In this document: positions 1-64,000 of the stretch, one piece after another
How the letters are laid out: each line of letters starts with the position of its first letter
Position numbering within the stretch: position 1 is the stretch's first letter
Source: an uncultured Methanoregulaceae archaeon
GTDB lineage: Archaea > Halobacteriota > Methanomicrobia > Methanomicrobiales > Methanospirillaceae
Reading direction: 5' to 3'
Assembly (NCBI GenBank): GCA_963815395.1
Contig: CAWFHC010000002.1
Coordinates: 70,432-134,431, forward strand
DNA length: 64,000 bases
Made by a program: the position numbers and the translations under genes
Notes under the pieces: model-generated
The model's input: only the letters and a program-made list of their open reading frames with translations
What the model was told of the DNA's origin: nothing
Databases searched by the model: none

Positions 1-28
1 ATTTTTTTTGCAGCAGTCCTCTTTCCTT

Positions 29-811
29 TTACCCTGCATTCAGGGATTCGGACCCGGTTTCAATTGCAGCTGCGCAACAGTGATCGGGTCCGTTCATGAA
101 CTGCCAGACAAAAAATGGTGGAAGTGACGTCCGGAATTTCAGTGAGCCACACGGGGATGAATGCTCCTGAATAAGATCGGATGTATCGGTATCTTTCATC
201 CCTGAAAGAGTTTCACCGGTTGTCTTGAGAATTGCTTCTTTTAACGCCCATATCCTGAAAAAAGCCTGGTATTTCCGGGCAGGTTCAATTCTCTGCATGA
301 ACGCTTTTTCAGCAGGTGTCAGAATATATTCTGCAATATCATGGTAGTGATACGAGGGATCCATTCTGACTACATCAACACCAATCCGCTGCGTCCGGGT
401 GATTCCGATGATGACCATTTCGCTGGTATGGGACAGATTAAAAGACACACCTGCATGACCCTCGTGAGGAACCAGTTCGGGCTTACCATTCACTCCGGTT
501 GAAAACGATACCTCCTGTGGGTCGCGATGGGTATAGTTACCCAGAATAATTCTCAATAACCCATGCCGGAGGACATACTTCCGGCTATCGGCATCGTTCC
601 TGAATAAAGACGCTGCATATCGCTCTTCCCCGCTGGTGATGCCCGACAGGACTTTGCGGTGAAGGTCAAGGTTTCGGTAAAAGGCTGACCAGACGTGGAC
701 CCTGTTTTTTTGTAAACAAGGGGGAAATTCTGCTGTTTGCAGCGCACCTTCCCCCCCGAGACCAAATACACTATACGGCAGGCAATCCTGTAAAACCTTA
801 TCCATGAGCAT
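29..811 (-). CDS. sfp: Sfp-type 4'-phosphopantetheinyl transferase
   Basis: Motifs NGKP, FNLSHT, IGVDVV and FFRIWALKEAILK. The start is uncertain (835/811/805) and overlaps the stop of the upstream NRPS-like gene. Confidence 0.92.
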   Translation of the reverse strand: MLMDKVLQDCLPYSVFGLGGEGALQTAEFPPCLQKNRVHVWSAFYRNLDLHRKVLSGITSGEERYAASLFRNDADSRKYVLRHGLLRIILGNYTHRDPQEVSFSTGVNGKPELVPHEGHAGVSFNLSHTSEMVIIGITRTQRIGVDVVRMDPSYHYHDIAEYILTPAEKAFMQRIEPARKYQAFFRIWALKEAILKTTGETLSGMKDTDTSDLIQEHSSPCGSLKFRTSLPPFFVWQFMNGPDHCCAAAIETGSESLNAG

Positions 812-3488
812 CTGCCATTTTGAGTGACTCTTCAATTTTTTTTGCCGTTATCTTACCCAGTGGCTCCCGGTAAAGGGTAATATGATCTCCGGGAATTTCG
901 ACGAGGATGGTTTTCCCTGTTATGCATGAGTTCCAGCCTCTTGCCGGATCACCGGGATAGAATTCAGAATCCGGCCCGGTAGAAAAAAGAGTGATGTCTC
1001 CGGAAAATATCCGGGGCCTGTAAATGCTGATTGCCCGGATCTGTGTTATTACCAGCATTTTATGCTTTTCCGGTAAGGTAGAGATCCAACCCCGCTGAAC
1101 ATCAGTTATATATTCGACATCCGATCCGGATGCAGGAAGAGCCGGGGAACCTTTTAACACGAGTAAAACCTGGGAAAAGCCTCTGACACTCCTGACAAAA
1201 AGTGAATAGAGCAGACTGTCAGGATCTTTTTGCAACCGGTTGTTCAAAATGGAGTAAAAATTATAGCCGGCAGTAATCAGTTTATTTGAACCCTGCCCCC
1301 GGGTCATATCGTAAAGTCTTTTTAAAGGTGCCGGTAAAGACATATCAATTATCCCCAGAAAAGTTACCGATTCCCCCCGGCTCTGGAGCTGGCAGGCAAG
1401 ATCAAACGCATAGATCGCCCCACCGGAAAATCCCAGCAGATGATAGGGCCCTTCTTTCTGGACCGTTTTTATGGCTTCAATATATTCCCGGGCAGCTTCT
1501 TCAACGGTGAGGACCGCCTTCTCCGCAGGTTCCAGTCCCCGTGCCCGGATACCGAAAACCGGCCGCTCGTGATCGAAAAACCGGGAAATATACTGATATT
1601 CCTGTATCCATCCGCCAAGCGGATGAAAACAAAATAACGGTGGCAGCGTGCCGTTTCCCCGGATCGGGACAATGAGCGGGTGATACCGTGAAATTTTTTC
1701 ATCTTTTCGGGCAATCTGAATCGCCTGTTGACGGATTGTCGGATACAGATAAATCATATCCGGCGGGAAAGTAACGTGAAACGCTCTCTGGATCTTGATA
1801 AGAAGTTCGATCGCTGTCAGCGAATTTCCCCCTCCACGGAAAAAATCGTCATCGGGAGACAGGGACTCAACATTCAGGATCTCACTCCAGATCTGCATGA
1901 TTTTTTCTTCAATTCGGGATACCTGCGGGGATATTCCAGGAACGGCTCCTTCATGAGTCTGTTCATCTTTGAATGTGCCGTTATGGTAACGTTCAGTGCC
2001 CGCATACCGAAGGAGTTTACCGGTGGGCCCTTTGGGGATTTCTGCTACAAAATAGATCCTCCGGGGGACCTTGAACTGGATAAGGCGGTCAAGAAGATAC
2101 CGCCGGAGATCGTGTTCTGTTACTGTTTCATCTGACAGTACTACCATGGCAGCAACATCCTCTCCCAGGACAGGATCATCAATCCGGAAGGCCATTACCT
2201 CCCGGACTCCGGGATATGACACAAGGACCGCATCGATCTCCTGGGGAGAGAACTTTTCCCCGCCCTTATTGATCAGTTCTTTTTTGCGACCGGTGAGGAA
2301 GAGATACCCTTCATTATCAAGATAACCGATATCACCGGTCCTGAAATAACCGTTGGTAAAAGCAGATACATTTTCATCCGCATCCTCATATCCGCTGAAA
2401 ACAACGTCTCCCCTGATGGCAACCTCACCGTTCTCGAAATTCCCGAGAATAGTGCCGTTCTCATCCATGATAACCAGGGACCCGACCATGGGAATCCCGG
2501 CTGAACCTTCCTTATGGGGCATATTGATAGTGATGACAGGCGATTCTGTCATCGCATAACTCTCAATCACCGGGACTCCGAACAGTCTTTCGAGTTCCTT
2601 CCGGGCATGTTCGGGCAGCGGTGAGGACGTCGACCTGATATACCTGAGTGAATGATCTTTCAGTTCATCAGCAGGGACTTTTTTGAGTTCATTCAGGATA
2701 CCTTTGTGATGTGCCGGTGCAGCACAATAAAAAGTCGGGCGGTATTTTTTAAGGAGGGGAAGAAAATCCGGGGAGATATAATCCCTGGCGCAGACAACCG
2801 TCCCTCCACCCAGCAGCGGGGCAAGCAGGGTGTGGGTGATCCCGAGAATATGAAAATGGGCTACGATGTGAAGGCTGATGTCCTTATCTGAAAGGTTCAA
2901 CCGTGAAAAATAGGAATATGCAGCTTTGCAGAACTGCTTCTGGGAAAGAGGAACGATCTTGGGGACAGATGTCGTACCTGAGGTCTGCATGACAATGACC
3001 GTATCATCAGGCCGGGCAAACAGGGCTTCTTCTTTTTTCTCCGGTATACCGGCGCCAATTTCAAAAATACCGGCCTTATCCGCTGAAGGAGTTATTTCGA
3101 TGACCGGAATATTGCGTGACAAAGCCACAGCCCTTGCTGCGGTCTCCTGGTTTTTTTGAACGATAATTGCCCTGACCCTCAGTCGGGAAAATATTCCCTG
3201 GAATTCGTCATCCTTGTACTGGGGATTCAGCGGCGTGTGAGTGAATCCTGCCATGATCCCGATACCCAGCACAGCTGTTTCAGGACCCCCGGGCATAATC
3301 ACCGCAATCCTGTCATTCCGGCCAAAACCCAATGAATTTAACGTTTCTATGACAAGAAGAACCTGTTTCCGGAGATCACGGTACGAGAGTGGTTGTTGAC
3401 CGGGAGATTCAATTGCAGGATGGTCAGGATCCTGATTTCCATTAAATATCAGCTCTTTGATGGTATGAGGTTCAGGTATCTCAATCAC
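798..3488 (-). CDS. NRPS-like enzyme, adenylation-thiolation(PCP)-thioesterase (A-T-TE), 896 aa
   Basis: A domain: TSGTTSVPK, ESYAMTE, YFRTGDIG, GRKKELINKGGEKFSP, PKGPTGKLLR. PCP: DDDFFRGGGNSL. TE: FCFHPLGG, GFSGG (GxSxG), C-terminal GDH. No condensation domain. Confidence 0.93.
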   Translation of the reverse strand: MIEIPEPHTIKELIFNGNQDPDHPAIESPGQQPLSYRDLRKQVLLVIETLNSLGFGRNDRIAVIMPGGPETAVLGIGIMAGFTHTPLNPQYKDDEFQGIFSRLRVRAIIVQKNQETAARAVALSRNIPVIEITPSADKAGIFEIGAGIPEKKEEALFARPDDTVIVMQTSGTTSVPKIVPLSQKQFCKAAYSYFSRLNLSDKDISLHIVAHFHILGITHTLLAPLLGGGTVVCARDYISPDFLPLLKKYRPTFYCAAPAHHKGILNELKKVPADELKDHSLRYIRSTSSPLPEHARKELERLFGVPVIESYAMTESPVITINMPHKEGSAGIPMVGSLVIMDENGTILGNFENGEVAIRGDVVFSGYEDADENVSAFTNGYFRTGDIGYLDNEGYLFLTGRKKELINKGGEKFSPQEIDAVLVSYPGVREVMAFRIDDPVLGEDVAAMVVLSDETVTEHDLRRYLLDRLIQFKVPRRIYFVAEIPKGPTGKLLRYAGTERYHNGTFKDEQTHEGAVPGISPQVSRIEEKIMQIWSEILNVESLSPDDDFFRGGGNSLTAIELLIKIQRAFHVTFPPDMIYLYPTIRQQAIQIARKDEKISRYHPLIVPIRGNGTLPPLFCFHPLGGWIQEYQYISRFFDHERPVFGIRARGLEPAEKAVLTVEEAAREYIEAIKTVQKEGPYHLLGFSGGAIYAFDLACQLQSRGESVTFLGIIDMSLPAPLKRLYDMTRGQGSNKLITAGYNFYSILNNRLQKDPDSLLYSLFVRSVRGFSQVLLVLKGSPALPASGSDVEYITDVQRGWISTLPEKHKMLVITQIRAISIYRPRIFSGDITLFSTGPDSEFYPGDPARGWNSCITGKTILVEIPGDHITLYREPLGKITAKKIEESLKMADAHG

Positions 3489-3682
3489 TTAGGAAAAAAA
3501 AGGGTTGTATGAGAATATTAAATGTATCCAATCCGTGTCCGTTCTCTGGTAAAAGTCAATAAATCTGCGAATAATTATGGTTTAAAAAAAATGAACCTGT
3601 TGATTCTCTCCATCATATCGGTATTTTACCTTGTGACGTCTGATGAACCCGGGCAATATCCCCACGCAAAAGAGCACTCGCA

Positions 3683-4282
3683 TCATTCCCGCCGCTCACC
3701 ATGGAGCACACCCATGACCCCCAGCGCCGAATGAACGGGTTTGCGCTCAATCCCGAAATGATAATGTCGTCCCAGGTAATCGAGAAGTGCCGGGTCAGGG
3801 AGGCCGCCGATAGGGGGAATATGCAGTTCCATCTCAATCCGGCGGATACCTGCGAGATCTTCCGGCACGATCTGCCATTCAGCCCCTTCACAATCGCATT
3901 TCAGGAAATCACATCCTCCGGCCATCTCAATGATTTTATGAAGCGGGCAGGTAGGTGAAATGATTTCGCAATCATCCCAACTGATTTTTTTTGGATGCCC
4001 GTCACCAAGCGCTCCCTCAATAATACGGACGGGGACGTCGTTTAACCGGATATTCTGTCGGAGCAGGGAGACAGTCACCGGCTCAACCGCAACGACGTGG
4101 TGAGAGCAGCGGGACGCACGGATGCAGAATGCTCCTACGTTTGCACCGATATCAATGACACGGTCATCAGGACGCATGTCATCGAACTGGTATTCCGGCA
4201 CATCAAAGATCTGGCGGTACCCGGTGTCCTGAAGATGAAATCTCACCCCGTCAGATGAAGTAAAAAAAGATGATTTCTTCAT
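3683..4282 (-). CDS. FkbM family SAM-dependent methyltransferase
   Basis: VIDIGANVG, AVEP and FLKCDCEGAE motifs; likely start MKKSSFF at 4282. Confidence 0.88.
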   Translation of the reverse strand: MKKSSFFTSSDGVRFHLQDTGYRQIFDVPEYQFDDMRPDDRVIDIGANVGAFCIRASRCSHHVVAVEPVTVSLLRQNIRLNDVPVRIIEGALGDGHPKKISWDDCEIISPTCPLHKIIEMAGGCDFLKCDCEGAEWQIVPEDLAGIRRIEMELHIPPIGGLPDPALLDYLGRHYHFGIERKPVHSALGVMGVLHGERRE

Positions 4283-4522
4283 AGAGTCACTTCCCCGGGG
4301 CGGGTTGTGGAACCTCATAGCTGCCAGATGCCCGGTGCTGACGGAAGCCGGCGCCTTTACCCGTTGGGTATGCTCTGAGAACACATTCAACAGCGCGGCC
4401 CACTGTCATAGTGAAGAGAACAAAGATGGTTTGGTTCATTACTCTATGGGTTACTTGTAGGAACAACTTCAAAAGATCCCTGTCATGGTTATCAGAACAT
4501 CATGTGTGCATGCCCGGAAATT

Positions 4523-5317
4523 ATGGGTCTGAAAGATCAGGTGCGGGGGAGAATCCCTGACCATGCGCTTAGCCACCTTTCTGACCATTTCGATGTGATC
4601 GGCGATATTGCTGTTCTCTCGTTGTCTCCTTACCTCAGTGGGTATGAGAGGACCATCGCGCAAGCCATAATCTCGGGGCGCCGTTCCATCAAAACGGTAC
4701 TCAACAAAATTTCCCGGCTTGATGGGTGCAACCGTACAGCCTGCTATGAGGTTCTCGCGGGAAAAGATACCGTTACCCTCCATCATGAGTATGGGTATGC
4801 GTACCAGCTCGATATAGGCACTGTTTTTTTCAATCCCCGGCTTGCAAGCGAGCGCAAACGGGTCACTGACCAGGTAAAGTCCGGTGAACGAATCCTGATA
4901 CCCTTTTGCGGTGTGGGACCCTATGTGATTCCTGCAGCTGTCCGTGGGGGGCATATCATCGCTGTAGAGAAGAATCCGGAAGCATATCTCTGGTTTCTCA
5001 GGAATATACACCTGAACGGTGTTGAAGATCGTGTCACTCCCCTTCAGGGCGATGCCTTTGATATGTCACTTCTCCCGGTTTGTCCGTTCGATCGGGCGAT
5101 CATACCGACCCCCTATGGGATGGATGCGATCTTTGATGTTCTTGCATTGCGGGTAAAATCCGGGGGCATGATCCATTTTACCACGTTTAAAAACCGGGAC
5201 CAGGCAGATTCTCTTGCCGGGGAATTTGCCCTGAAGGGATTTGAAGTGGTTGTCCAGCGACGGTGTGGTAATGTAGCGCCGGGCGTGAGCCGCTGGGTAT
5301 TTGATCTGGTGAAGTGA
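4523..5317 (+). CDS. Trm5/Tyw2 (Met-10-like) class I SAM-dependent tRNA-modifying transferase
   Basis: FDVIGDIAV, FFNPRLASER, PFCGVGPY, VEKNPEA and N..LNGV match the Trm5/Taw2 family. Confidence 0.82.
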   Translation: MGLKDQVRGRIPDHALSHLSDHFDVIGDIAVLSLSPYLSGYERTIAQAIISGRRSIKTVLNKISRLDGCNRTACYEVLAGKDTVTLHHEYGYAYQLDIGTVFFNPRLASERKRVTDQVKSGERILIPFCGVGPYVIPAAVRGGHIIAVEKNPEAYLWFLRNIHLNGVEDRVTPLQGDAFDMSLLPVCPFDRAIIPTPYGMDAIFDVLALRVKSGGMIHFTTFKNRDQADSLAGEFALKGFEVVVQRRCGNVAPGVSRWVFDLVK

Positions 5318-5446
5318 CCGGTGTCTGATCAAAATCGGGCGGGAATGGCAAAAGAAATTTCTTTACGATAAAAACTGCTCTGGAGAAACAGACATGAACA
5401 GAGTGTTCGCACCCAAACCATGAAAATCGTAATGTATACGATAGAA

Positions 5447-5540
5447 CCCCGCCTCAGGGCCTCTCCGAGGCACGGCGGGCCAGGAATTTTTTATTTTTGG
5501 CTACTGATCCGCCGCGGGGGCGTCCCATCGGGGGCGGCGG
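5447..5540. repeat. Dispersed GC-rich two-hairpin repeat (family C), copy 1
   Basis: CCCGCC..GGCGGG hairpin, T-rich spacer, then CTGATCCGCCGCGGGGGCGTCCCATCG. Matches reverse complements at 20921-21017, 17728-17802 and partly 63473-63520. Confidence 0.7.
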
Positions 5541-5607
5541 TGTCCATCATAAAAGAAAAATACAGATGGTATTCCTTCATCATGCCTGAATTTTTTGATT
5601 TTCATGG

Positions 5608-5870
5608 GAAATCATGCTCTTTTAGAAAACTAAAAGAGGGGAACCGGTATCGGATAGCGATGGGGCCACGGGCGCTCACCGCCTCGTCGGGGTTCGCCCC
5701 GTGAAGCTGGCTGTGGATCGTACTTCGGCAGTGAAGAGAAAAATCCAACTGTCATGGGGTCAATGAGGGGCTTACCCCCTCATGCTGCCTCCCCCTTTAG
5801 GGGAGAGAGGGGGTCACCCTCGCAATTTCCATGCCAGCTCAAAAAACTAAAAAGGGATTTCTACAGAGCC
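5608..5870 (-). mobile_element. MITE family A, copy 1 (one end degraded)
   Basis: Reverse-complement homolog of 29520-29793. The right end GATTTCTACAGAGCC is an intact TIR; only GAAATC survives at the left end. Confidence 0.8.
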
Positions 5871-6479
5871 ATAAAAACCTATTGTTTTTTACGGGCATCG
5901 CCTCTTTTCATGCAGGGAGAACAAAAAAAAAGAAAATGAAACGAACACAAAAAAAATGCTCTGGAAGAAATATTATTCAGAGGAAACCGTTGCCTGACCC
6001 AGGGATAGTATCATCTCAAGACAAGAATCTATCTTGTTGAGTTCGCTGCGCCATCTGAGGAATTGCTGACAGTTACCATAGATGATACCGCCAACACATT
6101 CTTTATCACAGGTATCACAGGGTTTCGCTGTCATTAATCCCCATTATTCCTTTTATTGTTTTATATTCACGTGATCCATCGGGTTATATCATATAACCAG
6201 ATGATTAGATAAAAGATCCCGGTACAGTACGGGCATTTACCGGCTATAAAGTTTGTCTCCGGGTATCTTCCTTCAGACCGGGGAACCGTATCCCGGTTAA
6301 CCTGATTGTTTTTCGGAGACGGTCATTACCCTGCTTTACCTGCAAACCTATTTTGTATACAAAATAATAATATAGATTTAAGGACTCGCGTGGAATTTTT
6401 CCACTCGCAAAAATAACTTTCATCCTTTTATGATACGATGAACGCCAAAAAAGCAACGGAGAAACCGAACTGAGGTGAA

Positions 6480-8261
6480 ATGAAACATTTTTCCGATATG
6501 TCCGGGAAGTATCAGATCCTGTTACTGTTTGTGCTTTTTCTCGTCATAGTGAGTGCGGGATGTTCTGAACAGACTGATACCACCACCCTGAACCCGGCAC
6601 CTGTGACTCCCCCGCTCCAGGCAAAATTTGTTCAGGGAGATATCATCGCAAAGACAGCATCTTCTTCTGAATCCTTGTGGATTATCCTGAAATACGATTC
6701 GCAGACCGGAACATACGAACGGGCTGCCGTGCAAAAAAAACCTGACGGACGCTGGTTTCGGAATAATGAAAGATCAGAATTTGCTGATCGTACCCTGACA
6801 GAAAAGATCTACACGGTAAAAGCAGGTCACGTCAGTTCACTTTCCCTGGTACCGGTAGAAACGGCTCTACCGGTTCCCTTGACTACGCAGGGAAAGATTA
6901 TTCCGTCAACTTCCCGGACAGCTGCTGCCCGGTACCTGCCAAAACCGGCTCCGGCCTCACAATTCACTGCCAGTCCCCTGCAGGGTATTGCCCCTCTGAC
7001 TGTTCAGTTTTCAGACCAGTCGGTTTCTGCAGGCACCAGCGCATATGCGTGGGATGTCAACATGGATGGCAAACCAGAATATACGACGCAAAATCCACGG
7101 CATACGTATCCGGCACCCGGAAAATTCACCGTAAAACTAACGGTAACCAATGCATCGGGAAGTGACAGTGAAATTAAAACTGATTTTATTACTGTATTAA
7201 ATGCTGAACCCTCAGTATCGACAGGAACCGGAACCTTCGGGGCAGAATCGAATCCGACAGGAAACCCTCTTGGTGGCGGTACAGGCTATTTACGGATAAT
7301 CAGCGAAACAGACCCCCCGGTGAAGTATGTGGTATCGAGCAGAGAACAGTTGATAACTGCCCTGAAGAATGCAAAGTCCGGAGAAGTGGTATTCGTAAAA
7401 GGCAATGCAGCGATCGACATGACCGGAATGGCGAGTATAACAATTCCTTCTGGTGTGACGCTGGCCAGTGACCGCGGGTTGATCGGTTCTTCCGGAGGGC
7501 TGATAAAACGCACCAAAAACCTGAATGGCAACTACGAAGAGCCCATGTTTATTGCCGGTGGAGATAATGTCCGGGTAACCGGTTTACGGCTCCAGGGCGA
7601 GATGTATGCCCAGGATTACGGCAACAAGAAGGGAGAGACCTCCCAGCAGTATTATCTCGTGGGTATTTTTGCCGAGAACAGGAAGGGTTTTGAAGTGGAT
7701 AACTGCGAGCTGTATGGCTGGGCGTGGGCCACGATATCGCTGAGAGAAAACACCGATGCTCCGATTCCTTTCATTCACCACAATTACATCCACCACAACC
7801 AGGCCCGTGGTGAGGGGTATGGAATCTGCATGTATGGCGGAAAAGCTCTCATTGAAGCCAACCTCTTTGACAATAACCGTCATGACGTAACCGGTGCCGG
7901 AATATCCGGTGAGAGTTATGAAGCACGGTATAACCATGTCCTTGGTAATGGCAACCCAATCGGCGCTTCCCATTTTGATGTTCATCAGGATGAGGAGACC
8001 GGGACAGGATATGCAGGGAACGTTTACAAGATTCACCATAACACAGTCGAACCATCTGTTCCCATGGCTGTCGGAATCTGCGCCATTCCCCAGACAGGTG
8101 TGTATGTCGATCACAATATCTTCAAAGGTTCTATTACCGATTCTGAGGGCGGGGTGCCCATATTCCAGGCCGGAGGCAAAGGTAAGATGTTCGTGACGGA
8201 CAATTACTGGAAAGATGAACTCTATGCCGGTGATGAGATAGTGTGGTATCTCGATCAATAG
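6480..8261 (+). CDS. Surface lipoprotein with PKD domain and right-handed parallel beta-helix (pectin-lyase-like) domain
   Basis: Hydrophobic signal ending VSAGC. PKD signature FTASP..G.APLTVQFSD..YAWD..NP.HTY..PG.FTVKLTVTN. Asn/His-rich repeats IHHNYIHHN, IEANLF, IHHNT. Confidence 0.8.
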   Translation: MKHFSDMSGKYQILLLFVLFLVIVSAGCSEQTDTTTLNPAPVTPPLQAKFVQGDIIAKTASSSESLWIILKYDSQTGTYERAAVQKKPDGRWFRNNERSEFADRTLTEKIYTVKAGHVSSLSLVPVETALPVPLTTQGKIIPSTSRTAAARYLPKPAPASQFTASPLQGIAPLTVQFSDQSVSAGTSAYAWDVNMDGKPEYTTQNPRHTYPAPGKFTVKLTVTNASGSDSEIKTDFITVLNAEPSVSTGTGTFGAESNPTGNPLGGGTGYLRIISETDPPVKYVVSSREQLITALKNAKSGEVVFVKGNAAIDMTGMASITIPSGVTLASDRGLIGSSGGLIKRTKNLNGNYEEPMFIAGGDNVRVTGLRLQGEMYAQDYGNKKGETSQQYYLVGIFAENRKGFEVDNCELYGWAWATISLRENTDAPIPFIHHNYIHHNQARGEGYGICMYGGKALIEANLFDNNRHDVTGAGISGESYEARYNHVLGNGNPIGASHFDVHQDEETGTGYAGNVYKIHHNTVEPSVPMAVGICAIPQTGVYVDHNIFKGSITDSEGGVPIFQAGGKGKMFVTDNYWKDELYAGDEIVWYLDQ

Positions 8262-8619
8262 TCACCATCAGCGGGAAAGTACCCTCAGACGAACTCCACC
8301 GTCTGCTAAGAATCCGGGCCGGCCTCCTTTCAGACGGAGGAGATGGGGCAGGTTTACCCTTTTTCCAACTCCTGAAGGAAAGGGATGTTTTCAGGAATAA
8401 TCAGGCCAGCCTGAATAAAGGCTTCACAGGTATTCATTGCCTTCTTTTTGATTTCCGGCTGACTGATGAAAACAACCAGCATTTTTTTATCATTCAGCTG
8501 GCCTGAAAAATCACAAAATCGGCGGTAATTTTCAATTCAGATCTTTATTATTTCTTTTTTAATTTTAATTCCTTCACTTCAGGAAAAAAATTTTAACGGG
8601 AGGTAAAATTGAACATGTT

Positions 8620-9210
8620 TCATACCGGGAAAATCCGGCTTCCATACACTTCGTTGATGACCTGCCCCATACCAATGTAGAGTGCAAGACCCCCCGCGAC
8701 GAGGCCAACGAGCCCCCCGATATTCAGGATCAGGGTATTGCCGGTGAGCTGGGCTGTAACAAGGAGCAATACCAGGATTACAACGGCCATTAACGTAATC
8801 TGCAGTATCCGGTGCATTTTTAATGTACAGATAAAAAGCCCGACTGCAAAAATTCCCCATACGCTTAAAAAAGCTGCCAGTTCTACCGGTTGGGGCGCTT
8901 TTGCCAGAGTGAGAGCCGGGAGGAGCAGCAATGTGGCAAAGGAGATCCAGAAGAAACCGAAGCTCCCAAAGGTGATCATGCCAAACGTATTGTTCTTCTT
9001 CCATTCCATGATACCAACGATAACCTGGGCAATTCCCCCATAAAAAATTGCCATCGCAAGGATGGGACTTCCAAGAGCAGTAAGTCCCGCATTGTGGAGG
9101 CTCAGTAATATCGTTGTCATACCGAATGCGCACAGGCCCAGAGGTGCAGGGTTTGCTGTGTTATCGTTCAGGAAAAGGTTATTCCGGTTCTTTTCTTCAA
9201 TGATTTCCAT
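8620..9210 (-). CDS. satP: GPR1/FUN34/YaaH (SatP) acetate uptake transporter
   Basis: Signature ANPAPLGLCAFGMTT, FYGG.AQ and NTFG; about six TM helices. Confidence 0.92.
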   Translation of the reverse strand: MEIIEEKNRNNLFLNDNTANPAPLGLCAFGMTTILLSLHNAGLTALGSPILAMAIFYGGIAQVIVGIMEWKKNNTFGMITFGSFGFFWISFATLLLLPALTLAKAPQPVELAAFLSVWGIFAVGLFICTLKMHRILQITLMAVVILVLLLVTAQLTGNTLILNIGGLVGLVAGGLALYIGMGQVINEVYGSRIFPV

Positions 9211-9495
9211 GGTATCCCCGAGTAAGATTTAAGAACTGGTGCAGAAAAACACCCTCATATCGCGAGAAACGTGTTTAATCGCACCAACCCGTTAAGGTTG
9301 TGGTGCACAATATTAAACAATTTCCATCAGGTGCGGGGATCGTTCATACTCATGCACCGCAGTTACCAGGCAGTAAAACCTCCCTTGACCTGCCGGGATC
9401 TCAAAAATAATCTGCGTGAAGAACCAGATTCTCTTCGTTAAAAATTTCTTCGGGATCACCAGAAAAGAGATCCGTGATTCAAAATATCCGTTGCT

Positions 9496-9720
9496 CTAAT
9501 CCTCAAAGAGTGGCTGGTCTTCACTGTTTTTTTCATAAAAGAACATTTTATCTATCGGGACTTTGAACAACCCGGAAATCCGGAATGCGAGTTCAAGTGA
9601 AGGATCATATTTTTCTTTTTCAATTGCAAGGATCGTCTGCCGTGTTACCCCGAGCTGGTCGGCAAGTGCTTCCTGAGTAAGGTTACGCAATGCCCGGTAA
9701 ACTTTAATCCTGTTTTTCAT
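9496..9720 (-). CDS. XRE-family helix-turn-helix transcriptional regulator
   Basis: MKNRIK..R....LTQE.LA..LGVTRQTI.AIEK.KYDPSLELAF. Confidence 0.93.
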   Translation of the reverse strand: MKNRIKVYRALRNLTQEALADQLGVTRQTILAIEKEKYDPSLELAFRISGLFKVPIDKMFFYEKNSEDQPLFED

Positions 9721-10000
9721 TTCCTGTATAATCCGGTTTTTATTTCATTAATTCGGGTGGAATGACCCGTAGCATGTAAATTCAGAGGGAATGGCGGGTG
9801 ATATTGTTGCCGGCATACTACCCTTATTCCGGGGGATGCAAGACGGTTGAGCAGGATCAGACAAATGACCGCAAAGGGTGAGGAAAGAATTTTTATGAGC
9901 AGAGATTTCTCCGTCTGCATGGTTCATAGCCCCTTCCTCCAGCGCTGCACACAGGAAGAGATACGATGACGCAATTTCTGCATGTGAATATCCTTTGCGA

Positions 10001-10315
10001 TCAGATGGCATACATCACGATGATGGCCATGGTTACCGACACGATCACTGCTATCCAGAGCCCCGGATGACTGACTGTCAAATCTGCCCGCTTTCTTGTT
10101 ACAACCGGATAGGATGTTGCGAGTCCTCCCAGGATACACACGTAGAGGATCAGATCCCTGGTGAGCTGCTCTGTTGGAACGTTGAGAATATTTTTGAGGG
10201 CAATCACAAGAGCAAGAAGGCACGCACCCGCAGTGAGTGCGACCAGGGTCTGATTATCCCGCCATTCGTTGGTTTGGTCCGAATGGGTGAGTTTTCCATA
10301 TTCAATTCGATCCAT
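10001..10315 (-). CDS. Small membrane protein (3 TM), hypothetical
   Basis: Three hydrophobic segments; upstream of the XRE regulator on the same strand. Confidence 0.6.
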   Translation of the reverse strand: MDRIEYGKLTHSDQTNEWRDNQTLVALTAGACLLALVIALKNILNVPTEQLTRDLILYVCILGGLATSYPVVTRKRADLTVSHPGLWIAVIVSVTMAIIVMYAI

Positions 10316-10666
10316 GGCTGTTCAACTTCTATTACTTAATGTAAATTATATTTAACATTTTAGGATATATAGTTTACTTTTTGTTGGATTTAATTTTCCA
10401 ATAAGGATTCATCAGATCTTCAAAAAAAAGACGATACCGATGAACCGACATCAGTCCGATAATCCCGGGGATATTTATGAGTGGTAAAACTTTTGTAAAA
10501 TACGTCTCCGGTTCCGGATTTTCTCTTCCTTTCCGATCAAACTACAGCCTTTTTTTCGAATGAAATGAAGAAAAAATCCCGGAAATGGGGGTGAACCTGA
10601 GCCATCTTCAGTTCGTTTGGATAGCATGATATCCCATGGAAGAAAAACTCGTATATCAAGAGGCGT

Positions 10667-12590
10667 ATGGAGCAAAAAAACGTTCGAGTGGGTCTCATCC
10701 AGATGACCGTAGGTCCGGATCCCAACGAGAATCTTAAAAAGGCATTGTCGAAAGCTGAGCAGGCGGCAGAAGAGGGATCACAGATCATCTGCCTTCCCGA
10801 ACTTTTCCGGACGCGCTATTTCCCCCAGGGAATTGGCGTGAATGCGTCACCTCTCGCAGAAACGATTCCCGGAGATTCAACCCGGGCCTTTTCTGAGATT
10901 GCCCGCCGGAACAATGTTGTCATTATCGTCCCGGTCTTTGAAAAATCATCAGATGGGAGGAATTATAACTCAGCCGTAATCATCGATGCTGACGGGACCC
11001 TCCATACCTCCTATCACAAAGTCCATATTCCGCAGGACCCCGGTTTTTTTGAAAAAGGTTACTTTTATCCCGGAGACCGGTATCACGTTCATACCACACG
11101 ATACGGGCGCATCGCGGTGCTCATCTGCTATGACCAGTGGTTTCCCGAAGCAGCACGCTGTGTTGCTCTTGATGGAGCCCAGATCATTTTTTATCCGACT
11201 GCAATCGGTCATCCTACCCTTGAGGAACCTGCAGAAGGTAACTGGCATGAAGCATGGGCACTCATCCAGCGGGGCCATGCTGTTGCAAACAGTGTCCATG
11301 TTGCGGCTATAAACCGGGTCGGCAGGGAAGGCGGATATAAAATTTTTCGGGGGCTCGTTTATCTGCGATGCGTTTGGCAAGATAATTGTGCAGGGGGGAG
11401 ATACGGAAGAGACGCTGATCGCCACCCTCGACTTATCCATGAACCAGGTAGTCAGGGAATCGTGGGGGTTCTTCCGAAACCGGCGGCCGGACACCTATGG
11501 AGCAATATGTACACTTTTTCCGGGAATTGACGGGACATTCCCCGGAATTCGTCCCGGAGATACCCCGAGAAACCGGGGGTTCCATATGCCGGCCGAATGG
11601 GAACCTCATGAAGCAGTATGGCTCTCGTGGCCGCACAACAAGACTACCTTCCCAAAACTCCCTGCAGTCGAAGAGGCCTTTTTTGAGTTTATTACAGCAA
11701 TCCACACGTCTGAGCGGGTTGAACTGTTCATTCCGACTGCAGCTGTGCACAGACGAGTCAAGACCCGGCTCAGGGAAAGTCAGATCGATCCATCACGGAT
11801 CACACTCCATACAACTGAGTTCTCGGATGTCTGGATTCGGGATTATGGCCCTACCTTTGTTATCAACCGGGCAATGAAGCGATCTGCGATGGTACGCTGG
11901 AATTTCAATGCGTGGGGCGGGAAATATGAAGACCAGGTGGATGATGGCAGGATCCCCTCCGTTATGAACCGCTGGCTCGATCTCCCCCAGTTTGTTCCCG
12001 GGATCGTGCTTGAAGGCGGGTCTCTTGATGTGAACGGGAGAGGAACGGTCCTGACCACCCGCTCATGTCTGTTAAACCCGAACCGGAACCCGTCGTTATC
12101 TTCAGACACTATCGAGGAGTTCCTGAAAGAATATCTCGGGGTTGTGAAGGTAATCTGGCTGAATGACGGGATCGCGGGTGACGATACGGACGGCCATATC
12201 GATGATATAGCACGTTTTGTTGCTCCGGCTACCGTTGTTTGTGCGTACGAAAACGATACCCGGGATGCAAATTACCGGGCCCTGCATGAAAATTACGAAA
12301 TTCTCAGACAATCAAGCAATCAGGACGGGACACCTCTTACTGTCGTGAAACTCCCGATGCCTGCCAAAATTGCCAATGGTGATGAGCAGTATCCGGCGAG
12401 TTACACAAATTTTTATATCGGAAATACTGTTGTAATCGTACCGGTTTTTAACGACACGAATGACGCAGAGGCCCTGCGGATTTTACAGGATCTTTTCCCC
12501 GGCCGCAGGGTAATCGGGATAGATGCCCGGGCAATGGTTGAAGGATTTGGCACGTTCCATTGTGCAACGCAGCAGCAGCCACTGGTTTAA
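10667..12590 (+). CDS. aguB-aguA: Fused N-carbamoylputrescine amidohydrolase (nitrilase fold) and agmatine deiminase; frameshift near 11335
   Basis: Nitrilase triad motifs LPELF, HKVHIP and ICYDQWFPE. Removing one G near 11333 restores ..EGDIKFFGGSFICDAFG.. running into MPAEWEPH, WIRDYGP, LEGGS, DTDGHID and GTFHCATQQQP. Confidence 0.88.
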
Positions 12591-12931
12591 ACGGCAGCAT
12601 TGCCTTTTTTTACCGTATATCAGATGCCAGAACAAGGGACTCGTAATTTCTCAAGGTAAGATGCCGGTAATACGATCGTTCTGCTGTATCCCTGTCTGAT
12701 GGAATTGCCAGGACTTCCTGTCGGGGCTTTCTTTGGCAACGTGGTTTTTTTTTGAACCAGATACGGTAAAAACTGCACGCCCCGGGGGCGCTCTGTCTGG
12801 GGGGGTAAGTCGTCATATCAGGTAATACAAGGGCTTGAGCGTCTCTCAATACGTGTGTTACCTCTTTAAAAGAGGGAAAAACAATCCAAAACCTGATATC
12901 TGCAGAACGAGAGGAGAGTAGTGATGGTGAG

Positions 12932-13405
12932 ATGATGGAACAACTACCGATGGTTAAACCGGGAGATCCGGCAAAGAACTTTTCCTTAAAAGACCAGAAT
13001 GACACAACCTTCGATCTCTACGAAAGAATGCACCAGAGGACACTCCTGTCCTTTCATCCGCTGGCGTGGACGGCTTTCTGTGCGGGCCAGATGAAATCGC
13101 TGGAGGATAACAGGAACGTTTTTACGGGACTCAACACCGTTGCAGTCGGCATCAGCGTCGATTCCGTACCCTGTAAAAAAGCCTGGGCGGAGAAGCTGGG
13201 TATTACCGAAACATCCCTCCTGTGTGATTTCTGGCCTCACGGGGCTGTAGCTCAGCAGTATGGACTGTTCCGGGAGGCAAACGGTTTTTCGGAAAGAGCT
13301 AATGTGATCGTAGACGAACAACAGAACGTGGTTTTTGTAAAGGTCTATCCGGTTCACTCTGTGCCGGACATAGGTGAAGTGATCACCGTTATCAAAAATC
13401 TTTAA
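12932..13405 (+). CDS. Peroxiredoxin (AhpE/BCP-like)
   Basis: FHPLAWTAFC peroxidatic Cys motif, GISVDS, LLCDFWPHG, SERA. Confidence 0.9.
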   Translation: MMEQLPMVKPGDPAKNFSLKDQNDTTFDLYERMHQRTLLSFHPLAWTAFCAGQMKSLEDNRNVFTGLNTVAVGISVDSVPCKKAWAEKLGITETSLLCDFWPHGAVAQQYGLFREANGFSERANVIVDEQQNVVFVKVYPVHSVPDIGEVITVIKNL

Positions 13406-13516
13406 ACTCCCCGGGATGCCTGGCAGGAAACGTGTGCTTTTCCTTAATGTCGGGACGACAGGGCAGATGCCCGTTTCTTATGAAGAGAGAAAATAAAAAA
13501 CACTTTTTTTATAATT

Positions 13517-14239
13517 TCAGCCGATGAGCGGGAGCACGTGTTTTTCCCATGAGGAGTAATCCATGACATAATCAACGCCACAGACAGTCGTTACCGGGTG
13601 TTCCGGGATCAGGGCAATCAGCCGGGTAAGTCCGTTTCTTGTTGCATCTCCCGGACCGAAAGGATTGATCACCAGTTTTCCCTGTTTTTTCATCACATAA
13701 TCGCAGATAAACAACAGCTCATCAAAAAAATAGCAGGTAAACCCGGGGGTGTGACCGCCCAGATGCACCGCATGGAGCCCGCTGTCACAAAAACTGCCCG
13801 AAAAGAGATCATCGAATACGAAACCCCGGCAAAGGTCATGATGGGAATCCGCTTCATGAATAGCTACGCGTGCCGGGTAGAGGTCCCGGTACTGGTTGCA
13901 TGCACCGAGAAAATGGTGGTGAGTGAAGAGGATGGTGTCCATTTGCGGGAGCGAGCGGTCAAACGTGGAGGGGCAGTCGATCAAAAATACCACTCTGTCG
14001 GTTACAACCCGGTACGCCGCGTGTTCGTAACCCAGGGCTGGCACCGAGTTGATTCGGGTCACTGATTCATTGATCTGCCTGCTTTCGATGTGGCGGAGGG
14101 CTGAATTTTCTTCGGCAGACAAAAATTTGTCTTTCGTTGCACCGCAGAACGGGCAGAAATCCGGATGGTATCCTGCCATGTTATATCCGCAGATCTGGCA
14201 GACATACTGCCCGGAATCCTTGCTGTTCATAATCCTCAA
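13517..14239 (-). CDS. Rubredoxin-like zinc ribbon fused to metallo-beta-lactamase-fold protein
   Basis: N-terminal CQICG..CPFCG, then LIDCP, FTHHH and GGHTPG. Confidence 0.75.
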   Translation of the reverse strand: MRIMNSKDSGQYVCQICGYNMAGYHPDFCPFCGATKDKFLSAEENSALRHIESRQINESVTRINSVPALGYEHAAYRVVTDRVVFLIDCPSTFDRSLPQMDTILFTHHHFLGACNQYRDLYPARVAIHEADSHHDLCRGFVFDDLFSGSFCDSGLHAVHLGGHTPGFTCYFFDELLFICDYVMKKQGKLVINPFGPGDATRNGLTRLIALIPEHPVTTVCGVDYVMDYSSWEKHVLPLIG

Positions 14240-14501
14240 TCAGGGTTTGTTGAGGATTATGAGATAAAATAGGTTATGTTTCCTGCAGGATTCCGGCCTC
14301 TCTGTTGAATCAGGCGTTCAAAAGTCATCCGGATTTCCCGGACCAGGTCACCGGTAAAATGATTCCAGGTACCTTATACAGGATTCGAAAACCGGAATCT
14401 CATTTCATAAAAAAACAAAAATTTTGTGATTCGGAAACGGGTAATAACCGCTCCAATCCCCGGCAAACGCAACTCCCGTTCCTGATCTGTGCCATTATGC
14501 G

Positions 14502-15233
14502 ATGGTTAATACTATCCGGGGCATAGTTCTTTTGATAATGAATTCGAAAACTTTTACAATCATCGTTATTGCGGTTATTATCCTTATTGCAGGAGTATTA
14601 TTCCTCTTTGGTGGAGATGGCATGCGATCCATCCCGCTCCAGGGGGGGCCGCATGCGCTTCCTGCTGTTGAGGTGAGGGCGTACCAGGGGAACGATCTCT
14701 CTTCGATCAATGATTTCCATGAAAACTCTATCAAAGGCCCGCAGTACATCAACACTTCCGATTACCGGCTCACCGTGACCGGGCTGACCAGCAAAACAGA
14801 TGTCTATACGTACCAGGATATCCTGACCAGGTACCCTCATTATTCCCGGGTTGTCACGCTCTTCTGTGTGGAAGGCTGGGATGCGACGATCCTCTGGGAG
14901 GGTGTGCTGGTCCGCGATCTCATCCGGGAGGCAGGTATCGATCCCCGGGCAAATACGGTAATCTTCACGGCACATGATGGCTATACTACATCCTTCCCGC
15001 TTGACTACCTGATGAACCATGATATCATCATGGCATACAAGATGAACGATGTCACACTCCCTGCGGACCGGGGCTATCCGTTCCAGCTGGTAGCACAGGA
15101 CAAATGGGGATACAAGTGGATCAAATGGATCGAGAAGATTCAGTTGACCAGTGACCCTGATTACCGGGGATATTGGGAGCAACGGGGATATTCCAATACC
15201 GCGGACCTGGAGAAGAATTATTTCTCAGATTAA
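14502..15233 (+). CDS. Molybdopterin-dependent oxidoreductase (sulfite oxidase/MsrP-like), N-terminal membrane anchor
   Basis: LFCVEGW, W.GV, DGYTTS.PL, AYKMN, GYP..LV, GYKW.KW and GYWEQRGY. Confidence 0.88.
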   Translation: MVNTIRGIVLLIMNSKTFTIIVIAVIILIAGVLFLFGGDGMRSIPLQGGPHALPAVEVRAYQGNDLSSINDFHENSIKGPQYINTSDYRLTVTGLTSKTDVYTYQDILTRYPHYSRVVTLFCVEGWDATILWEGVLVRDLIREAGIDPRANTVIFTAHDGYTTSFPLDYLMNHDIIMAYKMNDVTLPADRGYPFQLVAQDKWGYKWIKWIEKIQLTSDPDYRGYWEQRGYSNTADLEKNYFSD

Positions 15234-15280
15234 AAAATCCCTTTTTTTTTGCAGGAGCACATGCTCACCGGGATTTCAGA

Positions 15281-15559
15281 TCAGGGAGACGTGGTTGCAC
15301 CGGTCAGGATCTTCCTTGTCATGGATACGATCCATGCCCGGTTTACATACAGGTGGGCAGCAACAAAAAAACCCAGAGCAAGACCGGCCCAGTCGTGAAT
15401 ATTGCTCATCAGAGCCAGGGGGAGCACCAGGTCCACCAGGCCGAACATTCGCATGAATAGTGTAAACTTGAAGAATCCGGTGATAAAAGTGACCAGAAAT
15501 GCTATTCCCATCCCGAGATCCAGGGACCATTTTATAACCTGTCCGTTCATGATAACCAT
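15281..15559 (-). CDS. DUF4405-type small membrane protein
   Basis: Two TM helices with ITG and IHDWAG..AAHL.VN..W pattern. Confidence 0.75.
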   Translation of the reverse strand: MVIMNGQVIKWSLDLGMGIAFLVTFITGFFKFTLFMRMFGLVDLVLPLALMSNIHDWAGLALGFFVAAHLYVNRAWIVSMTRKILTGATTSP

Positions 15560-15633
15560 ATCCGTTTGTGATATTCCGGCTCACTCTTAAAAAGGTAATG
15601 GGAGATGAGCAAATTTACCGGACGTTAATATCC

Positions 15634-16503
15634 TTATTCCTGGTTTTTTTCTGAGATCTGCAGTCTTGCTTTTTCAAGACGGTCTTTTGCGTCCTCCGGA
15701 TTGCGTATCCCATACAGGCTCAACAGGGGGTTGCGCGACCCTTCTTCCCAGCGCAGAGTCGATGCCTGATCGGTATCCGGATGCGCTGTATCTCCCTTCG
15801 TATGGTGTCCTCTCATATCTATCTGGGTAACCCCGAAAACCAGTCCTGCGGGAACAATAGTGCCAAAATGAAAAATATGGCCCAACCGACCCTGCACAAG
15901 AACGACCCTCTCAATCTGGTGAAGAGGAATTACATTCTCTACAAGGTTCCAGAGACCCCCGGTAATAATCACAACATCCCGGGTTAAGGTATATTTTATG
16001 GATCGACGGAAAAATTCAAGCCCTGCAAGGACAGTAAGCGCTGCAACAACACTGAACGGCTGAATCAGATATGCTATCCATCGGAAGAGGGTAAGGAGGT
16101 AGCTTGTGGAAAGCATCGGAATTGACGAGACCTGCATGAGTACCAATCCTCCCAGTATACTCAGAATCAGCGTCAGAGCAGCTCCCGTCCAAATCTCGGT
16201 ACGGTTCATCACATCACCAAAAAAGATGAAAAAGAGGAAGATGCCAATCGGGGCGATTAAATACACGTATATCTCCAGAAGTGCCGGAAGATCGGGAATT
16301 ATTGTTCCCAGGGGACCCACAAGCGAAGACGGAAATGACCTCGCTGCATCGATCATGATTGTCAGGACAATTACCGAGAGTGCGGCTAAAAGGACGGGTG
16401 TGAGACCCAGAATATATTTGTATATGAAGCCCCTTGGAGCCGGATGGGTAGTGAAAAGAACAGGACCGTAAATTCCCATCATCTCCTTTGCCGGCCGAAC
16501 CAT
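15634..16503 (-). CDS. Membrane protein with bacterial PH (bPH_2)-like domain
   Basis: Four TM helices, then Y.LT..V.ITGG....IPL.QIE.V...QG.LG.IF.FGTI. Confidence 0.7.
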   Translation of the reverse strand: MVRPAKEMMGIYGPVLFTTHPAPRGFIYKYILGLTPVLLAALSVIVLTIMIDAARSFPSSLVGPLGTIIPDLPALLEIYVYLIAPIGIFLFFIFFGDVMNRTEIWTGAALTLILSILGGLVLMQVSSIPMLSTSYLLTLFRWIAYLIQPFSVVAALTVLAGLEFFRRSIKYTLTRDVVIITGGLWNLVENVIPLHQIERVVLVQGRLGHIFHFGTIVPAGLVFGVTQIDMRGHHTKGDTAHPDTDQASTLRWEEGSRNPLLSLYGIRNPEDAKDRLEKARLQISEKNQE

Positions 16504-16726
16504 ATACCGGCTCTTTATTTTATATTTTATTTAAATGTTTCTTTATATGAATACGTTCATTTATTAAATAACCGCAAAAAAAATTATCAGAATGAATACA
16601 TTTCCCGGAAATATTTCCGATCCTGCAAGATGCAAAATTTTAGCCTGTTTTTTAATCACCCTTTCTTTCAACCCGCCCGGTAAACGACACCCGAAGGATA
16701 AGAAGGATTGATGTTTGGATTTGTCC

Positions 16727-17614
16727 TCAGACGTTTATGTTCAGTACCGTGCGGATGAGTACTCCAATAACAAACGATATCGCTGCAATACCCAGACTGA
16801 TGACGAGCATTTCGGCAAAACGTCTCCAGAAAGGAAGGTCCTTAGCCACAGATATGTAGAACGTGAACAGGAGTATCACCATGACAGCACCCAGCAGGGT
16901 AACCATGATTGCGTAGTAGGGGTTGGAAAAGACAAGAAATGGCAGGATGAGCAGGGCAACAGTCAGGATATAGGCAACCCCGGTATAGACGGATGCCTTG
17001 ACCGGGTCGGCCGGCCCTCCATCTGATCTCTGCGAAAGGTACTCAGAAGCGCCCATCGACAGCGAGGCTGCAACTCCCATGATCAGGCCGACAACCGCGA
17101 TGATCTGCGTGTTCTGGATGGCAAACGTGAGCCCGGCAAGGGTTCCGGTGAATTCAACAAGGGCATCATTGAGCCCGAGTACAACCGAACCAACGTATTT
17201 CAATCGTTCTTCATCGATAAGGGCAATAAGTTCACGTTCGTGGGTTTCTTCATTTGTCAGGATTGTCTGGATCCCGGGAATTTTATGGATGAGGGTTTTA
17301 TCGTACTCCTGGGCACGTTTTTCCACACCCTCCATGAGTTTAATCGCAAATGTGATGCCAAGGACCCGTGCGATGAGATAGTAGAACCAGATGCGGAGGG
17401 TGTTGGGTTCCACGTCCTGATTTGTATACTGTTTCCATATTCCATAGTGCCCAAGTTCATCCATGGCGATCCGGTTCAGCACTTCGCGGTTATGGGGATC
17501 TTTCTGGACGGCTCCAATTTTCTTATAAATATGATATTCGGTAATTTCGCCCTTTTGCATGGCAAGGATTGTAGAGATAAGCGCCGGCTCGAAGATGGTT
17601 TCAGTCATGGACAC
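16727..17614 (-). CDS. VIT1/CCC1 iron transporter with N-terminal rubrerythrin/ferritin-like domain
   Basis: EITE..Y, DE..H and EE.HE di-iron-like motifs; VLGLNDALVE and SM.ASEYLS VIT1 motifs. Confidence 0.88.
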   Translation of the reverse strand: MSMTETIFEPALISTILAMQKGEITEYHIYKKIGAVQKDPHNREVLNRIAMDELGHYGIWKQYTNQDVEPNTLRIWFYYLIARVLGITFAIKLMEGVEKRAQEYDKTLIHKIPGIQTILTNEETHERELIALIDEERLKYVGSVVLGLNDALVEFTGTLAGLTFAIQNTQIIAVVGLIMGVAASLSMGASEYLSQRSDGGPADPVKASVYTGVAYILTVALLILPFLVFSNPYYAIMVTLLGAVMVILLFTFYISVAKDLPFWRRFAEMLVISLGIAAISFVIGVLIRTVLNINV

Positions 17615-17727
17615 CTATCCGATATGCAGGATATATCTTTAAATCATGCGACATTGCGTGCCAGCTCCGGCAGAGTTGCCGGTATGAAGTACCGGCTCAA
17701 TAAGGGAGGGATGTCCTGTCACCCTCT

Positions 17728-17802
17728 CTGCCGCCCCCTCCGGGATGGGGCGCCCAGCGCGGATCGGTGACTAAAAAAAATCAAAAAAAACTCCCTGCCC
17801 GC
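17728..17802. repeat. Family C hairpin repeat, diverged partial copy
   Basis: Reverse complement reads GCGGGCAGGGAG-T-rich-CACCGATCCGCGCTGGGCGCCCCATC..GGGGGCGGC, aligning to 5476-5538. Confidence 0.55.
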
Positions 17803-18007
17803 AATTCACCTTAAAATCGTCTTGAGCTGAGAGTCTTATACAGATGATGATTTAGTTGATCACATAAACTAACCTCAACTTACATCTGATTCTTTGACTA
17901 CCTGCGGAATTTATGTTGATGACCCCCGGCCAGAGAAGGCAATTGTGGCTTGTGCCAGTACCGGGGTATCTCGCTGAAACAATATTTAAAAAAAACAGAT
18001 CCGGCAT

Positions 18008-19996
18008 TCACCGGATTTTCGATCCTGGTTCCACGGGTTTTAAGGGTGTGAGCAGAGATGCTGAATCCCCGGCTGCAAGGATCATCCCATTACTCTCAAC
18101 GCCGAATATTTTTGCCGGAGCAAGGTTAATAATAACTACCACATCCCTGCCCACCAGTTCCTCAGGTTTGTAGAACTGCTGCATACCCGCGACGATCTGG
18201 CGGATCTCCCCTCCGATATCTACCTGTAATTTCAGGAGTTTGTTCGATTTTGGTACAGGTTCTGCGCACAAGACTCTGCCGGTCCTGATGTCCAGTTTCT
18301 GGAACTCCTCGAAAGTCACCAGGGGCATTTTCTCCATCTTTTTGTTGGCTTTGGCCACACGCATCTGGAGCAGGGCATCGAGTTCCCTGATCGTATCCTC
18401 TTCTATCTTTGCAAAAAGCGGTGCCGGAACTGCGATGCGTGTTTCAGAGACTTCCCGGACTGCCTCGCTGATGGGATGGTCTGAGATAGTATCGTTGTGT
18501 CCCAGCATTGTCCAGCATTCCTGTGCTTTTACCGGCATAACAGGTTCCAGGAGAAGGGCAACGGCTTTTACGATCTGGATACAGTTCCTGATAACCTGTG
18601 CAGCCGCTTCACGGTCCGTCTTGATCAGCTTCCAGGGTGCCTGAGTCTGGATGTAGGTATTTCCAAAGGCCGCAAGCGCCATCATAGCGTCCACCGCTCC
18701 CTTAAACTCATACTCCCGCATGAGCGCGTCCACGTTTGCAAGGCTTCTTTCGATCTCTGCAGTGATGGCGGGATCTACCGGACAGGCAGGAATACCTCCG
18801 AATTCTTTGTGGGCAAAGAATAACGTACGGTACACAAAGTTTCCGAAGATGTTGACAACCTCATTATTGATCCGCTCTGAAAAGACCTTCCAGGAAAAGT
18901 TGAGTTCCTTGGTGTGGCTGGTATACGCGAGCAGGTAGTAGCGGAGGTAGTCTGCAGGCAGTCCCTTGTCGAGATAATCATCATTTGTCCAGACGACATA
19001 TCCCCGGGATTTCGAGAACTTGTGATCATCGACCTTGACCATCCCGCTGGCAACGATCGCATCCGGTACTCCATACCCCGCCGCTTTTAAGAGGGCCGGC
19101 CAGAAAATGCTGTGGTGGTAGATGATGTCGCCCCCGATGAAATGCGTGACCCGGTTTTCGCCACACCAGTAGTCTTTCCAGTCTTTGCCTGCCTTCTTTG
19201 CCCATTCCTCGGTGAATGCAATATATCCAATCGGGGCATCGACCCAGACATAGACAACGAGATCGTCGCGGCCGGGGAACTTCACCCCCCAATCAAGTGT
19301 GCGGGTGATGCACCAGTCATGGAGTTCGTCTTTTATCCAGCCGATTGCATAGTTCTTTGCGTTGCTTGTTCCCCGCAGCGTGTCAAGATAGGGAAGGAGG
19401 AATTCCTTGAACTCAGAAAGTTTAAAAAAATAATGTTCCTGGTCCCTGAACTCGGCCTTCGTGCCACAAACCCTGCAGACCGGATCTTTGATCTCTCCGG
19501 GCTCGAGATGCTTCCCGCAACCCTGGTCGCATTCATCGCCCCGTGCCTGTGTGCCGCAGTGAGGGCAGACGCCTTCCACGTACCGATCCGGGAGAAATCT
19601 CCTGCATTTCGTGCAGTATGCCTGGTGCACAATCTGCTTATAGACATAGCCTTTCCTGATAAGCTCGGATACAATAGCAGTCGTCCGCTGATGTGTTGCA
19701 GGGTCATCGGTCATGCCGAACCGGTCGAACAGCACACCCATCCGTTTGAAGGTCTCGTCGAAATGGCGGTGGTAGCGTTCTGAGAGTGCACGGGGAGAGA
19801 TGCCTGCTTCCTCAGCCGAGACGACAATGGGTGTCCCGTGATTGTCCGAACCGCAGACGAATACAACCTCCTCTCCTGCCCGCCGCATGTAGCGGACGTA
19901 AGCGTCAGCAGGCACATACGTTCGCAGATGTCCAAGATGGCAGGGGCCGTTCGTGTAAGGCAACCCGCAGGTGACCAGCAGCGGTGGTGGGTTCAT
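18008..19996 (-). CDS. metG: Methionine--tRNA ligase
   Basis: LPYTNG..HLGH, Zn knuckles, [15 protein letters not shown] and a C-terminal tRNA-binding OB domain. Confidence 0.97.
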
Positions 19997-20035
19997 CAGT
20001 ACTTTTTAGATGCTTATGAGTAATAATATCTGTAT

Positions 20036-20821
20036 ATGGCAAAACGGCAGAAACTCCCGACACGGGCATTGGGAGCAGAGCCTGGAATGCCGGATGTGAC
20101 CGCACTTGCAAAATGGATAGCCGATCACCGGGGTACGACAGCAGATATCATCACATACCTCCTTGACCGTTCGCTTGAACCCCAGGTATCAGCGGGAATC
20201 ATGGCACCCTGTGCAGGGGGCCGGTTCTATAAAAACCGGATTATGCAGTGCCTGCTCGGTGTTGAAGGCAGGATGGCAACCGGAGAACTCAGCCTTGATT
20301 CACCGCCAGTCATTGAAGATGCTGCCAGCATCATTGTGCAGAAAAAAGATGCCTGGTGTGCCCTGCCTGCACCTCACATGCTGGGCATCACCGATGCGTA
20401 CTATGATGATGAATATGAATGGAATGATGCGATTACGGGCTCGTACCGGACCCTGATGCGCTCGATGAGGGATACTGGAATAAGGGGGCATGTGCTGATC
20501 TGTGATACGATAGCAGAGCCTGAGATCGCTTCCCTCATCCGGCAGAACGTCTTCTTTTTCCAGCCAAAACCAGACCGGCAAAGCCTTTCCTGCCTGCTCG
20601 AACACCAGCGTCAGATCGCCATCAGCGGAGATCAGCTTGATACTCTTCTCGATCTTTCCGGTGAGTATGATCTCCGGAAGATCATTATCCTTGATCCTGA
20701 TCCGGAATCCATTGCCCGTGCACTTTCGTGTCTTGATCCGGATCAGGTCAGTGCCGGTGGTTACTGTAAGAATTTGTGCGAAGATTACTGGAAAAATCTG
20801 GTGGATGCAGCAGTCTGCTAA
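20036..20821 (+). CDS. Conserved hypothetical protein, possibly degenerate MetE/UROD-like barrel
   Basis: Intact 261-aa ORF divergent from metG. PAP..L...DAYY.DE and Y..LMR.MRD.G..GHV loosely resemble core MetE; no HxC zinc motif. Confidence 0.55.
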   Translation: MAKRQKLPTRALGAEPGMPDVTALAKWIADHRGTTADIITYLLDRSLEPQVSAGIMAPCAGGRFYKNRIMQCLLGVEGRMATGELSLDSPPVIEDAASIIVQKKDAWCALPAPHMLGITDAYYDDEYEWNDAITGSYRTLMRSMRDTGIRGHVLICDTIAEPEIASLIRQNVFFFQPKPDRQSLSCLLEHQRQIAISGDQLDTLLDLSGEYDLRKIIILDPDPESIARALSCLDPDQVSAGGYCKNLCEDYWKNLVDAAVC

Positions 20822-20920
20822 GAGTAACCCACGACATCCGGATAATTCTTTACAAAAATCGTTGTATTCAGATTTGATGCGAAAAACTAAACTATTCTTT
20901 CCCGAAGTTCCTGATATTTA

Positions 20921-21017
20921 CCGCCGTCGCTGATGGATCGCCCCCGCGGTGGATCAGCGATTAAAATTCAGAAAAGGCTCTTTGCCCGCCGTGCTCTGGA
21001 GAGCAGAGGCGGGAACC
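20921..21017. repeat. Family C hairpin repeat, copy inverted relative to 5447-5540
   Basis: Reverse complement CCCGCCTCTGCTCTCCAGAGCACGGCGGG..CTGATCCACCGCGGGGGCGATCCATCAGCGACGGCGG. Confidence 0.7.
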
Positions 21018-21243
21018 TTGTTTATTTCAGGGATCAGATGTGCACTGAATCGATTCAGGTCAAATTTCTCGGGAGCCTTGCTTTTCCTCTTTGATCCTGA
21101 GCACTTTTTTGGAGAACTGGTACCTAAACCCCCCCTCCTGCCGGGTCACGCCTCAGGAAAATCCCTGAGATCTGGAACTTCGGGCAGGAAGTTTTTCAAA
21201 AGATCGGGGAGTTCACCGAATCGGTTCTTGTCTTTTAAAAAAT

Positions 21244-21511
21244 GGGTAAAGTCCCAATTAAACCACTAAATAAAATTTATTCACGACGTAAAAATATGAA
21301 AATATTAGTTACTGATTTCGAGATAGAACGGGGTGCTTCATTTTTTGGAAAATAGATTTTTTAGATTTCATTAATGATTTTGGTTCTATCACATTTTGGG
21401 GGGTGCCACAGCGGCGGGGGCGGAGGCAAAGCCGAAGCACCCAAGAGCGTTATCAATCCCTATTTTAGATAAATCGTTCAAAAATTTAGTCGCTAGAATG
21501 TGACTATACCC
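21244..21511 (+). mobile_element. MITE family B, copy 1
   Basis: Ends GGGTAAAGTC..GACTATACCC; flanked by AAAAAAT on both sides; near-identical to 34408-34676. Confidence 0.88.
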
Positions 21512-21602
21512 AAAAAATAAACAAAAACTTTAACGGGAAGCTTTTGTCCGGATAAACTACCCGTTGGCAAATGAGGTTTGAAAAAAAGTACATAATCGCA
21601 GA

Positions 21603-22574
21603 TCAATGCGCATCGGCAATGGTCACAAACTCTTTGAAGTGCCTGCTCTTCTTGAACAGCCACCAGGTGAAACGCTCGATTACCGTAAAATTGAACGAAC
21701 CGCCTGCAGCGTTCGGGTGGCCGCCGCCGCCAAATTCCCTTGCTATCAGGTGGCTGAGCGGGGGGACCGACCGGAGCGAGAACTTACCATCTTTACTGAT
21801 GATCACTTCGATGTCGGTCTTTCTTTCGTTGCGGATGAAATGCGCAGTCTCACTCGGGTATCCGTAGAGCGGAGCGAATGCAATCCTGTACCTGCTGCCA
21901 AGAATGGTTGCATGCTTAAGGGACCTGTGCATCATCGCGTCCATCTCGGATTTGATCTCCGCATATTCCTGTTCGATGAATGTGTCACTGAATATGCCGG
22001 TAACGAGGCAGTCACGCACATGTTCCCGGTTTTTTTTGCGCTGGAGCACCTGCCCGAGAACTGCTGACCGGGGATCCTCATGTTTCCAGAGATCATAATC
22101 ACACACAACCCGTGCAACCTCAGCAGCAACTGAGTTTTCCGGTACCAGGTCGCGGGCGACGATTCCACATGCGCAGACAGCAGTATCAATGCGGAGCAAA
22201 GAGACCTCCGCGGTAACTTTCTTTATTTCATCCTCCCGCCAGCGGTGATGGTCCCGCCACTCTATCTTCCATCCATTAGCCCGCGCTTTTCCTGCAATCT
22301 TTTCAGTGTCCTTATGATAGCCGAGATCCGAAATGGAAAGCAGATCGCCTTTCCCTTTACAGGATGCGACCAGGGAAAACAGCATGGCAAATTTTCCGAC
22401 CGAACTCCAGATGGTGAATACATCACCGCTTCCATATTTCATACGGTGGATGGCATCCGCTCCCACTGCATCGAGATCGTTGTGCGTAAGGTGAACGACA
22501 TGCGCTGAACGGTTTTTGACCGCGTTTGCGAGTCCGGAATCTTCACCCTTGACGGTCTTATCCGGGAGCGGCAT
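21603..22574 (-). CDS. DHH/DHHA1 family phosphoesterase (nanoRNase-like)
   Basis: THNDLDA, ISDL, DHH and GGGGHPNAAG motifs. Confidence 0.9.
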   Translation of the reverse strand: MPLPDKTVKGEDSGLANAVKNRSAHVVHLTHNDLDAVGADAIHRMKYGSGDVFTIWSSVGKFAMLFSLVASCKGKGDLLSISDLGYHKDTEKIAGKARANGWKIEWRDHHRWREDEIKKVTAEVSLLRIDTAVCACGIVARDLVPENSVAAEVARVVCDYDLWKHEDPRSAVLGQVLQRKKNREHVRDCLVTGIFSDTFIEQEYAEIKSEMDAMMHRSLKHATILGSRYRIAFAPLYGYPSETAHFIRNERKTDIEVIISKDGKFSLRSVPPLSHLIAREFGGGGHPNAAGGSFNFTVIERFTWWLFKKSRHFKEFVTIADAH

Positions 22575-22681
22575 CTGTTAATACTGTCATTGCAGCGTAT
22601 AAAAATCAACGGTCGCATCATAACCCTTGAAAAATATGAGCATATCATTTATTAGTCACCAGCGACAACAATTGTACTCCT

Positions 22682-22755
22682 GCCCTAGTAACTCAGCTTG
22701 GGAGAGCGCTAGACTGAAGATCTAGTTGTCGCCTGTTCAAATCAGGCCTGGGGCA
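22682..22755 (+). tRNA. tRNA-Phe(GAA), CCA not encoded
   Basis: Acceptor GCCCTAG/CTGGGGC+A; anticodon stem CTAGA/TCTAG with loop CTGAAGA; T arm GCCTG-TTCAAAT-CAGGC. Confidence 0.96.
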
Positions 22756-22925
22756 CTCTTGTTTTTATTTAAACTTCTCTGACGAAATGCTTTTGTCCTG
22801 CACCGTACGTTGATCACGTTTGTGGAATTTTAGCACCACCTGTCGCAATATCTGGTGCATTTTTGGAAAAGAATAATACCTCACCTCCCTATTTTCTAGT
22901 ATATACGTCGGGGAGAAAGTGGTGC

Positions 22926-24821
22926 ATGAGCGGAGAGTATGAACGGGCGTTCCGGGAATCTGTTTCCGATCCGGAACGTTTCTGGGGAGAGGCTGCAGAG
23001 AAAGTCCAGTGGTACCGCCCCTGTGACCGCGTGCTTACACGTGAAAATCCGCCGTTTTACCGCTGGTTCGAAGGAGGAATTGTTAATTCCTGTTACAATG
23101 CCCTGGATTATCATGTTGAGAACGGGTTAAAGGATACCATTGCATTGATCTACGACAGCCCTGTCACGAAAACAGTGAAGCGTTATTCATACGGTGAACT
23201 GCGGGATCTCGTTGCACGATGTGCAGGAGGTCTCAGGCAGCTTGGCGTAGGGAAGGGAGATCGGGTGGTCATCTATATGCCTATGATTCCCGAAGCGGTA
23301 ATTGCGATGCTTGCCTGTGCACGTATCGGGGCAGTCCATTCTGTTGTCTTCGGAGGTTTTGCTGCACGGGAGCTGGCCACCCGCATCGAGGATGCAAAAC
23401 CCCATGTAGTCATATCGGCTTCGTGCGGGATCGAAGTGAACCGCATCATTCAGTACCAGCCTCTTCTGGAGTCTGCCATCGGTTTATGCACCTTCAAACC
23501 GTCTGCCTGTGTCATCGTCCAAAGACCTGAAGCACCCGCAATGCTCAGAGATGGCAGGGATATCCTCTGGGATGAACTCATGGAAGCCGATCCTGTCCCG
23601 TGCGTTCCTGTGCTTGCAACCGATCCGCTCTATCTCCTTTACACTTCAGGCACCACCGGGAAACCCAAAGGTGTGGTCCGGGACAATGGGGGGCATCTCG
23701 TCGCGCTGATCTGGACCATGAAAAATATTTATGATGTGCGTCCCGGCGAAGTCTACTGGGCGGCATCCGATATCGGCTGGGTGGTCGGCCATTCCTATAT
23801 CGTGTACGGGCCCCTGTTTTATGGATGTACTACAATTCTGTATGAAGGAAAATCTGTTGGTACTCCGGATGCCGGTGCATTCTGGCGGGTTATTGCAGAA
23901 CACGGTGTTTCCGTTCTTTTTTGTGCCCCTACGGCATTCCGTGCCATCCGAAAGGAAGATCCCAAAGGTGAGAAGATCCGGGCTTATGATCTTAAAAAGT
24001 TCCGGATGCTTTTTCTGGCAGGTGAACGGTGTGATCCTGACACCCTGATCTGGGCCCAGCAGCAGCTGAAGGTTCCTGTCATTGATCACTGGTGGCAGAC
24101 CGAGACCGGGTGGGCGATTGGTGCGAATTGTGTCGGTCTTGAACAGCTGCCGGTGAAGCCCGGTTCGTGTACAAAACCGGTCCCGGGATTTGAAATCCTC
24201 GTACTTGACGCTCATGGAGAAGCCGTTCCTGCGGGGGAGACAGGAAATCTGGTGATCAGGCTGCCCCTTCCCCCGGGATGTTTTACCACCCTCTGGCAGA
24301 ATGAACTGGATTTTGTCAAGACATATTTCTCCGCGTATCCCGGGTATTACCTGACTTCCGATGCCGGGTATATCGATACCGATGGGTATCTCTGGATAAT
24401 GGGCAGGACCGATGACATCATCAATGTTGCCGGGCACCGTCTCTCTACCGGTGCAATGGAGGAGGTGCTGGCTTCCCACCCGGATGTTGCAGAGTGTGCA
24501 GTTGCCGGGGTACATGATCCGGTAAAAGGAGAAGTACCTCTTGGTTTTGTCGTCCTGAAAGCCGGCGTGACCAAAGAACCGGATAAAATCAGGAGTGAGC
24601 TCATTGCTCTCGTGCGGCAGAAGATCGGCCCGATTGCATCCTTCAAGGCTGCAGCAGTTGTCAGACGCTTACCAAAAACACGATCCGGTAAGATCCTGCG
24701 AGGTACCATAAAAAAGATCGCAGATGGTGCTTCCTATACCATTCCGGCCACCATTGATGATCCTGCAATCCTTGATGAGATAAAAGAGACATTGAAAGAG
24801 ATGGGATATCCAAAAACATAA
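22926..24821 (+). CDS. prpE: Propionyl-CoA synthetase (PrpE/ACSS3-like acyl-CoA synthetase)
   Basis: YTSGTTGKPKGVVRDNGGH, AASDIGWVVGHSYIVYGPL, DHWWQTETGW, AGHRLSTG and LPKTRSGKILR. Confidence 0.88.
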   Translation: MSGEYERAFRESVSDPERFWGEAAEKVQWYRPCDRVLTRENPPFYRWFEGGIVNSCYNALDYHVENGLKDTIALIYDSPVTKTVKRYSYGELRDLVARCAGGLRQLGVGKGDRVVIYMPMIPEAVIAMLACARIGAVHSVVFGGFAARELATRIEDAKPHVVISASCGIEVNRIIQYQPLLESAIGLCTFKPSACVIVQRPEAPAMLRDGRDILWDELMEADPVPCVPVLATDPLYLLYTSGTTGKPKGVVRDNGGHLVALIWTMKNIYDVRPGEVYWAASDIGWVVGHSYIVYGPLFYGCTTILYEGKSVGTPDAGAFWRVIAEHGVSVLFCAPTAFRAIRKEDPKGEKIRAYDLKKFRMLFLAGERCDPDTLIWAQQQLKVPVIDHWWQTETGWAIGANCVGLEQLPVKPGSCTKPVPGFEILVLDAHGEAVPAGETGNLVIRLPLPPGCFTTLWQNELDFVKTYFSAYPGYYLTSDAGYIDTDGYLWIMGRTDDIINVAGHRLSTGAMEEVLASHPDVAECAVAGVHDPVKGEVPLGFVVLKAGVTKEPDKIRSELIALVRQKIGPIASFKAAAVVRRLPKTRSGKILRGTIKKIADGASYTIPATIDDPAILDEIKETLKEMGYPKT

Positions 24822-24907
24822 AAAAACGGTGGAAATAATGATTACCGGGCCCTGGCAGAACGGACAAAAAATATCCGGATCAAAAAATATTCCACCCCCC
24901 TGATTCC

Positions 24908-25850
24908 ATGCCGGTTGTTTACCTGTATCCAAGACCTCCCTATGATTTTTCCCTGAGTGCTGCGATCTTCGCCGGGGGCGATTCACAGATCAGGATCTAT
25001 GAGGATAACCGCTTTTCGCAGGCACTGGATATCGGAGGGAACCCGGTTCTGATAGAAGTTATTTCGGAAGGGTCGGCAGACAGCCCAAAACTGCGTCTCA
25101 CACTCCGCCCGGAGTCTGCATTTTCAAAGAGCAGGATGAAGGAGGTCAAGAATCTCGTTTCCTCTATGTTCAATATCTCTGAGGACATAACCCCATTTTA
25201 CGAGGCTATGGAGAGGGATATGATCATGGCGGGTCTCACCCGGCAGGCTGAGGGGGCTGAAGGCCCCGACAACTCCTACCGTTTTTGAGGCACTTACGGA
25301 CTCGGTCATGGAACAGCAGATCTCCCTCAAAGCAGCGCACAGTATTGAAAACCGGCTCATCCGCGCAACAGGGAATTCCCTGACCCTTGACGGAGACACC
25401 TTTTATTGTTACCCAACACCTTCCGTTCTTGCAAAAACCCCGGATTCCACGTTCCGTTCGTGTGGCCTGACCCATCGTAAAGGCGAGTATATCCGGGAAA
25501 TATCACAACTGATCGTGACAGGAACCCTTGATCTTGATCTTTTCAGAAGCTTTCCTGATACGGAATCCATTATCAGAGAGATGGTAAAAATCCGGGGTAT
25601 CGGGCGATGGACAGCAGAGCTCACGATCCTGAGGGGCCTGCATCGTGCGGATGCATTCCCCGCGGATGATGTGGGTGTGCGCCGGTTCATAGCGCAGGTT
25701 TACCGGAAAGGTGAAAAGATCTCCCCTCACGAGGCACGGGAATTTGCAGAGCGGTGGGGGGTATGGAAAGGGTTTGCCGCGTATTATCTGGAATTGGCAG
25801 ACCTGCTGGGGATATTTCCGGAGAATAAAAGAAATACTGCCGGCTCTTAA
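24908..25850 (+). CDS. alkA: AlkA-like DNA-3-methyladenine glycosylase (HhH-GPD); frameshift near 25250
   Basis: P.PPYDF N-terminus, then FEAL..S..EQQIS, IRGIGRWTAE and FPADDVG across two frames. Confidence 0.85.
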
Positions 25851-26039
25851 CCGGAAATACCCTCGCAGCATCCTTCATTCCACCGGGATCAGGAAAAACC
25901 CCGTGATTTTTTTTAGGATTTCATGCGGAACATTGCATCGGATATCGGTAATTACCAAAATGCCATATCAATATTTTTTTATAATGTTAAAGACTGTAAT
26001 TTAATATGATATGCTATAACATAGCATAGTGGGAGTATT

Positions 26040-27354
26040 ATGAAGTATCAAGTCCTTTTCATCGTATTAGTGCTCATAGCAGCATTTTTTGCCGGATGTA
26101 CGCAGCAGCAGGCAACGACGGCTCCGGGTGTCATCAAGGTCGGGGTCATTGCGTCAATGACAGGGCCTGCAAGCAATGTCGGGAAGAATATGTGGCAGTC
26201 AGCGTCGACTGCGGCAGATGAGATCAATGCCAGGGGAGGCGTTTATGTCAAATCCCTCAACAAAAATCTGACCCTCCAGCTTGTCCAGGGAGATGATGAG
26301 TCAACCCAGCAGGGTGGCCAGAAGGCTGCAAACAAGCTGATCACCGATGATAAGGTTGACATTCTGGTCGGTGGTTACTCGAGTGCGGTCACTTCCGCGT
26401 ATGAGCAGACCATTGCAGAATATAAAGTCCCCTACATCGTAACCGGTGCATCAAGCCCCATCATCACCCACCGCACCGATATCGACACGAGTTGTGTCTT
26501 CCACCACTGCCCGACAACCGACAGCTACGGGCAGTATACCACCAGCTTCATTGATCAGGTGATCCGCCCGGCAGTAAACAAAAAATATAATTTCCCGGCA
26601 GAGCGGCCGTTCAGACTTGCCCTGATATACCAGGATACCGCGTTTGGCAAGGGAGTGCAGTCGGCGGTCAACAACACCATCACCCAGAATAACCTGAATA
26701 TCCAGCTGGTGTCCCAGCAGAGCTTCAAGATGGGCGAGAGTGATTTCAGGACATCCCTCACGGCTATCAAAGCCGCAAAACCCGATGCCGTGTACATTGC
26801 GGCATTCCCGAACGAGGGAGCCCCGCTCATCACTCAGGCACGAAGAGACATCGGTCTCAATACGATATTCCTTAATGTCGAAAATAATGACAACGCACAG
26901 TTCTACAAGGATGTCGGGCAGTACGGTGAGGGATCCATCATCGAAAGCCGGTTCTCGCCTTATGTCGCACCGGTCGGAGCAATCGCCAGCTGCCCAGGAT
27001 GCCTTCAAGCAGAGTTATTATGCAAAGTGGGGTTCCTATCCTGACATGATGGGGGCGTCTACCTATGAGGGAGTCTATATCGGTGCAGAGGCGATTAAGA
27101 ATGCGGGAAGCCTTTCAAAGACTGACGTCAGGAAGGCGCTTGATGACCTCAGGATGCCCCAGATAATAGAACCGATGAAGATCACGACGATCTCATTCTC
27201 ACCAAATTTCCGGGAATCATCCTTTGATCTCTGGATGGAACAACTGTCTTACAACACCACCCTCGGCGAGACCCGTCCTTTTATCGTCTGGCCTGATAAC
27301 CTGAAGACAACGGAATTTATCCTTCCCTCCTGGTACAGCCCCGGGAGTGCATAA
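26040..27354 (+). CDS. livK: Branched-chain amino acid ABC transporter substrate-binding lipoprotein; frameshift near 26990
   Basis: FAGC lipobox, IKVGV..SMTG, EINARGG, GGYSS and DFR..L..IK...PD. Confidence 0.87.
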
Positions 27355-27405
27355 CTAACCATATCTCTTTTTATTCCTTACCGGCGGATAGGTAATTAAC
27401 AGAGC

Positions 27406-28284
27406 ATGTACGACCTTGGGATCCTGTTACAGATTGTTTTCTGGGGGCTGTATGCCGGTTGCATCTATATCCTGCTTGCTACCGGGCTCAACCTGATCTT
27501 CGGGGTCATGAAGATTGTCAATTTCGCGCACGGCGAATTTCTCATGATCGGTTCATATATCACGGCAACAATTTTTTTGTTTACCGGTCTCAATCCCTAT
27601 GCGATTATTATACTCTCGATGCTGGCTCTGGTGGTGATAGGCGCGATTGTGGAACGGTTGTGTTTTCGTCCTATCCTGGGCACAAGCAAACTCAATGAAA
27701 TATTTCTTTCCATCGGGCTCATCTATATCTTCACCAACAGTGCTGCCATGATCTGGGGGGATGAGTGGCAGAGCATCAAGAGCCCGTACGCAGGGATCAC
27801 CATAACAGTCGGCCCGCTTAATATCCCGCTGGATTATATCATCATCATCGTTACGACTGCAGTTATTCTCTGCGGACTGTTCCTGTTTTTAAGAAAGACG
27901 AAGACCGGGAGGGAGATGCGGGCGACGAGCCAGAACCGGAAAGGAGCAATGCTTGTCGGGATCAATGTCGAGCGGATGGATGTCCTGAGTTTCGGTATCG
28001 GGTGTGCCCTTGCAGCAGCAGCAGGAACGCTCTGGGTGGTAAGCGGGCAGGTATTCAATCCCTACATGGGATCAATCCCTGCAGTAAAGGCTTTCGCGAT
28101 CATCATTCTTGGCGGACTGGGGAGTATTCCCGGTGCTATCATTGGTGGTCTTATCTACGGAATCGCCGAGAACGGGGCTGCGTATTTCCTGGGGGGGGTC
28201 TGGAAGGATGCGATCTCGTTTATTATCCTGATTGTCGTCCTTGTTATCAGGCCTACCGGTCTCTTCGGGGAGTCAGGCGAGTGA
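27406..28284 (+). CDS. livH: Branched-chain amino acid ABC permease
   Basis: GLNLIFGVM.IVNFAHGE, GR.MRA.SQN, ILGGLGSIPG and RPTGLFG. Confidence 0.93.
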   Translation: MYDLGILLQIVFWGLYAGCIYILLATGLNLIFGVMKIVNFAHGEFLMIGSYITATIFLFTGLNPYAIIILSMLALVVIGAIVERLCFRPILGTSKLNEIFLSIGLIYIFTNSAAMIWGDEWQSIKSPYAGITITVGPLNIPLDYIIIIVTTAVILCGLFLFLRKTKTGREMRATSQNRKGAMLVGINVERMDVLSFGIGCALAAAAGTLWVVSGQVFNPYMGSIPAVKAFAIIILGGLGSIPGAIIGGLIYGIAENGAAYFLGGVWKDAISFIILIVVLVIRPTGLFGESGE

Positions 28285-28287
28285 TCG

Positions 28288-29279
28288 GTGATGAACATCA
28301 AACGGGATGAGATTATCAGGTACGGCACCATTGCGGGGATTGCTCTCGCAGTCGTAGCACCATTCCTTGTAACGAATGTATACATCCTGAACCTTCTCTC
28401 CCTGATGCTGATCTTCATCATCTTTTCTTCAGCATGGAACCTGCTTGCCTATTCCGGCCAGGGATCTCTTGGTCATGCTGCCTTCTTTGGCATCGGTGCA
28501 TACGCTTCGACGGTCATTGCGGTAAAAAGCGGTATTACCCCTTACGTTACCATTTTTCTTGGGGCTGCAGTAGCGGCAGTTATCGGGGTCCTGATCGGAC
28601 TTACCTGTGTCCGGCTCAAGGAATGGTTCCTTGCCATGGTCACGTTCGGGTTTGCGATCATTGTCCAGACAATAGCGGTGAGTATCCTCGCCCCGGTGAC
28701 CGGAGGCTGGGATGGAACAGCCTCCCCCGGCTCCTGAGCCCGGACATACCCGGCTATCAACTGATTGAATATTACTCTATCCTGCTGATTACCATTGCAT
28801 CCATCGTTGTGATCTGGTATATCCTGAAATCAAGGGTTGGTCTCGCATTTTCAGCGATCCGCGAAAACGAGATCGAGGCACGTGCCGCTGGTGTTGATCC
28901 CGTGCGCTACCGTCTTCTTGCGTTTGGGTTAAGTGCGTACCTTTCCGGGGTCGCGGGAGCGCTTGAGATCGCACACATCGGGTACATTACACCGGAAATA
29001 TTCGGCGTCGATCTCTCATTCTGGCCTGTCACCTATGTGATCTTTGGCGGTCTCTGCACCCTGGCCGGCCCGGTGATTGGTACGATCGTTCTTACCGTTA
29101 TCTGGGAAGGTCTCAAAATGGCCGGTCTCACGTTCAGCCGCTACGTTATCGTCGGGATACTCCTGATCCTGGTGATCATATTTTTACCCAAGGGTCTCGT
29201 GGATCTTCCGGACAGGGTGCAGAAATGGAGGAAGGATCACAAAAAACCAGGATCTGATCCGGTACCCCTCCAGGAATAA
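28288..29279 (+). CDS. livM: Branched-chain amino acid ABC permease; frameshift near 28720
   Basis: WNL..YSGQ.SLGHAAFFGIGAY, then AIRENE..A.A.GV and FLPKGL. Confidence 0.88.
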
Positions 29280-29519
29280 TCTCCTCTCGAAACTTTAAAA
29301 AAAACAATTGCCAATGATCTGGCGAATTCCTTCTCTTACGATATAAAAAAAATAATTTCAGACGTGTCTGAAGAAAGGGACGGTACCAGCCGCCTTACAT
29401 CCCTAAAGCGAAGAGCTATACTCATTAAACCTGTTCAGGAATTATTGCCTGGGGGAAATCTGAAGCTAATGGGGTGAAACCTTTATTGAGGGTTCAGGTT
29501 TAAAAAATATAATTCCAGG

Positions 29520-29793
29520 GGCTCTGTAGAAATCCCTTCTTTGTTTTTTGAGCTGACGTGGAAATTGCGAGGGTTACCCCCTCTCTCCCCCAAAGGGGGA
29601 GGCAGCCCAAAGGGGCAAGCCCCATTGACCGCCTATTGAGCGGTTGGATTTTTCTTTTACGCTGCCGAAGTACGATCCACAGCCATGCTCCACGGGGCGA
29701 GCCCCGACGAGGCGGTGAGGGCCCGTGGCCCCATCGCTATCCGATACCGGTCCCCTCTTTTAGTTTTCTAAAGAGCATGATTTCTACAGAGCA
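29520..29793 (+). mobile_element. MITE family A, complete copy with TIRs and 8-bp TSD
   Basis: TIR GCTCTGTAGAAATC/GATTTCTACAGAGC; direct repeat ATTCCAGG at 29512-29519 and 29794-29801; no transposase. Confidence 0.9.
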
Positions 29794-29822
29794 ATTCCAG
29801 GCCCTTTAAGCCTTTTTTTGGA

Positions 29823-30542
29823 TCAGAAACCGAGATAGGCTTTCTGGATATGAGGATCATGCATGAGCTCTTTTGCTTTTCCTTCCTTTATTATCCTCCC
29901 GTTTTCAAGGACATAGCCCCGGTGGCACATGGTGAGTGCATGGCGGACGTTCTGCTCCAGAAGCAGTATGGTCATCCCTTCCCGTCCCAGTTGCTCAAGG
30001 GACCTGAATACCTGGCCGACCAGGAGCGGGGATAACCCGGTCGAGGGTTCATCAAGAATCAGGAGCTTGGGGTTTGACATCAGTGCACGGCCGATAGTGA
30101 GCATCTGTTGTTCACCCCCGCTTAATGTGCCCGCCATCTGTCGCTCACGTTCCTGCAGGATCGGAAAGAGCGAGTAGACATGCGCAAGACTTGCAGAATA
30201 GTCAGTCCGATCACTTGCTCCGAGCATAAGGTTTTCGACTACCGGCATTTTTGGAAAGATCTCACGTTTTTCCGGTACAAGGGCAAGCCCTTTATTGAAC
30301 AGATCATACGGATGCATTCCAACAATATTCTCACCGAGAAACGTTATGGATCCTCTGGCTTTTTTGTTCAGACCCACGATGGTCTCTACAGCGGTAGTTT
30401 TACCGGCACCATTTGGTCCGATAAGGGTCACCAGCTCACCCTTATCGACATGAAATGAAAGATCCCAGACAACCTGGAGGTTTGCGTGAAATACATTCAG
30501 CCCGGATACTGACAGCATCGGTTCTGCTGTTTCAGAAGGCAT
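29823..30542 (-). CDS. livF: Branched-chain amino acid ABC ATPase
   Basis: GPNGAGKT, AGTLSGGEQQML, LDEPS and EQN. Confidence 0.93.
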   Translation of the reverse strand: MPSETAEPMLSVSGLNVFHANLQVVWDLSFHVDKGELVTLIGPNGAGKTTAVETIVGLNKKARGSITFLGENIVGMHPYDLFNKGLALVPEKREIFPKMPVVENLMLGASDRTDYSASLAHVYSLFPILQERERQMAGTLSGGEQQMLTIGRALMSNPKLLILDEPSTGLSPLLVGQVFRSLEQLGREGMTILLLEQNVRHALTMCHRGYVLENGRIIKEGKAKELMHDPHIQKAYLGF

Positions 30543-31260
30543 TCATATCACCGAGATAGGTATCAATCACTTTCTGGTTGTTTACCACTTCATAGGGCCG
30601 CCCCTCCGCTATCTTTTCCCCATGATCCAGTACAACAATCCGGTTCGACACTCCCATTATGACACTCATCACGTGCTCGATGATCAGGATAGAAACCCCG
30701 CTATCACGGATTTTTTTGATCAGCTCCACTGCTTCGTTGCTCTCCTTGGGATTAAGTCCGGTAGTAAGTTCATCCAGCAGAAGCAGTTTTGGTCTTGATG
30801 CCAGTGCCCGGGCAAGCTGCACCTTTTTTAATTCAACCACATTTAAATTTTTGATGATGGTATCCCGTTTTTCCGGAGGGAAGCTTACAAAATCAAGAAC
30901 CTGTAACGCTTCGATTTTTGCCTCACCCATGCTGATCTTCCGGTCGTTGCCGAATAACGCTCCGATCATCGTACACTCCATCGCGGTAAGTCCGGGGAAT
31001 GATTCAGCGATCTGGAACGTTTTTGCGATCCCCTTTTTACAGATCTGGTAGGCCTTGAGTCCGGTAATCTCCTCCCCACTGAAGGTTATCGTTCCGGAGG
31101 TTGGGACACTGATGCCGGAGATCATATTGAGGAGTGTGGTTTTTCCCGCCCCGTTCGGACCCACCAGCCCGACAATTTCATTGTCCCCCAAAAAAAGATC
31201 CACGCGGTTCACTGCACACAGGCCACCGATTTGTTTTGTCAGACCACTGAGTGTGAGCAT
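30532..31260 (-). CDS. livG: Branched-chain amino acid ABC ATPase
   Basis: GPNGAGKTT, GIAKTFQ, LLLDE..GLN, IEH and YLG. Confidence 0.92.
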   Translation of the reverse strand: MLTLSGLTKQIGGLCAVNRVDLFLGDNEIVGLVGPNGAGKTTLLNMISGISVPTSGTITFSGEEITGLKAYQICKKGIAKTFQIAESFPGLTAMECTMIGALFGNDRKISMGEAKIEALQVLDFVSFPPEKRDTIIKNLNVVELKKVQLARALASRPKLLLLDELTTGLNPKESNEAVELIKKIRDSGVSILIIEHVMSVIMGVSNRIVVLDHGEKIAEGRPYEVVNNQKVIDTYLGDMNAF

Positions 31261-31673
31261 GAGGAGTTCCCGGCTGTTTTATCGTGCTAAAAATTGGCAT
31301 GGTGCCGTATTAAAGATAATCCCGCATCTGCGGTGAATACACCGGGTTGAGACAGGAAAACGACCTGGCAGACCATCTTAACCGGTCAAAAAAGGCATAG
31401 TCAGGAAAAAAACCGGTTTTTCCTAAAGAAAGATGAAAGACCGTGAAGTCACGTTCCCGGATATCAAACTCGCTCCTGCTGCTCCGGGTCGCGGCAACGC
31501 AGTTGGCGAGCCCTGGTTTTTTTGCCGGCGCTGTGTCTTTTGAAGAGCGAATCTTAACTGATGAAAAATCCGTGTGGATTTCACTAAAAAATGTTCGGGC
31601 GAATCCCGTTAAAGGCAGGGAATGTCACCCCCTCCAGGTATCCGGATATTCAATCAACCTGCCTGATCTCCCC

Positions 31674-32078
31674 TCAGGTATCCGGCCCGGAAGTGACCTG
31701 CCAGAGTGAAATCTTCCAGAGTTTTCCGATCAGGGAGTAGTGAGCAGTTACCGGAAATGTTCCGGCCTTTTTGACCTTTCCAAGAGTACTATCCTCGGTG
31801 CAGAGATAGGTGATCACCGCTGTATCCCTGCCCGTCTGCTTAACGCGGGGCGCCTCAATCGTAAAGGAGTGAAGCGAGAAAAGGGGAAAAATACGGTTCA
31901 TAATATCTTCGCGGGTGAAACGGCCAAAATTATTGATCTCACGATAATCCGGTGCCAGGAGAGCATCCAGTGCGCGTCGATCCCTGCGAAACCACGCGTC
32001 TGCCCGGGCATGTTCCCGGGCAAGAAGGATCTTCAGGAGTTGCTCCGGAGTATCGGGATCCGGCGGGATTTCAGTCAT
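31674..32078 (-). CDS. NTF2-like (DUF4440) protein
   Basis: E..R..A...D..AL..LLA.D pattern, DTAVITY and WK....Q. Confidence 0.72.
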   Translation of the reverse strand: MTEIPPDPDTPEQLLKILLAREHARADAWFRRDRRALDALLAPDYREINNFGRFTREDIMNRIFPLFSLHSFTIEAPRVKQTGRDTAVITYLCTEDSTLGKVKKAGTFPVTAHYSLIGKLWKISLWQVTSGPDT

Positions 32079-32231
32079 GTTAATCTTTCATCCTCGATCA
32101 GGAATTGTATTTTTCTTGTATATCAAATGGAGTGGAGGTATCTGTCCTTTTTTTCCTTACATAAAGAAACGATCCTCCAAAAACAGGATTCATCATAACG
32201 GAACAGTCAGGCCCTGTCAGCTGTGAATAGT

Positions 32232-33309
32232 TCACCGAATATTTTGTTCCACCTTCGGCAGATGAAGAGTGAATGTACTTCCGGTGTCCAGGGTACTCTC
32301 TACGGAAATATCCCCTCCATGCATCTGCATGATCTTTTTAGTTATCGAAAGAGAGAGCCCGATACGATCATACCTGCGGGACAGTTTTGCCGCATCTGCG
32401 AGTTGGAATGGCTCAAAAATTGACGAAAATGCACTTTCTGAAATCCCTGCTCCATTATCCCTGAAGGCTATGTGATGGTAGGCGTCATCGATCCCTGAAT
32501 GATAAAAAATAGTGATTTCACGGGGTGGTTTGGAGAAATTGATCGCATTGGAGAGAAGGGAATCAAAAACGCCAAAAAGACGGTCCATATCTGCGGTGAT
32601 GGTCAGGTGTATCAGGAATATCGATGGTGATAGCAGCCTGGGGGAAATACCCGTTTGTATCCAGCACGCTCCTGACCAGTGTTGCGAGTGGGAACCTTGA
32701 GCAGTTCAGATGAAGCCTGCCGCTGTCGAGCACCGAGAGATCAAGCATCTGGTTGATAATCTGACGTTCCCGTTCCACGCTCACCAGGCAACGCTCGAGA
32801 ATCTTCTTTGTCTCATCAGGGATACCAAACCCCCCGGGGTCCTGGACAAGTAAGTTGAGATAACCAAGGATCGGCTGGAGCGGTGTCCGTAACTCATGGG
32901 CGATCGTAATGATAATTCCCCGGCGTCTTTCATTGTCAATCTGGATACGGTCTTCGAATCGTTGTTTTTCAGAAATATCAACAAGATTCATCAGGATTGC
33001 GGGCTCGTTCCGGTGAATAATCGGAGTTGCGAAGAGTAAAGCCACCCGGAGATCGCCGGATTTTGTGACAAACCGGAACTCGCTCCGCCTTACTTCCGGT
33101 TCCGTATTCACACAGCCTTTTACAAACAGGGTGAATTCGTCATGATCCGAGGGATCGACGATGGAGAGCAGGTCCTTTCCGATAATCTCCGTATCGGTAT
33201 ATCCTGAAAAAACTGAAACCGCCGGGTTTGCATACAGAATATTTCCGTTCCTTGCAACCAGAATGCAGGTTGGCGAGTGTTCAGCAAGCTGGCGGTATTC
33301 CATCAGCAC
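32232..33309 (-). CDS. PAS-domain sensor histidine kinase; frameshift near 32600
   Basis: PAS YANPA..SGY...E.IG; H-box AHELRTPL; N-box LLSNAINF; DNGAGI; IFEPF; GLSL; MHGG.I.VES. Confidence 0.87.
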
Positions 33310-33644
33310 AAGCGCTCCCGGACAGGTCGACTGACCGCTGCTCCTCCCTTCAGGTACGTGGTATTATGGTATCTTTGCCTGGTCATCCTATCCATATCAT
33401 CTACGCCATATGAATTTCTTGTTATTTTAAGATACACCTCTGAAAAATTCCGGGGCAAAGTACGATGATCCTGTCTGTATTTTTTTTAGCATAGTCGCGG
33501 ACTTAAGGGAAGCACAAAGAAGCTGGTCGTGAAACCTCTTTGAGCATTCAGGGTTTTTGAACCCTTCACATGAACCGATCTTCCATGATTAATATTACAG
33601 AGATCAGTGGGTTGAAATAACAGGGAGGGTAAAAACGGTACGAT

Positions 33645-34341
33645 ATGCGCCCGTACGTCGTAGTCAACATTGCAATGAGCGCTGATGGTAAGATCTCCAC
33701 CCGTGAACGCCGACAGGTCAGGATATCGGGTTCGCAGGACTTTAACCGGGTTGATCGGCTCAAAGCCGGGTGCGATGCGGTCATGGTAGGTATCGGGACT
33801 GTGCTCGCTGATGACCCTTCGCTTACGGTAAAATCAGAAGAGTGCCGGACATATCGGAGAAAACAGGGGTGGGATGACCATCCTGTCCGTATTGTAGTTG
33901 ATAGTTCATGCCGATATCTCCCCTGAAGCATCGATCCTGAACCGGGGTGAGGGTAAGCGGGTTATTGCGGTATCCAGACGAGCGGATGCCACGAAGATAG
34001 CCCTGCTGGAGAAAAAAGCCACGGTAATTCTCGCAGGGGAAGACAAAGTCGATCTCAGCGCTCTCATGAACAAACTTGGAGCTATGGGAATCCATCGTGT
34101 TATGGTGGAAGGTGGCGGGACTCTTATTGCAGGATTGATTGAGGAGGGTCTTGTCAACGAGATCTATACATTCATCGGCAATATCATCATTGGAGGAAAG
34201 GATTCCCCCACATTCACTGATGGGGAAGGTTTCATTCAGGAATCAGCCTTTCCCCATCTCACGCTTCTTGAAGCACGCAGGCTGGAATCCGGCATACTCC
34301 TGCACTGGAATGTTGAGAATCCTTCAGGGAACAGAGAATAA
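33645..34341 (+). CDS. arfC: 2,5-diamino-6-(ribosylamino)-4(3H)-pyrimidinone 5'-phosphate reductase; frameshift near 33908
   Basis: [31 protein letters not shown] and MVEGGGTL. Confidence 0.9.
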
Positions 34342-34407
34342 CTATGAAAAACCGGCTGAATCAGCGGTCTGAAAAAAAAAGATCGAAGAATTTTTTTAAA
34401 TTTATTT

Positions 34408-34676
34408 GGGTATAGTCCCAATTAAACCCCTAAAATAAAATTTATTCACGACGTAAAAATATGAAAATATAAGTTACTGATTTCGAGATAGGACGGGGTG
34501 CTCATTTTTTGGAAAATAGATTTTTTAGATTTCATCAATGATATTGGTTCTATCACATTTTGGGGGGTGCCACAGCGGCGGGGGCGGAGGCAAAGCCGAA
34601 GCACCCAAGAGCGTTATCAATCCCTATTTTAGATAAATCGTTTGAAAAATTTAGTCGCTAGAATGTGACTATACCC
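34408..34676 (+). mobile_element. MITE family B, copy 2 with perfect TIR and 8-bp TSD
   Basis: GGGTATAGTC..GACTATACCC; ATTTATTT duplicated at 34400-34407 and 34677-34684. Confidence 0.92.
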
Positions 34677-34678
34677 AT

Positions 34679-35419
34679 TTATTTTATCTGCAGTTCTTCT
34701 ATTACCGGATTACTAAAGCATATGCTGGCGTCACTTCCCGGTAAATACATATCTACTCTGTTTGTTTCCTTCTGCCCGGCATTCACGAAGACGGTTGTCC
34801 TGGCATGTGCCGAATCCCCGAGTTTTATGTGTGATCTGCTGTCAATGTACGTGTACCCGAAACTGAGGTCTGCAGAGATCGTGTGGTCAATGGATTCGGG
34901 ATTCACAAACTCTACATACACGGAAACTACATCCCCGTTCTTGTAATAATCAAGGATATGCGCAGTCGGTCGCGCAGTCGGGTTTGGGAACTCCACATCT
35001 CTTTGTATCCGTTCACTGAAATCGATGGTCACGTATGTTCCGAATTTAGTCGTGATATTCTCCTGCTCACATACTGAATTCAGGCAGACTGTGACGGTAT
35101 GGTTCCCTTCGGATACCCTCAGGTACAGGGGCGCGTCGGGTTTTACCGTCCCGACCGTCTCATTATCAAGAACGACTGACAGGACAGCAGGATATAAAAT
35201 TCCACCGATGGACACTCTCAGTGATCCTTTCAGATCCGGGGTACTATTCGCTGTGGGGATTATTGTCTCATTCAGACCGGGATCTGATATACTGGGAACC
35301 GGGTCAGAACCTGCTGCAGTCGTTGCATTCATCGTATTCTTATTGACCATGGCTACACAACCGGCAGCCAGCATGAGTCCGACAGCCGTCAGCAGGGCAA
35401 ATGGCACAAAAAATTTCAT
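34679..35419 (-). CDS. Hypothetical secreted lipoprotein
   Basis: Signal peptide ending LAAGC, low-complexity linker and beta-rich domains. Confidence 0.7.
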   Translation of the reverse strand: MKFFVPFALLTAVGLMLAAGCVAMVNKNTMNATTAAGSDPVPSISDPGLNETIIPTANSTPDLKGSLRVSIGGILYPAVLSVVLDNETVGTVKPDAPLYLRVSEGNHTVTVCLNSVCEQENITTKFGTYVTIDFSERIQRDVEFPNPTARPTAHILDYYKNGDVVSVYVEFVNPESIDHTISADLSFGYTYIDSRSHIKLGDSAHARTTVFVNAGQKETNRVDMYLPGSDASICFSNPVIEELQIK

Positions 35420-35528
35420 ATGTGGTCTATTATACGACGTATAGTACTTTATCTGATAATAGTATGTTGCAAGGCAATGAAGCCTTGCAGTTCATTTAAA
35501 GACCTCCGGAGAGATCAATCCTGATTTT

Positions 35529-36830
35529 TTGCCACTTTTTACTGTATGTGAATACCAAAGCTCATCACTCATCACTTCGAAAATCTCTTCTACGTACATT
35601 CCGATTATCGTTCTTGGGGCCGTTTTTGTACTCATAGCCATCCGCCAGATTGGGAGATATAATCTCAAAATCTGGCAGATCATGCTCGGCGGAGCCCTTG
35701 CAGTCCTCATCTCCGGGCAGATAACCATTCCTGACGCGCTTGCTGCGATAAATGTCGAAGTCATGCTTTTTTTGTTTGGCATGTTCATTATTGGTGAGGC
35801 AATGACGGAAAGCGGATACCTGTCCGCACTCTCCCGGCGTTTTTTTTCCTATGCCCGCACCCCGGACCAGGTGGTTTTTTTTATCCTTTTCGGGATAGGC
35901 TTCCTTTCGGCTCTTCTGATGAATGACACGCTCGCAATTATCGGAACACCCCTGGTACTAGGTCTCGCAACAAAATTCCGGATCTCACCAAAGCTGATGC
36001 TTCTTGCTCTTGCAATAGCGATTACTACGGGCAGCGTGATGAGCCCGATCGGAAACCCCCAGAATCTGCTTATTGCTGTGAACGGTGGGATGGATGCCCC
36101 GTTCGTGACATTTGCTCTGTACCTTTTCATTCCTTCCCTTGTCAGTCTCGGTGTCGCGTTTGTTCTTCTCCGGTTTTACTTCCGCACGGATTTTTCACCC
36201 CGGGTTCTTGACCACGATCCAATCCTGCCTGTCGAAACAAAATTTTTCCTTCCGGTGAAATGTTCACTGGCTGTCTTCCTGATCCTTGCTGCCGCCAATG
36301 TCATCGCTTCCCTGTATGGGGGAAAAATCCTCGTACCACTGCCGTTTATTGCCTTATGCGCAGCGATTCCCGTTATCATTTTGGGAAGAGACAGGAAGAG
36401 ACTGCTGAAAAACATTGACTGGTTTACGCTTGTCTTCTTTGCTGCGATGTTTGTGCTGATGGAGAGTGTCCGCCAGACCGGTTTTTTCCAGTCTTTTGTG
36501 AGCGAAAGCATGGTTACATCCATACCGATGATTCTCCTGACCAGTGTGTTTTTCAGCCAGTTCATTTCGAATGTTCCTTTTGTAGCCCTGTTCCAGCCGA
36601 TTATCATGCAGACGGGGGGCACAACAGCACAGCTTATGGCACTTGCGGCAGGGAGCACGATCGCCGGTAACCTGACAATTCTTGGGGCTGCAAGCAATGT
36701 AATCATCATCCAGAACGCAGAAAAGCAGGGAGAAACCCTGACGTTCTTTGAGTTTATTAAGGTGGGTATCCCGCTGACCGGTCTGCAGCTTATGGTATAT
36801 TGGGCATGCCTGACCTTCCTGCCATTTTAA
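35529..36830 (+). CDS. ArsB/NhaD (SLC13-like) anion permease
   Basis: SALLMNDT, SPIGNPQN, SNVP and STIAGNLT.LGAASN; true start probably a little downstream. Confidence 0.88.
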   Translation: MPLFTVCEYQSSSLITSKISSTYIPIIVLGAVFVLIAIRQIGRYNLKIWQIMLGGALAVLISGQITIPDALAAINVEVMLFLFGMFIIGEAMTESGYLSALSRRFFSYARTPDQVVFFILFGIGFLSALLMNDTLAIIGTPLVLGLATKFRISPKLMLLALAIAITTGSVMSPIGNPQNLLIAVNGGMDAPFVTFALYLFIPSLVSLGVAFVLLRFYFRTDFSPRVLDHDPILPVETKFFLPVKCSLAVFLILAAANVIASLYGGKILVPLPFIALCAAIPVIILGRDRKRLLKNIDWFTLVFFAAMFVLMESVRQTGFFQSFVSESMVTSIPMILLTSVFFSQFISNVPFVALFQPIIMQTGGTTAQLMALAAGSTIAGNLTILGAASNVIIIQNAEKQGETLTFFEFIKVGIPLTGLQLMVYWACLTFLPF

Positions 36831-37034
36831 TAATTGCGGAAATTCTTTAAAAAAGATGATCCGTCAGGCTGATGAATCGAAACCGGATCACAATAAGGGC
36901 AGAGGATTTTTCATTCCGGGGGTATATTGAAATATATCTGAAAAGACCGCGCTTGTCTCACCATAATCATTGCAAAAGAAAAAACCAGCGATATTAACCT
37001 CATGCACCTGCATCAGAAACGGGGAAGAATTGTA

Positions 37035-37400
37035 ATGGCAGAATACAAACACGAAAATCCGGATACTCCCGATAAGAAACGGGAAGAACTGAAAGGTATC
37101 GTCCTGCAATTAAGGGATCTCGTGAACTACAATGAGGGCACGGTAGCAAGCCGGATGATTGTCTCGCGCAAGGCGGGAAATATTACCCTCTTCTCGTTTG
37201 ACGAGAACGAGGGACTCTCCGAACATACTGCACCATTTGATGCAGTGGTCACTATTCTTGATGGTGAGTGTGAGGTATGGGTATCGGGAAAGACATACCC
37301 GATGAAGGAAGGAGACACGATTATCTTCCCCGCCAATGTCCCTCATGCACTGTCTGCCATCACGAAGTTCAAGATGTCACTGACGATGATCAGGGAGTGA
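37035..37400 (+). CDS. Cupin domain protein
   Basis: LSEHTAP.DA...LDG and FPANVPHAL. Confidence 0.88.
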   Translation: MAEYKHENPDTPDKKREELKGIVLQLRDLVNYNEGTVASRMIVSRKAGNITLFSFDENEGLSEHTAPFDAVVTILDGECEVWVSGKTYPMKEGDTIIFPANVPHALSAITKFKMSLTMIRE

Positions 37401-37406
37401 AAAAAA

Positions 37407-37697
37407 ATGGCCGGAGATGACAGGAATGGATACTATTGCTCAATCTGCGGGGGGATTCCACCGGACAAGATCACGACAAAGAGGATTCTGATTGATGGCA
37501 AGGAGACCGGGATTGACCACCTGGACTGGATCTTTGACGAAGTCAAAAAGCTCACAATACTCGATGACGCTGCCGTCACAGAAGAGCTGCTGAAAAGAGT
37601 AAAAGAGTTCAATTACGTGCCCACGAAAAAAACCTGTGCATATGCTGCGGCGCTGCTCGTGGAATATAAGAAACGGCAAAGCGGAGGCGTGTTTTGA
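37407..37697 (+). CDS. Small Cys-containing hypothetical protein
   Basis: YYCSICGG, G...GI and NYVP; 6 bp downstream of the cupin gene. Confidence 0.7.
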   Translation: MAGDDRNGYYCSICGGIPPDKITTKRILIDGKETGIDHLDWIFDEVKKLTILDDAAVTEELLKRVKEFNYVPTKKTCAYAAALLVEYKKRQSGGVF

Positions 37698-38254
37698 AAA
37701 ATTTTCCGGGAGTATTCATCAAGGTCATAATCACCTGAACCCTATAAATAAATCAATGATCCTCGTTTGTTTCCCGATTTGAAAATTGTTTTTTGAGATT
37801 TGACCCCGGATTTCGGAGATTTTTAACAGGCGCGATAACGTATTTTCCATCCGCATAAGACAACCTTTTATCTGGGATTTCATGCCGAACGCCTTACATT
37901 TTAAATGGGCAGCAGCGGAAATGGACCAAAAAAACAGACTCCGAAGAAATATTTTAAAAAAACCTGAACTCCCAAGGGGGTTTCACTTCACTATTTTGGC
38001 TACTGCAAATGCGATAAATTCTGAAACAGGTTATACAATGCAATCATTCCAACCTCAGGGTTTAAGGGAAAATGCACTCTGCTCTCATTGAAGTTAAAAG
38101 AAAACAGGTATCTTTTCTGCCCTTATCCAAACTTGTTGCGGAGCGTTAAACAGCGATGGACCGTAGAATTCTCAAACAGTATATTTCCGGTATTGATATC
38201 CTTTTATCTTACCTGAACACACGTTCTGGATATACTGCGAATGTGGAGTATCTC

Positions 38255-38594
38255 ATGAAAATAACGGAACCGGCAAACGTGGTGTCGGGCCCCCACCCTC
38301 ACCATGTGGACGTGCGCAGGATATATGAGTCCCCGCATGCGATGGCAGTCGTAATCACCCTCAAACCCGGTGAATCATTGAAGAAGACACATCACACCGG
38401 TTGATGTATTTTTTTCGTCCTGGAAGGATCCGGTGTTGGTGAAATTGCCGATGAGAAACAGACTGTTGGAAAAGACATGCTGGTTGAAAGTCCGGCAAGG
38501 ATTCCGCACCGCTGGAGCAACGAGAGCTCGATCACTATTCCGTGTTCTTGTTGTAAAGGTGCCAAAACCCACGGAAGAAACCAGGTTGCTCTGA
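38255..38594 (+). CDS. Cupin domain protein, two frameshifts
   Basis: LKPGESLKK(H)IT.VDVFFFVLEG.G, SPARIPHRW.N and VLVVKVP across frames. Confidence 0.75.
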
Positions 38595-38621
38595 TCCAGG
38601 AAAAAGACAGGGTGAAAAACC

Positions 38622-41064
38622 ATGGCAGAACCGGAAAAAAAGAAAGCGGAGATAAAAATTTCAGGAATGCACTGCGCGACCTGTGCAATTACCGTCGAAG
38701 AGTCCCTGGCAAACATCAGGGATGTTTCTGCGGTTCAGGTGAATTTTGGCACGGATACTGCGCATGTTGAGTTTGATCCGACAAAAGTCTCACTCGCTGA
38801 ACTGGAAAAAGCGGTGAAGGATGCAGGGTATGAGGTCGTGAACCGCGAAGTCACTCTCAAAATAGGGGGCATGGTTTGTGCCACCTGTGTCCAGACAATC
38901 GAAGCAGCCCTCCGGGCACTTCCCGGTACTATCTCCGCCAGCGTGAATCTCGGAACTGAAAAGGCATATGTCACGTATAATCCCTCGGTTACCGAGATTC
39001 CGGATATGAAAAAAGCCATCGAAGATGCGGGCTACCAGTATCTCGGGATTGCCGGAGAGGTGAGCGAGGAAGCCGAGAAGACTGCCCGGGAATAAGGATC
39101 TTCACGATAAATTTCTCCGGTTCTCTGTCGGATTTGCCGTAAGCATCCCGCTCATGCTCGCCATGTGGGTTCCGCTTCCGATATCGATGCAGACGCTTGC
39201 CTATGTGATGCTGGTTATTTCAACCCCGGTTTTTTTCTATGTGGCCTATCCCATCTTCCGTGCCGCCTCCATGGCTCTGCGCAACCGTTCCCTCAATATG
39301 GATGTGATGTATGCTATGGGTACGGGTGTTGCATTTGTCGCAAGCGTAATGGGTACTTTTGGCATTATCCTGACCAACGAGTTCATGTTCTACGATACTG
39401 CGATCATGCTGGCCTCATTTCTCATGCTCGGACGTTACCTTGAGGCACGGGCCAAAGGGAGAACTTCAGAAGCTATCCGGAAACTTGCCGGGCTCCGGGC
39501 AAAAACTGCCATACTGATCCGTGATGGCAAGGAAGAGGAAATTCCCATTGACGATGTGGTCTCCGGGGATATTGTCCTGGTGAAACCCGGCAGCAAGGTC
39601 CCGGTTGACGGCGAGGTTGTGGCAGGCGGGAGTTATGTGGATGAATCAATGATCACCGGTGAACCAATCCCGCCTCTCAAAACCAAAGGAAGCCGGGTTG
39701 TTGGCGGGACGATCAATACAAACAGCGTGCTTTCGGTGAAAGCTACAAAGGTAGGCAGGGAAACAGTCCTTGCCCAGATCATCCAGCTCGTCGAGGATGC
39801 CCAGGGTTCAAAGCCACCGGTTCAGCGGATTGCTGATACAGCGGTGACCTATTTTATCCCGGTGATCATTGCCATTGCCGTAACTGCATTTATCGTGTGG
39901 TTCTTCATCTTCCCGGTCCCGCCGGATCCCCTTCTCTTTGCAATGACTGCTTTAATTTCGGTCCTGGTAGTTGCATGCCCCTGTGCACTGGGTCTCGCAA
40001 CACCCACAGCAGTGACGGTAGGTATTGGCCGTGGCGCTGAGCTGGGAATCCTGATAAAAAACGGTGAGGCCCTCGAGGTTGCAGAAAAAATTACGACCGT
40101 TGTTTTCGATAAGACGGGCACACTGACAAAAGGAAAACCGGAAGTGACTGATATCATCCCGGCTGGCATTTCAGAACAGACCCTCATGGGACTTGCTGCA
40201 AGCGTCGAGAAGAACTCACAGCACCCGCTTGCTCAGGCAGTAGTACGAAAAGCCATCGCCTCGGGAATTGTCATTGAACAGGCTGAACACTTTGACACGT
40301 TTGGCGGCAAAGGCGTCGAAGCAACCGTGCTCGGAGAAACAGTGCTGGTGGGCAACCGCATCCTCATGGGGGAAAAAGGGGTTGTGATCCCGGATGAGAC
40401 CGAGGCGCGGATTGCCGCGCTTGAGCATGACGGTAAGACGGCCGTTCTTATCGCCGCAGGTAACCACATGGCAGGTGTGATTGCCATTGCAGACACGCTA
40501 AAGGAGACAAGCAGGGAATCTGTCCGGCAGCTCAAGGCGATGGGAGTTCGTGTCGTTATGATTACCGGCGACAACAAACGGACTGCTGATGCAATCGCCC
40601 GCCAGATCGGGATTGATCGTGTAGTTGCCGAGGTACTCCCGCAGGATAAGGCTTCAGAAGTTAAGGCACTCCAGGAAAAAGGCGAGATCGTGGCATTTGT
40701 GGGTGATGGGATCAATGATGCCCCGGCACTCGCGCAGGCAGATGTGGGGATTGCCATCGGCAGCGGCACTGATGTGGCGATTGAAAGCGGGGATGTGGTC
40801 CTGATCAAAGATGACCTGCTCGATTCGGTGGCAGCAATCCAGCTCTCCAAAAAAGTGATGGGCCGGATCAAAGGGAACATCTTCTGGGCGTTTGCCTATA
40901 ACGCTGCACTTATCCCGGTAGCAGCAGGTGTCCTCTATCCATACTTCGGTTTTGTATTCAAACCGGAACTTGCCGCTCTTGCAATGGCGCTCAGCTCTGT
41001 GACGGTTGTCAGTCTCTCTCTGCTGCTCAAAAAGTATATACCCGAGGCAAAGAAAGGGAGATAA
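38622..41064 (+). CDS. copA: Cu(I)-exporting P1B ATPase with two HMA domains; single-base insertion near 39093
   Basis: [41 protein letters not shown] and MALSS. Confidence 0.93.
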
Positions 41065-41079
41065 CTGAGGTGGAACAGT

Positions 41080-41221
41080 ATGGCAATTGATCCAATCTGC
41101 AAGATGACGGTTGACGAAAAAACGGCAAAGTTCACCAGCGAGTATAAAGGGTAAGAAGTATTACTTCTGCGCTCCCGGCTGCAAAAAGAAATTTGACACC
41201 GACCCGCAAAAGTATGCATAA
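41080..41221 (+). CDS. YHS/TRASH-domain copper-binding protein; one frameshift
   Basis: MAIDPICKMTVD..SEYKG(K)KYYFCAPGCKKKF..DPQKYA after removing one T near 41152. Confidence 0.85.
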
Positions 41222-41366
41222 AATGAACCGGGCTGGCTTATCTGCGTAATACGGGATTCGGCCCCAGCGCTCTCTTTTTTTAGTATTTTCAGAGAATCTT
41301 GATATAGATGCAGGAATCACCTTTTCAATGGGTAAAAATACGCATGCAAGGGAAGGGGGAAAGGTA

Positions 41367-41969
41367 ATGTCGTTTTTTGTCAGCGATCCTGAATTCTACA
41401 CCTGGGTAATTCTGCCGATCCTGATATTTCTCGCCCGGATTTGCGATGTGAGCATGGAGACAATCCGTGTTATCTATATTGCCCGGGGTATCAAGTATCT
41501 CGCTCCAATCATCGCATTCTTTGAGATTGTGATCTGGCTTCTCGCCATAGAAGTTGTGATGAATGATCTTTCCAATGTCGCTAACTTTATGGCATTTGCC
41601 TTCGGATTTGCAATGGGCACCTATGTCGGTCTCGTGATTGAGGAGAAACTCTCGATCGGAATGGTGATCCTGCGCATTGTCACGACAGAAGACTCAACAG
41701 ATGAGATCATCTCTTTCATGCAGTCAGAAAATTATGGGATAACTACTGTTGATGCCACAGGGGCACGAGGGAGTGTCAAGATTATCCTGTCCCTTGTCAA
41801 CCGTACTGATGTTCCCCGTATCACCGCTCATCTTCAATCCACAAATCCCCATGCGTTCTTTTCCATTGAGGATGTGCGGTACGTAAATGAAGGAGTCTTC
41901 CGCCCTAAAAAGCCCAATGCTATCACCGGTCTGTTTCATTCCTTCATTCGACCCCGGAAGAAAAAATAA
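41367..41969 (+). CDS. DUF2179 (UPF0316) membrane protein
   Basis: IF.ARI.DVS.ETIR, GFA.G.YVG..IEEKL and P.AF.SIEDVR. Confidence 0.85.
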   Translation: MSFFVSDPEFYTWVILPILIFLARICDVSMETIRVIYIARGIKYLAPIIAFFEIVIWLLAIEVVMNDLSNVANFMAFAFGFAMGTYVGLVIEEKLSIGMVILRIVTTEDSTDEIISFMQSENYGITTVDATGARGSVKIILSLVNRTDVPRITAHLQSTNPHAFFSIEDVRYVNEGVFRPKKPNAITGLFHSFIRPRKKK

Positions 41970-42055
41970 GGTCTGACTGACTGCAGATAATTGCCTTTTT
42001 ACAAAAGAATTAATAAACCCTACACCCATTATCGAATAAAAAGAGGTGTAAACAC

Positions 42056-42544
42056 ATGATTTCCAAGACCATGGAGCAGGCGCTCAACAAGCAGGTCAAC
42101 CGGGAGTTCTATTCGGCTTACCTGTACCTTTCTATGTCTTCGTATTTTGAATCCGTCAACATGAAAGGATTTGCCCACTGGATGAAAATACAGGCAAAAG
42201 AAGAGCAGATGCACGCATTCAAGATCTACGACTATATTGTCGCACGGATGGGAAAAGTCAGTCTCCTTGAGATCGAAGCACCCAAAGGAAAGTGGTCCTC
42301 TGCGGGCAAAGTGTTCGAAGAAGTATATGCCCATGAGCAGAAGGTCACAGCCATGATCAACGGACTTGTTGATCTTGCAATCAAGGAAAAAGACCACGCA
42401 AGCTTTGAGATGCTCCAGTGGTTTGTCAAAGAACAGGTCGAAGAAGAAGAGCATTCGAGTGCAATTCTCGGGCAGATAATGTGCATCGGGGATGTACCCG
42501 GCCATCTCTTCTGGCTCGATCACCAGTTGGGAAAGCGGGAATAA
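42056..42544 (+). CDS. ftnA: Ferritin (non-heme)
   Basis: E.YSAYLYLSM, EE..HA, HE..VT and LQWFV.EQVEEE. Confidence 0.95.
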   Translation: MISKTMEQALNKQVNREFYSAYLYLSMSSYFESVNMKGFAHWMKIQAKEEQMHAFKIYDYIVARMGKVSLLEIEAPKGKWSSAGKVFEEVYAHEQKVTAMINGLVDLAIKEKDHASFEMLQWFVKEQVEEEEHSSAILGQIMCIGDVPGHLFWLDHQLGKRE

Positions 42545-42593
42545 ACCCCAATCTTTTTATTTTTTTGCAGCGTTATCACCGTTAGGTTACAGT

Positions 42594-43961
42594 ATGCTGT
42601 CAGTCCTTGTCATTGATGACCAGAAGTCGCTGCTCGAGGTAATACGCCCTTTACTTGAACGTTTCGGCAACATGAATGTAAAGACAGCAGTGTCAGCACA
42701 GGAAGCACTGGATCTCCTGTTGAGCAACACCTACGATGCGATGGTTGTCGATTACGATCTGCCGGATATCAATGGTATTGAATTTTTAAAGATAATCCGG
42801 GCAAAAGGAAATACCACCCCCCTGATTATTTATACCGGTGTTGGCAGGGAATATGCAGCAATAGAAGCGCTCAATTATGGTGCAGATTTTTTCTTAAAAA
42901 AAGGTGATGATGTTCAGGATCAGCTTCTCGATATGGTTCATATGATCCGTCAGGCAGTTGACCGGAGAAACATGGGAAGAGGACCGGGCACTACCCAGAA
43001 GATTCTTTCCGATGCGTTCAACTTCTTTCACCAGCCTGCATTCGTCATAGATCGGGAGGGTACTGTGATTGTATGGAACAAGGGAATGGCAGCAATGACA
43101 GGAATCAGAGAAGCGGACATGCTGGGCAAGGGAGATTGGGAATATTCAATTCCTTTTTTTGGTCATAGATCTCCGATGCTCAGCGATCTCATCTTTCAGG
43201 ATGATGCAGCACTTCTTGAGAATCACTACACCATTATTGAAAAAGAGAAGGGGACTGTCACTGCCTGGACCAAAGCGACACCGGAAGAGGGGCGCCAGAC
43301 CGTATTATGGATGAAATCCACAGCTCTGTATGACAGCAAGGGAATCTTCATGGGCGTAATGGGAAGGGTAAGAGATGTTACCGAAGAGATGGGAGCTGAA
43401 CTGGTAACTCCACCTCAAAAAACCGCGGACTCTTCAGGAGCGACTCCCGCTTCCCGCGCCGGCATATTTGACAAGATACTGGGAAAGGCAAAAACCAATT
43501 ACCGGAAAGGCATGCGGCTCTCATTCTGGGAAGGGAAGTATGCTGAAGCCATCCCGTATTTTGACAAGGCGATTGAGATCGACCCTTCGCACGCTTACTA
43601 CTGGCATGACAGGGGTGTATGTTACCGTGTGCTGGGAAAAGACGCAGAGGCACTCCGGAATTTTGACAGGGCTGTTGAACTCGCACCGGATGATGAAGAG
43701 TTCATGTTTTCCCGTGCAGAGATGCTTAAGACAATCGGCATACTGCGACAACGACAGGATCTCCTTGAATCAGCGGTACAGATCCTCAATCGCGTGGTGG
43801 AGAAGAACCCGAACCATGCAGAGGCCTGGAACTGCCTTGGAATCTGTTCCCGGGAACTGGGAAAAGAACTCTTGTCCCGCCAGTATTTTGAAAAGTCCCG
43901 GGAATTAATCAAGCAGGGAAAGAACAGGAAAAAAACCCGTTCCTTTGATTTTCTTGCCTGA
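42594..43961 (+). CDS. Response regulator receiver-PAS-TPR protein
   Basis: VLVIDD, DYDLPDING, YTG and FFLKK; PAS VIDREG....WN; TPR repeats A...FDKAIEIDP. Confidence 0.88.
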   Translation: MLSVLVIDDQKSLLEVIRPLLERFGNMNVKTAVSAQEALDLLLSNTYDAMVVDYDLPDINGIEFLKIIRAKGNTTPLIIYTGVGREYAAIEALNYGADFFLKKGDDVQDQLLDMVHMIRQAVDRRNMGRGPGTTQKILSDAFNFFHQPAFVIDREGTVIVWNKGMAAMTGIREADMLGKGDWEYSIPFFGHRSPMLSDLIFQDDAALLENHYTIIEKEKGTVTAWTKATPEEGRQTVLWMKSTALYDSKGIFMGVMGRVRDVTEEMGAELVTPPQKTADSSGATPASRAGIFDKILGKAKTNYRKGMRLSFWEGKYAEAIPYFDKAIEIDPSHAYYWHDRGVCYRVLGKDAEALRNFDRAVELAPDDEEFMFSRAEMLKTIGILRQRQDLLESAVQILNRVVEKNPNHAEAWNCLGICSRELGKELLSRQYFEKSRELIKQGKNRKKTRSFDFLA

Positions 43962-44024
43962 ATATTCAACGATAGATTTTACATATCGCCCACAAATATC
44001 CTCTTTTTAACTGAGGATGTTGAA

Positions 44025-45133
44025 ATGAAAAGTGCGGTCTATTTTGCCGGCCTGCGGGCACATTCAGATCAGGAAAGTGTAACAGTAAAAATACAGAGGC
44101 TTTTTGACCATGCAGGGTTTTCCGATGTCATTTCGCAAAGTGACAGAACTGCTGTTAAACTCCATTTTGGCGAACGGGGGAATGACGGATTTATAAGCCC
44201 GGTGTATGTTCGTCAGGTTGTTGATAAAGTCAAAGCGTGCGGAAGCCTGCCCTTTCTGACCGATACAAACACCCTGTATATCGGCAGCCGTTCGAATGCA
44301 GTTGACCATATCACGACTGCAATTCTGCACGGGTTTGACTTTGCTGTTACCGGGGCACCGATAATTATTGCTGACGGGCTGTCGGGAAAGAATGTGGCTC
44401 AGGTAAAAATCGGGAAAAAACATTTTGACACCGTTTCCATCGCCGGAGACATCGCCCGTTCTGACAGTATGATTGTGATGAGCCATTTCAAGGGTCATAT
44501 CGTATCAGGATTCGGTGGTGCCATAAAGAATCTTGCAATGGGCTGCGCACCTCCGGCCGGGAAAAGGGCACAACACAACGCACGCCCGTTCACGGTCACC
44601 GATCGGTGTTCCGGGTGCGGAATATGTAGCAGAAGTCTGCCCGAAATCAGCCATCATAATCGAAAAAAAGAGATCAGTGATCGACAGGGACAGCTGCATC
44701 GGGTGTTTTGAATGTATGCATGTCTGCCCGGAACATGCAATAGATATAGACTGGGAGACTGAGATCCCGATATTCATGGAACGCATGGTTGAGTATGCCT
44801 GTGGTGCGGTTCATGGAAAGAAAGGAAAAGTGGGGTATATGAACTTCCTTATCCGCGTCACACCGGATTGCGACTGTTTCCCGTACAGTGATACACCTAT
44901 CGTGCCGGATATTGGCATTCTCGCATCAAAGGATCCCGTGGCGATCGATGCAGCAAGTTTTGACCTCGTGAACCAGCAGTCCGGTTTTACCGATTCACTT
45001 GCTCACCAGGAATCATCGCAAAGGGCTGGATAAATTCAAAGGAGTTCATGCACAGACGGATGGATACAGCCAGATAAGGTATGCCGAAGAGATCGGGATG
45101 GGAAGCAGAGCATACGATTTAATTGCCATATGA
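44025..45133 (+). CDS. DUF362 Fe-S protein with 2x[4Fe-4S] ferredoxin insert; frameshifted
   Basis: VKLHFGE.GN, SHFKGH..SGFGGAIKNL.MG, two CxxCxxCxxxCP-type motifs and PDCDC. Confidence 0.85.
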
Positions 45134-45381
45134 ATATCTGGCATTTTTTATAAATATATAATTTTTTGAGTATTTTCCTGATTTTTAATTCTTTTTTCAC
45201 GAAAATCAAGTAAAATCTATCGCCATCTAGCTGTTAAAAACAGTAAAGTTTAAATGAGGGTGGAAAGCAAGCGCTTATTAGTGAACGAGTTTTAAATCAT
45301 TTAGTTTGAGATCGATTTTCGCTCAAACCACATCTTCGTTCAGGATCGAAGGACATCCAGTTATTCGAATGGAGTGTATTC

Positions 45382-46976
45382 ATGAATCTTAGACAACCAA
45401 ATGCAAATGAGGCAACCGGGACGGTAAACCGTTCACGGGATGTTGCCCCGTGTTCGGGTATCTGTACCCGCTGCCTGGACGGATGCAAAGGCAGCTGTGA
45501 GATCTGGTTATCAACGTTCCGGGGAAGGGAGGTTTTGTATCCCGGTCCATTCGGTGAGATGACTGCAGGTGCTGATAAGAATTATCCGATTGATTATTCA
45601 CACCTGAATATTCAGGGGTATGCAGTCGGTGCGATGGGGACTTCCTGAGGGAGTCGAAGCCGGTCCGGATACAGCGGTCTTCTCAACCGTGGATACCGAG
45701 ACCGAGTACGGCTGGGACAAAAAAGTCAGGATGCGCCTGCCAATCTTTACCGGTGCACTTGGATCAACCGAGATTGCCCGGGTAAACTGGGAACATTTTG
45801 CTATCGGTGCTGCAATCTCCGGTATTACTTGTGTCTGCGGTGAAAATGTCTGTGGTATTGATCCTGGCCTGAAGCGTGATGCCAAAGGTAAAGTTACTGA
45901 GTCTCCCGAAATGGATCGACGGATTAACGTTTACAAGAAATTCTACGAAGGCTATGGCGAGATGCTTGTTCAGATGAATGTTGAAGACACCCGGCTTGGA
46001 ACCGCGGAATATGTCGCAAGCAAACATAATCTGGACACTATTGAACTTAAGTGGGGCCAGGGAGCCAAGTGCATTGGCGGTGAGATCAAGGTCAAGTCTC
46101 TTGAGCGAGCAATCGAGCTCAAGAAACGGGGTTATATTGTCCTGCCTGATCCGACATTCAAAGAGAACCAGATGGCGTTTAAAGCAGGCGCAATCAAGGA
46201 ATTCGAACGCCACTCCCGTCTTGGATTTGTCACCAAAGAAGGTTTCCTCGAAGAAGTAGACCGCCTCCGTGATATCGGTTTCAAGCGGGTTACGTTAAAG
46301 ACCGGTGCCTACTCCATGGTCGAACTGGCGATGGCGCTTCGGTACAGTTCAGAAGCGAAGATCGATCTGCTCACCATTGATGGTGCACCCGGCGGAACAG
46401 GTATGAGCCCATGGCCGATGATGAACGAATGGGGTATTCCCACGTTCTACCTGCAGTCGCTTGCGTATGAATTTGCCTGTAAGGCTGGAAAAGAAAGGCT
46501 TCCGGGTACCTGACCTTGCAATGGCAGGCGGTTTTTCGGATGAACCCGGTGTTTTCAAGGCACTGGCAATGGGCAGTCCCGTATTTCAAGGCAGTCTGTA
46601 TGGGCAGGGGGCTCATGATCCCCGGCGATGGTAGGCAAAAATATCGAGAAGTGGGTTAAAGAAGGCGATCTTCCCAAGACAGTCTCGAAGTATGGTAACA
46701 ATATCGAAGAGATCTTTGTCTGCTATGAGGAACTCAAGGAGAAATACGGCGCACGCATGAAGGATATCCCGATGGGTGCAGTCGGAATTTACACGTATAC
46801 CCAGAAGTTCAGGACCGGTCTCCAGCAGATCATGGCAGGCAGCAGGAATTTCCGCCTCTCGACCATGAGCCGTCAATGACCTGATGGCACTTACTCCAGA
46901 AGCAGCAGAAGTGTCCGGCATCGACTATGTCATGAGTGCACGGTATGATGAGGCCATGGGTGCCCTGCTCGATTAA
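45382..46976 (+). CDS. Stand-alone FMN-binding glutamate synthase family protein with N-terminal Cys cluster; several frameshifts
   Basis: CSGICTRCLDGC.GSCE, IELKWGQGAK.IGGE, TLKTG, IDGAPGGTGMSP and MGR..MIP. Confidence 0.85.
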
Positions 46977-46994
46977 ACACAATGAACGGGATGA

Positions 46995-48202
46995 TTAATT
47001 TCGTATATTGGAGAAAATAACCCTTACGTTTTTTTGATAATCAAAACCCTTTATTTCTTTGGCTGATCGGGTAATGGAAAATGTTTCCAGCACCTGATGG
47101 GTAATCCGTGTTCCGAGACTCGGCTGGATGGCTTCAAGCCAGAGGAAAAAACCCACTTTTGGCGGGGTTGGTCGTTCAAATTTGAAATGGCCGTCCTTTG
47201 CCTGGATCATTTTATGGTACTCTTTTTTCTGCCGTGAACGAAGGTAAATGATCAGTTCATAATTGGGAAGATCTGTAGCAATGATTGCTTTTGAATAATA
47301 CTTTGAAAAATCTTCAAACTCAATCTTCCTGCCTTTTACCGTCAGACCATAGGTATCACACAATAATTTGACAGACTGCGGGAAGAGTCCTCCGTAGAGG
47401 ACTTTTTTCACGAGTTGCCCGGTCTCGCTGGTTATCTTCGGAAGTTTTCGTTCGCCCCCTTTTGCAATCTCGCTGAAGATCTGCGTGCGGACTTCATCAT
47501 GGTAGCGCTTGTAGTCAAACGGGTGTTTCATCGGGAAATCCGTAGCCGGGACCAGGTTGGGGTGATTATCCGGATTGTTGTACAGGATACGGGGACGATA
47601 GTGCTTGAGAATTGATTTGATCTCTTCGCAGGAACTCGTATGAATGATTGCGTTTGTCTTGTCCTTTGCAAGCCGTTTGACAACAGAATAGTTGGAAAGA
47701 TCAAAGGACGAAACCAGAAGAAAAGGGGTGATCTTCTGATTGTACAGGTACCCGATGAGACGTTTCTTGAACGCGATCTCCTGCTTCGAACTCTTTTAAA
47801 TCTGAGGGGGATGTCACAACTTCTGCAAATGCTACATGATTATCCGAATCTGACGAGCAGCATATCAAATTCCGCAAGATCCTGACCGTTGCCCCGGATT
47901 GTGATGTCACCGTATTTCGAATAAAAAAGACCGTTCTGCCCGAGTTTGACATCCTCGCGCCTTCGTGGGGCATCCGCACCTTTCCGTGCCAGGTATTTTA
48001 TCCGGCCTGATTTCTTTGAAATATCCAGAAACATCTCATAGACAATCGCTTCGAACCACCTGCCTTCTGCAGTCCGCATGGGTTCGATATCCGGGGAGAA
48101 AAGTTTTTTTCGCTCGATCTTGTTCATGTGCCGCGTGGCATTGAGTGCAATGGCCGCATTGGGTTTAAAATTTTTAAAATTTGCGGAAAGCCACGGGATC
48201 AT
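46995..48202 (-). CDS. Hypothetical protein, putative PD-(D/E)xK nuclease-like fold; frameshifted into several ORFs
   Basis: ORFs 47840-48265, 47701-47979 and 46995-47531 line up; EGRWFE..., AEFDMLLV and VAFAEVV. Confidence 0.55.
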
Positions 48203-48299
48203 GATTGCAGTATAGAATTTCAGCAACCAAGGTAAATAACAATCTTTTTTTTTACAGATTTTCAATGAGTGTCCACAGATAGAAAATTATAAATAGATA

Positions 48300-48313
48300 G
48301 GAAAGATATTGCC
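48300..48313. promoter_or_regulatory. Imperfect NrpR-like operator
   Basis: GGAA-AGATAT-TGCC (one mismatch to GGAA-N6-TTCC) just downstream of TTATAAATA. Confidence 0.45.
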
Positions 48314-48343
48314 TTTGTACCTTAGACTGTGTGACAAGAGCAT

Positions 48344-48736
48344 ATGCCAAGGGAGGAAGGAACGAAGGGGGTTTTAGAAATGCCAAAAGCCAAAAAAGTC
48401 ACCGGCCTGGCTCCGCTGCCACACTATGTTATGCCGGATGAATCGGAACCTGAATACGAGCTGATCCTGGAACAGTTACAGGATTATCGTAAATCTTTGA
48501 TTGGCTCCTCATATTACTATATCAGAGCGGGTGATGAACGCTTCTGCCTGTGCAGGATCGTACATGGTGGCGGCAAGGTATTTTTCCATGAACTGGTGGA
48601 TCACCATAAACATGGTATCAGTGATGAGGACATTCAGGAGTCTGTAAGACAGGATATCGGAACATTTTCCCTGCCGGGTCATCACCCGATATCGCCCCAT
48701 GTTGAACAGAAGTTGCGTATATTATACGATATATAA
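48344..48736 (+). CDS. Hypothetical protein
   Basis: Intact ORF downstream of a TATA-like box; may start at MPKAKK. Confidence 0.7.
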   Translation: MPREEGTKGVLEMPKAKKVTGLAPLPHYVMPDESEPEYELILEQLQDYRKSLIGSSYYYIRAGDERFCLCRIVHGGGKVFFHELVDHHKHGISDEDIQESVRQDIGTFSLPGHHPISPHVEQKLRILYDI

Positions 48737-49000
48737 TCTTTTTTCAATCAGACCGAAAAAAAATTCCCTGAATTCTCTTCGCAGATTCACGGATCTGATG
48801 TCCGAAGGACACTCTTTCGCTAAATCTTTCAGGATTATAAGGATGATGGGTGCTGGCAGGGAGATGGAACAAGAAATCGGACAATTATAAAATTTCTCGC
48901 GCTCATTATCGGATTAACGACAGGCAGGAATCTCTGTAACAAAAACACCAAAAAAGGATTGGACCCTGGAAAAAATGAAAGATTATGGATTTTGCCCTTC

Positions 49001-50546
<1,546 letters not shown>

Positions 50547-50695
50547 TACCTGTTCACCTTCATATAATCGTGAATTGCCTGCAGCGGATCTAATGAATCT
50601 TCCTTTTTTTCCTGATCCCTGCCGGACCAAAAATCCGGTGGCTCCCGTTTCACTTCCGCTCTGCAGCATACAACTTTGCGAAACTCTCGCAGGAA

Positions 50696-50709
50696 GGAAG
50701 TTGTCTTCC
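50696..50709. promoter_or_regulatory. NrpR operator upstream of amt-glnK
   Basis: Perfect GGAA-GTTGTC-TTCC immediately downstream (minus strand) of TATA-like TATATTTATAA. Confidence 0.82.
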
Positions 50710-50813
50710 TATGCTTATAAATATATTTATCAAATTCTCATTTAGGAAAAATGAATTAGAAAAAAAAAAATTAAACCGATCGCATGCGATCCGGAACTTA
50801 TGTAACCGACTTT

Positions 50814-51143
50814 TTAGTGTTCCATTTCACCAGTACGTACCCTGATGACAGTTTCAACCGGTAAGTATGAAGATCTTGCCATCACCCATCCTGCCGGTCT
50901 TTGCAGCACCTATTATCGTGGCAACCAGTTCGTTCACTTCCTGGTCGCGGACAATAATTTCGATCTGGATCTTGGGAAGCATGTCAACAACCATCGTCTT
51001 TCCCCGGTATTCCAGGATAATGCCTTTCTGCTCCCCCCTTCCCTGAACTTCGGTAACGGTCATGCCGGTCACGCCATTATCCTCAAGTGCCTTTTTTACC
51101 AGCTCGAATTGTTCCGGTCGATGATTACTTTTACCAGTTTCAT
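50814..51143 (-). CDS. glnK: Second PII protein; frameshifted
   Basis: MKLVKVII.PE.FE.VK.AL, V.GRGEQKG, TGRMGDGKIF and IRVRTGE. Confidence 0.9.
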
Positions 51144-51154
51144 GCGTGATTACC

Positions 51155-52352
51155 TCATACCCTCTCACCATGCTGCGAGATGTCCATTCCTACATATTCT
51201 TCAGCGGTGGTTGCCCGCAGACCCATTGTCCTGTCGACGAAAATTCCGATCATATAGGTGACGGCAAAGGAAAAGACGACAGCGACAATCGCAGCAATGC
51301 TGATTGATCATAAACTGCTGCACATTGCCTTCAAACAGTCCTGAAAATCCACAAACCGCCATTGCCGCGAATGCTCCGGTTGCAATTGTCCCCCAGAATC
51401 CTCCAATGCCGTGGATTGCCCAGGCATCAAGGCTCTCATCGAGCCCTTTCCGGATCCGGAATAACATTGCTCCGTAGCAGATCAGGCCGGCCACAGCCCC
51501 GATCAGGATCGAGATCATGGGTGTAACATATCCTGCTGCGGGAGTAATTGCAACCATGCCTGCGATTGCCCCGCTCACCATACCCAGAGAACTGGGTTTT
51601 CCATGGTACCAGCTGGCTCCCATCCAGGCAAGCGGGCCTGCAGCAGCTGCAGCATTGGTAGCGACGAATGCATTGACTGCGATGCCGTTCACACCCAGGG
51701 CACTGCCTGCATTGAACCCGAACCAGCCGAACCAGAGCAGGGTAGCGCCGATCAGAGCCAGGGGAATATTGTGCGGTTCCATCGAGTACTTTCCAAAACC
51801 AGCCCGGCTTTTGATGACAAGGGCAATGGCAAGAGCAGAGAACCCGGAACAGATCTCAACCACCGTACCCCCGGCAAAATCCAGGAGTCCCATCGACTGG
51901 GCCCATCCCCCGCCCCATGCCCAGTGGGCAAGCGGACAATACACAAACGTCATCCAGAGCAGCATAAACACAATAAACGATGAGAGCCTGACACGTTCTG
52001 CCACACCGGATGTAATGATGGTGAGGGTCACTGCTGCAAAGAAGAGCTGGAATACCATGAATCCCAGCGGGGCATACCCGTTTTCCCCTGCATCCGCTCC
52101 AACACCGTTCAGGAAGGCATAATCGAGGTTTCCGATGATTCCGCCAATATCAGGTCCGAAAGCGAGCGAGTACCCGATCACCATCCAGTAAATACTGACA
52201 ACCGCAAGCACAACAAAAGAGAGCGCGATCATCGATATGATATTCTTCCTGCGAACAAGTCCTGCATAGAAAAGACCCACGCCCGGGATCATCAGCATCA
52301 CGAGCGCTGCAGACACCAAAAGCCAGGTTGTAACACCGGTATCCAAAGCCAT
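51155..52352 (-). CDS. amt: Second ammonium transporter (Glu-His type); frameshifts near C-terminus
   Basis: [40 protein letters not shown] and C-terminal SQHGE. Confidence 0.92.
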
Positions 52353-52574
52353 ATCTTTCACCTTTGATAGTGTTTTCTTTCCTGGCGACCGCTCTCCAAT
52401 ACGGGAATCCGGATCTGAGTTAAGAGATGATATTCTTCCGATTTGCCTTATTCCGATGCAAAATCGGTCATATCAAAGCAACCACGGATAATCCCGTCCG
52501 AGAGTTCAATCGACAGTCAGTTACCGGATTACAAGTCCGAACCCTGCCGATACAATTTTTTTAAAAATTTAAAA

Positions 52575-53901
52575 TTAGTATGTTGCCAGATACCGGTCAA
52601 GTTCCCATGGGTGTACCGCAAGGCGGAACGAATCTGTTTCCATCTGTGCAATGCTGGAGAGATTCGTGATCACATGGTCACCAAGGGTCTTGCAAAGTAC
52701 ATCATCTTTAATGAGTGCCGCGTTGGAGTCCATGAGGCTGCCCGGAAGCATATCGATATGGAGTTTCTTGCGGGCTCTTTCATCGAGATGATAAATATTC
52801 GTGTTCGTGCTTTCAGGAGGCATAACCTTGTTCCTGATACCGTCAAGTCCTGCTGCAAGCATGCAGGCAAACGTAAGATACGGGTTGCACATCGGGTCCG
52901 GGCTGCGGAACTCGGCACGGGTGCTGTTACCTCGGGCTGCCGGTACACGAACCAGTGCTGAGCGGTTCGCGGCACTCCAGGAAATATAACAGGGGGCTTC
53001 GTAACCGGGGACGAGCCGTTTATATGAGTTGATGGTTGGGTTTGCTACACGGGTAATTGCCTTTGCATGCTTCAGGATACCACCGATATAATACATTGCA
53101 GTATCGGAGAGCTCGATTCTCACCATTTGGATCGAAGAAAGCATTCTTGCCATTCTTTGCCAGAGAGCCGTGCGTATGCATACCGCTGCCATTGATGCCT
53201 GCAATGGGTTTTGCCATGAAGCTCGCGTGCAGGCCATACTGGAGAGCGATCGACTTGGTTGCGAACTTAAAGGTAATAACCCGATCTGCTGTGATGAGTG
53301 CATCACCATATTTGAAGTCGATCTCATGCTGACTGTCAGCGACTTCGTGGTGAGATGCTTCAATTTCAAATCCCATATCACTCAACGCCAGGACAACATC
53401 ACGTCTGACGTCCTCTGCGGAGTCGGTGGGTGCAAGATCAAAGTAGGCGCCGTGGTCCTCGAACTCTGTAGTTGGTACGCCATCATACATTTTAAACAGG
53501 AAAAATTCGAGTTCGGGTCCTGTATTAAACGTAAAACCCATTTTTGCTGCTTCAGCAATGGTCTTGCGCAGGATAAAACGCGGATCGCCATCAAACGGTT
53601 TATTCCCGTAGGTCTGGACATCACAGATGAACCGTGCAACCTTTCCTTCCTGGGGTCTCCATGGCAGGACAGCATATGTTGCCGGATCCGGCTTGAGCAT
53701 CATATCGGACTCTTCAATCCGGGCAAATCCCTCGATGGAGGATCCATCGAACCAGATACCCTCGGTCAATGCTTTCTCTGCCTGAATCACCGGGATCGAG
53801 ACGTTTTTCGGCTGACCCTGGATATCAGTGAACTGAAGACGGATAAATTTAATCTTGTCCGCCTCAATTTTTTTCAGGAGTTTGGTTACATCTGCTGACA
53901 T
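52575..53901 (-). CDS. glnA: Glutamine synthetase type I; frameshift near 53115
   Basis: FDGSSIEGF, ESDM, GPELEFF, HHEV..SQHEI, GSGMH, NSYKRLVPGYEAP and EFRSPDP..NPYL. Confidence 0.96.
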
Positions 53902-53904
53902 ATT

Positions 53905-53918
53905 GGAAGACATGTTCC
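53905..53918. promoter_or_regulatory. NrpR operator of glnA
   Basis: Perfect GGAA-GACATG-TTCC between the TATA-like box and the glnA ATG at 53901. Confidence 0.85.
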
Positions 53919-54021
53919 ACCCATTTATATTTATACTTATTTAACTAATCTGATTGAACGGATATTCATTAAGAAATGAACATATGTTCATCAGTACAAC
54001 ATCATTCTGCTTTGTGATAAT

Positions 54022-55074
54022 ATGTGCGGTATTATAGGTGTGATTGATAAGCGCCGCCAGAGTGTGGACGGCACGAAAATCAAAGAAGCACTCTCCATGA
54101 TGAATGAGCGGGGAAGTGGTGAAGGGGCCGGGTACGTTGCATATGGAATCTATCCTGAATATAAGGATTATTTCGCTCTGCATGTTTTTTTTGACAATAT
54201 CCGTGAAAATAAAACTGCACTTGATACCCTGCTGGAGAAATGGGGAACCATTGTCCATGATGAAGCAGATCAAGACCTAGAGCAGCCCAATATCCGGAAA
54301 GTTCATACACCATGGCGTTATTTTTTCCGTCCTGACCGGAGCCTGATGCCGAAAAGTACCACCCCTGATGAAGACATTGTTACCCACCTTGTCATGAAAG
54401 TCAATGCGGAAAAGAATGGGGCGCTCATCTTCTCCTCCGGTAAAAATCTGGGCGTTTTCAAGGCAGCGGGCTGGCCCGAGGATGTTGCTGATTTCTACCG
54501 TATCCAGGATTATAAGGGTTATCTCTGGCTTGCCCATAACCGGTATCCGACCAATACGCCAGGCTGGTGGGGTGGTGCACACCCATTCAATCTCCTGAGC
54601 TGGAGTGTTGTCCATAATGGTGAAATTACCTCTTACGGCACCAATCGGCGGTATATCGAGAGTTACGGATATAAATGTACGATGTTTACTGACACTGAAG
54701 TCGTTGCATACCTTGTGGACTTGCTGGTCAGAAAACACGGACTCTCAGAAAAGATGGCAGTACGGGCGCTTGCTCCTCCGTTCTGGAAAGAGATCGACCG
54801 GATGCCGGCAAAAGAGAAGGAACTCAACCGTGCAATCCGACTGACCTATGGCTCCGCACTTATGAACGGCCCGTTCGCGATTTGTGTTGCCAATGAACAT
54901 ACGCTGGTCGGATTCACCGACCGGATCAAACTGCGTCCTCTCGTTACCGGAGAGTATGGTGATCGACTTTATATATCCAGTGAAGAAGCAGCAATCCGCC
55001 GGATCGAACCGGATGTTGATTCAATCACTATGCCAAAAGCCGGTGAACCGGTTATCGGGAGGGTTATTGCGTGA
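54022..55074 (+). CDS. Glutamate synthase glutamine amidotransferase subunit (Ntn, GltB1-like)
   Basis: MCGI N-terminal Cys, AHNRYPTNT, AHPF and HNGEI. Confidence 0.92.
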   Translation: MCGIIGVIDKRRQSVDGTKIKEALSMMNERGSGEGAGYVAYGIYPEYKDYFALHVFFDNIRENKTALDTLLEKWGTIVHDEADQDLEQPNIRKVHTPWRYFFRPDRSLMPKSTTPDEDIVTHLVMKVNAEKNGALIFSSGKNLGVFKAAGWPEDVADFYRIQDYKGYLWLAHNRYPTNTPGWWGGAHPFNLLSWSVVHNGEITSYGTNRRYIESYGYKCTMFTDTEVVAYLVDLLVRKHGLSEKMAVRALAPPFWKEIDRMPAKEKELNRAIRLTYGSALMNGPFAICVANEHTLVGFTDRIKLRPLVTGEYGDRLYISSEEAAIRRIEPDVDSITMPKAGEPVIGRVIA

Positions 55075-56584
55075 CCATTGGCAGTATTCCTCTTCGCTAC
55101 AAAGTGGAGATCGATCCCGACCAGTGCATGCTTTGCGGACGGTGTATTGAAAACTGCTCGTATGGCGTCTTTCGAAAGGAAGATGACAATCCGGATCAAT
55201 TCGCGAAACTGCGTTGCCTGCCACCGCTGTGCAGCGTTTTGCCCCCGCGATGCCATCAGCATTTATCGAAAAGCCCACGGATTACCGGAGTCACCCGGTC
55301 TGGACACGCGAAGTCCGTGAGAACGGTCTTCAACCAGGCAAAAACCGGTAAGATCATTCTTGCCGGTATGGGAAATGCCTTACCCTACCCGATGATTTTC
55401 GACCGTCTCCTTCTCGATGCCTGTCAGGTCACCAACCCGAGCATTGACCCGCTCCGGGAGCCCATGGAACTGAGGACTTATCTTGGGAAAAAACCCGCGT
55501 CGTTGTCGGTGAGAGATATCGCCGATGGTGATATTGAACTCCTGACAAAACTCTCCCCGAACCTCCAGATCGAGACGCCAATCATGGTCGGACATATGAG
55601 CTATGGGGCAATCAGCTTAAACGCCCAGACGGCACTTGCAAAAGCGGTGAGCAGGAGTCGGTACGTTTATGGGAACCGGAGAAGGTGGACTCCATGAATC
55701 GCTCTATCCTTACCAGAAAAACATGATTGTCCAGGTGGCCAGCGGGCGATTTGGTGTAGACATCAATTATCTCGAACGCGGTGCTGCCATTGAGATCAAA
55801 ATCGGGCAAGGTGCAAAGCCAGGTATCGGCGGGCACCTTCCGGGTGAAAAAGTATGTGCTGATGTTTCATGCACACGGATGATTCCTGAGGGCAGCGACG
55901 CAATCAGCCCCGCTCCTCATCATGATATCTACAGTATTGAGGATCTCAAACAGCTTGTCCGGAGCCTGAAGGAAGCAACTGAATGGAAAAAACCCGTTTT
56001 TGTTAAAATTGCAGCAGTCCACAACACAGCAGCGATCGCTGCGGGAATCGCACGATCATCCGCCGATGCAGTTGTGATTGATGGGTTCCGCGGTGGGACC
56101 GGTGCAGCGCCGCGTTGTGTTCCGGGATCATGTCGGTATCCCGATAGAAGCGGCCGTCGCGAGTGTCGATGCCAAACTTCGCAGCCAGGGAATACGAAAT
56201 AAGGTCTCCTCATCGCAAGTGGAGGAATCCGTGAAAGTGCGGATGTCGCAAAGATCATCTGTCTCGGTGCAGATGCTGTCTATATCGGTACATCTGCACT
56301 CGTTGCCATGGGATGCCGTGTGTGCGGCACCTGCTATCGGGGCGTTTGCGCATGGGGAATAGCGACCCAGAAACCGGAACTTACCCGACGGCTTGATCCC
56401 GAGATCGAATGCAGTGCAGGTCGAAAACCTCATCCACGGGTGGACTCTCGAAATCGCCGAACTGATGGGTGCGGCAGGTATCAACAGCATTGAGAGTCTG
56501 CGGGGCAACCGCGACCGGCTCAGGGGCTACATGCTGGATGAAGGATTGCTGAATGTTCTCGATGTCAAGACTGTAGGGGCCTGA
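55071..56584 (+). CDS. Glutamate synthase FMN subunit with N-terminal 2x[4Fe-4S] ferredoxin (GltB2-like); many frameshifts
   Basis: CMLCGRC...C, CVACHRC...CP, MSYGA, GTGEGG, QVASGRFG, IKIGQGAKPGIGGHLPG and C.VC..C..G.C.WGIATQ. Confidence 0.9.
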
Positions 56585-56601
56585 CACGATGAAGACGGTT
56601 C

Positions 56602-57336
56602 ATGATCGACGCAAAGAATCTTCATTACACGCCCCTCAATCAGCAGATCCGTGCAGCAATTGCTAGCGGAGCAAAGGAGATAGTTATTGACAACGTCCTC
56701 GGCCAGCGGTTTATCGGTGACGGGATGCGTGGCGATGGAGTGACTATCACGGTCAACGGAATTCCCGGTGGGGATCTTGCTATGTTCATGAGCGGACCGA
56801 CAATAATTGTCAACGGGAATGCGGACCATGCACCGGGAAATACCATGGATAAGGGAAAGATCATTATTCATGGCAGTGCCGGCGATGCAGTCGCCCACAG
56901 TATGCGGGGCGGCCGAGTATATGTGACGCGATAACATCGGTTATCGCGGTGGTATCCACATGAAGCAGTATAAGGAAAAACGCCCGATTCTTGTTGTCGG
57001 TGGAGCCGCACGGGCATTTCTCGGAGAGTACATGGCAGGCGGTTTGCTGATTGTGCTTGGATTAACTGGCATCCCTCCTGTTACAGAACGTGACGTTGGA
57101 AGTGGGATCCATGGGGGTGAGATCTATATCCGGGGCAAGGTTGATGATCTCTGTCTTGGCGTAGGAGCACAGACAGATGCCGATTACCGAAGAACAGAAA
57201 CCGATGATACGGCCGGTCATCGAGGATTTTGCAAAGTCCTTCGGGTTTGATGCAGCATCCCTGCTCGCACTCTGAATACTCGCGGATCGCACCAGCAAGT
57301 GCACGACCATTTGCGAATAAATACACCTGGGAGTGA
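56602..57336 (+). CDS. Glutamate synthase GXGXG beta-helix subunit (GltB3-like); frameshifted
   Basis: NV.GQRFIG.G, G.PG.DL..FM.G, G.AGD....MRGG and FLGEYMAGG. Confidence 0.88.
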
Positions 57337-57341
57337 TGGTG

Positions 57342-58366
57342 ATGGCAGTAAAAAGTTATCTCGATTTGAAAAGTGAGGTCTGGGACACGGGCCAATGTTC
57401 GGGATGCGGTGCATGCGTGGCAGTCTGTCCTGCGGATGCCCTGTTCTTTGATGAAGGAGAAATGGTTGAATCGTCCAAAGAGTAACGGGTACTGCAAACA
57501 GGCGACGGATCAATGTCACTGCGGGGCGTGTTACGCAGTGTGTCCCCGGATCGGCAATCAACCAGCAGAAACAATCGGGAAATTTCTCGAACTTCTGACA
57601 GCAAAAGCAACATCTGACGTCCCGCGTAAACAGAGCGGGGGAGCAGTCACGGCAATTCTTGCAAATGCGCTTGACGAAGGTCTTATCGATGCAGTTGTCA
57701 CGAGTTACCGAAGATCGGTGGACGCTCAAACCCTCGTCCGTAATCATTACAAAAACCGATGTGCTCATTGAGCAGGCTGGCAGCCGGTACAGCTGGTGGG
57801 TACCGCTTCTTGCGGCTCTCAAGTATGCGGTAGTCATCAAAAAGTTCAAACGGATTGCAGTTATTGGTGTTCCCTGTGCCGTTCAGGCAGTAGCCCGCAT
57901 GCGTGAAAGTGAAAATGATCTCCTAAAACCGTATGGGAAAGCAATTCGCCTCGTAATCGGCTTGTTCTGCACCGAAACGTTTGATTATAATGCACTCATT
58001 CTGGGAAAACTCAAGACCCACTACAATCTCGAACCTCACGAGATTAAAAAACTCAATGTGAAAGGAAAACTGGAGGTGCTGAAGCAGGACGGCAGCACCA
58101 CAATCGTGCCGCTTGCAGAACTGGAAACCTGCGTCCGTAAAGGCTGCCATTTCTGCACGGATCTCACTGCAGTGCTTTCTGATATATCAGCAGGAGCGAC
58201 AGGCAGCCCTCCGGGATCAACAGCGCTTATCGTCCGAACCCCCACAGGGAAAGGATTTGTCGACAGTGCAGTGCAAAACCAGAAGCTGGATGTCACGCAG
58301 GGTATTGATTCTGCAGCCATTGAGAAACTGGCATTAGCAAAAATCAAGAAAAATTCAAAAAAATAA
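57342..58366 (+). CDS. FrhB/FdhB-like F420-interacting flavoprotein subunit with N-terminal ferredoxin; frameshifted
   Basis: CSGCGACVAVCP, CGACYAVCPR, QSGG.VT.IL, AGSRY, GVPC, IGLFC.E.F, GC.FC.D and DIS.G..GSP.G. Confidence 0.88.
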
Positions 58367-58444
58367 TTAAAAAAATCAGCATTCCTGTCTATGGGTGACA
58401 CGTATCAGATTACCTGTAGTAATGGTTTCTTTTTTTATCTGTCT

Positions 58445-59815
58445 TTATTTTTCCCAACTCCTTATCCGTGTCAGGGGTGAGCACCGATCGAAAAATTCTG
58501 CGATAAATGGTGAAAATTCTTCTTTCCAGCATTCAGCGCCCTCAAGAAGGGTCCACCCCATCTCCAGCGACTGCCGCACATGTTTCCCCAGACTTACGCT
58601 GATGAGAGCATCTGAAGACAGCAGGCTTTTTGCCGTCTGATAATCTCTGGGTACATCGATAACGTACCGCCCGTCTTCAATAAACGGATGAGACTGACAT
58701 TCCTTCAGGTATTTTTCCCGGAATTTGTCTGCATTTGTACGGTTCCAGAGTGGCGGCCCCAGGTGGCGGCGTATTGCCGGAAGATCCCCCACAAGCAGCT
58801 CAAGAAGGATCATGCATTCCTCTGATTGCATATCATAGGATGCGTGATGGACGGCAAACCCGTTTCGCTCCAGCAGCTCCCTGATTGCTGAAACACTGCG
58901 CTTGAGCTGCGGCACAACAATTTCCGGTATATACCGGGGTGTCGCAAAGATGACAGCAAAAACATACGTATTCCGTCGGGCGATATGTGCAGCAAGTTCT
59001 TTTTTCAGGATACAGCGTTCCATCGGGTGAAGGAAGAATCCGGTTTCGGGTTTTTCACCGTACCCTCTCGCCAGCTCAACAAATCCTGCCATGCGATCCA
59101 ATGATACTGCCGCTGCCACGTTGCGTTTCGGATCGACCGGATCGATCACGATTAATGGTTCCTCGAATGTTTTTGCCGCGTGGTTCTCAATATCGATCAC
59201 AATCCCGGGTCGCCATGATGCCGCTGCCTGGATAAGTGGAGTAAATCCACCATAATGAAGTACAAGAAGCTCGCAGAGATATCCTGAAAATCCTTCCGTC
59301 ATCTGGTCTGACCCATAGATACCCCCGGCTTTTGTGAATTGTTTGAGCAGGAGGACATCATCTATTAAACCATTGATCTTTCCGGTAATGTAGCGGGTGT
59401 GAAACGGAGTACGATCTACGGCACTCTGGATCCTCGTAGCGCTGTCCACGTTATAACAGGGAACAAGATCCACATCCACATCCTCAATAGTCGCATTAAT
59501 GTACGGATGCTCGGCATACTTTTCATGGAACCTCTCGGTGAATGAGGCTGCAATGGTCCGGGCGAGTGCCAGCCCCTCGGTTTCGAGTTCCTCCCGGGAC
59601 AAATCCGGATCAAAGAGCATGAATACATCGAGATCCCGGTCTCCACGAACCCATGTATGTCGTGCAACAGATCCCACTACCATCCCCTCGGCCCTGCCAC
59701 TCTGGGCAATCGCAGCGAGCAGACGCCGTGCAAGATCGGAGACATGATCGCGTTCCGGGCCGGTTGGGCGAAGATCTGTAAGGACCTTCTCTTCAATTGG
59801 CAGACGGTTCACCAT
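58445..59815 (-). CDS. cca: Archaeal class I CCA-adding enzyme
   Basis: VGSVAR.TW...RDLD.F, YAEHPY, SAVDRTPFH, GFSGYL.ELL and DPVDP.RNVAAA. Confidence 0.96.
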   Translation of the reverse strand: MVNRLPIEEKVLTDLRPTGPERDHVSDLARRLLAAIAQSGRAEGMVVGSVARHTWVRGDRDLDVFMLFDPDLSREELETEGLALARTIAASFTERFHEKYAEHPYINATIEDVDVDLVPCYNVDSATRIQSAVDRTPFHTRYITGKINGLIDDVLLLKQFTKAGGIYGSDQMTEGFSGYLCELLVLHYGGFTPLIQAAASWRPGIVIDIENHAAKTFEEPLIVIDPVDPKRNVAAAVSLDRMAGFVELARGYGEKPETGFFLHPMERCILKKELAAHIARRNTYVFAVIFATPRYIPEIVVPQLKRSVSAIRELLERNGFAVHHASYDMQSEECMILLELLVGDLPAIRRHLGPPLWNRTNADKFREKYLKECQSHPFIEDGRYVIDVPRDYQTAKSLLSSDALISVSLGKHVRQSLEMGWTLLEGAECWKEEFSPFIAEFFDRCSPLTRIRSWEK

Positions 59816-60348
59816 TTCACCTCAAGCAGGTCTTCGTATACCGGGCCCTGCTGCAGGAGAGTACTTTTTTTTAATTTTAAACCGCAGATTGTGCACCTGC
59901 CATACGACTTGTCTTTCAGGCTGTCAAGGGCGGAAAACAGGGAAGGATGGGGTGATTTAACTCTCGCCAGAGTTGCGTGAGGAGTGAAGCGGCGCGTTTC
60001 CCGCTCAAAACCAAGCGGGAGAAGTTGATCTTCGATATGATGGAACAATTGTTCCCCCTGTCCGGAATCATCGATAGCACACCAGATGGTGTGGGGACGT
60101 TTTGGATTGTTTACCGTAACCAGGCCAGCTTTTACGGGAAATGAGGGAAAGGCAAAAGACCTGAGTGCATCTATTACTCCCGGGAGTCTTTTCTCATCCA
60201 CTTCACCGAGAAATTTTACTGTTATATGGATATTTTTTGGATCAACAAAGGTAAGACGGGCTCCGCACCCGCGGATGGTCTCCTGCGCCAAAGCGAGCTG
60301 ATCCTGGATATCTTTTGAAAGTTCGAGTGCTACAAACGTTCTTACCAT
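59809..60348 (-). CDS. thpR: RNA 2',3'-cyclic phosphodiesterase (2'-5' RNA ligase, 2H family)
   Basis: HITVKFLGE and F.PHATLAR 2H motifs. Confidence 0.93.
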   Translation of the reverse strand: MVRTFVALELSKDIQDQLALAQETIRGCGARLTFVDPKNIHITVKFLGEVDEKRLPGVIDALRSFAFPSFPVKAGLVTVNNPKRPHTIWCAIDDSGQGEQLFHHIEDQLLPLGFERETRRFTPHATLARVKSPHPSLFSALDSLKDKSYGRCTICGLKLKKSTLLQQGPVYEDLLEVKW

Positions 60349-60477
60349 TACCGTACTATTATTTCATACCACTACTAATGATAATCGCTTACGGTATACA
60401 TCATGGGGAATGAACAAACCATGATTTTTTTATCTCGGAAAGCCTATTGGATAGATAACTGTGTGAGGGTGTTTTTT

Positions 60478-60747
60478 GTGCCGGAAAAATCGCAATTGAT
60501 CGTATATACGCTTGAGTATTGTCCGAATTGTGACAATCTGAAGGGATTTCTGAAGAACAGCGGCTATACCTATTTCGAGCGTGACCTTTCGACTGCGGAA
60601 TCTCTCACGGAGCTGCGGATGAATGGGATCTTTGTGAATGAAGCCCCGGTTTTACAGAAAGACTCCGATTTCTACACTTCTGCGGATCTTTTTCCCGCAG
60701 GCAAACTGGACGGAGAGCACTTATCAAAGCTGATATCAGGTGAATAA
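60478..60747 (+). CDS. nrdH: NrdH-like glutaredoxin
   Basis: VYT...CPNC..LK and APVL; stop overlaps the nrdD start (TAATG). Confidence 0.85.
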   Translation: MPEKSQLIVYTLEYCPNCDNLKGFLKNSGYTYFERDLSTAESLTELRMNGIFVNEAPVLQKDSDFYTSADLFPAGKLDGEHLSKLISGE

Positions 60748-62929
60748 TGGCACACCGGGAGACCAAGCAGCTTACTTTTGAGGGAATCACAGTTCCCCTG
60801 CTCCCCTCCGTCCGGACATCTGACGGGCATATCATCGAATGGGATCGCAATTGCATTGTCCGACAGATTGTTGAGGAGACTAAACTGGTCGAGACCTTTT
60901 ATGGGTACGAGGGCGCTGACGAAGCGACAGCGCAGGAAATCGCGCATGATGTGGAAAACCGGATCAAGAACATGGGTTTGAAGTCCCTCTCCGGGCCGCT
61001 TATCCGCGAGATCGTTAATATCACACTGCTTGAAAAGGGTATGATACAGTACCGCAATGTTTCGACCCGTGTCGGTACTCCTGTTTTTGACGCACATCAG
61101 ATCGATGTCGGGAGGGGATTTGAAGCGCACGACAATGCAAACCTTCAGGAAAATGCCGAGACTTCACACAAAAAGAAGGCGGACAAGATATCAAAGGAAC
61201 AATACCTGCTCCAGCTCCCCCCAATCTCGCCGATCATCATCTTTCCGGGGAGATGCACATCCACGATCTTGAGTATTTCGGTACCCGCCCGTTCTGCCAG
61301 GACTGGGATCTGCGTTATTTCTTCTATTATGGACTTATGCCCGACGGCAATGGCACAAAAGCTTCCGTGGCTGGTCCCGCCAAACGTGCTGAGGTTGCAA
61401 TCCTCCATGCAGTGAAAGCACTTGGTTCTGCACAGACAAATTTTGCCGGTGGACAGGGTTACTACAATTTCCTCACCTTCCTCGCCCCTTACATGGAGAA
61501 GATGGAATATAACGAGATCAAACAGAACATGCAGATGTTTGTGTATGAAATGACGCAGATGATGGTTGCCCGCGGGGGTCAGCTCGTCTTCTCATCGATT
61601 CAGCTCTCGCCAGGTGTCCCGACACTCTGGCAGGACAAGCCCTGCATCTATAAGGGAAAAATATGGGATGGCAATTCTGCACCCCGCCGGACGTATGGCG
61701 AGTTCGAGCGTGAAGTGCGCCTCCTTTTCAAGGCCCTTATGGAAGTGATGCTCGAGGGAGACTACTGGGGAAAACCGTTCAACTTTCCAAAACCTGAGAT
61801 CTCTATTGAACCTGATTTCATGAATGAACGCGAAGAGTTCAACCGCAAAAACCCTGACCTGCCTACCTTCCAGGAATTATACCTCATGACCTTTGAGCTC
61901 GCCTCGAAGTTCGGCACACCTTATTATGATAACCAGCTTCCTGCTTACCGGGGAGCTGGAAAAGGGATTTCCTGTTACCAGTGCTGTGCTTACCAGTTCT
62001 CAACAGTGGCAGACAAGGATTCTGATTTTGAAAAAAAACTTTTCTTCGAAGATGGAAGGCATTTCTCGATGGGTTCATGGCAGGTTGTTTCGGTGAATTG
62101 CCCTCGCGCAGCCTACAATGCTGAGGGAGATGATGCACGGCTTTTTGCCGAACTCAAGGCGCTTATGGATGTCGCGGTGGAAATTTTTAAGATCAAGCGT
62201 CGCTGGATGGACCTGATCCGGGCGAACAGCCGGATGCCTTTTGCGATGCAGCGCCCAAAAGATCCGAACACCGGCGAACGCGGTGCACTTGCAGTGGATC
62301 TGGAAGGGCTTGTGTACACGATTGGTGTCGTCGGCGTGAACGAGATGGTGCAGCATCACACGGGCAAACAACTCCACGAATCAAAAGAGGCGTTTAAACT
62401 TGCCATACGCGCAATGACAGAGATGGAACTCTACGGTCATGAACTGTCAAAGAAGAACAACATGACCATAGCGCTTGCCCGGACACCGGCGGAGACAACG
62501 GGGCAGAGGTTTGCAGTTGCCGACCTGCTTGATCGCCGTTATCACAATTCTGCCGTAAAGGTGATCAAGGGTGACATTGAAGAAGGTCTGGAGATGCTGG
62601 GCAAGAGCCGCGACCTCCCTGTTTATTACACAAATGGTACCCATGTCGCACCAGGTGCCAACGTTCCGCTGACAAAACGGATGGAGATTGAGCATGTATT
62701 TTTCCCCATTGTAGATGGCGGAAACATCTTTCATATCTGGCTCGGTGAAGCCAGACCAGACCCGCGTGGACTCATGGATATGGCGATGAAACTCTGCCGG
62801 AATACTCAGATCGGTTATTTTGCCTTCACCCGTGACATTACTGTCTCGCTGCGGCAATTCCACGAAATGCGCTCGGGAAAATTATCTGTTGCCCCGTTAG
62901 TCTCATCAGATTTACCGGTGAAAGTGTAA
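60747..62929 (+). CDS. nrdD: Class III ribonucleotide reductase catalytic subunit with ATP-cone, lacking C-terminal Zn/glycyl-radical domain; frameshift near 61220
   Basis: ATP-cone VRTSDG....WD, HIHDLEY, GGQG, QCC, NCPR, TPAE, YYTN..H, GGNI.HIW and YF.FT; no RxxGY. Confidence 0.9.
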
Positions 62930-62999
62930 TCTTTTTTTGGTACACTGCCAATTTTGCACCTGTTTTTTTCTGAGAACTCACTCAGGATACATCCCTCAT

Positions 63000-63170
63000 G
63001 ACCCTCCCGGGGGCTTTTGCAAAGCCTCAACCCCCGCCGCTGAGGCTACCCCCATAACGTGATAGAACTGCGTATTCTTTTTTTCGTCATTTGAATATAT
63101 CAGAAAAAAAGGAATTTTTTTTTAAAATTCATTTTAGTTCAGTTTGTATGAATCGTTTTTTACGTCGCAG
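63000..63170 (-). repeat. Diverged relic related to MITE family B
   Basis: Reverse complement contains CGACGTAAAAA and GTTCTATCACGTTATGGGGGTAGCCTCAGCGGCGGGGG, matching the family B interior. Confidence 0.6.
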
Positions 63171-63669
63171 GGCGATAGTTATCTTTGGTATTTTATAAAC
63201 GGTTTACACGTTTTTTTAGTTTACGGGATTTAATTCCGGGAAATTCCTTCTTCTTTGATAAAACTGGTATGATGAAAGAGAGGATTTGGTCTGTCCGTCA
63301 GACAATCCTGCCGGGGATAATGACGAAATACCCGTTTGGGGTATCGCTACAGGGCGGAGCATAAAGGGTCGGAAGGGAAAAACCCCTGCCCTAGTGGCCT
63401 GGTTTTTTTCCCTGGGAAAAACGGATGTTCTGGATTTTAAAAAAGAGATTGTCTGACTTACTCTGTTGGAATGAACGCCGCCGTTAGCGATGGGACGCCC
63501 CCGTGGCGCTCAACTTACTGGGAACGCTGAGAGATTTATGCCCCGCGGTACCTATGAGCAGCCTTAATTCGGGGAGGATTCTCGTATTTTATCAATTTTC
63601 ACGGTTTGGAATGAACTCAATGGGTTCAGGCCGTTTTTTTCAGAGCCCGAACCATATAAAAAAACAGAA

Positions 63670-64000
63670 TCAGAACTGCTTCATTTTTTTGAGTGTGATA
63701 TCCATCAAACCCCGGTGGATACGATAGTAACTGTGAATTCTGTCGACAGGCTTTTCAAGCATAATCGTGACGTCCCGGTTATCAACACTGACATGTACGG
63801 TGTTTGTCTGGATGTCAATTGAGGGAGCATTCTTCGGATCAGCAGGTATCGTTGCGGTGATATAAATCATATCTTCGGATTCCACAACTTCGTAGGGAAT
63901 TTCATCATCATCGTCGGCATTGCCAGGCCGGAAGATCTCGGGATCTCCGTTTGAAGGATGTCGGGTTATTATCGTGTATCCTACTATCCGTGCGTGATGG
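63670..64000 (-). CDS. Hsp20/alpha-crystallin-like small protein (5' end beyond window)
   Basis: Frame open to the window edge; YEV.E..D.IYITA.IP ... Y....G.MDITL.K. Confidence 0.65.
   Translation of the reverse strand, partial: HHARIVGYTIITRHPSNGDPEIFRPGNADDDDEIPYEVVESEDMIYITATIPADPKNAPSIDIQTNTVHVSVDNRDVTIMLEKPVDRIHSYYRIHRGLMDITLKKMKQF

Follow-up and report, generated by a model that had tools for sequence, protein, structure and literature searches.

At one end of the window, a 64,000-nt stretch of contig CAWFHC010000002.1 from an uncultured Methanoregulaceae archaeon, two overlapping genes on the minus strand encode an adenylation-PCP-thioesterase protein (A-PCP-TE, or A-T-TE) and an Sfp-type phosphopantetheinyl transferase (PPTase) (Table 1). 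The A-PCP-TE reading frame was open across all 896 aa in the ORF list and translation. Pfam placed AMP-binding (residues 18-367), AMP-binding_C (417-491), PP-binding (528-589), and Thioesterase (616-874) on this one polypeptide, in the order A-PCP-TE and with no C domain. The intact ORF claimed in an earlier note was thus borne out, as were all the motifs cited there, with GGNSL, GFSGG, GDH, and the HIL of HFHILG confirmed by codon and SYAMTE and KELINKGGEK found in the translation. The PPTase ATG (805-803) precedes the A-PCP-TE stop codon TAA (800-798), giving an 8-nt overlap. Because homologues have the same overlap, this ATG is likely to be the PPTase start rather than TTG 835 (ORF 29-835(-)); the overlap described earlier therefore stands, whereas the start at TTG 835 is corrected.

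Table 1. Features of the A-PCP-TE/PPTase gene pair and its upstream flank, in window positions.
Feature	Position	Strand	Details
A-PCP-TE gene	798..3488	(-)	896 aa; GTG start 3488-3486, TAA stop 800-798; protein P0001
Sfp-type 4'-phosphopantetheinyl transferase (PPTase) gene	29..805	(-)	258 aa from ATG 805
Adenylate-forming (ANL) ligase domain	1974..3488	(-)	residues 1-505; Pfam, PDB alignment to AtAAE3, codon check
P-loop TSGTTSVPK	2958-2984	(-)	residues 169-177
Pocket I214/L215	2844-2849	(-)	codon check; adjoin gate His213
Pocket T287/S288	2625-2630	(-)	codon check
Pocket A312/M313	2550-2555	(-)	codon check
Pocket V318	2535-2537	(-)	codon check
Catalytic Lys491	2016-2018	(-)	within PTGK491
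PCP carrier domain	1722..1907	(-)	residues 528-589; Pfam PP-binding 9e-15
Phosphopantetheine-attachment Ser556	1821-1823	(-)	in GGNSL (553-557); codon check
Type I thioesterase domain	801..1643	(-)	residues 616-896; Pfam Thioesterase 6e-24
TE triad Ser688, Asp715, His869	1425-1427, 1344-1346, 882-884	(-)	codon check
Putative TATA-box-like element TTTAATATT	3514..3522	(-)	~30 nt upstream of GTG start; read from sequence
T8 run	3584-3591		downstream of upstream methyltransferase gene

Relative to orthologues, dN/dS was 0.08-0.10 in the A domain, 0.25-0.32 in the linker and PCP, and 0.13-0.17 in the TE; for the PPTase it was 0.31-0.34, excluding the comparison with L025, a frameshifted record. 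The A-PCP-TE fusion is intact and under purifying selection. In the TE, Ser688 lies inside GFSGG (686-690) and His869 inside GDH (867-869), and these two residues together with Ser556 and Asp715 are invariant across the 17 full-length A-PCP-TE homologues of alignment A1, down to 43% T-TE identity (alignments A1/A2). Approximately 150 residues, the lid region, separate Asp715 from His869, a segment about 50 residues longer than in typical type I TEs. By sequence, PCP-TE matched EntF, AB3403, Pks13, and FAS TEs. An AF2 model of PCP-TE (pLDDT 81.7) retrieved the same AB3403/EntF/Pks13/FAS TEs in Foldseek, that is, only generic NRPS/PKS/FAS TEs, hydrolytic, cyclizing, and acyl-transferring alike, with no hint of the release chemistry. 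Neighbors in an ESM Atlas look-up were alike at the architecture level only and were mostly bacterial and fungal. In profile searches, the TE of P0001 was the sole TE in the genome and no Condensation domain was found in this assembly, which is 85% complete; the control genome of Methanosarcina acetivorans matched the Condensation, PP-binding, and Thioesterase families.

The PPTase ORF matched ACPS and AASDHPPT_N in Pfam, with HetI as its top NCBIfam match, below the cut-off of that model. The Mg-binding GxD motif (GVD at residue 142), the W/F-x-x-KE-[AS]-x-x-K motif (WALKEAILK at residue 186), and a length within the roughly 230-270 aa of these two-lobed enzymes place it in the Sfp-type (group II), and it is the only ACPS-family match genome-wide. 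In locus clustering, the PPTase was the only conserved neighbor of A-T-TE, adjoining it in 9 of the 13 clustered Methanoregula-clade loci. A PPTase match was present in all five family genomes with A-T(-TE), compared with 18 of 96 sampled genomes without it, and in five further genomes reached via related loci. Carrier systems, which had been described as rare in archaea, are less rare here, since 23 of 101 genomes sampled from this family had an ACPS-family match. Because of adjacency, co-occurrence, and translational coupling, a role for the PPTase as predicted activator of the adjacent carrier is supported.

The genome carries McrA, and the codon usage of the gene pair (z = 0.22 and -0.05) and its GC content (0.488/0.486 vs. 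0.486 for the genome) are those of the host. Other Methanoregulaceae MAGs show the same gene order, archaeal TYW2 included, on contigs of 838 kb and 1.05 Mb, and contigs from peat and soil metagenomes (runs X1 and X3) span the gene junctions. McrA, host-like codon usage, and the recurrence of the locus across independent MAGs and metagenomes show that the contig is native to an archaeon. One homologous contig is labeled Dehalococcoidales; because one of its genes shares 85% identity with a gene of contig C2 in the host genome, it is probably mis-binned. That a methanogen carries an A-T-TE lacking a C domain together with its own PPTase, as claimed earlier, is supported by Pfam, by McrA, and by the lack of a Condensation match in the profile search.

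We then consider the lineage of the A domain. All ANL class I core motifs were found, namely TSGTTSVPK, YAMTE (311-315), RTGDIG, GRKKELINKGGEK (400-412), and PTGK491; HIL of HFHILG corresponds to residues 213-215, SYAMTE to 310-315, and KELINKGGEK to 403-412. Pfam E-values for this domain were 2e-59 (AMP-binding) and 1e-12 (AMP-binding_C). The best PDB matches were AtAAE3 (2e-75), LsOCS (5e-74), and Pcs60 (4e-67), with FadD13 at 5e-54 and the top chain deposited as an NRPS (3wvn) at 1e-37. In the A-domain tree, P0001 fell inside a 99*-supported clade with NRPS A domains in the outgroup; for comparison with characterized AAE3, Pcs60, and NRPS enzymes, we relied on the ranking of PDB E-values and on pocket signatures at the base of the clade. 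The basal bacterial members of this clade retain the full AAE3 oxalate signature (tree and pocket table), and JGI labels several homologues 'oxalate--CoA ligase'. Judged from this ranking and placement, the A domain belongs to the AAE3/Pcs60 oxalyl-CoA synthetase (OCS) lineage and not to the NRPS amino-acid lineage, in agreement with the branch proposed in the earlier note. It does not match the stand-alone form of OCS (about 510-545 aa), since Pfam shows it fused to PCP and TE.

In AtAAE3, Ser289 and His319 contact oxalate and are conserved only among OCS, and His216 is a pocket residue (PMC8905533). Our pocket mapping, a sequence alignment to this single crystal structure that is gap-free from YAMTE to the V318 position, showed that Ser289 is kept as S288, whereas His319 and His216 are changed to V318 and L215. 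The residues that set pocket size in AAE3 (I214, T287-S288, and A312-M313) and the catalytic Lys are also kept. According to the pocket table, both AAE3 histidines are lost throughout the Methanoregulaceae clade, where these positions are variable, and are retained only further out, as FH[IV]HG and TEA[AS]HQ in bacterial relatives and the Methanolinea A-T-TE L040. Because both histidines are replaced by the hydrophobic Leu215 and Val318, oxalate is unlikely to be the substrate, and the oxalate loading suggested earlier was not supported. The retained size-setting residues combined with Leu215/Val318 make a small monocarboxylate (e.g., a C2-C4 aliphatic, 2-hydroxy, or 2-oxo acid) the most likely candidate for the loaded acid.

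The A-T-TE family (at least 46% identity) is restricted to uncultured Methanoregulaceae in metagenomes of peat, wetland, and soil, where its distribution is patchy, and was not found described in literature on Methanoregula NRPS, archaeal NRPS-like clusters, or methanogen NRPS with PPTase. Stand-alone ligase paralogs, with A domains 57-70% identical, are interleaved with the fused forms in the A tree; since they nest inside fused clades, T-TE appears to have been lost repeatedly. These paralogs also show that the ligase scaffold can function carrier-free, presumably on CoA, so that the fused enzyme may ligate some CoA as well. T-TE is monophyletic, yet its tree is incongruent with the A-domain tree. 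AU tests on A versus T-TE topology, with groups defined once the trees were known, gave p = 0.0003, 8e-66, and 4e-22 (the A-domain test used a 31-row set under LG+G4). This incongruence indicates that the A and PCP-TE parts have probably recombined. P0001 and P0028 are 58% identical in A and 72% identical in TE, and their identities, calculated window by window, point to a breakpoint around residues 390-420. Pocket residues are hypervariable across the Methanoregulaceae family (pocket table), and such diversification, together with domain recombination, indicates ongoing functional evolution. Clostridia homologues adjoin TAXI-TRAP uptake transporters and one Methanoregula subgroup adjoins an NMT1-type ABC transporter, an association that hints at the handling of an acid taken up from outside more than at classical secondary metabolism.

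At this locus, a nitroreductase-family gene lies ~150 nt downstream of the cassette and an FkbM-like methyltransferase gene ~190 nt upstream. Both neighbors recur at 5-6 related loci, all of them close synteny relatives, but are absent from distant cassettes, which lie upstream of PcrB-SpoU (L023, L024) or beside an NMT1-type ABC transporter and stand-alone ligases (L012, L026, L031, L036). On another contig, the methyltransferase directly adjoins the nitroreductase with no cassette between them. The methyltransferase, Pirin, TYW2, and the nitroreductase were considered as pathway partners and rejected on these grounds, and the methyltransferase and nitroreductase are bystanders. Because the cassette is found in three or more unrelated chromosomal settings (methyltransferase/nitroreductase, PcrB-SpoU, and NMT1-type ABC), and because the two flanking genes adjoin elsewhere without it, the best reading is that it is self-contained, single-module, and autonomous. 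The putative TATA-like element points to a promoter belonging to the A-PCP-TE gene itself and a short or leaderless mRNA. An Rfam scan of window positions 1-6500 returned chance-level matches only, with no riboswitch upstream, and, as signs of mobile elements, the cassette flanks contained nothing beyond short direct or inverted repeats at chance level. Scans with bacterial promoter and terminator models stayed at shuffle level, as expected for an archaeal host.

Taken at slightly better than even confidence, our preferred reading is a thiotemplate cassette of two genes that works autonomously, loading a small acid other than oxalate and releasing it through a non-hydrolytic TE step as a small specialized metabolite. 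Ser556 of the PCP would be converted to the holo form by the PPTase, and the ligase domain would adenylate a small carboxylic acid and pass it to the thiol of its own PCP instead of free CoA. The acyl group would then be transferred to Ser688 of the TE (triad Ser688-Asp715-His869), and release might proceed by self-condensation or oligomerization, by cyclization, or by transfer to an acceptor. The cassette would trace back to bacterial loaders of A-T(-TE) type in the AAE3 clade and, within Methanoregulaceae, may have undergone expansion, repeated loss of PCP-TE to give stand-alone ligases, pocket diversification, and A/PCP-TE recombination. A bolder extension, possible but doubtful, is that these are lineage-specific minimal synthetases in which a conserved PCP-TE is shuffled among hypervariable AAE3-derived ligases, so that each strain would turn its own small acids into its own specialized metabolites; these might be signals of the lactone or furanone type, oligoesters, or chelators that capture trace metals in metal-poor peat.

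Other explanations fit parts of these data. Oxalate is plausible in peat, and the nearest solved structures are all oxalyl-CoA synthetases, in keeping with the JGI names and with the conserved Ser289, Ala313-Met314, and catalytic Lys of the AAE3 pocket; loading as oxalyl-S-PCP, followed by release or condensation by the TE, is nevertheless very improbable given the clade-wide loss of both histidines. It is quite unlikely that the protein is still functionally an acyl-CoA ligase whose PCP-TE is a hydrolytic or editing accessory, or is being lost. Such a role would suit the nested stand-alone paralogs with their repeated T-TE loss, as well as the uptake-transporter neighbors in other lineages, which suggest acid assimilation. 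However, Ser556 and the TE triad are invariant even among the most divergent T-TE sequences, the TE is constrained (dN/dS 0.13-0.17), a dedicated and translationally coupled PPTase is retained, and a load-then-hydrolyze cycle would presumably cost an energy-limited methanogen ATP.

NikP1-type A-T-TE enzymes are a model for a platform on which a PCP-held acid is modified in trans by neighboring enzymes and then hydrolyzed off by the TE; the candidate modifiers here would be the nitroreductase-family flavoprotein, the FkbM-like methyltransferase, and, at certain loci, BKACE or a hexapeptide acyltransferase. The nearby nitroreductase and methyltransferase, conserved at related loci, could be read in this way, but those loci are close synteny relatives, distant cassettes lack both genes, and the two adjoin on a cassette-free contig. 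A T-run also follows the methyltransferase gene, and the A-T-TE gene has its own putative TATA-like element, making this scheme unlikely. As for an artefact, bacterial contamination or a chimeric MAG join might be suspected from the mostly bacterial and fungal occurrence of the architecture and from the Dehalococcoidales label. The earlier note had named this as the outcome that would undo its proposal, and it was not supported: with host-like GC and codon usage, the same order on two long MAG contigs, metagenome contigs bridging the junctions, and a Dehalococcoidales contig that is probably mis-binned, its likelihood is negligible.

To our knowledge, methanogens are not regarded as producers of carrier-protein-dependent metabolites. 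The peat, wetland, and soil hosts of this family are major methane sources, and if the product were a signal, chelator, or inhibitor, it would bear on methanogen competition or nutrient acquisition. For the study of specificity switching in ANL enzymes, the family provides a natural series, from oxalate-signature ligases to hypervariable ones, with and without T-TE. If domain shuffling does operate, it would represent a methanogen-native natural-product system whose diversity is driven by A-domain swapping.

Compared with known systems, the A domain shares its ANL core motifs, Ser289, Ala313-Met314, and the catalytic Lys with AtAAE3 (5IE0-5IE3), LsOCS (6QJZ), and ScPcs60 (8AFF). These enzymes are, however, stand-alone and CoA-using, without a carrier or TE, and OCS enzymes carry His319 and His216 where the Methanoregulaceae enzyme has Val and Leu. 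Bacterial AAE3-clade A-T and A-T-TE proteins (30-37% identity) belong to the same A clade and have the same ligase-carrier fusion, with the TE optional. They differ in hosts and contexts (e.g., L042 beside trans-AT/PKS, Clostridia L048 beside a TAXI-TRAP transporter), several keep the His216 equivalent or both histidines, and we know of none that has been characterized.

The non-reducing NRPS-like quinone and furanone synthetases of the TdiA/AtrA/MicA type and bacterial RalA have the same single-module A-T-TE layout without a C domain and likewise need an Sfp-type PPTase; in these enzymes the TE joins a pair of identical units, both bound as thioesters, into the product (PMC9047271). The analogy to AtrA, TdiA, and RalA drawn earlier holds for architecture only, because their NRPS-type A domains act on aromatic 2-oxo acids, whereas the enzyme here has an AAE3-lineage ligase with a small pocket, against which NRPS A domains score at the 1e-37 level at best and fall in the outgroup. 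EntF and AB3403, which match residues 506-896 best in both sequence and fold, have in common with it the PLFCxHP oxyanion region, GxSxG, and the Asp/His positions, but are fed by a C domain in a multi-domain line, and the Methanoregulaceae genome has no C-domain match. The archaeal examples known so far are multi-module NRPSs of Methanobrevibacter (PMC2812497); in M. ruminantium M1, the NRPSs mru0068 and mru0351 and the PPTase mru0514 are thought to be bacterial in origin (PMC2812497). These are likewise thiotemplate enzymes with a PPTase in a methanogen, but they are multi-module C-A-T NRPSs of Methanobacteriales, whereas a single C-less ligase-type module occurs here in Methanomicrobiales. 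The present case is a minimal, apparently self-priming A-T-TE on an oxalyl-CoA-synthetase scaffold, confined to uncultured Methanoregulaceae.

At the left end of the window, Pfam and ORF reading bore out the two overlapping genes described in the earlier note, one encoding an adenylation-PCP-thioesterase (A-PCP-TE, or A-T-TE) protein, here P0001, and the other an Sfp-type PPTase. The motifs GGNSL, GFSGG and GDH and the HIL of HFHILG were each verified by codon in the A-PCP-TE gene, and SYAMTE and KELINKGGEK were both found in its translation. The second ORF has the Sfp-type layout of ACPS and AASDHPPT_N domains, with HetI as its top NCBIfam model, and carries GVD and WALKEAILK motifs. Its start is most likely the ATG at 805-803, close to the A-PCP-TE TAA stop at 800-798 (junction sequence ATGGATAA); with this start the genes overlap by 8 nt, and the orthologue on locus L008 is arranged alike. 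Some 30 nt 5' of the GTG start is a TATA-like TTTAATATT, and a T8 run lies 3' of the FkbM-like methyltransferase gene. The genome (85% complete) lacks condensation domains and contains a single TE and a single PPTase.

Features of the A-PCP-TE/PPTase cassette and its upstream neighbour
Feature	Position	Strand	Details
A-PCP-TE ORF (P0001)	798-3488	-	896 aa, GTG start, left end of window
PPTase ORF, longest	29-835	-	overlaps A-PCP-TE ORF
AMP-binding	residues 18-367 of A-PCP-TE		Pfam 2e-59
AMP-binding_C	residues 417-491 of A-PCP-TE		Pfam
PP-binding	residues 528-589 of A-PCP-TE		Pfam 9e-15
Thioesterase	residues 616-874 of A-PCP-TE		Pfam 6e-24
FkbM-like methyltransferase	3683-4390		upstream neighbour of cassette

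One further weak carrier-like ORF occurs elsewhere in the genome, an 85-aa second candidate carrier (L090:6772-7029(-), equal to G000:C22:104771-105028 of the source genome) with a 25-bit PP-binding match and an IDSIG serine motif. Directly 3' of it is a 337-aa PP-loop ATPase (Asn_synthase/tRNA_Me_trans-like), and an NAD-synthase-like gene and a 558-aa AMP-binding ligase lie nearby. The sole PPTase of the genome could serve this candidate carrier as a second client.

Against all PDB sequences, the three top matches to the A domain were the oxalyl-CoA synthetases AtAAE3 (2e-75), LsOCS (5e-74) and Pcs60 (4e-67), followed by FadD13 (5e-54) and then 4-coumarate, MenE and MatB ligases; among chains deposited as NRPSs, 3wvn scored best (1e-37). 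FadD7-family and long-chain ligase models ranked highest in NCBIfam, every one below cut-off. A maximum-likelihood tree of 79 A domains, with NRPS A domains and the source genome's other ligases as outgroup, placed P0001 in a Methanoregulaceae clade (support 100). Its sister group comprises stand-alone ligases of Ca. Methanomethyliaceae, and in a larger clade both are nested among bacterial proteins of stand-alone, A-T and A-T-TE type. The PDB ranking and this tree agree with the earlier note's assignment of the A domain to the AAE3/Pcs60 branch and not to amino-acid NRPSs.

Within the A-domain tree, stand-alone ligases (26 rows) are interleaved with fused proteins (24 rows); the former are genuine genes, with unrelated genes next downstream. 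The Methanoregulaceae T-TE regions are monophyletic (support 100), yet the branching among them is at odds with the A tree: for example, the T-TE of the homologue P0028 groups with that of P0001, whereas the A domain of P0028 belongs to a different subclade. AU tests of congruence, on groups picked after the trees had been inspected, rejected congruent groupings both ways (p = 0.0003; p = 8e-66 and 4e-22). Per-domain identities agree with this conflict, being 58% (A) and 72% (TE) between P0001 and P0028 and 70% and 67% between P0001 and the homologue P0018, with an apparent switch near residue 390-420. The simplest history combines one acquisition of a bacterial-type A-T-TE, paralog expansion, repeated T-TE loss and A/T-TE recombination. 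Methanoregula sp. UBA247 carries three A-T-TE genes, two in tandem (L023:5036-10670; L030:7980-10667), and in the tandem pair the T-TE domains are sisters but the A domains come from different subclades. None adjoins a PPTase, and the single Sfp-type PPTase of UBA247 is on another contig.

Full-length relatives with at least 46% identity were found exclusively in Methanoregulaceae/Methanomicrobiales MAGs and metagenomes, and DNA of the cassette occurs in peat, wetland, soil and freshwater-sediment runs from 14 studies. At E <= 1e-60, 4 of 100 sampled genomes of the family had matches, two of them in the same genus, of which 12 other species were sampled; the same search found no A-T-TE match in four single-contig genomes of that genus. 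An ACPS-family match was present in 5/5 genomes with an A-T-TE match versus 18/96 without, and a PPTase was also found in five further genomes reached via related loci. The closest GTDB orthologue (L025:7932-10689, 85% identity) is broken into 718-aa and 204-aa ORFs, as are several neighbour genes, which looks like indel errors of that assembly and not true decay.

The earlier note had named a chimeric segment or bacterial contamination as what would undo its reading. The source genome (2.38 Mb, 22 contigs), in which the window spans G000:C2:70432-134431, encodes McrA. The cassette genes are host-like in GC (0.488 and 0.486 vs 0.486) and, compared with 726 long ORFs, in synonymous codon usage (z = 0.22 and -0.05). 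Identical gene order, including archaeal TYW2, occurs on 838-kb and 1.05-Mb contigs of other Methanoregulaceae MAGs, and peat and soil metagenome contigs from different studies span the nitroreductase/PPTase and PPTase/A-T-TE junctions. A 67% identical A-T-TE lies on an 8.7-kb contig labelled Dehalococcoidales (L027, CAYGXY010000210.1); because a neighbour gene is 85% identical to one on the source contig C2, this is probably a mis-binned Methanoregulaceae contig. Together, these observations make an artefact very unlikely, indeed close to negligible. A pathway in which neighbouring genes tailor a tethered substrate before release is doubtful. The methyltransferase upstream and a nitroreductase gene just left of the window flank the cassette and recur in close synteny relatives only; on another contig the two adjoin directly with no cassette between. 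When neighbours were clustered for this locus together with 16 related ones, the sole recurrent neighbour of the A-T-TE gene was the PPTase, adjacent in 9 of 13 Methanoregula-clade loci. Elsewhere the cassette lies upstream of PcrB-SpoU or beside an NMT1-type ABC transporter and stand-alone ligase paralogs. Our reading is that the A-T-TE and PPTase genes form an autonomous bicistronic cassette.

The interval between the methyltransferase and nitroreductase genes looks to be a hot spot of variation. In L010 and L030, three extra genes (for a permease of the TauE/SafE family, a hexapeptide-repeat transferase and the beta-keto-acid cleavage enzyme BKACE) separate the methyltransferase from the A-T-TE, and no PPTase is adjacent. 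The transporter-associated loci (L012, L026, L031 and L036) form a Methanoregula subgroup with LDTGFG instead of HFHxLG, in which the A-T-TE is accompanied by a PPTase and by one to three stand-alone ligase paralogs. Three to four of these loci also share NifD/K-like Oxidored_nitro genes and a conserved protein of unknown function (136-164 aa), and a NifH-like gene is annotated in L012 only. An uncultured Clostridia MAG (L048:1128-13447(+)) has a tandem-duplicated operon in which A-T-TEs of 866 and 867 aa each overlap the gene for a fused TRAP membrane protein of DctM type, with binding proteins of the TAXI family (NMT1_3) encoded next; judging from this gene order, a relative of P0001 appears tightly coupled to organic-acid uptake. 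Since these homologues and the Methanoregula subgroup adjoin importers, the family may process an imported acid. At 8620-9210(-), 5 kb away from the cassette, is a gene of the GPR1/FUN34/YaaH family (acetate/succinate channel-like), which is absent from the 8-kb flanks of the orthologous locus L008.

Oxalate, which the earlier note proposed as substrate alongside other small carboxylic or 2-oxo acids, fits the ancestry of the A domain better than its pocket. The AtAAE3 oxalate pocket comprises V215-H216, C288-S289, A313-M314, H319 and K500, of which S289 and H319 are conserved among oxalyl-CoA synthetases only (PMC8905533). A gap-free HMMER alignment, with codons verified, gave I214-L215, T287-S288, A312-M313, V318 and K491 in P0001, so that both histidines are replaced by hydrophobics while pocket-size residues are kept. 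FH[IV]HG, [CS]S and TEA[AS]HQ are retained in basal bacterial members and one Methanolinea A-T-TE. Both histidines are gone throughout the Methanoregulaceae clade, where precisely these positions are hypervariable (IL, LL, AA, GM, GL, GT, TM, SA or GW at 214-215; PV, PN, GP, GL, GE, AF or AY at 317-318), and the gate histidine itself is replaced in the LDTGFG subgroup. Oxalate loading by P0001 is thus quite improbable; its pocket suggests a small non-oxalate monocarboxylate, and specificity probably varies between family members. That P0001 acts essentially as a CoA ligase whose T-TE serves for editing or is decaying we consider unlikely: 17 homologues, with T-TE identity down to 43%, all conserve Ser556, Ser688, Asp715 and His869, and the cassette is under purifying selection (dN/dS vs orthologues 0.08-0.10 for A, 0.25-0.32 for linker and PCP, 0.13-0.17 for TE and 0.31-0.34 for PPTase). 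Residues 506-896 best match the EntF PCP-TE and AB3403 (1e-25 to 1e-26), and an AF2 model of the PCP-TE (pLDDT 81.7) matches the folds of AB3403, EntF, Pks13-TE, FAS-TE and a bifunctional epimerising/cyclising TE. The data establish the domain architecture, the intactness of the catalytic residues, purifying selection, the coupling to the PPTase and the independence of the cassette from its surroundings. In our preferred reading, the acid would be loaded on the PCP and then released non-hydrolytically by the TE; for both steps jointly, we put the chances at even or marginally better.

The Methanolinea protein (L040:7941-10541(+), uncultured Methanolinea sp. MAG) is an 866-aa A-T-TE, 36% identical to P0001, that keeps the complete AAE3 oxalate signature (LFHVHG, SCSA, YGMTEASHQ), and the oxalate-loading idea fits it better than P0001. 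Upstream of it is an ABC exporter gene, and a match to Sfp-type PPTases (G102:C3:43412-43642) would be ~9 kb away if C3 is the contig of L040.

Among bacteria and fungi, A-T-TE is a common layout, and NRPSs of a methanogen were already on record in 2010 (PMC2812497). We found no description of the Methanoregulaceae A-T-TE family in the literature. The novelty is that several features come together: a single, self-priming module is loaded by a ligase domain of oxalyl-CoA-synthetase lineage, its family is confined to uncultured Methanoregulaceae, and both pocket hypervariability and domain recombination are evident.

Follow-up and report, generated by a model that had tools for sequence, protein, structure and literature searches.

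A probably split NrdD3-type class III ribonucleotide reductase in Methanomicrobiales, with the radical glycine on a separate 120-residue protein

The window, by which we mean the whole stretch of 64,000 nucleotides analysed here (part of contig C2 of an uncultured Methanoregulaceae archaeon, genome G000), carries a gene for an NrdH-like redoxin followed by nrdD, the gene for a class III (anaerobic) ribonucleotide reductase (Table 1). The longest open reading frame (ORF) of the redoxin gene opens at 60403; its probable start is the GTG at 60478, where an earlier note on this DNA had placed it and which matches the Met of relatives. As that note also had it, the gene overlaps the start of nrdD, the redoxin stop and the nrdD ATG sharing one base at 60747. 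A CP(N/H)C redoxin gene lies immediately 5′ of nrdD in 16 of the 16 related loci.

Table 1 Features of the nrdH-nrdD locus in the window and of the two unlinked genes discussed in the text
Feature	Position	Strand	Remarks
nrdH-like redoxin gene, CPNC motif	60478..60747	+	Pfam Glutaredoxin, E 3e-5
nrdD, N-terminal part (ATP-cone and linker)	60747..61222	+	Frame differs from remainder of gene
Frame break in nrdD, one base missing at C6 run then AA	61217..61224	.	Single 1-base gap relative to five intact relatives (L003-L006, L052)
nrdD, catalytic barrel to last strand ...IGYFAFTRDITV	61223..62845	+	Includes YQCCA finger loop, NrdD3 type
nrdD, tail of 27 codons (62846-62926) and TAA (62927-62929)	62846..62929	+	Starts with semi-conserved SL[KR]QF.E, then variable
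T7 run just 3′ of nrdD stop	62932..62938	+	Read from sequence
Small radical-domain gene	G000:C5:90390-90749		120 aa, CPLCG..CPDCG and SRVTGY; single copy in this genome
NrdG-type radical-SAM activase	G000:C8:83948-84467		TIGR02495, 109 and 26 bits in two frames

Membership of the NrdD family is evident from a 558-residue frame alone (61253-62929, open from about 61124), which covers the barrel and matches positions 43-510 of 562 in Pfam NRDD (E 2.4e-122) and 45-529 of 581 in TIGR02487 (435 bits, cut-off 326). The ORF in front of it, 60747-61415, gives a weak match to the ATP-cone (23 bits, cut-off 25.8). Searched by tblastn with the intact 730-residue NrdD of G035, a genome of the same genus, the locus takes up residues 4-159 on the N-terminal part and residues 160-730 in the next frame, the barrel region being 87% identical to the G035 chain. 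We refer to this large chain, which runs from the ATP-cone to just past the last barrel strand, as the core; its mean column identity is 86%. The finger loop GISCYQCCAYQF is found in the window NrdD, and the cysteines C412, C415 and C416 of this loop are invariant among the 17 cores compared. A QCC(R/A) finger loop without an upstream Met defines the NrdD3 subtype (bioRxiv 10.1101/2022.04.23.489257); the YQCCA in the window agrees with this definition, and the NrdH-like gene that overlaps the nrdD start gives the operon arrangement of the subtype.

The conservation from the ATP-cone to the last strand that the earlier note had reported holds, but nrdD does not form one open frame here, a one-base break at 61217-61224 having been overlooked. 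This break is likely an assembly indel and not biology, because frame breaks are common in this assembly (22 contigs, 85% complete): among ORFs sampled from the closed genome of G035, 41 had an orthologue here at 70% identity or above, and 8 of these 41 were split over at least two frames. The nrdG gene of this genome also lies in two frames, broken within the CxxxCxxC radical-SAM motif (CPLRC.YC), and both breaks are probably assembly errors. In G017 (L002), a second low-completeness genome of the genus, a base is missing at the same nrdD homopolymer and an extra base is present in the tail (window 62870-62880), which fits the systematic homopolymer errors of long-read assemblies. Elsewhere in the window, an FrhB/FdhB-like ORF at 57659-58366 (+) aligns with no more than the final 38 of the 78 positions in the profile for the N-terminal domain, and may represent another frame break or a mis-called start in the assembly.

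The 3′ end of nrdD reads directly as the earlier note described it, with the stop 27 codons past the last barrel strand and followed by the T-run, possibly an archaeal terminator. Three-frame translation downstream of nrdD gave no CxxC..CxxC together with RxxGY, and a tblastn search of contig C2 with the genome's own free radical-domain protein (see below) gave no match, so that the claim that no frame yields the zinc site or the glycyl loop is borne out on both counts. The zinc site and the radical glycine are not on the same chain as the barrel, the NRDD match stopping at 510 of 562. Nor is there an NrdG-type gene inside the window, again as first read from the letters; the nearest radical-SAM match on C2 falls outside it. 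Two candidate tails were considered and discarded. The frame-1 stretch ...IICCPVSLIRFTGESV... that follows the last strand, read as a shifted CxxC/RxxG tail, is unconserved, and relatives end in the frame used by the window; the tail Gly in EMRSGKL, read as a zinc-free radical site, is not conserved either, relatives having RPKK, KADK or RPDK there.

The early end of the core is found throughout the order. In a six-frame NRDD profile search of 41 genomes of the order, of which all but this one are at least 95% complete, 38 contained a core of about 730 residues at NRDD positions 1-510 of 562 plus an unlinked small frame at about 503-562; the small frames, that of this genome included, comprise 121-150 codons and match NRDD with E values of 1e-11 to 1e-15. 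Relatives of the same genus have single nrdD frames of about 728 residues, which follow the query right up to its end, and 25 cores from six families all end 24-32 residues past the conserved strand ...GYFAFTRD(I/L)TV, so the orthologues do stop at the same position, the point on which the earlier note had wanted a check. The tails of these 25 cores begin with SL(K/R)QF.E and are variable thereafter, with no conserved Gly or Cys pair, and in most cores examined a Ser takes the place of the zinc ligand that comes first after the last strand (TVC). Neither a local truncation nor a sequencing error at the 3′ end accounts for this pattern, because relatives end at the same place and the small gene is order-wide. 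The case that would have told against a split enzyme, namely full-length NrdD in relatives and no free glycyl domain, is not what these 38 genomes contain.

A search of the whole genome for a small ORF with CxxC..CxxC and RxxGY and for nrdG, as the earlier note had proposed, found the one on C5 and the other on C8. The sole significant family match of the 120-residue protein is the NrdD tail (Pfam NRDD 516-562, E 1e-13; TIGR02487 540-580), whereas PF01228, the Gly_radical family of pyruvate formate-lyase (PFL) type, found no match in this genome at E ≤ 1. In the Prevotella copri NrdD (PDB 8P23, 743 residues), its profile aligns with residues 697-737. The protein is exactly 120 residues long in ten genomes from six families, with a mean column identity of 83%; the invariant positions include C29, C32, C41, C44, C53, C60, H62, C71, C74, C79 and C82, as well as SRVTG95Y and WN.GKQQELKDR. 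Its median dN/dS is 0.10 (residues 1-65, 0.12; residues 66-120, 0.07), and judging from these ratios the N-terminal zinc-ribbon part is itself under purifying selection. Modelled alone with AlphaFold2, the protein reached a mean pLDDT of 63, with the glycine loop below 50. Copies are named in databases as 'anaerobic ribonucleoside-triphosphate reductase', 'oxidoreductase', 'Spt4/RPABC4' or hypothetical.

The small gene is flanked by pyrF upstream and a gene for an OB-fold SSB/RPA-like protein downstream, and 8-9 of the 9 genomes compared, which come from six families, share this gene order (L035-L044). It overlaps by 4 nt a gene that encodes CbiZ (adenosylcobinamide amidohydrolase) with a Cys-rich zinc-finger-like part, the two together spanning L035 4391-5631 (G000:C5:90390-91630).

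Outside the order, every NrdD found in a 111-genome sample of the same phylum was one-piece, matching the profile at 1-560 of 562 in 600-820 residues. Two one-piece NrdD3 enzymes of a sister lineage, 816 and 804 residues long and with the same finger loop GISCYQCCAYQF, share 73% and 68% identity with the G035 core across some 700 residues, the alignment reaching as far as residues 751-762 of these chains. Their last 45 residues are matched at 64% identity by residues 76-120 of the small protein. Because the core and the tail of the small protein match adjoining parts of the same one-piece chains, the comparison indicates that the two genes probably arose by gene fission. A homologue of the small protein (47% identity over about 80 residues) was also seen in the genus g44 of a sister family (G095, G102, G113 and G148), for example at L060 1967-2359(-) in G095 and L061 1779-2135(+) in G113. 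The g44 genomes also have two one-piece NrdDs with tails of their own, and the free protein there could be either a true spare part or a precursor of the split.

The third component, the NrdG-type activase, whose locus is also given as L013 1213-2041(-) (G000:C8:83660-84488), scores above the TIGR02495 cut-off in 36 of the 41 genomes of the order, and NrdG2 (TIGR02495) was found in 16 of 17 genera. In the remaining genus the core and the small gene are missing as well, and the only reductase is of class II; core, small protein and NrdG are, as far as gene content tells, present or absent together. That the radical domain might instead be fused to the activase was considered and rejected, the C-terminal extension of the NrdG-like protein having no RxxGY motif. 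Two FeThRed_B genes are present in this genome, and their products are possible reductases for NrdH.

Of the 41 genomes, 39 have a class II reductase (PF02867), so the split enzyme is not essential everywhere. No PF02867 match was obtained in G036 (99% complete) or in four genomes from the genus of G000, which are 93-98% complete and include a single-contig assembly; each of the five has core, small gene and NrdG, and neither a class I nor a class II reductase turned up in any of them. The two-piece enzyme presumably works, since these five genomes show no other reductase. The 85%-complete genome studied here yielded no intact reductase of class I or II. A class II relic of 52 residues lies outside the window at C5:193655-193810; it shares 56% identity with residues 489-540 of the class II enzyme in G035 and occupies the syntenic site, adjoining the orthologue of that gene's neighbour.

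We also predicted the complex of G035 core residues 160-730 with the 120-residue protein and 2 Zn, a check that the earlier note had recommended. The prediction reached an ipSAE of 0.79 (runs 0.77, 0.79 and 0.81), compared with 0.00 for the best of 3 controls. Of 80 solved complexes, 58 attain the ipSAE mark used, as do 2 of 110 mismatched pairs; the present prediction differs from this calibration in that the alignments for each chain were made by us and zinc was included. The runs have at least 80% of their contacts in common, with a partner pLDDT of at least 78. On the side of the small protein, the confident interface comprises residues 59-120, glycine loop included, with residues 86-98 predicted to lie against the barrel; on the side of the core it comprises residues 344-351, 391-395, 583-589, 610-612, 625-644, 663-681 and 695-710. 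Residues 1-58 of the small protein were left unplaced. The model supports binding of the core and the small protein, but since the two chains together make up a fold that has been solved in one-piece NrdDs, this pass may reflect likeness to those structures and may not be independent evidence of binding.

Gene content, conservation, the signs of fission and the joint occurrence of the parts make it, in our view, highly probable that the window contains the nrdH-nrdD operon of a naturally split NrdD3-type class III reductase, the radical glycine of which resides on the separate 120-residue protein. The large subunit would consist of the ATP-cone and a ten-stranded barrel with the YQCCA loop and would end right after the last strand; the product of the gene on C5 would carry the zinc ribbon together with the radical glycine (SRVTG95Y). 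An NrdG-type activase would generate the radical at Gly95 of this product, residues 59-120 or so of which would dock in the barrel at the site taken by the covalent tail of one-piece enzymes. The radical would then move to a finger-loop cysteine, the ribonucleoside triphosphate would be reduced, and the active-site disulfide would be re-reduced via the NrdH-like redoxin, as in the Methanosarcina enzyme. Of these steps, binding is predicted by the complex model, and activation in trans and the electron path are what we infer from the parts present. The earlier note had suggested that the radical is supplied in trans by a small Zn-ribbon/RxxGY protein; the gene for such a protein has been found, its binding to the core is as predicted above, and the transfer of the radical would follow from the model. 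Core, small protein and NrdG are encoded at unlinked loci, and we assume that they are co-expressed. The conserved N-terminal 58 residues of the small protein, with their further Cys/His clusters, carry no role in this model.

Three other explanations have to be weighed against a split enzyme. The small protein might be a spare part of GrcA/YfiD type that rescues oxygen-damaged enzyme and is not a regular subunit. It is indeed a free-standing radical domain like GrcA, and the g44 homologue accompanies two one-piece NrdDs and could there only be an extra. What makes this reading very unlikely in the present order is that the cores have no radical domain to be damaged in the first place, so that the small protein is the only source of the glycine, and that five genomes are without any other reductase. 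It is just as improbable, in our view, that the nrdD described here is a decaying pseudogene, frameshifted and truncated, and that another reductase serves the cell. The two frames of both nrdD and nrdG would suit such decay, as would the class II reductase of most relatives, but the truncation is order-wide and the core highly conserved, the sole break in nrdD is a single base at a homopolymer in an assembly with 8 of 41 orthologues broken, and a dead nrdD would leave this genome without a reductase, its class II gene being no more than the 52-residue relic.

The least credible of the three holds that the core works without a glycyl radical, for example by having a radical-SAM enzyme oxidise the finger-loop cysteine at each turnover, and that the small protein is employed otherwise. 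Nothing supports this directly; the extra zinc-ribbon region of the small protein does leave room for another function. Against it stand the invariance of SRVTGY and its flanks, where constraint is strongest (dN/dS of 0.07 in residues 66-120), the joint loss of the small protein, the core and NrdG in one genus, and the docking prediction, which sets residues 86-98 of the small protein against the barrel.

Closest to the split enzyme among known systems is the one-piece class III reductase of NrdD3 type from Methanosarcina barkeri, reportedly described with its NrdH-like redoxin by Wei et al. in Biochemistry in 2015. The two have in common the QCCA loop, the ATP-cone, an NrdH-like gene beside nrdD and the NrdG activase. 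They differ in that the M. barkeri-type enzyme has the zinc site and the radical glycine on the large chain, whereas here the last ~50 residues are on an unlinked 120-residue protein; unlike a one-piece tail, moreover, this protein has an extra conserved Cys/His-rich N-terminal part of 58 residues. A second parallel is GrcA/YfiD, an autonomous glycyl-radical cofactor of pyruvate formate-lyase that replaces a damaged covalent domain. Like GrcA, the protein described here is a small free-standing glycyl-radical domain that is presumably activated by the activase of the parent enzyme and docks in the barrel. Unlike GrcA, it has no damaged domain to replace, the large subunit here never having one, and it belongs with the NrdD tail and not with the PFL-tail family, to which the PF01228 search gave no link.

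To our knowledge, every characterised glycyl radical enzyme has its radical glycine on the catalytic chain, and the only known free domain is GrcA, a repair part of PFL. A 2026 review names the formate lyases as the sole class of glycyl radical enzymes with identified spare-part proteins (PMC13450708). A divided reductase is on record in another class, namely the split class II enzyme NrdJa/NrdJb of Pseudomonas aeruginosa (Crona et al. 2015, cited in PMC9669993). NrdJa/NrdJb resembles the present case in that the reductase chain is divided into a large body and a C-terminal piece required for turnover; it differs in being of the B12-dependent class, with a small piece that has no protein radical and with adjacent genes, whereas the genes here are unlinked. 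In the literature on NrdD3, split NrdD, autonomous glycyl radicals and the class III reductases of Methanomicrobiales, we found no description of a split class III enzyme. The known part of our finding is the class III reductase of NrdD3 type, and the new part is that its radical domain is housed in a second protein.

It appears that, throughout an order of methanogens, the anaerobic reductase operates with its radical in a subunit apart from the catalytic chain, and in some genomes this two-piece enzyme is the only reductase found. If this is true, the step between activase and substrate would be open to study on a protein of 13 kDa, it would become clear how a barrel takes up a radical loop in trans, and the modularity of the ancestral reductase would be addressed. 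Annotation could also be corrected, the large gene being at risk of a 'truncated' flag and the small gene going under various names.

A more speculative extension, which we consider rather doubtful, is that the detached radical domain is a diffusible and exchangeable carrier of the radical, charged by NrdG away from the barrel. Upon cleavage by oxygen, a cheap piece of 120 residues would then be discarded in place of an enzyme of 730 residues, and the extra zinc-ribbon half would dock the activase or sense the redox state. On the same supposition, the accessory copy of the sister family would be an intermediate, the protein having been a spare part first and an obligate subunit later. Through the 4-nt overlap with the CbiZ gene, cofactor supply could influence whether the class III or the B12-dependent class II enzyme is used.

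Two further observations concern the nrdD genes of the order. Inteins interrupt the cores of several families (L029-L034, for example L033 910-6021), where one or two in-frame insertions lengthen the frames to 1200-1727 residues; those in G022 match Intein_splicing and LAGLIDADG_3. G021 has, in addition to the split enzyme, a second, one-piece NrdD of another subtype (L045, G021:C1:590703-592373; a 569-residue frame) with its own CxxC..CxxC and RRVSGY tail, and is so far the only such genome found in the order.
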